From IMG/VR virus record IMGVR_UViG_2548876953_000003, positions 1 through 5,228 of that record: a stretch of DNA of 5,228 nucleotides, one strand, 5' to 3'. The stretch's first letter is position 1, and each line of letters starts with the position of its first letter. This DNA comes from a virus. Lineage: Duplodnaviria > Heunggongvirae > Uroviricota > Caudoviricetes. The notes beneath the pieces were generated by a model. The model saw only the letters and a list, made by a program, of their open reading frames with translations, did not search any database and was not told the origin of the DNA. Both the position numbers and the translations under genes were made by a program. Shown piece after piece: positions 1 through 5,228 of the stretch.

Positions 1-249
1 GCGAAAGATGCAGATACCGACGAGCATAAACATCAGCAGAACGCAGCAGCAAAGCAGTCAAAACCATCACCTACACCTGAACAGGTTCTAAAAGCATTCA
101 CTGACGCAGCATTGCAGAAAAACACCGTGGAAGAGCTTAAACAGGCGTTCGCCAAAGCGTGGAAGATGCTCGAAGGCACACCGGAGCAGCACAAAGCGCA
201 GGACGTTTACAACATCAGACGAGACGAATTAGAAGGAGCTGCTGCTTAA
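1..249 (+). CDS. 3' end of a phage gene whose start lies upstream of the window; function unknown (possibly a recombination/annealing-type partner of the downstream SSB, speculative)
   Basis: Frame 1 is open for 82 codons from the window edge (AKDADTDEHKHQQNAAAKQ...RRDELEGAAA) and ends at TAA 247-249, overlapping the next gene's ATG (TAATG). Absent from the ORF track only because it has no start in the window. Confidence 0.5.
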   Translation, partial: AKDADTDEHKHQQNAAAKQSKPSPTPEQVLKAFTDAALQKNTVEELKQAFAKAWKMLEGTPEQHKAQDVYNIRRDELEGAAA

Positions 250-632
250 TGGCACATTCGATTACTGTAAGACTAAACAAGCCCGCAAGAGAGTTTCAGA
301 CCGGGGAAAATATCGGATTCAACATCCGTGCTGGCGTTCAGTATTACGATCGCCAGACAAAAAAGAAAGAATGGACAAACTACAGCGCCGTTGTATTTGC
401 CAAGCCGGGAGCGCAAGCGGATTACTACCGTAGTGTTCTTGTTGAAGGTGGCATTGTGGAAATTACCGGAGAAAACATCAGGGTTGATGTTTATCAGGGG
501 CAAAATGGTCAATCAATCACTCTTGAATTACTGAATGCAAAGATTGGATTTGCAGCTTCAGGAAATGGCCCGCAGCAGCAAAGTAGTAACCAGCAGAACA
601 CTCCTGTATACGACGATTCCATCCCATTCTGA
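249..632 (+). CDS. Phage single-stranded DNA-binding (SSB-like) protein, 127 aa, OB-fold with host-SSB-like C-terminal tip
   Basis: ATG at 249 preceded by AAGGAG (233-238); the track's start at 159 adds an Arg-rich extension that is the out-of-frame reading of the upstream gene. The protein ends ...TPVYDDSIPF, matching the acidic C-terminal tip of E. coli SSB (DDDIPF), after a Gln/Asn-rich linker. The core (EWTNYSAVVFAK...GENIRVDVYQGQNGQ) resembles SSB OB-fold strands. Confidence 0.75.
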   Translation: MAHSITVRLNKPAREFQTGENIGFNIRAGVQYYDRQTKKKEWTNYSAVVFAKPGAQADYYRSVLVEGGIVEITGENIRVDVYQGQNGQSITLELLNAKIGFAASGNGPQQQSSNQQNTPVYDDSIPF

Positions 633-655
633 TTTAGAAAAATAAGGATTTAATT

Positions 656-949
656 ATGCCAGCGCCTCTGTATGGTGCGGATGACGCGCGCCGCTGTTCC
701 GGCAATTCCGTATCGGAGGTGCTGGATAAATTCAGAAAAAACTACGATCGGATAATGTCGCTACCGCAGGAAACGAAAGAGGAAAAGGAATTTCGCCATT
801 GTATATGGCTTGCAGAGAAAGAAGAACGCGAGCGAATTTACCAGACATCAATCCGACCATTCCGCAAAGCCACATATACCCACTTCCCTGAAATTGACCC
901 GCGCCTGCGTAATTACCGCTCACGCTATGGCGCTATCAGTAATGACTGA
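656..949 (+). CDS. Hypothetical small basic phage protein, 97 aa
   Basis: ATG 656 with AAGGA (644-648) 7 nt upstream; 23-bp gap after ssb on the same strand; stop TGA 947-949. No recognisable motif beyond scattered Cys/His. Confidence 0.6.
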
Positions 950-1120
950 GGAATTTACCATGAGAGGACTTGCATACAATCCCGGCATTCTTCCGGCAGA
1001 AATGATTATTCGCCAACGCGTAAAGCCAATGCCATCGAGAGAGTAATTGCTTAAGAGAAAGAGTTTCGGTTCTGTTAATGACAACAAATATCTGAATGCT
1101 ATGTGGCGGAGTGGGAAAAA

Positions 1121-1708
1121 ATGAAACAAATGTCACTAATTGAGATGGATGGTTTTCTGAAAGGTAAATGCATCCCACGAGATCTAAAGGTTAACGAAAC
1201 AAACGCTGAATATCTTGTCCGTAAGTTCGGTGAACTTGAATCAAAACTGGAAACGGCGTTGCGGGAGTGTCGTTCTGCTGGAATCACGATTGATAACCTT
1301 GAGGCCAAGTGCGCGGCGCTGGCAGCGGAGAGTGCGGGGATGAAGAAGTTCTGCAAAGACGCTGCATTCGATGCCGATTACGAAGCAGAGCTAGGTATGG
1401 AGCGTGGTTTATTCAGTGATGCGCTTAACGAAATCAAAACCCCAGCCACCGATGCTTTCCTGGCTGAAGTACGTGCGGAAGCACGCAACGAGGGTATTAA
1501 CTATGCCGCAAGCCGTCTTGCTGCTGCTTTCAACCACGGATTTATCAATAAGTCTTTACGTGAAGTTTTCGATGTTACGCGCATGATTCTGTCAGCGAAA
1601 GAAGAGTTGGCTAATGAACCGCATCCGATTGATGGCCTGTCTGGTGAATATGCGGAGAAATCCCTTGAAGAATGGGCGGAACAGATTCGCAAAGGAGGCA
1701 ACCAGTGA
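1121..1708 (+). CDS. Hypothetical phage protein, 195 aa, predicted helical
   Basis: ATG 1121 with GGAG (1108-1111) 9 nt upstream, preferred over the track's GTG at 1103. Stop TGA 1706-1708 overlaps the next gene's GTG start (GTGA). Family not recognised. Confidence 0.65.
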   Translation: MKQMSLIEMDGFLKGKCIPRDLKVNETNAEYLVRKFGELESKLETALRECRSAGITIDNLEAKCAALAAESAGMKKFCKDAAFDADYEAELGMERGLFSDALNEIKTPATDAFLAEVRAEARNEGINYAASRLAAAFNHGFINKSLREVFDVTRMILSAKEELANEPHPIDGLSGEYAEKSLEEWAEQIRKGGNQ

Positions 1709-2445
1709 GCAAGATTGACTATCAGGCACTGCGTGCCAAGGCAGAAAAAGCAACGTGTGGTGTATGGTCGCTCGAATATGGAGAGAGCCGATTTGATTGT
1801 GATGATGCGTTAATTCATCGTGAAGTTGTTGGATATCTTCCCATTTGCAGAATTGAAGGAGCACATCCAGAAAGCGGTTTCGATGAAGATTTCCAAATGG
1901 AACAGCAGGCCAATGCTGAATTCATCGCCGCAGCCAATCCGGCTACTGTGCTGGCATTACTGGATGAACTGGAAAGAAACCAGCAATACATCAAACGCCG
2001 CGATCAGGAGAACGAGGAAATTGCGCTAACGGTAGGGAAGCTGCGTGTTGAGCTTGAGGAAGCAAAATCAAAACTCAACGAGCAGCGTGAGTATTACGAA
2101 GGTGTTATCTCGGATGGGAGTAAACGTATTGCTGAACTGGAGAAAAGCGAAGAGCAACTCATTAACGAGCGTGACCATGCTGAGTCTGCTTTAGCTGATA
2201 TGTACTTCGCAACAACCGGGGATAGGCCTGAGTGGAGTAACTGTTTCAGTTTTTCAGATGCTGTCGATGCCGTAGTTGACAGAATTGCTGATTTAGAAGC
2301 CAAACAGCCATCGCCAGTAGTACCGGAAGAAAAACCAATGCCTAACCCTCTTAGCATGTACACAGTTGATGCTGTTGCAGCTATTGCAGAGGTGAGAGGC
2401 TGGAACGCCTGCCGTGCAGCCATGCTTAAGGGAGATAAATCATGA
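1705..2445 (+). CDS. Ead/Ea22-like family protein, 246 aa, N-terminal conserved domain plus central coiled coil
   Basis: GTG 1705 preceded by AAAGGAGG (1691-1698) at 6 nt; the track's ATG 1672 has no RBS. N-terminus SKIDYQALRAKAEKAT..W and the motif EFIAAANPATVLALLDELE match what I recall of lambdoid Ead/Ea22-like proteins; residues about 100-170 are heptad-rich. From recall, not a search. Confidence 0.7.
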   Translation: MSKIDYQALRAKAEKATCGVWSLEYGESRFDCDDALIHREVVGYLPICRIEGAHPESGFDEDFQMEQQANAEFIAAANPATVLALLDELERNQQYIKRRDQENEEIALTVGKLRVELEEAKSKLNEQREYYEGVISDGSKRIAELEKSEEQLINERDHAESALADMYFATTGDRPEWSNCFSFSDAVDAVVDRIADLEAKQPSPVVPEEKPMPNPLSMYTVDAVAAIAEVRGWNACRAAMLKGDKS

Positions 2446-2792
2446 TTAATCGAACCAAACTGGAGCACATCCTCGAGTATGCCAGGCAGCAGAGGCGCTT
2501 TGGCCAGCTTTGTAAAATTCTGCCAGGAGATATGGTTGAAATCGTGGAGATTGCCATGCGTAAGACTGGCAACTCTCCGGTAAGTCCGGGTGGTTGGATA
2601 AGCTGTAGTGAGCGAATGCCCGCTCAAGATGATTGGATTTTAATTTATTCAAAGCACGGTGAGTATATGGCAGGACAGGTACAAGAGGAATACGTGGAGT
2701 TGAGCGACGGCACTTTATCGTGGTTAGGGAACGCCTTGTACTGGATGCTGCTACCAGAACCGCCGCAGGGAGTGAATGATGAATTGGCCTGA
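2442..2792 (+). CDS. DUF551-like phage protein, 116 aa
   Basis: ATG 2442 overlaps the upstream stop (ATGA); GGAG at 2431-2434. The motifs WISCSERMP...W..YW and C-terminal WMLLPEPPQ fit the DUF551 pattern as I remember it. Confidence 0.7.
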   Translation: MINRTKLEHILEYARQQRRFGQLCKILPGDMVEIVEIAMRKTGNSPVSPGGWISCSERMPAQDDWILIYSKHGEYMAGQVQEEYVELSDGTLSWLGNALYWMLLPEPPQGVNDELA

Positions 2793-2862
2793 AGCATTCA
2801 CCGCTGTAGGAGTTGCAATCGCGGTGGCATTTATTCTGTATTCGCTTTTCCGCTGGGGATAA
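2776..2862 (+). CDS. Candidate small membrane peptide, 28 aa (MMNWPEAFTAVGVAIAVAFILYSLFRWG); single predicted transmembrane helix
   Basis: Not in the ORF track (too short). ATG 2776 and 2779, with GGGAG (2768-2772) inside the 3' end of the DUF551 gene; stop TAA 2860-2862 sits 4 nt before the next ATG. A 19-residue uncharged hydrophobic core is flanked by polar or charged ends. It exactly fills the only gap between two coupled genes. Confidence 0.35.
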   Translation: MMNWPEAFTAVGVAIAVAFILYSLFRWG

Positions 2863-2866
2863 AGGA

Positions 2867-3109
2867 ATGTTCGCTCTGATTCAACGTGGTCAGATATACA
2901 CCGATAGCGCCGGCTACCCGATAAAAATTCTTCGCTGCATAAACAACACTGTGTTGTACAGAAGAATGGATGGGCGAACACAGTCGGTAAAAATAAACGA
3001 TTTTAATGAACTGTTTGAACGGATCGATCACCAGGAATACCGACAAATTCTGGCTGAAACAGAGCAGGAGAACCATCTGAAAAAATTACGCGCCATGCAA
3101 AGGAGATAA
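2867..3109 (+). CDS. Hypothetical small phage protein, 80 aa
   Basis: ATG 2867 with GGGGA (2855-2859) 7 nt upstream; the track's start at 2813 is a TTG that overlaps the hydrophobic peptide ORF. Family not recognised. Confidence 0.55.
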   Translation: MFALIQRGQIYTDSAGYPIKILRCINNTVLYRRMDGRTQSVKINDFNELFERIDHQEYRQILAETEQENHLKKLRAMQRR

Positions 3110-3189
3110 ACCGGTAAAGGTGTTCGCGATAAAGGTGAATATCGGCAATGAATAACAATCCTCGCACTGACGGGGATTTCTTTTATCTG

Positions 3190-3214
3190 AACTCGCTACG
3201 GCGAGTTTTGTTTT
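3190..3214 (+). terminator. Weak intrinsic-terminator-like hairpin (attenuator?) immediately upstream of the zinc-ribbon gene
   Basis: Perfect 7-bp inverted repeat AACTCGC (3190-3196) / GCGAGTT (3201-3207) with 4-nt loop, then TTTTGTTTT. Only 4 of 7 pairs are GC, and it abuts the GGAG/ATG of the next gene. Confidence 0.3.
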
Positions 3215-3226
3215 ATGGAGATGATT

Positions 3227-3526
3227 ATGGCCTGTTCAACATTCAACCCTTTAACGTTACAGAAATACCAGCCAGACCCTGAAGATTTATGCTCACTGTG
3301 TGGCGGAAATCATGGTAAAGCTGCCATGATCGAATGTAAGGACAAAATCCACATATGCCTTAATTGCGTTGATGTCCTCGTTGATATCAAAAATGAAAGA
3401 GAAGATAAAAAGCGTAGCGAGGCTATTCGCGCCTTAGATTCATGGATGCGAGATGGGTATAGTGCTGCGCAAATTTATGACTTAGCCATTTCAAAAGGCG
3501 AAATACCAGGTGTGCGAATCGAATAA
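3227..3526 (+). CDS. Hypothetical Cys4 zinc-ribbon protein, 99 aa
   Basis: ATG 3227 with GGAG (3217-3220) 6 nt upstream (the track's start at 3215 lacks an RBS). Two CxxC pairs 18 residues apart (CSLCGG ... CLNCVD) indicate a zinc ribbon. Confidence 0.6.
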   Translation: MACSTFNPLTLQKYQPDPEDLCSLCGGNHGKAAMIECKDKIHICLNCVDVLVDIKNEREDKKRSEAIRALDSWMRDGYSAAQIYDLAISKGEIPGVRIE

Positions 3527-3561
3527 GAAGCGCACTCAAGCATCTTTTGGGGAAATCACAA

Positions 3562-3729
3562 ATGCACTTCCGAGTCACAGGTGAATTGAATGGAGAACCA
3601 TTCAACAGAGTTATCGAAGCAGAGGACATCAACGACTGCTATGACCACTGGATGATATGGGCGCAGATAGCACATGCAGACGTAACCAATATTCGAATTG
3701 AAGAACTGAAAGAACACCAAGCCGCCTGA
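3562..3729 (+). CDS. Hypothetical small phage protein, 55 aa
   Basis: ATG 3562 with GGGGA (3549-3553) 8 nt upstream; the track's start at 3547 is a TTG. Stop TGA 3727-3729 lies in the loop of the terminator below. Confidence 0.5.
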   Translation: MHFRVTGELNGEPFNRVIEAEDINDCYDHWMIWAQIAHADVTNIRIEELKEHQAA

Positions 3730-3744
3730 TGGCGGTTTTTTATT
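3719..3744 (+). terminator. Rho-independent terminator at the end of the early accessory gene array
   Basis: Stem AAGCCGCC (3719-3726) pairs with GGCGGTTT (3731-3738) including one G-U pair, loop TGAT, followed by a T-run TTTTTTATT (3736-3744). Confidence 0.65.
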
Positions 3745-3751
3745 GCCTGAT

Positions 3752-3767
3752 TTGCAGGTTCGATTCC
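3752..3767 (+). other. tRNA T-arm-like fragment (not an intact tRNA); matches my recollection of the argW tRNA-Arg(CCU) T-arm
   Basis: TTGCAGGTTCGATTCC contains the canonical T-loop GGTTCGATTCC, but the 3' partner of the T-stem and any acceptor stem or CCA are missing (next bases CTATTCGGAG). Lies between the terminator and the excisionase gene. Confidence 0.4.
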
Positions 3768-3786
3768 CTATTCGGAGATAGCACTC

Positions 3787-3987
3787 ATGCAACACGAACT
3801 ACAACCTGATTCACTGGTTGATTTGAAATTCATCATGGCTGATACTGGCTTTGGTAAAACCTTCATCTACGACCGGATTAAGTCCGGCGACCTGCCTAAA
3901 GCCAAAGTTATCCACGGTCGAGCAAGATGGTTATATCGTGACCATTGTGAATTCAAAAATAAGCTCTTAAGCCGCGCTAATGGGTAA
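3787..3987 (+). CDS. torI: AlpA/TorI-family excisionase (recombination directionality factor), 66 aa, winged-helix
   Basis: ATG 3787 with GGAG (3774-3777) 9 nt upstream. The sequence MQHELQPDSLVDLKFIMADTGFGKTFIYDRIKSGDLPKAKVIHGRARWLYRDHCEFKNKLLSRANG has the AlpA-family pattern and the length of KplE1 TorI. It is the last gene before the att-like junction. The symbol rests on recall and context. Confidence 0.8.
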   Translation: MQHELQPDSLVDLKFIMADTGFGKTFIYDRIKSGDLPKAKVIHGRARWLYRDHCEFKNKLLSRANG

Positions 3988-4003
3988 AATAGCGGGTAAA
4001 ATA
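3982..4003. repeat. Tandem direct repeat GGGTAAAATA-gc-GGGTAAAATA overlapping the excisionase stop codon; candidate integrase arm-type or RDF binding sites
   Basis: Two exact 10-bp copies (3982-3991 and 3994-4003) separated by 2 bp, about 60-80 bp from the putative att core. Confidence 0.45.
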
Positions 4004-4030
4004 TTTCTCACATCTAAAAAATACCATTCT

Positions 4031-4043
4031 AATCAATCCCCTG
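4031..4043. promoter_or_regulatory. IHF-like binding motif between the direct repeats and the att core
   Basis: AATCAATCCCCTG matches the IHF consensus WATCAANNNNTTR with one mismatch. Its position between arm-type repeats and core fits tyrosine-recombinase att architecture. Confidence 0.25.
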
Positions 4044-4060
4044 CCACTCTAAGTAGATGT

Positions 4061-4075
4061 CTGCAGGGGACACCA
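4061..4075 (+). other. Putative prophage attR core: a copy of the 3' end of tRNA-Arg (argW), CTGCAGGGGACACCA
   Basis: The sequence ends in ...GACACCA like a tRNA 3' terminus and equals what I recall as the last 15 nt of argW and the KplE1 att core. It is preceded by an 8-bp inverted partner TCCCCTGC (4037-4044) of GCAGGGGA (4063-4070). Phage-type genes lie to the left, chromosomal-type DNA to the right. Confidence 0.55.
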
Positions 4076-4515
4076 GATACCCTTCAAACGAAATCTACCT
4101 TCACCCCGTAAAAGATAGGTTTGGCAGCACACTTGCCTTATATCTACTCATTTTTACTGCAACAGGTTGAAATCTCAGCACTGTCAGAAAGCGCTGATGA
4201 CTAAACAGCCCTGGGCCGGGCGATGTAACCATCACACAGAATCCTGATAGCGAAATATGGCGTGACTCGATACTTCACTCCGCAATGCATTCCTTGATGA
4301 ATTCGCAGGACCGTGATACACGGGACAGGTCGCTGAATGACGACAATGTCCTGGAAATCAGCGAACCGCGCATCTGAAGTACATTTGAGCGACTGTACCA
4401 GAACATGAATGAGGCGTTTGGATTAGGTGATTATTAGCAGGGCTAAGCACTTTAGTATTATTATTTTCCGGTTGAGGGATAGGGAGATATCGACAACAAC
4501 CGGAAAAGTTTACGT

Positions 4516-5177
4516 CTATATTGCTGAAGGTACAGGCGTTTCCATAACTATTTGCTCGCGTTTTTTACTCAGGAAGAAAATGCCAAATAGCAACATCAGG
4601 CAGACAATACCCGAAATTGCGAAGAAAACTGTCTGGTAGCCTGCGTGGTCAAAGAGTATCCCAGTCGGCGTTGAAAGCAGCACAATCCCAAGCGAACTGG
4701 CAATTTGAAAACCAATCAGAAAGATCGTCGACGACAGGCGCTTATCAAAATTTGCCACGCTGTATTTGAAGACGGATATGACACAAAGTGGAACCTCAAT
4801 AGCATGTAACAGCTTCACTAATGAAATAATCCAGGGGTTAACGAACAGCGCGCAGGAAAGGATACGCAACGCCATAATCACAACACCGATAAGTAATGCA
4901 TTTTTTGGCCCTACCCGATTCACAAAGAAAGGAATAATCGCCATGCATAGCGCTTCGAGTACCACCTGGAATGAGTTGAGATAACCATACAGGCGCGTTC
5001 CTACATCGTGTGATTCGAATAAACCTGCATAAAAGACAGGAAAAAGTTGTTGATCAAAAATGTTATAGAAAGACCACGTCCCCACAATAAATATGACGAA
5101 AACCCAGAAGTTTCGATCCTTGAAAACTGCGATAAAATCCTCTTTTTTTACCCCTCCCGCATCCGCCGCTACGCACT
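4516..5177 (-). pseudogene. cscB: 3' fragment (about 220 codons) of a LacY-family (oligosaccharide:H+ symporter) permease, probably sucrose permease cscB, truncated at its 5' side by IS30
   Basis: The minus-strand frame open from 5184 down to stop 4516-4518 aligns with LacY residues about 195-417 (FKDRNFWVFVIFIVGTWSFYNIFDQQLF vs LacY [42 protein letters not shown] vs HMFEVPFLLVGCFKY). Similarity stops at 5177/5178 where IS30 begins, so no N-terminal half is present. The symbol cscB is inferred from family plus the argW-csc/dsd locus context. Confidence 0.65.
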
Positions 5178-5228
5178 TGTAGATTCAATCTGTCAATGCA
5201 ACACCCCTTTCAATTATCTCTTTCGGTG
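5178..5228 (-). mobile_element. Right end of insertion sequence IS30 (terminal inverted repeat plus 3' end of the transposase gene), continuing beyond the window
   Basis: 5178-5203 reads TGTAGATTCAATCTGTCAATGCAACA, matching the roughly 26-bp IS30 terminal inverted repeat as I recall it (TGTAGATTCAATTGGTCAACGCAACA on the other end). The minus-strand frame 5228 to 5185 encodes PKEIIERGVALTD followed by stop, matching the IS30 transposase C-terminus. Confidence 0.65.
5185..5228 (-). CDS. IS30 transposase (InsI-type), last 13 codons plus stop; the remainder lies beyond the window end
   Basis: Minus-strand translation ...PKEIIERGVALTD, stop codon complementary to 5185-5187, located inside the IS30 inverted repeat as in IS30. 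Confidence 0.55.
   Translation of the reverse strand, partial: PKEIIERGVALTD

Follow-up and report, generated by a model that had tools for sequence, protein, structure and literature searches.

The three overlapping open reading frames described here (ORF1, ORF2 and ORF3) are probably ordinary, already catalogued genes of the ea/exo-xis region, built of freely reshuffled modules and acting largely singly, with no fixed three-protein system. They lie in a 5,228-nucleotide stretch of an IMG/VR virus record, hereafter the window. The non-essential early accessory region to which they belong is called 'ea' in P22 and 'exo-xis' in lambda, and has long been known as hypervariable and non-essential. 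The trio represents local versions of P22 eaE-eaD-eaA and HK620 hkaH-hkaG-hkaE; what a preliminary description, made from the DNA letters, had put forward as an undescribed functional system is thus a known arrangement.

E. coli prophage loci that carry, in this order, erf, ssb-like, abc2, DUF2737, Ead/Ea22, DUF551, DUF4222, torI and cscB match the window at 99.9% identity, and the prophage xis is 100% identical to K-12 TorI. The stretch from ORF1 to ORF3 belongs to a P22/HK620-like lambdoid E. coli prophage integrated at the argW/dsd-csc locus, where it lies in the non-essential pL early-left accessory region. It is directly downstream of the anti-RecBCD gene abc2, an Erf-family (Rad52-like) recombinase is encoded just upstream in the same operon, and ORF2 sits between the recombination genes (erf, ssb-like, abc2) and the torI-type xis. 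The adjoining DUF2737 gene, whose two halves match phrog_1117 positions 1-28 and 30-54, is marked by RefSeq as a pseudogene with an internal stop; the stop it would naturally use lies in an ATGA (1121-1124) shared with the ORF1 start. On the other side, a small unannotated frame overlaps the end of ORF3 and has its stop 4 nt ahead of the DUF4222 gene, which starts at 2867; 18 protein variants of this small ORF keep the frame and the hydrophobic character, and 57 of its 63 occurrences are directly behind a DUF551 module. The chain of overlaps runs into the genes on both sides, and the limits of the trio as three genes are arbitrary. No promoter-like or terminator-like sites were found on the plus strand from position 1 to ~3150, and the window gave no hits in Rfam or tRNA scans. 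Minus-strand frames at 2094-2627, 1592-1864 and 1099-1356 were dismissed, being without family support.

Table 1. Features of the ORF1-ORF3 region (positions are those of the window).
Feature	Position	Strand	Details
DUF2737 (phrog_1117) pseudogene	960-1124	+	in-frame TAA at 1044-1046
ORF1	1121-1708	+	ATG 1121 to TGA 1706-1708; 195 aa; intact
ORF1 N block	1121-1249	+	aa 1-43; from alignment of relatives
ORF1 helical/coiled-coil part		+	aa 44-75
ORF1 hypervariable insert	1346-1435	+	aa 76-105; from alignment of relatives
ORF1 conserved C-terminal domain	1436-1705	+	aa 106-195; from alignment of relatives
10-nt direct repeat, copy 1	1239-1248	+	AATCAAAACT; joint of L211/L212
Near copy of the 10-nt repeat	1431-1440		AAATCAAAAC
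Portable junction cassette	1686-1713	+	CGCAAAGGAGGCAACCAGTGAGCAAGAT; upstream last codons RKGGNQ-stop, Shine-Dalgarno sequence, Ead/Ea22 GTG start
ORF2	1705-2445	+	GTG 1705 to TGA 2443-2445; 246 aa; intact
ORF2 Ead N-terminal domain and coiled coil			aa 1-~150
ORF2 variable C-terminal part			aa ~150-246
10-nt direct repeat, copy 2	2066-2075	+	AATCAAAACT; inside ORF2 coiled coil
ORF2/ORF3 junction	2428-2445	+	AAGGGAG Shine-Dalgarno sequence from ORF2 last codons (KGDKS-stop) and ATGA overlap
ORF3	2442-2792	+	ATG 2442 to TGA 2790-2792; 116 aa; intact
ORF3 two-helix N-terminal piece			42 aa
ORF3 DUF551 domain			aa 43-116
Small conserved ORF, unannotated	2776/2779-2862	+	27-28 aa; single hydrophobic helix

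The three frames overlap at GTGA 1705-1708 and ATGA 2442-2445, and each is preceded by its own Shine-Dalgarno sequence: GGAG at 1108-1111, 9 nt before the ORF1 ATG; AAAGGAGG at 1691-1698, 6 nt before the ORF2 GTG; and AAGGGAG at 2428-2434, 7 nt before the ORF3 ATG. This confirms what the preliminary description had reported, and its reading of the trio as co-transcribed, overlapping accessory genes of the early region is correct. For ORF2, the GTG start at 1705 is favoured over the in-frame ATG at 1672, as the Pfam match begins at residue 2 (model position 1). RefSeq annotates the same GTG in a 99.9% identical locus, and in other phages the sequence upstream of it diverges and the junction is conserved, which further supports this start.

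ORF1 had been described as resembling no family. Judged by its sequence, it is a member of the P22 EaE / HK620 HkaH family (phrog_614): it matches phrog_614 over its full length (aa 1-195, 3.3e-94), counts 892 relatives among representatives of clusters at 50% identity, and is matched in BLASTP by HkaH at 1e-54 and by EaE at 7e-25. HkaH is nearly identical to ORF1 over aa 1-75 and differs in the C-domain; EaE shares 39% identity with ORF1 over the C-domain. The same C-terminal domain is also found as the C-terminal domain of Ead/Ea22 proteins (phrog_368). Aligned relatives have conserved ends and a hypervariable middle, and the layout of N-block, insert and C-domain is kept in many diverged ones; the closest protein cluster, 99% identical and 195 aa long, has 140 member sequences. 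With E allowed up to 10, neither ORF1 nor its parts had a Pfam-A match. The name DUF4752, which NCBI gives to many ORF1 homologues, was rejected for ORF1, since it stands only in source annotations and has no Pfam match even at that limit. Kinship of ORF1 and ORF2 as paralogues was likewise rejected, the two showing no significant pairwise similarity.

The assignments of ORF2 as Ead/Ea22-like and of ORF3 as DUF551 stand. ORF2 matches PF13935 (Ead_Ea22) with 131 bits against a cut-off of 27 (5.8e-38; aa 2-146, model 1-139), and ORF3 matches DUF551 (PF04448) with 38.4 bits against a cut-off of 22 (aa 51-109, model 1-68) and shares with its relatives the invariant motif W52-I-S-C-S...W101..L-P-E-P. 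With HK620 HkaG, ORF2 is 61% identical overall and has only a handful of mismatches in aa 1-118. With lambda Ea22 it shares 69% identity in a 99-column alignment (ORF2 aa 51-149, Ea22 aa 15-104), and the two are near-identical from ORF2 aa 84 / Ea22 aa 39. ORF2 is itself a recombinant of two mosaic blocks, joined at ~2057-2140 inside the coiled coil. Its C-terminal part differs from those of both HkaG and P22 EaD. Pfam searches with the C part of ORF2, the N part of ORF3 and the N and C parts of ORF1 gave no match. Profile searches, which had been proposed as a check, thus found families for all three proteins, and the accompanying structure prediction remained of low confidence: AF2 models from alignments of close homologues reached pLDDT 54 for ORF1, predicted as all-helical, and 58.6 for ORF3. 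PDB sequence searches with the three proteins gave no match below E 0.6, and Foldseek gave none against viral models at E <= 0.001, the ORF1 model being left out as too poor; fold matches were weak and generic.

In P22 and HK620 the gene order after abc2 and DUF2737 is the same as in the window, and HK620 has the same 4-nt overlaps at hkaI/hkaH and hkaH/hkaG. The DUF551 domain of ORF3 shares 41% identity with P22 EaA and 32% with HK620 HkaE; unlike ORF3, these two proteins carry long, different N-terminal parts before DUF551. Extra genes stand between the members in both phages (orf45, eaF and eaI in P22, hkaF in HK620).

Co-occurrence was scored at an 80% coverage threshold in 5,426 E. coli genomes, which include many closely related STEC genomes. 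ORF1 was present in 71, ORF2 in 126 and ORF3 in 131; ORF1 and ORF2 were found together in 7, and all three also in 7, complete in 3. ORF2 and ORF3 were counted together in 10, a number that under the 80% coverage rule understates the linkage of the ORF2 C-part to ORF3, and block queries were used instead. The block 1121-2057 (ORF1 and the N-half of ORF2) is present in 68 genomes, and the block 2140-2620, which spans the ORF2/ORF3 junction, in 130 as against 131 for ORF3. In the trio these two mosaic blocks meet inside the ORF2 coiled coil. A fixed three-gene system, as originally suggested, does not agree with genes that largely assort independently and with joints inside genes; of the expected co-occurrence, the part that holds is that of the ORF2 C-part with ORF3.

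The same picture emerges from 240 IMG/VR loci, a biased sample made up of the 80 top matches to each query. Across the region, ~10 modules follow one another in one fixed order: ORF1-N, coil, variable insert, EaE-type C-domain, Ead N-domain, Ea22 coiled coil, two C-terminal modules, a short helical N-piece and DUF551. Other phages carry different subsets of these modules, combined and split among cistrons differently. Among 378 distinct ORFs in these loci we counted 31 module architectures, such as 2Cb-DUF551 (15), coil-DUF551 (10) and ORF1-N + ORF2-C + DUF551 (3); single ORFs named L211, L212 and L219 combine the ORF1 N-block, the ORF2 C-part and DUF551. At the level of families, 62 of 72 DUF551 modules have an Ead module upstream and 44 of 58 Ead genes have a DUF551 module downstream, a synteny for which co-function could be the reason, and not simply closeness within a short region. 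In 62 loci with an ORF1-family gene, an Ead module follows it in only 35 and a DUF551 module in 36.

Conserved islands lie at ~1440-1470, 1680-1740, 1950-2060 and 2570-2620. Depth profiles were made per selection group, as peaks over all loci partly matched the peptide patterns used for fetching; the islands were confirmed in loci picked with a different gene, and thus are not selection artefacts. In the single-gene variants L211 and L212 the joint falls exactly on the repeat AATCAAAACT: their alignments to the window, 641/656-1248 and 2066-2427, share these 10 nt. The copies of the repeat coincide with the E. coli mosaic breakpoints 1239 and 2057/2064. Exchange occurs at short, widely shared DNA islands or microhomologies, within genes and at one gene junction. 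Red/Rad52-like recombinases are known to generate phage mosaics by relaxed homologous recombination (PMC2327257, PMC3945230). As in the lambdoid mosaicism described there, short shared islands flank the swapped segments, and the Erf-family recombinase in the same operon and the one 10-nt-repeat joint fit this process. Unlike in general lambdoid mosaicism, most joints here are inside genes, at module boundaries, and one island is a translation-initiation cassette across a gene junction.

That cassette bears on the stop/start overlaps, which had been taken to imply fixed stoichiometry. In 102 IMG/VR loci the ORF1/ORF2 cassette stands in 85 distinct contexts. The ORFs upstream of it fall into 12 clusters (57, 8, 5, 3 and eight singletons) and comprise several or more unrelated genes, all those listed ending in KGG(N/S/K)Q-stop; the cassette is a depth peak in loci picked by an unrelated query as well. 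Occurring in so many contexts behind unrelated genes, it says nothing specific about a partnership of ORF1 and ORF2. Likewise, AAAGGAGAGTGA encodes the ending IKGE-stop of 59 of 106 distinct Ead ORFs, and 1 nt after that stop comes the next ATG. The overlaps thus belong to portable cassettes, RKGGNQ-stop/GTG, IKGE-stop/nATG and KGDKS-stop/ATG. Because the last codons of the upstream cistron encode the Shine-Dalgarno sequence of the next, any module can be placed upstream and downstream translation is kept. Elsewhere in the same prophage, 4-nt overlaps are annotated at ren/P and P/replication protein, and erf shares 1 nt with the gene after it, so such overlaps mark no special unit. Folding of the RNA at the junctions showed no stability beyond that of shuffled controls (z 0.0, 0.36, -0.58 and 0.85). 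Obligate coupling calls for a start that is sequestered or without its own Shine-Dalgarno sequence, and here a strong one stands 6-9 nt before each start. Since no mRNA structure sequesters the starts, the overlaps permit coupled translation and do not enforce a 1:1 stoichiometry.

A functional link of ORF2 with ORF3 is plausible, since the ORF2 C-part and ORF3 travel together and are one polypeptide in other phages. In 21 distinct single ORFs elsewhere, the last module of ORF2 (…PVVPEEKPMPNPL.MY.VDAVAAIAEVRGWNACRAAML…) is followed by a linker and DUF551; in these fused relatives the frame runs on after ...RAAML into the linker and then into DUF551. ORF2 and ORF3 might even be a split EaA/Ea22_V2-type protein that re-associates and acts as one unit, ORF1 not being part of it. 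The ORF2 stalk and C-module would then meet the DUF551 head of ORF3, perhaps via the 42-aa helical N-piece, and the ATGA overlap would serve to make the two together. The fusions and the junction-spanning block argue for this, as does the ORF3 N-piece being preceded by the ORF2 last module in 25 of 26 loci (counted from locus layouts), and a comparable fission of ea22 into two genes is known from 933W (PMC8614690). However, many unrelated partners, MazG-like DUF550 and Ead coils among them, stand N-terminal to DUF551, which thus resembles a promiscuous module more than a dedicated partner; the close linkage, seen at 99-100% nucleotide identity, may reflect recent common descent, and in a compact operon the in-frame fusion of neighbours by deletion is easy. 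On balance we regard a split protein as a possibility to be taken seriously, yet not as the probable one.

A dedicated three-component system, held at fixed stoichiometry by translational coupling and serving host takeover, exclusion or anti-defence, is very unlikely. It would account for overlapping cistrons with a Shine-Dalgarno sequence on each, for the rare polypeptides L211, L212 and L219, and for the family-level order ORF1-type, Ead, DUF551 that recurs in P22 and HK620. The co-occurrence data have already largely refuted it, though, with 7 genomes for the trio against 71-131 for each single gene, and behind an ORF1-family gene an Ead module, and likewise a DUF551 module, stands in little more than half of the loci; mosaic joints within genes, the generic ORF1/ORF2 junction and an overlap chain continuing into the genes on either side speak against it too. 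Nor did PADLOC give matches above noise: ORF2 produced only coiled-coil noise (JetC, E 0.004-0.05), and ORF1, ORF3 and the neighbours had no match. NCBIfam gave coiled-coil noise only. These results also weigh on the proposal that the variable heads are arms-race effectors (anti-defence or exclusion), each directed at a different host or competitor target. Such a role would explain the extreme diversity of heads on conserved stalks next to abc2, and it is in keeping with the hypervariable ORF1 insert, ORF2 C-terminal part and DUF551 partners, and with relatives that fuse DUF551 to MazG-like dNTP pyrophosphohydrolase domains. Yet there is no sequence or fold similarity to known defence or anti-defence proteins, our literature search found no anti-defence link for the exo-xis region or the Ea22/EaE/DUF551 families, and the published phenotypes concern the lysis-lysogeny balance, so we consider this role unlikely. 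Hardly credible is the idea that ORF1 is a decaying, non-functional chimera and the trio partly junk beside the DUF2737 pseudogene. PGAP does call only the first 42 codons, as a pseudogene fragment, on a 99.9% identical locus, the DUF2737 gene carries a nonsense codon, and the prophage may be defective; but the frame is intact over 195 codons and matches its family throughout, its 99%-identical cluster has 140 members, its DNA is present at at least 80% coverage in 71 complete genomes, and diverged relatives keep its architecture.

The reading we prefer, that of catalogued genes acting largely singly, draws its mechanism from characterized relatives. In lambda and the Stx phages, ea22 is pro-lysogenic (PMC7093339). 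Ea22 is mosaic and tetrameric, has a coiled coil, and varies in its C-terminal domain, which is DUF551 in variant V2 (PMC10834534); the tetramer and the phenotype come from experiments on lambda, P27 and Phi24B proteins (PMC7093339, PMC10834534). Lambda ea22 is non-essential (PMC10695390), and phenotypes of the DUF551 protein YfdS have been published (PMC4776307). The view that none of the three genes has a defined function thus holds as regards biochemical mechanism, which is known for none of them, and not as regards phenotype.

ORF2 is like lambda/Stx Ea22 (V1-V3; PMC7093339, PMC10834534, PMC8614690) in its N-domain, coiled coil and variable C-terminal domain, in its pL-operon location between xis and the recombination genes, and in being mosaic. 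In contrast to V2, DUF551 is here a separate cistron with its own 42-aa N-piece. The solved C-terminal domain of lambda Ea22 is unrelated to ORF2 aa ~150-246, the lambda/Stx proteins end in K/RGE-stop and ORF2 in KGDKS-stop, and the neighbours exo, bet and orf60a-63 of lambda are replaced here by erf and abc2 of P22/HK620 type. Since the N- and C-terminal domains of lambda/Stx Ea22 differ from those of ORF2, the pro-lysogenic phenotype need not transfer. YfdS, of the K-12 cryptic prophage CPS-53 at the argW/torI locus (PMC4776307), is similar in size to ORF3 and, like it, is encoded in the operon a few genes upstream of torI; sequence similarity to ORF3 is marginal (E 0.014), and its neighbours yfdQ, yfdR and yfdT are unrelated to ORF1 and ORF2.

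By analogy with lambda/Stx Ea22, ORF1 and ORF2 would form oligomeric coiled-coil stalks displaying exchangeable C-terminal heads, and ORF3 would be a small beta-barrel DUF551 head of the kind fused to such stalks in other phages. Production of all three would follow infection or induction within minutes, and their products may bind host (or phage) factors and bias lysis-lysogeny or host replication and stress physiology, largely each alone, with ORF2 and ORF3 possibly together. An extension of this idea, to which we give an outside chance, is a 'plug-and-play' effector display, in which stalks and portable cassettes would carry swappable heads (the EaE-type C-domain, the ORF2 C-modules and DUF551) that are swapped, fused or split by short-homology recombination, the split pieces re-assembling and each head hitting a different host factor or defence. 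If this is true, cistron boundaries would be exchangeable parts of the system and not fixed gene borders.

As a candidate new system the trio is of little importance, its genes being already catalogued in the Ea22, EaE and DUF551 families. The module map provides a natural domain guide and points to testing the ORF2 C-terminal part with DUF551. The conserved C-terminal peptides, K/RGE, reported as of unknown significance, and RKGGNQ, find their simplest explanation in a portable cassette that carries the Shine-Dalgarno sequence of the next cistron, and so are not to be read as functional protein motifs. Both the map and this explanation, modest as they are, may help those who work on the exo-xis proteins of Stx phages.

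The preliminary description had proposed that three overlapping genes, here ORF1, ORF2 and ORF3, form a translationally coupled module and possibly an undescribed system. The sequence was read correctly, but the trio does not amount to a new system. Its genes have identical, annotated counterparts in the databases and belong to described families. All three frames are intact, and the overlaps are present as GTGA (1705-1708) and ATGA (2442-2445). An in-frame ATG at 1672 is disfavoured as the start of ORF2, because the Pfam alignment begins at residue 2 (model position 1), GTG 1705 is the start in the RefSeq annotation of a 99.9% identical locus, and other phages keep the ORF1/ORF2 junction but not the sequence 5' of it.

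Coordinates of the genes and sites discussed, numbered along the window
Feature	Position	Strand	Remarks
DUF2737 (phrog_1117) pseudogene	960-1124	+	natural stop shares ATGA 1121-1124 with the ORF1 start
ORF1	ATG 1121 to TGA 1706-1708	+	195 aa; Shine-Dalgarno (SD) GGAG 1108-1111, spacing 9 nt
ORF2	GTG 1705 to TGA 2443-2445	+	246 aa; SD AAAGGAGG 1691-1698, spacing 6 nt
ORF3	ATG 2442 to TGA 2790-2792	+	116 aa; SD AAGGGAG 2428-2434, spacing 7 nt
10-nt repeat AATCAAAACT	1239-1248 (ORF1), 2066-2075 (ORF2)	+	same codon phase in both
Small ORF, unannotated	2776(2779)-2862	+	27-28 aa, one hydrophobic helix (MMNWPEAFTAVGVAIAVAFILYSLFRWG)
xis	3787-3987		
Segment after xis	3988-4515		prophage/host junction lies between xis and minus-strand cscB

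ORF1, thought to resemble no family, is matched from end to end by phrog_614 (3.3e-94). Public collections hold a 195-aa cluster 99% identical to it (140 member sequences), and a set of cluster representatives at 50% identity includes 892 relatives. Over residues 1-75 ORF1 hardly differs from HkaH of HK620, and residues 60-192 share 39% identity with EaE of P22. In an alignment of 19 relatives the N block (aa 1-43) is conserved and leads into a helical segment; a hypervariable insert follows, 0 to ~90 residues long, and then a C-domain, conserved from T107 to the C-terminus, which is also the C-terminal domain of Ead-N-domain proteins (phrog_368; six distinct examples). The name DUF4752, given by NCBI to many homologues, was not reproduced by Pfam-A scans. 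In a near-identical genome, where the gene occupies L001 9121-9704 (window 1121-1704), the RefSeq/PGAP entry for ORF1 is an 'incomplete' pseudogene that covers its first 42 codons, and nothing is annotated in the remainder. Since the frame is intact and the family widespread, we regard this call as an annotation failure.

The assignments of ORF2 to the Ead/Ea22-like proteins (PF13935, 5.8e-38) and of ORF3 to DUF551 (PF04448) hold. Residues 51-149 of ORF2 are 69% identical to residues 15-104 of lambda Ea22 in a 99-column alignment, and nearly identical from ORF2 residue 84. HkaG of HK620 is 61% identical overall, with a handful of differing positions within residues 1-118, whereas beyond residue ~150 ORF2 is unlike both. 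Among 20 aligned relatives, conservation of ORF3 reaches at least 90% from G43 to the C-terminus; the parts in front of DUF551 are mutually unrelated, Ead coils and MazG-like DUF550 domains being among them. Structure prediction, suggested as a check, added little: the AF2 models of ORF1 (all-helical, pLDDT 54) and ORF3 were poor, the latter a low-confidence model with two helices and a small five-stranded beta domain (pLDDT about 70 in that domain). A sequence search found no PDB relatives for any of the three.

The trio does not travel as a fixed unit. Across 5,426 complete E. coli genomes, at coverage of at least 80%, ORF1, ORF2 and ORF3 queried alone were found in 71, 126 and 131 genomes, whereas all three together were found in 7, ORF1+ORF2 in 7 and ORF2+ORF3 in 10. 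Three of the 7 trio genomes are complete, three are broken at window 2620 (inside ORF3) and one starts at 1239 (inside ORF1). Block 1121-2057 (ORF1 plus ORF2 codons 1-118) is present in 68 genomes and block 2140-2620 (ORF2 C-part plus ORF3 N-part) in 130. These block counts identify ORF2 of the window as a recombinant of two mosaic blocks joined in the conserved coiled-coil segment. There is no linkage between ORF1 and ORF3; the C-part of ORF2 and ORF3 are linked.

Ten modules, cut from the three proteins, were mapped on 240 IMG/VR loci, the best 80 matches per query. Module order is constant and nearly any subset is found, giving 31 ORF-level architectures among 378 distinct ORFs. DUF551 is fused to the last module of ORF2 (n=15), to the Ea22 coil (n=10) or to the coil plus both ORF2 C-modules (n=3). 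In loci L211, L212 and L219, single ORFs combine ORF1 aa 1-43, ORF2 aa 124-~243, a linker and DUF551; the joint in L211 and L212 is exactly the direct repeat AATCAAAACT. A near copy lies at 1431-1440, on the border between the variable insert and the C-domain of ORF1, and the repeat positions coincide with the E. coli mosaic breakpoints. By our estimate ~0.4 shared 10-mers are expected between ORF1 and ORF2 by chance (588 x 741 / 4^10), so the significance of the repeat is modest. At the family level synteny is loose, the Ead-DUF551 pair being the strongest: of 62 loci with an ORF1-family gene, 35 have an Ead module in the 2.5 kb downstream of it; an Ead gene is followed by DUF551 in 44 of 58 loci; and DUF551 is preceded by an Ead module in 62 of 72.

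A depth profile of the window against these loci reveals short islands (~1440-1470, 1680-1740, 1950-2060 and 2570-2620) that are far commoner than their flanks. Some depth peaks fall on the peptide patterns used for locus retrieval, and the profile was therefore recomputed per selection group; the islands remain in loci chosen by a different gene. In DUF551-selected loci, depth at the ORF1/ORF2 junction is 31-34, versus 7 upstream and 3-10 downstream. This junction cassette, CGCAAAGGAGGCAACCAGTGAGCAAGATT, occurs in 85 distinct contexts, and the ORFs terminating in it fall into 12 clusters (57, 8, 5, 3 and eight singletons). The largest consists of ORF1/HkaH-type C-domains, and two others have DUF2737 directly upstream. 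Every ending listed among them has the form KGG(N/S/K)Q, in most cases RKGGNQ. The peptide is therefore most simply taken as a footprint of the ribosome-binding site of the Ead gene and not as a feature of ORF1.

The C-terminus is IKGE in 59 of 106 distinct Ead/Ea22 ORFs (L003-L242). Its coding sequence is ATCAAAGGAGAGTGA, the following start codon (ATG) comes 1 nt past the stop, and the downstream genes vary case by case. In these ORFs the K/RGE-coding AAAGGAGAG lies 7-8 nt 5' of that ATG. Dydecka et al. (PMC7093339) called the significance of the '+GE' (K/RGE) C-terminal motif of Ea22 unknown; it is most simply read as the Shine-Dalgarno sequence of the downstream cistron. Lambda (L245 2340-2380) still has the cassette (…GGCATTCGCATCAAAGGAGAGTGAGATC…), but ATC replaces ATG, and no annotated gene follows for 191 nt. 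The window's ORF2 has a less common cassette of this type, AAGGGAGATAAATCATGA, which gives the C-terminus KGDKS. The overlaps had been taken to imply fixed stoichiometry. RNA folds at four junctions are no more stable than those of shuffled sequences (z -0.58 to 0.85), so the downstream starts are predicted to be accessible, and the overlaps would permit coupling without enforcing fixed stoichiometry.

The trio is not separated from its neighbours. The apparent 'intergenic gap' 5' of ORF1 is the 3' remainder of the DUF2737 pseudogene, in which an in-frame TAA (1044-1046) cuts the phrog_1117 match into positions 1-28 and 30-54. The small ORF shares its first codons with the 3' end of ORF3, and 4 nt separate its stop from the DUF4222 gene. 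It is kept as protein in 18 sequence variants in the IMG/VR loci and sits directly behind a DUF551 module in 57 of 63 occurrences, although it follows only 55 of 180 DUF551 modules. It has no PHROG or Pfam match; the operon may encode a small membrane peptide here. A scan of the window found no promoter-like or terminator-like site on the plus strand from 1 to ~3150. Furthermore, 4-nt overlaps are annotated in the same prophage at ren/P and P/replication protein, and erf shares 1 nt with the next gene.

Three complete E. coli genomes contain the full window at 99.9% identity, as the right end of a lambdoid prophage ordered ninB, ren, P, replication protein, cII, cro-like, repressor, kil, Erf, ssb-like, abc2 (anti-RecBCD), DUF2737, Ead/Ea22-like, DUF551, DUF4222, two small genes and torI, followed by host cscB, cscK, cscA, cscR and dsdA. 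TorI, from the K-12 cryptic prophage CPS-53, and the xis product are 100% identical. Behind xis there is no integrase gene; the prophage/host junction falls between xis and cscB, which is on the minus strand, much as HK620 carries attP between its TorI-type xis and int. A tRNA scan of the window found no tRNA gene. The gene order in HK620 is the same, abc2, hkaI (DUF2737), hkaH, hkaG (Ead/Ea22), hkaF, hkaE (DUF551), eaG, TorI-type xis, attP and int, with the same 4-nt overlaps at hkaI/hkaH and hkaH/hkaG. The order in P22 is abc2, orf56, eaE, orf45, eaF, eaD, eaI, eaA, eaG, eaC, xis and int.

Two other products of the window deserve mention. The 127-aa protein after erf (249-632) has no Pfam match. 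Its similarity to the phage SSB family phrog_44 is limited to the C-terminal part (profile positions 89-228 of 271), and it may work with the Erf recombinase as a divergent or truncated SSB. The protein at 3215(3227)-3526 (99-103 aa, phrog_3680) carries a CxxC...CxxC motif; the protein's similarity to the ClpX C4 zinc finger is weak and below threshold (E 0.015). Two terminator-like hairpins (3157-3178, 3189-3208) lie 5' of its gene, and a strong one (3719-3738) lies 3' of the small gene that follows.

Ea22 is a very early product of pL. It is non-essential (PMC10695390) and promotes lysogeny and host survival (PMC7093339). Four subunits assemble through a coiled-coil stalk, and the acidic, variable C-terminal domain, which folds separately, is proposed to bind a host partner (PMC10834534). 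DUF551 is the C-terminal domain of the Stx Ea22 variant V2 (PMC10834534) and the domain of YfdS, whose loss leads to H2O2 sensitivity (PMC10834534, PMC4776307). From this literature, ORF1 and ORF2 would be stalk-and-head proteins and ORF3 a DUF551 head on a short helical handle, each modulating factors of the host or the phage soon after infection or induction. In 933W, ea22 is divided into two adjacent genes (PMC8614690), and the C-part of ORF2 is linked to ORF3; that these two act as one split protein is possible, if doubtful. The heads might be anti-defence or exclusion effectors, but a PADLOC scan and literature searches found no positive evidence for this, and we consider it unlikely. A dedicated system of all three proteins, which meet in so few genomes, is highly improbable.

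The sequence analysis shows a single transcription unit covering the genes, in which Shine-Dalgarno sequences sit within codons of the upstream cistron and one string of protein modules is divided variably among cistrons, with modules exchanged at short shared islands and microhomologies. Such mosaics have been explained by relaxed recombination via phage Rad52-like recombinases (PMC2327257, PMC3945230), and an Erf-family gene lies just upstream in the window prophage. The hypervariability and mosaicism of the region are already published. To these our data add modest refinements: portable junction cassettes that would account for conserved C-terminal peptides, a joint at a 10-nt repeat, a conserved small ORF behind DUF551 and the mis-annotation of ORF1.

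Follow-up and report, generated by a model that had tools for sequence, protein, structure and literature searches.

The locus and its reading frame

The stretch of DNA analysed here (5,228 nucleotides, called the window) is, over positions 1-5184, 99.9% identical to a prophage of Escherichia coli DEC9B, and two bovine strains have a nearly identical prophage. The annotated gene order in prophages of the DEC9B type is kil, erf, an anti-RecBCD gene, an ea22-like gene, the DUF551 gene, the DUF4222 gene, two genes for hypothetical proteins, and torI, which encodes a recombination directionality factor and is followed by a chromosomal gene for a sucrose-type MFS transporter. The neighbouring genes are all on the same strand, with kil, erf, the anti-RecBCD gene, and ea22 upstream of the locus and torI downstream; the kil gene annotated in the DEC9B prophage lies upstream, beyond the window. 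The prophage is of the P22-like/lambdoid kind and sits at the argW/csc locus, and the region is its early-left, exo-xis-like part. In lambda and Stx phages, pL drives the exo-xis region, whose transcription is one of the first to begin, within minutes of infection; the region is also reported to be non-essential and mosaic (PMC10834534).

Between the DUF551 gene (2442..2792, plus strand; Pfam PF04448, E value of 2.3e-9) and the DUF4222 gene (2867..3109, plus strand; Pfam PF13973, E value of 7e-16), the latter a frequent but non-obligatory neighbour, there is a short open reading frame (ORF). The ORF listing has it at 2776..2862 on the plus strand, with 28 codons and a TAA stop at 2860-2862 (translation MMNWPEAFTAVGVAIAVAFILYSLFRWG), exactly as the initial annotation had described it. 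The annotation was also right about its close packing: the start lies inside the last codons of the DUF551 gene, giving an overlap of 17 nt, and the ATG of the DUF4222 gene at 2867 comes 4 nt past the stop. An in-frame TGA at 2773-2775, immediately 5' of the ATG at 2776, means that the ORF cannot be extended upstream. A Shine-Dalgarno (SD) sequence, GGGAG, can be read at 2768-2772 on the plus strand, inside the last DUF551 codons, and the 3' end of the DUF551 gene thus holds both the SD and the start of the ORF.

A ribosome-binding site had been claimed for the ATG at 2776. The GGGAG is indeed present, but it is only 3 nt from this codon and 6 nt from a second ATG at 2779. The diverged homologues all start at the codon equivalent to 2779, with the pattern M-[T/S/N]-W-P. 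The codon equivalent to 2776 is GTG in the L025 lineage and is missing from the T- and S-type alleles; judging from these homologues, the first ATG is specific to the lineage of the window. Because every diverged allele begins M-[T/S/N]-W-P, we place the start at ATG 2779 and not at 2776. The gene conserved across phages is most likely 2779..2862 (plus strand), which has 27 codons (MNWPEAFTAVGVAIAVAFILYSLFRWG) plus the stop. The proposed gene is thus supported, but its product is probably 27 aa long, one codon shorter than first reported.

Spread, conservation, and selection

By blastn, homologues were found in 1561 of 5426 complete E. coli genomes (about 29%), at 2953 places, 115 of them on plasmids, and with up to 7 places per genome. 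A tblastn search of a phage collection returned 99 phage records with a homologue; lambda was absent among the matches listed (60 of 99). The peptide is identical in VT1-Sakai, BP-4795, YYZ-2008, JLK-2012, and phi467, is 48 to 70% identical in 933W, VT2-Sakai, Min27, ArgO145, PhiR49_2, and PhiR12, and has a homologue also in the virulent Vequintavirinae phage Av-05. Both Stx phages of strain Sakai carry it: the Sp15 copy is identical to the peptide of the window, and the VT2-Sakai (Sp5) allele is at Sakai coordinates 1305785-1305868. The Stx phages of the main enterohemorrhagic E. coli (EHEC) lineages (O157 Sakai, EDL933, O26, O103, and O111) encode the peptide, often in multiple copies. Exo-xis regions are not its only location: there are copies at the right end of 933W/Sp5 and beside DUF977/DUF968 genes in E24377A.

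In PLSDB, 180 plasmids carry a homologue (Escherichia, 154; Salmonella, 25; Klebsiella, 1). Of these, 174 are predicted to be non-mobilizable, and among the matches listed the sizes are mostly about 80 to 130 kb; we take these carriers to be P1-like phage-plasmids. With one genome per species, a motif scan gave hits in Escherichia and Shigella and, beyond these, in no more than three tiny contigs from unrelated taxa. The K-12 prophage at argW, CPS-53 (yfdS-yfdT-torI), which was the part of K-12 covered by the search, has no copy, and this is one reason why K-12 small-protein catalogues may have missed the peptide.

We followed the reading frame in two samples. The first, unselected for the peptide, comprised 80 IMG/VR loci fetched via the DUF4222 protein. 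The ORF was found upstream in 51 of them, in four allele types, and was intact in all 51; the remaining 29 loci, which are phiP27-like, lack the ORF and carry another gene upstream. The second sample comprised 188 loci retrieved with a degenerate DNA motif over the WP[ED]A and [YF]S.[CF]RW codons. The motif is silent on the start, the stop, and the 14 codons between, and invariance is partly circular at 10 of the 27 codons because the search pattern constrained them. The ORF in this sample was always 27 codons long. Its stop position was the same in all 188 loci (TAA in 181 and TGA in 7) and its start position in 184 (182 with ATG and 2 with GTG). A GGAG-type SD was present 5 to 11 nt upstream of the homologous start in 183 loci. 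Altogether, the 188 loci gave 34 distinct translations, frameshifted forms included, and 31 peptide variants with an intact start.

Frameshifts or stops in otherwise conserved orthologous regions had been named in the initial annotation as evidence that would count against a gene. On this count, the comparison favours a gene, as only two defective lineages were found. In the Shigella phage POCJ13, W3 is changed to TAG, and in the vB_EcoS-689R5 lineage (4 of 188 loci) there is a 1-nt deletion after the ATG; in the vB_EcoS-689R5 record, the annotators called the resulting out-of-frame ORF of 36 codons. These two lineages suggest that the gene is dispensable.

For selection analysis, a neighbour-joining tree of 55 to 56 distinct alleles was used, onto which single-nucleotide codon changes were mapped by parsimony. 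The comparison of synonymous with non-synonymous change, which the initial annotation had proposed as a check, gave a clear synonymous excess: 79 synonymous versus 56 non-synonymous changes with an expected synonymous fraction of 0.27 (omega of about 0.26; p = 7e-15). At the codons left unconstrained by the search pattern (2, 7 to 20, and 27), there were 53 versus 50 changes (omega of about 0.41; p = 5e-6). The replacements, conservative and hydrophobic in character, are mostly A/V, I/V, S/T, A/T, M/V, I/M, and F/L. The window allele differs from other alleles at 8 to 13 of the 27 residues, and the interior diverges fast. In pairwise simulations, amino acid changes were not below the neutral expectation in five of six pairs (P of 0.24 to 0.66), the Av-05 allele being the only one with fewer (P = 0.007); what was retained in these simulations was an open frame together with hydrophobicity (P of 0.0008 to 0.15 per pair).

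Of the five other frames, four contain stops or show an omega of at least 0.8. The fifth, the wobble-aligned antisense frame, has an equal omega because its wobble positions coincide with those of the sense frame. A gene in this antisense frame was considered and rejected, as a start codon is present in only 25 of 83 contexts (ATG in 5), at inconsistent distances, and stops are scattered. The sense ORF is then the reading on which selection acts. A conserved frame, start, stop, and ribosome-binding site and purifying selection are all found for it, and we consider it very likely, from these sequence comparisons, that 2779..2862 is a real protein-coding mini-gene of temperate coliphages.

To see where the conservation ends, 40 representatives differing in at least one flank were compared. 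Inside the ORF, the major-allele frequency is 0.86 to 0.93. It is 0.41 to 0.49 both from 33 nt upstream and right behind the stop, where it drops to 0.41, and it climbs from 0.45-0.55 to 0.67-0.76 over the 20 nt preceding the ORF. Similarity across contexts thus runs from about 20 nt before the ATG to the stop codon, and the conserved unit, as delimited by this alignment, is the SD plus the ORF. Its surroundings vary widely, with at least four unrelated families upstream and at least 10 contexts downstream. The upstream gene is a full or truncated DUF551 gene in 94 loci, a gene for a 114-aa protein in 39, a gene for a 209- to 210-aa protein as in phi467 in 14, and a 933W L0139-type gene in 7. 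Downstream are the DUF4222 gene (95 of 188), hok/sok (41 of 188), an 80-aa ORF (10 of 188), an opposite-strand toxin-antitoxin pair (8 of 188), and hairpins or other sequences in the rest. An obligatory linkage to DUF4222 or DUF551 was rejected, given the DUF4222 loci without the ORF and the number of unrelated upstream families.

Predicted membrane helix and annotation status

The initial annotation described the product as a single membrane helix, and the prediction bears this out. Kyte-Doolittle and Hessa scales place a transmembrane core at 2794..2850 (plus strand), residues 6 to 24 of the 27-aa peptide. The best 19-residue stretch, AFTAVGVAIAVAFILYSLF, has a mean Kyte-Doolittle hydropathy of 2.28 and a summed Hessa value of -0.86 kcal/mol. 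Among the 54 six-frame ORFs of 20 to 40 aa in the window, the peptide ORF is by far the most hydrophobic, with the runner-up at a Hessa value of +4.97, and shuffled windows contain a mean of 0.055 ORFs this hydrophobic. The mean Kyte-Doolittle value is 1.85 to 2.69 in all nine variants scored (the 27- and 28-aa forms of the window and seven other alleles), and in every variant a hydrophobic core of 19 residues is preserved, with a tryptophan on either side. The hydrophobicity is moderate, the 933W allele having a Hessa sum as high as +1.6 kcal/mol. With no more than 50 aa and one hydrophobic segment of bilayer length, the peptide has the features of a small single-span membrane protein, and the predictions make it likely that the product spans the membrane.

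The core is flanked by W3 and W26, which are 23 residues apart, or about 34 Angstrom as a helix; this spacing is roughly the width of a bilayer and suits interfacial anchoring. An acidic residue (E5; E or D across alleles) is near the N terminus and R25 is near the C terminus. The N terminus is probably out and the C terminus in, a topology that the charges favour only weakly. Ala, Gly, and Val make up much of the helix, which has no charged tail. G11, A15, and A17 are almost invariant, none of them imposed by the search pattern; plotted on a helical wheel, conservation gives a weak moment (0.19). A lipoprotein or signal peptide was rejected: YSIC does not form a lipobox, a cut at this point would leave 4 residues, and in the window allele the C is replaced by F.

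That the gene had been missed by routine annotation, as the initial annotation supposed, is true of the records we examined. RefSeq/PGAP records with 100% identical DNA have only the DUF551 and DUF4222 genes annotated here, with nothing between them, and this includes O26:H11 strain 11368, which is 100% identical over 2442-3110; the peptide was unannotated by PGAP in every record examined. An exact-sequence look-up showed that a few GenBank submitters had called the peptide a 'hypothetical protein' or 'bacteriophage protein' (for example, ASL58468.1, ETI78407.1, and AOM45384.1), and it returned no RefSeq-style family name. A protein search with a 45-aa extended call (P0004) returned 3 entries, and for one database variant (P0021), which has lost the canonical ATG, the call begins at an ATG further upstream. 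Protein databases contain hardly any members of the family.

Pfam and NCBIfam scans with two variants gave DUF883_C and KdpF as the best matches, both far under the cutoff. The KdpF model (TIGR02115) scored 11.5 bits (E value of 0.24) against a cutoff of 26.85, and the context is a phage operon, not kdpFABC. No toxin family matched even at an E value of ≤1, nothing placing the peptide in Hok/Gef, and there was no match to a Kil- or DicB-type family. In PHROGs, no consistent match was found among eight variants of 27 or 28 aa and one N-terminally extended form; phrog_4612 (E values of 0.001 to 0.02 in two of the eight variants) and phrog_35838 (E values of 0.05 to 0.085) were weak and inconsistent hits, and the other variants gave none.

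Searches of the Huecker 2017 supplements, by sequence and, for the Sp5 allele, also by coordinates, did not turn up the peptide, the Sp15 copy being searched by sequence only. The supplements to Fesenko 2024 and to Pro-SMP finder likewise lack it, and the motif WPEAF was found in no relevant paper. The Sakai RIBOseq study, in whose supplements neither the peptide nor its Sakai coordinates turned up, used uninduced cultures, where early prophage genes are expected to be silent. Because the RefSeq records examined, Pfam, NCBIfam, and PHROGs omit the peptide, it escapes pangenome, transcriptome, and proteome work that is based on annotation. From its sequence, we regard it as a new family within a known kind of gene.

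Proposed role and comparison with known systems

The conservation of the ORF with its SD and the hydrophobicity of the encoded peptide are our starting point for proposing how the gene may be transcribed and translated and where its product would go. The peptide ORF is probably cotranscribed with the ea22 and DUF551 genes, and the peptide would be made early, from a pL-type exo-xis operon. Ribosomes would start at ATG 2779 by means of the GGGAG within the end of the DUF551 gene, with translation coupled to that of the upstream gene; the arrangement is typical, most relatives having an ATGA overlap. The peptide would insert into the inner membrane as a single-span helix, whose small-residue face (G11-x3-A15...S22) may pack against another membrane protein of the host or the phage. 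It would act as a non-essential accessory factor, gross membrane damage being considered less likely. Taken as a whole, this reading of an early, translationally coupled, partner-binding, and dispensable inner-membrane accessory peptide is one that we favour with some reserve. That its role is that of a modulator, and not of a toxin or something else, is a tentative choice made by analogy.

The rival that survives best is a membrane-damaging peptide, i.e., a type I toxin-like, abortive-infection, or lysis-timing effector that depolarises or permeabilises the inner membrane. Its size and single hydrophobic helix fit that class, and the exo-xis context is expected to be repressed in lysogens, so toxicity might be tolerated. 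It also lies directly upstream of hok/sok in 41 of the 188 loci and beside the other toxin-antitoxin pair in 8. In these hok contexts, however, both the Rfam sok/hok leader and a promoter-like TTTGCA-17-TAGAAT lie past the peptide stop, the sok/hok model starting about 40 nt from it, and the ORF is therefore outside the hok module. No promoter-like site was found in 2300-3300 of the window, and the ORF is embedded in polycistronic operons by ATGA coupling, not placed under a tight control of its own. An Rfam scan of the window returned nothing at an E value of ≤1, and hence no recognised RNA element or antisense RNA, although an antisense RNA of an unrecognised kind may be present. Further points against a toxin are the lack of a match to Hok/Gef or another toxin family in Pfam and NCBIfam, the Ala/Gly/Val-rich helix without the charged tail typical of Hok, Ldr, and TisB, and the tolerance of up to 7 copies per genome. 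Because there is no recognised antisense RNA, no promoter, and no charged tail, copies are many, and the ORF lies outside the hok modules, we consider a toxin unlikely.

Alternatively, the ORF could serve as a ribosome relay to the downstream gene, or against polarity, with the hydrophobic product as a mere by-product. ATGA overlap between start and stop codons is the classical arrangement for translational coupling, and the start of the ORF overlaps or abuts the upstream stop in 177 of the 188 loci: by ATGA in 119, by 1 nt in 31, by 14 nt in 23 (the type of the window), and by 5 nt in 4, the other 11 having a gap of 4 nt. The next gene begins -10 to +4 nt from the peptide stop in 106 loci. 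However, about 44% of the loci have no close next gene and are followed instead by hok/sok with its own promoter, by terminator hairpins, or by genes on the opposite strand. A relay also needs neither a fixed length of 27 codons nor conserved termini, kept hydrophobicity, and an omega of 0.26 to 0.41. Since close next genes are missing from so many loci and the amino acid sequence is constrained, a pure relay is quite improbable.

The conserved block of about 100 nt could also act untranslated, as DNA or RNA, for example as a boundary or linker that favours recombination between modules of phages, or as an unrecognised RNA element. Sharp mosaic junctions like those seen here in many contexts would be expected if the block served lambdoid phages as a recombination linker. 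Such a block would, however, not account for codon-periodic substitutions and a synonymous excess in this frame, for stops or high omega in four of the five others, or for an ATG, stop, and SD that stay fixed though nucleotides vary by up to 30%. With no Rfam match, and no consistent start or stop in the remaining antisense frame, we give this explanation very little chance. Lastly, the peptide could be a C-terminal membrane anchor that programmed ribosomal frameshifting adds to the protein encoded upstream. Two observations could point to this: the ORF overlaps the 3' end of that gene in a different frame, and a database cluster has the 27-aa peptide together with 121-aa DUF551 proteins. The reading can in effect be excluded because the frame offset is inconsistent (+1 in the window and -1 where the overlap is ATGA, while 11 loci have no overlap) and the upstream genes belong to at least four unrelated families; moreover, the ORF has its own SD and ATG, and the 121-aa proteins do not contain the peptide sequence, the cluster being an artefact of partial gene calls.

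Returning to the accessory peptide, we can extend the proposal to a conjecture, which we hold more doubtfully than the choice of a modulator: the SD and the 27-codon ORF may together form a hitherto unrecognised, autonomous microprotein cassette, possibly the smallest phage moron, that persists by targeting a specific inner-membrane machine. If so, the cassette would move among lambdoid prophages, the presumed P1-like phage-plasmids, and virulent rV5-like phages. The target might be, for example, the route by which the DNA of superinfecting phages enters, a transporter, or a complex for defence or division. A selectable phenotype for the phage or the lysogen would then explain the persistence of the gene in about 29% of E. 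coli genomes. What makes the case notable is how common the gene is in EHEC phages, that it moves like a cassette, and that curated annotation lacks it altogether; in principle, it is not surprising. It offers a test of whether comparative genomics can reliably rescue genes of fewer than 30 codons and of whether the unit of exchange in phage mosaics can at times be one microprotein gene that brings along no more than its ribosome-binding site.

Several known systems can be set beside the peptide. Hok, TisB, Ibs, and DinQ act by depolarising or permeabilising the membrane. Like Hok/Gef, TisB, Ibs, DinQ, and Ldr, the peptide is short, hydrophobic, and found on mobile elements, and it often adjoins hok/sok. 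Unlike these type I toxins, it comes without a family match, an antisense RNA, a dedicated promoter, or control by mRNA fold-back, it sits in an operon with translational coupling, and it lacks a charged tail. Peptides of the Kil/DicB type are soluble and target FtsZ or MinC, whereas this peptide is predicted to be membrane-embedded, which also sets it apart from lambda Kil-like inhibitors. Like a moron, it is a discrete unit that recurs in many unrelated settings and is bounded by sharp junctions. Its unit is, however, much smaller than that of classical morons and has only its own SD; because it has no promoter or terminator of its own, it depends on the host operon.

With the exo-xis genes (orf60a, orf61, orf63, orf73, ea22, and ea8.5), the peptide gene shares a mosaic neighbourhood, directly after ea22 and DUF551. 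Exo-xis genes are reported to influence the lysis-lysogeny decision and the induction of Stx prophages, and the known exo-xis proteins are soluble. The peptide, in contrast, is predicted to be membrane-embedded, and it also occurs outside exo-xis regions. A membrane-acting member beside the exo-xis genes would be a new kind of player there.

AcrZ, MgtS, and KdpF are small bacterial membrane proteins that pack against another membrane protein. The class of small single-span inner-membrane modulators to which they belong, together with CydX and YohP, has a set of common traits (PMC12648545). The peptide shares with it the size of 20 to 50 aa, the one hydrophobic helix, the lack of a cleavable signal, the small-residue helix face, and the tendency to be missed by annotation pipelines. 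It differs in being unrelated in sequence and in being phage-borne and mobile, whereas the members of the class are chromosomal and linked to the operons of their partners. With these differences in mind, the class is the nearest analogue of its possible mode of action.

Contexts and probable exchange of the peptide cassette

The peptide cassette, that is, the ORF of the 27-aa predicted single-helix membrane peptide together with its own Shine-Dalgarno (SD) sequence, was followed through 188 homologous loci fetched with a degenerate DNA motif. In 41 of them, a complete hok/sok locus lies directly after the peptide stop codon, for example, at 1592-1801 in L219, 926-1100 in L004, and 1791-1965 in L221; the Rfam sok model gives 113 to 118 bits. 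The junction between peptide and hok/sok falls at the same nucleotide across different phages, and in the hok-linked loci a promoter-like TTTGCA-17-TAGAAT is located 6 nt past the peptide stop. On the other side of the cassette, the upstream proteins in several loci (L148- and L146-type) terminate in GWISCSERMPDDRQEVNQ, which is positions 1 to 16 of the DUF551 domain fused straight to the usual DUF551 C-terminal tail, the region that bears the SD of the peptide. The pattern resembles the outcome of repeated deletion or recombination events inside DUF551 that left the junction with the peptide cassette in place.

An intact copy, MTWPEAFTTVGVVMAVAFAVYSVCRWG, is also found in the virulent Vequintavirinae phage Av-05 (L007, NC_025830.1, 74413-74493), where it shows ATGA coupling with the gene upstream. 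Synonymous differences between the Av-05 copy and the prophage alleles are numerous, which indicates that the cassette is swapped between virulent and temperate phages.

Defective, mislabeled, and probable contaminant copies

Copies in two lineages are pseudogenized. In Shigella phage POCJ13 (L225, 698-709), the W3 codon TGG is changed to TAG, and in the vB_EcoS-689R5 lineage (L006, 799-881), 1 nt is deleted after the ATG; the GenBank record of vB_EcoS-689R5 calls the out-of-frame 36-codon ORF resulting from the deletion as a gene (URC08898.1). Database labels are also affected. Protein cluster 2 puts the 27-aa peptide, at "90% identity", together with DUF551 proteins of 121 aa whose sequences lack it. 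The grouping appears to be chaining via partial gene calls at contig edges; these calls, named "DUF551 domain-containing protein, partial" (e.g., P0003 and P0016), are really the peptide frame, and therefore some NCBI entries of this name are mislabeled peptide copies. Exact motif matches in assemblies labeled Segatella copri MAG, Xanthomonas pisi, and Acinetobacter idrijaensis (L089, L092, and L095; genome-contig scan) lie on very short contigs of 369 to 1780 bp and are probably E. coli phage contamination rather than true occurrences.

Flanking regions of the window

For the near-identical E. coli DEC9B prophage, the PGAP annotation shows a DUF2737 pseudogene interrupted by an internal stop at about 960-1124 in window coordinates, and at about 1121-1246 a hypothetical gene marked as partial. 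In the window itself, an ORF of 201 codons is open at 1103..1708 and is not annotated as intact by PGAP; the stretch from 960 to 1708, 5' of the ea22-like gene, may reflect gene decay or misannotation.

Downstream, two terminator-like plus-strand hairpins with T-tails, seen in the sequence at 3157-3178 and 3189-3208, stand in tandem between the DUF4222 gene, which ends at 3109, and the ORF that follows at 3215. Their presence hints at an attenuator or a transcriptional boundary within the early-left operon. Since transcripts from pL undergo N antitermination in lambdoid phages, the hairpins at 3157-3208 could act as a gate on distal gene expression.

Follow-up and report, generated by a model that had tools for sequence, protein, structure and literature searches.

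The stretch of DNA analysed here (the window, 5,228 nucleotides) covers the right end of a prophage (P22-like/lambdoid) whose integration site is the tRNA gene argW; early-left genes run through it. The last of these genes (60 aa, 3547-3729 in the list of open reading frames) is part of the variable left flank and homologous to the 'p35-like' gene of lambda/HK630 and to ECRS218_0063 of CUS-3. An intrinsic terminator (3719-3746), consisting of an 8-bp G+C-rich stem (3719-3738) and a T-run, is also kept in lambda/HK630, HK620, Sf6 and CUS-3. Next come a TTGC-N5-TTGC motif (3743-3755), which the HK620 annotation designates as the cII-binding site of a 'phage integration' promoter, the 16-mer TTGCAGGTTCGATTCC (3752-3767), which comprises the 5' strand of a T-arm and the T-loop, the Shine-Dalgarno sequence GGAGA (3775-3779; GGAG in all lineages) and torI (3787-3987), which encodes a 66-aa excisionase, or recombination directionality factor (RDF), 100% identical to TorI/HkaC. 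All these features are on the + strand. The excisionase function of torI has been described (PMC2951348; PMC3509656). A small inverted repeat, CCTG-atttg-CAGG in E. coli, is located between the terminator and the T-loop (3746-3758).

The 16-mer is present in one copy in the window, on the + strand and with 0 mismatches, while the chance expectation is 0.04 matches even with 3 mismatches allowed. Comparison with the empty argW locus of E. coli SL112 (locus L005; tRNA-Arg annotated at 541-615, reading ...GGGCTAATTGCAGGTTCGATTCCTGCAGGGGACACCA) identifies it as argW nucleotides 46-61, a segment that runs from the end of the variable loop through the 5' strand of the T-stem and the T-loop to two bases of the 3' stem. 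The attR core CTGCAGGGGACACCA (4061-4075, + strand) represents argW nucleotides 61-75 and overlaps the 16-mer by one C, such that the two together make up the contiguous last 30 nt of argW, split in the window by 293 bp carrying torI. ARAGORN predicts 0 tRNA genes in the window and no cloverleaf with anticodon arm and acceptor stem; upstream of torI only tRNA nucleotides 46-61 are present, and the 16-mer is neither a tRNA gene nor a pseudogene. The initial annotation, made from the window alone, had recognized a 16-nt T-arm segment of argW about 300 bp from the real core and had judged a chance origin unlikely, which is borne out: the match is exact and extends beyond the generic GGTTCGATTCC T-loop to include TTGCA, the rest of the tRNA is missing, and the fragment is framed by the terminator stem and T-run on its left and by torI on its right.

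Downstream, the P-arm repeats GGGTAAAATAGCGGGTAAAATA (3982-4003, + strand), labelled 'repeat_region attP' in HK620, are IntS arm-type sites, which carry a TAAA motif (PMC2951348). With a TorI-type RDF, a core from the 3' end of argW and TAAA arm repeats all present, the window contains the attR end of a KplE1/HK620-type module, whose attL end lies beyond the 5.2-kb window. The module found at argW in KplE1 (CPS-53), HK620, Sf6, CUS-3 and Kapi1 (Panis, Ansaldi) possesses the same TorI, core and P-arm repeats, and also the same 16-mer 19 nt before torI. In genomes that carry only attB the match begins at window position 4061, and the DNA is bacterial from 4076. The core has been experimentally defined as CTGCAGGGGACACCAT (PMC2951348; Kapi1, PMC8787464), and 4061-4075 matches 15 of the 16 bases of CTGCAGGGGACACCA(T), the 16th base being G in the attB flank of this strain.

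Inverted repeats across the attP sites (C = GRTGTC, C' = GACACC) suggest the half-sites and the overlap of the strand exchange, as classical tyrosine-recombinase symmetry predicts a 7-bp overlap TGCAGGG inside the 16-nt core. The predicted architecture occupies 4056-4074 on the + strand, with the C site GATGTC at 4056-4061, the overlap at 4062-4068 and the C'/B' site GACACC at 4069-4074. Several modules with a second type of excisionase (for example among loci L296-L302) have the perfect inverted repeat GGTGTC/TGCAGGG/GACACC. Furthermore, CCCCTGC (4038-4044, + strand), an inverted copy of GCAGGGG in the core (4063-4069), is kept in all lineages; the core follows about 18 nt further right, and with TCAAT, which precedes it, the inverted copy also looks like the T-loop/3' stem TCGATTCCTGC. 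HK620 hkaB and Sf6 gene 17 have their counterpart in a 43-aa open reading frame (3980-4111) that begins inside the last part of torI, spans the P arm and the att core and extends into bacterial DNA; a real gene is unlikely here, as the frame crosses the crossover point. On its bacterial side, attR is flanked by a gene for an oligosaccharide MFS transporter (4516-5085 and beyond, - strand), annotated as such in L005, and this flank is of the argW-csc type of the hypervariable argW-dsdC region, not of the K-12 dsdC arrangement.

The arrangement of terminator, 16-mer and torI is identical in the free phages HK620 and Sf6 and also present in CUS-3, and two loci (L009, L012) whose attR flank matches the published K-12 attR primer (PMC3509656) contain the same 16-mer. 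The exact 16-mer is found in 81 of the 86 loci with an E. coli-type TorI, always 19 nt before the ATG. E. coli genome matches that include torI start at window position ~3545, 3560, 3682, 3732 or 3737; to the right of the 16-mer, from torI to the core, the sequence is constant, while the left flank is mosaic. The lambda-type phages HK630, HK106, HK140 and DE3 share only 3545-3749 and have, beyond 3749, the cII box, xis and int of lambda itself, the joint with lambda-type modules being at about 3737-3755. The 16-mer is the left edge of the torI-attP-intS module. It had been proposed that homologous prophages might reveal a mosaic joint at 3752 with a conserved left and a variable right side; the joint exists, with the constant side on the right and the variable one on the left.

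TorI homologues were sampled from one genome per species and from viral contigs. Upstream of TorI-like genes of Serratia, Citrobacter, Pantoea, Edwardsiella and Erwinia the core GTTCGATT(C/T)CC recurs; the conserved cis element as a whole is (C)AGGTTCGATT(C/T)CC, and the 16-mer is the form it takes in E. coli. The sequence preceding the torI homologue reads tttgCAGGTTCGATTCCctattcGGAGATA in E. coli, cttCCAGGTTCGATTTCCaaaccGGAGATG in the Citrobacter type, ttCCAGGTTCGATTCCTGaaaaa in Serratia, cgCCGGTTCGATTCCTGatatc in Pantoea and gaCAGGTTCGATTCCCTGtcc in Edwardsiella and P. stewartii. Erwinia phages possess two tandem copies with a period of 16, and L115 two copies with a period of 14. In detail, the Erwinia type repeats CAGGTTCGATTCCCGT twice (L006 2482-2513; L111-L113), L114 having one copy, and the independent duplication in L115 consists of GTTCGATTCCCGC followed by GTTCGATTACC about 40 nt upstream of xis.

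In an alignment of 13 lineages the element core GTTCGATTCC is located at 3758-3767 of the window (+ strand; GTTCGATT at 3758-3765), and GTTCGATT plus a C is the sole invariant non-coding block. As only 10 of the 66 third-codon positions of torI are invariant in the same sequences (85% variable), a run of 8 invariant columns in 60 nt has a probability of p about 1e-5. GTTCGATT is found within 70 nt upstream of the gene in 134 of 156 loci and shows no enrichment in the rest of these loci (15 observed versus 12.5 expected). A scan of viral contigs for a T-loop followed by a Shine-Dalgarno sequence and an ATG, seeking other gene families behind such an element, mostly hit real tRNA genes; apart from these and from TorI, it retrieved a single case, a second excisionase family (RDF-2) with the same argW core.

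On the other hand, the element is missing from Klebsiella phage Chronis, in which torI overlaps the upstream gene, from Tatumella, from several RDF-2 loci and from Dryocola, where the terminator is directly followed by the Shine-Dalgarno sequence. In such modules (L016 of Dryocola, L297-L309, L317-L322) the terminator is joined as TTGCCTG/GAGATA or TTTGCCC/GGAGG, compared to TTGCCTG/gcttCCAGGTTCGATTTCCaaacc/GGAGATG where the element is present, the difference looking like a clean ~25-nt deletion or non-insertion. As these modules resemble a clean removal, the element behaves as a discrete unit. From this distribution we infer that the element is selected where present, yet dispensable to the module, as some modules without it look as if they work. 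It is probably a working control site rather than the debris of one bad excision, and the idea of a decaying relic in the initial annotation does not agree with a core that stays invariant across genera and excisionase specificity classes, which indicates selection.

These specificity classes emerge from the excisionases themselves. RDF-2 is 39% identical to TorI and comes with the same layout and the argW core, its arm repeats being GCGGGCATAA; RDF-2 modules mostly carry the same upstream element, as does phiEt88. Across the modules the recognition helix of the RDF covaries with the repeats of the P' arm: the helix GKTFIY goes with xAGTTCG/T, AKYFYSQ or SKYFYSQ with xTTACC (also TAACC), and DRYFYKQ with CAGAAC (also CGAAC) in inverted orientation. 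The covarying repeats adjoin the -35 region/promoter of int (P' arms of L002, L003, L006, L007, L157, L298, L307, L317, L341, L351 and L360; L362 2100-2215). There are thus apparently three DNA-specificity classes within one module architecture, all of which keep the argW core and have GTTCGATT(C/T)CC as the upstream element. As the element is unchanged while the RDF helix and the P' repeats switch, it does not follow RDF specificity. When distant modules with another tRNA target were sought, phiEt88 again had the same core and Pseudomonas AlpA/integrase pairs had another layout.

Considering conservation and specificity together, there is about an even chance that the element is a selected, tRNA-derived cis site, in which case it would most likely be a copy of the attB 'B' half-site and is predicted to be bound by integrase. 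The element would descend from tRNA/att sequence and be kept by selection as a DNA-binding site whose reader has the same specificity in all modules, the likeliest candidate being the core-binding/catalytic part of the integrase, which must recognize the same T-loop sequence in attB. The integrase is favoured as the reader as its argW target is constant, while RDF and arm specificities vary. GGTTCGATTCC is the attB sequence directly 5' of TGCAGGG, and the C sites of related attP keep TTCGAT in the same register; as TTCGATGTA and TTCGATTCC adjoin TGCAGGG, the T-loop bases fall within the predicted core-type half-site. Within the selected cis site, however, core-type binding by the integrase is a tentative preference that commands clearly less confidence than selection as such, and a host factor or another reader of constant specificity is the fallback within the same explanation.

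An integrase bound at the element would be positioned between the terminator and the ribosome-binding site of torI, about 215 bp from the P-arm sites, and could influence read-through into torI or help intasome architecture. More specifically, and with somewhat more doubt still, the element may act as an attB decoy, a copy of a half-site occupied in cis by the catalytic/core-binding domains of the integrase; from the P-arm repeats, a bound integrase would reach over to the T-loop copy, with torI in the loop between them. If true, such a decoy would make excisionase expression or intasome assembly depend on occupancy by the integrase and represent a regulatory use of a tRNA-derived half-site, which may be general for xis-attP-int modules; the literature passages searched contain no description of a regulatory tRNA-derived half-site of this kind. 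An arm-type integrase site was also considered and rejected, as the TAAA of arm sites (GGGTAAAA) is lacking from the element.

Several features weaken the half-site reading. Compared to the core-type half-sites of lambda (C, C', B, B'), which the element resembles as the attB sequence just left of the inferred 7-bp overlap, this predicted half-site stands alone: the core is 293 bp away, an overlap region is missing, no inverted partner faces it at a constant distance, and the spacing from the element to the next conserved block is 4 to 13 nt. The best-conserved part, GTTCGA, would be farthest from the would-be cleavage point, and the half-site preferred by the integrase appears to be GRTGTC, not GATTCC. 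Also, the functional in vitro attR of KplE1, a published 135-bp fragment which begins with CTCTTAAGCCGCGCCAATGG, from the 3' end of torI, and does not contain the element, supports excision (PMC3509656), so that both this fragment and some working-looking modules do without it.

With respect to origin, a derivation from tRNA or att sequence is likely. Lineages differ in the additional tRNA bases that they keep: E. coli has TTGCA on the 5' side of the element, and Serratia, Pantoea and Edwardsiella have CCTG on its 3' side. The best explanation of this pattern is a longer ancestral sequence, derived from argW and at least 18 nt in length. Of the two routes suggested initially, imprecise excision by this prophage is incompatible with the identical sequence already present in the free phages HK620 and Sf6; a modular joining at a former att site gains from the argW sequence at the mosaic joint, by which an att origin is plausible, while tandem elements at this locus did not find support. 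No simple series of integrations and aberrant excisions was found that would put a T-arm fragment directly upstream of torI.

An att origin would also fit a neutral relic, a functionless leftover of an ancestral att site or of tandem argW elements carried along with torI, possibly in the variant that a longer tRNA identity block in the ancestral attP was split when torI was acquired. That the 16-mer and the core add up to the contiguous 3' 30 nt of argW, its position at the module boundary, the different flanking tRNA bases by lineage and its absence from some modules all agree with this reading, which we nevertheless regard as unlikely. The 8-nt block is invariant whereas bases 3-5 nt off on both sides are unalignable and third-codon positions highly variable, the element persists across two RDF families, and tandem duplications arose independently. 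In non-E. coli modules, moreover, the attP sequence abutting the core reads TTCGATGTA/TGCAGGG versus TTCGATTCC/TGCAGGG in attB; as a T-loop-like TTCGAT is thus still found beside the core, the upstream copy is an additional one, and the element is probably not just the left part that remained when torI split an old identity block. Partial copies of a tRNA 3' region in or near mobile DNA at an integration hotspot are known as tRNA 'ghost' att sites; unlike these, the element is located inside a free phage genome, without a crossover segment, and is conserved across genera and not decaying.

Slightly less probable than a relic is a TorI operator, by which TorI would bind the GTTCG of the element for autoregulation of torI or for the excisive complex. 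The TorI sites in attL (I1-I5) are 8-mers built on GTTCG/GATCG/GTCCG and mediate repression of the intS promoter by TorI (PMC2951348); GTTCG, the experimentally defined recognition pentamer (PMC2951348), is contained in the element, site I4 (TGGTTCGCTTC) is identical in 9 of 10 positions to the T-loop GGTTCGATTC, and tandem copies exist in some lineages. The flanking bases, however, differ from the TorI 8-mer YAGTTCGY (AGGTTCGA): GTTCG is followed by C or T at 20 of 20 P'-arm sites, taken from four lineages, and by A in every upstream element. A TorI operator also leaves the conserved ATT(C/T)CC part, additional to sites I1-I5, unexplained; it does not account for an element that is constant where RDF and P' repeats have switched to xTTACC or CAGAAC, without the covariation with RDF specificity, and there is no detectable promoter for an operator to act upon.

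An RNA element in the leader of torI, either a T-arm mimic for a host tRNA-binding enzyme or a hairpin masking the Shine-Dalgarno sequence, is less probable again. In favour of this, a host factor would likewise not change between modules, an almost complete T-arm hairpin can form in the Edwardsiella and Serratia versions, AUUUCC of the Citrobacter type pairs with GGAGAU, and an upstream hairpin CCTGG/CCAGG shows one compensatory change and one double-wobble variant. Nevertheless, RNAalifold found 0 consensus pairs over 13 lineages, six single-sequence folds did not exceed shuffled sequences in stability (z from -1.65 to +1.1), the 3' strand of the stem lacks conservation, the loop length is 7 to 8 nt, and Rfam at E<=10 gave no match, only weak sRNA and terminator noise. 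The upstream inverted repeat, compared at the homologous positions of L027, L129 and L133, is CCTGG-ctt-CCAGG in the Citrobacter type and reads CCTGT/ACAGG in L129, the compensatory change, and TCTGG/TCAGG in L133; bases of the 5' T-stem may here take part in a hairpin or in a palindromic site.

According to the annotation of HK620 and Sf6 the site would be a cII-activated promoter of the pI type, in which TTGC-N5-TTGC recruits cII for int expression at lysogenization and the T-loop resemblance is incidental, a reading to which we attach very little probability. In its favour, lambda and HK630 have a pI box, TTGC-N6-TTGC, at the homologous place after the same terminator and directly before the excisionase gene. 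The spacing here is N5 and not N6, however, and neither repeat is conserved: about 20 E. coli variants, K-12-type loci among them, have TTAC in place of the first TTGC, and the second is gone in the Citrobacter, Serratia, Edwardsiella and Erwinia types, which keep the T-loop block, the very part that lambda lacks. There is no -10/-35 match and no recognizable -10, and no sigma-70-like promoter was detected in 3500-4200 of the window; cII promoters are weak by nature. Moreover, intS has its own mapped promoter in attL (PMC2951348). The initial annotation had assumed an overlap with the torI promoter, which agrees with the HK620 label but is not matched by a sigma-70-like site or a conserved cII box.

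The feature is already present in well-studied phages under other labels. To our knowledge, no cis elements have been recognized directly upstream of torI, and a selected tRNA-derived site in this position would be a concrete, mutable target in KplE1 (K-12), HK620 and Sf6 for questions of excisionase regulation. In this module family, control of the excisionase gene is regarded as the principal switch of prophage excision (PMC2951348). The literature on the KplE1 module describes core, arm-type, TorI and IHF sites, and the searched passages on KplE1/HK620 modules contain no mention of an element upstream of torI, nor does the literature searched mention its conservation across genera or its independence from excisionase specificity. 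The 'cII/pI' label in HK620 and Sf6 is unsupported by conservation, while the covariation between recognition helix and P' arm is usable for predicting RDF specificity.

Although CP000711, the record of CUS-3, labels the 16-mer as 'attL core' and 'attR core' (L001 3208-3223; L004 1-16), and as a direct repeat of argW sequence it does enclose nearly the entire prophage, the 16-mer is almost certainly not a genuine att core or strand-exchange site, as the left end of CUS-3 continues with TGCAGGGGACACCATTTATCAG..., the true core leading into the P' arm of HK620 attP, a chromosome with an identical right end (E. coli NU14, L161 1009-1330) has torI and the true core just beyond, the experimental core lies elsewhere, and the junction argW-16-mer-torI, expected from an exchange at the 16-mer, occurs in 0 of 5426 complete E. 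coli genomes. As the 16-mer was used as core, the CUS-3 record starts 15 nt too early inside argW and, ending at the 16-mer repeat about 310 bp too early, omits the excisionase gene torI, the P arm and the true attR core, which calls for a database correction. The attR core of NU14 (L161 1318-1332) reads CTGCAGGGACACCAT, one G shorter than the canonical core; if this shorter core is real, the overlaps of attL and attR differ and precise excision of the prophage may be impaired.

Follow-up and report, generated by a model that had tools for sequence, protein, structure and literature searches.

A predicted IntS/TorI-type attR at the right edge of a P22-like prophage in argW

The window, which here means the entire analysed stretch of 5,228 nt (IMG/VR record IMGVR_UViG_2548876953_000003, positions 1 to 5,228), almost certainly holds the attR of an IntS/TorI integration module, left by a P22-like prophage of about 42 kb that integrated in argW and whose torI gene adjoins the junction. 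This is an ordinary, already known site whose biochemistry has been worked out in E. coli K-12, where the attR of KplE1 (CPS-53), extending from torI to pawZ, was characterised by Panis, Mejean and Ansaldi (PMC2951348, PMC3509656). Our assignment draws on sequence identity, on the recovery of all four att forms and on the match to this biochemically characterised module, from which protein binding at the individual sites is extrapolated. An earlier note, made from the letters of the sequence alone, had read the region as an attR; we support that reading and found each element where the note had placed it.

The prophage boundary and the four att forms

The features on which the argument rests are the following (window coordinates, strand, description).

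3719-3744, plus strand: intrinsic terminator for the early-left (ea) operon that lies upstream; the exchangeable integration module has its left edge here
3752-3767, plus strand: 16-nt argW T-arm look-alike, TTGCAGGTTCGATTCC; identical to the argW T-arm sequence and part of the module
3787-3987, plus strand: torI, recombination directionality factor (RDF, excisionase) and TorR inhibitor; 66 aa plus stop, 66/66 identity to PDB 1Z4H
3964-4075, plus strand: P arm and core; phage-side part of the 135-bp K-12 attR substrate, aligning with the K-12 attR with scattered substitutions mostly in the variable spacer
3982-3991, plus strand: candidate arm-type IntS site P1, GGGTAAAATA; overlaps the last codon and stop of torI; predicted binding
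3994-4003, plus strand: candidate arm-type IntS site P2, GGGTAAAATA; GGGTAAAA invariant in 19/19 loci
4015-4043, plus strand: IHF-like site, an A6 tract at 4015-4020 followed by AATCAATCCCCTG at 4031-4043; 30 bp left of the core; putative IHF role
4037-4044, plus strand: left arm of the inverted repeat, TCCCCTGC; outside the identity block
4063-4070, plus strand: right arm of the inverted repeat, GCAGGGGA; inside the core 4061-4075
4061-4075, plus strand: att core (overlap/identity block), CTGCAGGGGACACCA; the last 15 nt of tRNA-Arg(CCU) argW and counterpart of K-12 pawZ
4076-4515, no strand: bacterial flank (B' side) toward the csc sucrose locus; directly 3' of argW in empty-site genomes and unlike the K-12 flank
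4516 to beyond the window, minus strand: cscB, sucrose permease, interrupted by IS30

The 15-bp tRNA-Arg core claimed by the earlier note is identical to the 3' end of argW. It is the sole match in the window even when two mismatches are allowed (0.01 expected), and in the K-12 annotation these 15 nt appear at the end of CPS-53 as pawZ, a fragment of argW. The published K-12 identity block is 16 nt long, CTGCAGGGGACACCAT (PMC2951348); 15 of these 16 nt are identical at 4061-4075 and the 16th base falls in the host flank. The identity is shorter here because the bacterial flank begins with G instead of T. Homology to K-12, phiv205-1, HK633 and HF4s ceases exactly at 4075, the right boundary of the prophage, in agreement with the island edge that had been proposed at about 4061-4075. 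On these alignments the boundary and the crossover block 4061-4075 can be regarded as established.

The attL was read not from the window's own genome, distinguished by an IS30 at 5178, but from E. coli F2_407_2_2 (NZ_CP074756.1), which has three mismatches over window positions 1-5177. In NZ_CP074756.1, torI is the last prophage gene, and the other end of the prophage, 42.2 kb away, consists of intS followed by tRNA-Arg(CCU). The junction there reads GGTTCGATTC-CTGCAGGGGACACCA-TTTATCAGTTCG and continues into intS, and the same 15 nt end the intact argW. The second core that the earlier note had proposed to look for beside an integrase or tRNA-Arg gene is therefore found inside argW, directly upstream of intS. 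As the note had also stated, no integrase adjoins the junction: none of the window's open reading frames (ORFs) is of integrase size, and no tRNA gene was detected within the window.

The attP form is contiguous in the free phage HK633, where a three-way alignment runs through torI, the window's P arm, the core, the P' arm of attL and intS. For attB, we joined the yfdC-argW region directly to window 4076-4235. The resulting 320-nt empty site matches many strains at 100% identity over its full length, and at least 80% of it is covered in one piece in 1415 of the 5426 complete E. coli genomes; the suggested comparison with an empty argW locus thus turned up one that continues directly into the window's right flank. 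Since the bacterial TTCGATTC is preserved whole in attL and the phage GTAGATGT in attR, strand exchange must have occurred within 4061-4075; a crossover in the T-loop, or midway between the arms of the inverted repeat, was rejected on the same grounds.

Several further observations concern the core and its surroundings. At four loci of TorI homologues the tRNA-end identity stops earlier, before the CCA end (e.g., CTGCAGGGGACA followed by ATCC beyond the break), and TGCAGGGG is the only part of the core common to all four; this may help to delimit the overlap region, or the four loci may represent secondary sites. A 43-codon ORF at 3980-4111, annotated as Sf6 gene 17-like in HK633, spans the arm sites and the core, and is probably not a real gene because its C-terminal part changes on integration. 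The host flank at 4076-4100 is found in more than one diverged form: the window has GATACCCTTCAAACGAAATCTACC and another E. coli has TTTATCCCTCAAGCGAAACCTCC. The TTTATC of TTTATCCCTCAAGCGAAACCTCC is also present in the P' arm of the phage, a hint of older integrations at the argW/csc hot spot. The last 51 bases of the window (5178-5228) are an IS30 end (TGTAGATTCAATCTGTCAATGCAAC...) inserted in cscB, and this junction at 5178 occurs in no complete E. coli genome of our collection.

Excision and the predicted protein-binding sites of the module

The protein encoded at 3787-3987 is identical in 66 of 66 residues to PDB 1Z4H, the NMR structure of the 'Tor inhibition protein', and the same gene is annotated torI (WP_001163428.1) in the near-identical genome. 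The RDF is thus TorI, as had been suggested, and a TorI-family RDF gene lies directly on the phage side of the junction. We found no sigma-70 promoter for torI in 3700-3790. A scan of IMG/VR aimed at more diverse relatives of TorI yielded nothing but E. coli copies with 100% identity.

With the K-12 sites, a 135-bp attR recombines in vitro with a 220-bp attL given IntS, TorI and IHF, and excision to attP and attB depends on these three proteins both in vitro and in vivo (PMC2951348, PMC3509656). The primer attR-IHF2, CTCTTAAGCCGCGCCAATGG (PMC3509656), matches 3964-3983 with one mismatch, which places the start of the 135-bp attR at the equivalent of 3964. On integration, strands were exchanged inside CTGCAGGGGACACCA, which placed intS and the P' arm beside the intact argW (attL) and left torI, the P arm and the 15-nt argW fragment at attR, joined to the host csc flank. 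Transferred to the window, the published excision reaction would proceed as follows. The N-terminal domain of IntS would occupy the two GGGTAAAATA arm-type sites and its catalytic domain the core; IHF would bend the DNA at about 4015-4043 (near 4028) and bring P1 and P2 alongside the core, so that one IntS could bridge arm and core. TorI, whose gene ends inside P1, would bind five GTTCG-type sites on attL and drive the attL x attR reaction, and on attL it would also repress intS.

It is improbable that the junction is a fossil, the trace of a past integration that is no longer competent for recombination. The related prophage does contain pseudogenes and a tailspike gene split by an IS3-family element, and several substitutions separate the window from the tested K-12 attR, among them six adjacent bases at 4045-4050 in the spacer of the inverted repeat. 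This stretch, however, also varies among functional phages such as HK633, and none of the changes touches an arm site, the IHF-like site or the core. Moreover, the intact torI encodes a protein identical to the active one, the annotation gives intS as a full-length CDS, and the far more decayed KplE1 still excises (PMC2951348). Because of the split tailspike gene, the phage may be non-infectious even if it is excisable.

The direct repeats that had been claimed for 3982-4003 are two exact copies of GGGTAAAATA, 12 bp apart from start to start. GGGTAAA occurs three times in the window on both strands, compared to 0.73 expected from shuffles, and is kept in nearly all of 19 loci from about ten genera. 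The P' arm has four copies of GGRTAAA at the intS promoter, and the published P' arm-type sites share TAAA and overlap this promoter (PMC2951348). The description of the repeats as arm-type holds in that both copies match the four P' arm sites, a match at the sequence level only. Published TorI sites number five and form two blocks on attL, with the motifs GTTCG, GATCG and GTCCG (PMC2951348); TorI binding has been described for attL (PMC2951348, PMC3509656). We placed all motifs on one attP map, in which zero is the first base of the core.

-79: P1, arm-type
-67: P2, arm-type
-30: IHF-like site
0 to +14: core
+20, +40, +83, +93 and +103: TorI-type sites, YRGWYCGY
+131 to +169: GGRTAAA arm-type sites of the P' arm, two direct and two inverted
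about +176: ATG of intS

The map agrees with the published layout in its five TorI sites on attL and in the P' sites that share TAAA. It bears on another reading of the window's repeats, namely that the 10-bp direct repeats are binding sites of TorI itself, as in a lambda-like attR in which RDF sites lie beside the RDF gene. Sites for RDFs are commonly direct repeats with a spacing of about one helical turn, and here the spacing is 12 bp and the repeats abut torI. We nevertheless consider this very unlikely: the published TorI motifs sit on attL, no TorI-type motif occurs between torI and the core, and the four GGRTAAA copies of the P' arm coincide exactly with the published IntS arm-type sites overlapping the intS promoter. 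Owing to the position of the published TorI sites and the match to the P' arm, we assign the two window repeats to IntS as predicted arm-type sites, not to the RDF.

The motif AATCAATCCCCTG is present at 4031-4043, as claimed, with one mismatch to the IHF consensus WATCAANNNNTTR, although by itself it is no better than chance, as eight matches of this quality were found in the window and 7.0 are expected. The case for a putative IHF site comes only from its position, the A-tract at 4015-4020 and its conservation: it is kept in K-12, phiv205-1 and HK633, and across genera ATCAA/ACAA shows partial conservation. A 2010 abstract in Virology reportedly describes a single functional IHF site, located on attR, with attL having none. 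The published in vitro reaction includes IHF (PMC2951348, PMC3509656).

Type of element and spread of the module

Upstream of the module, the window encodes erf, abc2, an ea22-like gene, DUF551 and DUF4222, and the 42.2-kb prophage of NZ_CP074756.1 carries a P22-type portal, capsid, gp4/gp10, tail needle, tailspike and ant/arc. Judged by this gene content, the element belongs with the P22-like phages of the HK620/Sf6/CUS-3 type and has the IntS/TorI module in common with KplE1. The likeness to KplE1/CPS-53 pointed out in the earlier note accordingly stands for the layout and for the 15 nt annotated as pawZ, and not for the element, which is a P22-like prophage of about 42 kb instead of a 10-kb remnant.

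That the window represents the K-12-type cryptic prophage KplE1/CPS-53, a defective remnant of 10.2 kb, is barely conceivable. Its torI, its attR and the T-arm look-alike upstream are nearly identical to K-12, and the attR aligns closely with that of KplE1 from about 3745 to 4075 before diverging. However, homology to K-12 starts only at about 3745, upstream of which K-12 has yfdP to yfdT and ypdJ in place of the window's genes; the near-identical genome has the P22-type structural genes; and the right flank carries csc in place of dsdC. KplE1 itself (10.2 kb, yfdG to yfdT between intS and torI, dsdC flank) was rejected, as gene content, size and flank all differ. A chance match to the tRNA end, with no mobile-element boundary here at all, has a negligible probability, as only the short length of the core speaks for it, against the 0.01 core matches expected, the loss of homology in four independent phage or prophage records at exactly 4075 and the empty site in 1415 genomes.

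The P22-like attR and that of KplE1 nonetheless have in common an identical TorI, the same two GGGTAAAATA copies, the IHF-like site, the inverted repeat, the core, the orientation to argW and the position of intS at the opposite end. They differ in the six spacer bases at 4045-4050 and in their setting, which is a 10-kb remnant with a dsdC flank and an identity of 16 nt for KplE1, and a full-length P22-like prophage with a csc flank and 15 nt here. The attP sites of HK620, Sf6, HK633, HF4s, phiv205-1 and CUS-3 are nearly identical to the window in P arm and core. In free HK633, torI, attP and intS form one continuous stretch in which attP separates the RDF gene from the integrase gene, whereas the window shows the integrated, split form. 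Virion types differ as well: HK633 is a siphovirus, and both the window's prophage and CUS-3 are P22-like podoviruses. The HK633 record (RefSeq NC_019719) annotates an 'attP' downstream of intS (7653-7733) by similarity to a ykgJ-yagV region; the torI-core-intS order of this phage (6150-6400) puts the argW-type attP between torI and intS instead.

As in phage lambda, a heterobivalent tyrosine integrase would act on arm-type and core-type sites with an IHF bend between them and with a small winged-helix RDF (PMC2951348). Unlike lambda, the integrase and RDF genes lie at opposite prophage ends, the target is the 3' end of a tRNA gene, and RDF sites and integrase promoter are on attL, which makes attL the complex site. 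The arrangement is thus mirrored: this attR is the simple arm, with two arm sites and one IHF-like site, while in lambda the simple arm is attL, with H' and P'1-3.

The module is highly conserved among KplE1, HK620, Sf6 and CUS-3 (PMC2951348, PMC3509656), and homologues of TorI with 58-100% identity occur in Enterobacter, Citrobacter, Serratia, Pantoea, Edwardsiella, Tatumella, Rouxiella, Dryocola and Arsenophonus. The layout after torI is kept with almost no indels over about 108 bp in nearly all of the 19 loci (about ten genera); little or no variation is seen in the GGGTAAA/GGGTAAAA of both arm sites or in GT.TG.AGGG at the core. A mosaic joint was observed at 3719-3755: as far as about 3741-3755, the window is 96-99.6% identical to Stx1a-converting phages and HK022, which beyond this point carry a lambda-type xis-int cassette in place of torI-attP-intS. 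Together with the start of K-12 homology at about 3745, this switch identifies the segment from there to the end of intS as an exchangeable integration module. Rfam returned sub-threshold hits only, STnc130 with 24.3 bits (gathering threshold 55) and STnc420 with 17.9 (gathering threshold 70), both due to the terminator hairpin at the left edge.

tRNA-like accessory elements and significance of the junction

The earlier note had described an imperfectly symmetric core at 4037-4075. Its symmetry is real and consists of an 8-bp inverted repeat, with arms complementary at 8/8 positions and an 18-nt spacer; the crossover core is confined to 4061-4075, and the left arm takes no part in the crossover because it lies outside the identity block. 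This arm overlaps the 3' half of the IHF-like motif, and the repeat flanks a T-loop-like spacer. The arms change together with the tRNA end, as in Rouxiella (CCCCCTACA...TGTAGGGG) and Edwardsiella (TCCCTGCA...TGCAGGGA). Three pairs are altered on both sides, and 77.5% of the cells are paired, compared to at most 54.5% when the partner is slid; the covariation score is reached in 3 of 500 shuffles. Folded as RNA, the repeat is predicted to form a hairpin with a minimum free energy of -16.7 kcal/mol (z = -2.5). This pattern suggests that the left arm at 4037-4044 could serve as an extra core-type contact of IntS or as an mRNA 3' hairpin.

The second element, the T-arm look-alike at 3752-3767, ends 20 nt upstream of the torI start and is conserved in K-12, HK633 and phiv205-1. 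In Enterobacter, Citrobacter, Serratia, Pantoea and Edwardsiella, GGTTCGATT(C/T)C is located at a near-fixed distance from the ATG, and the position of the GGTTCGATTCC core of the look-alike is held in several genera although the flanks have diverged. In Enterobacter, Edwardsiella and Pantoea stewartii, GTTCG/GTCCG, the published TorI-site motif, occurs once more 12 bp downstream (counterpart region in the window, 3771-3775). The look-alike is possibly an auto-operator of TorI, an extra core-type (B-like) site of IntS or a hairpin of the torI leader RNA.

We also considered a 'split tRNA', in which torI would have been inserted into a longer phage copy of the argW 3' half, given that 3752-3767 and 4061-4075 together almost rebuild this half. 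This is unlikely, since the P arm in other genera has its own T-loop-like TTCGATGT left of the core. With TTCGATGT already directly beside the core, the look-alike is a second copy and not the missing half. In the CUS-3 record (GenBank CP000711), the att 'core' is this look-alike (4259-4274 / 1-16), and the record ends about 309 bp before the torI-distal core and is without torI, because the look-alike was taken as the 'attR core'; the boundary of the CUS-3 prophage looks to be mis-set.

The junction sets the right edge of the 42-kb prophage at 4075 and indicates that the IntS/TorI excision module of the strain, located at the argW hot spot beside the csc sucrose genes, is apparently intact. 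This is of use for annotation and for predicting prophage mobility. The junction adds nothing new to the understanding of site-specific recombination; what stands apart is the pair of conserved accessory elements, namely the look-alike of the T-arm and the inverted repeat with its co-varying arms. It is a tentative proposal, and somewhat doubtful at present, that the module carries in 3752-3767 and 4037-4044 two selected DNA elements that mimic the tRNA beyond the crossover core. If this were true, either of them would represent an added regulatory layer in a model excision system.
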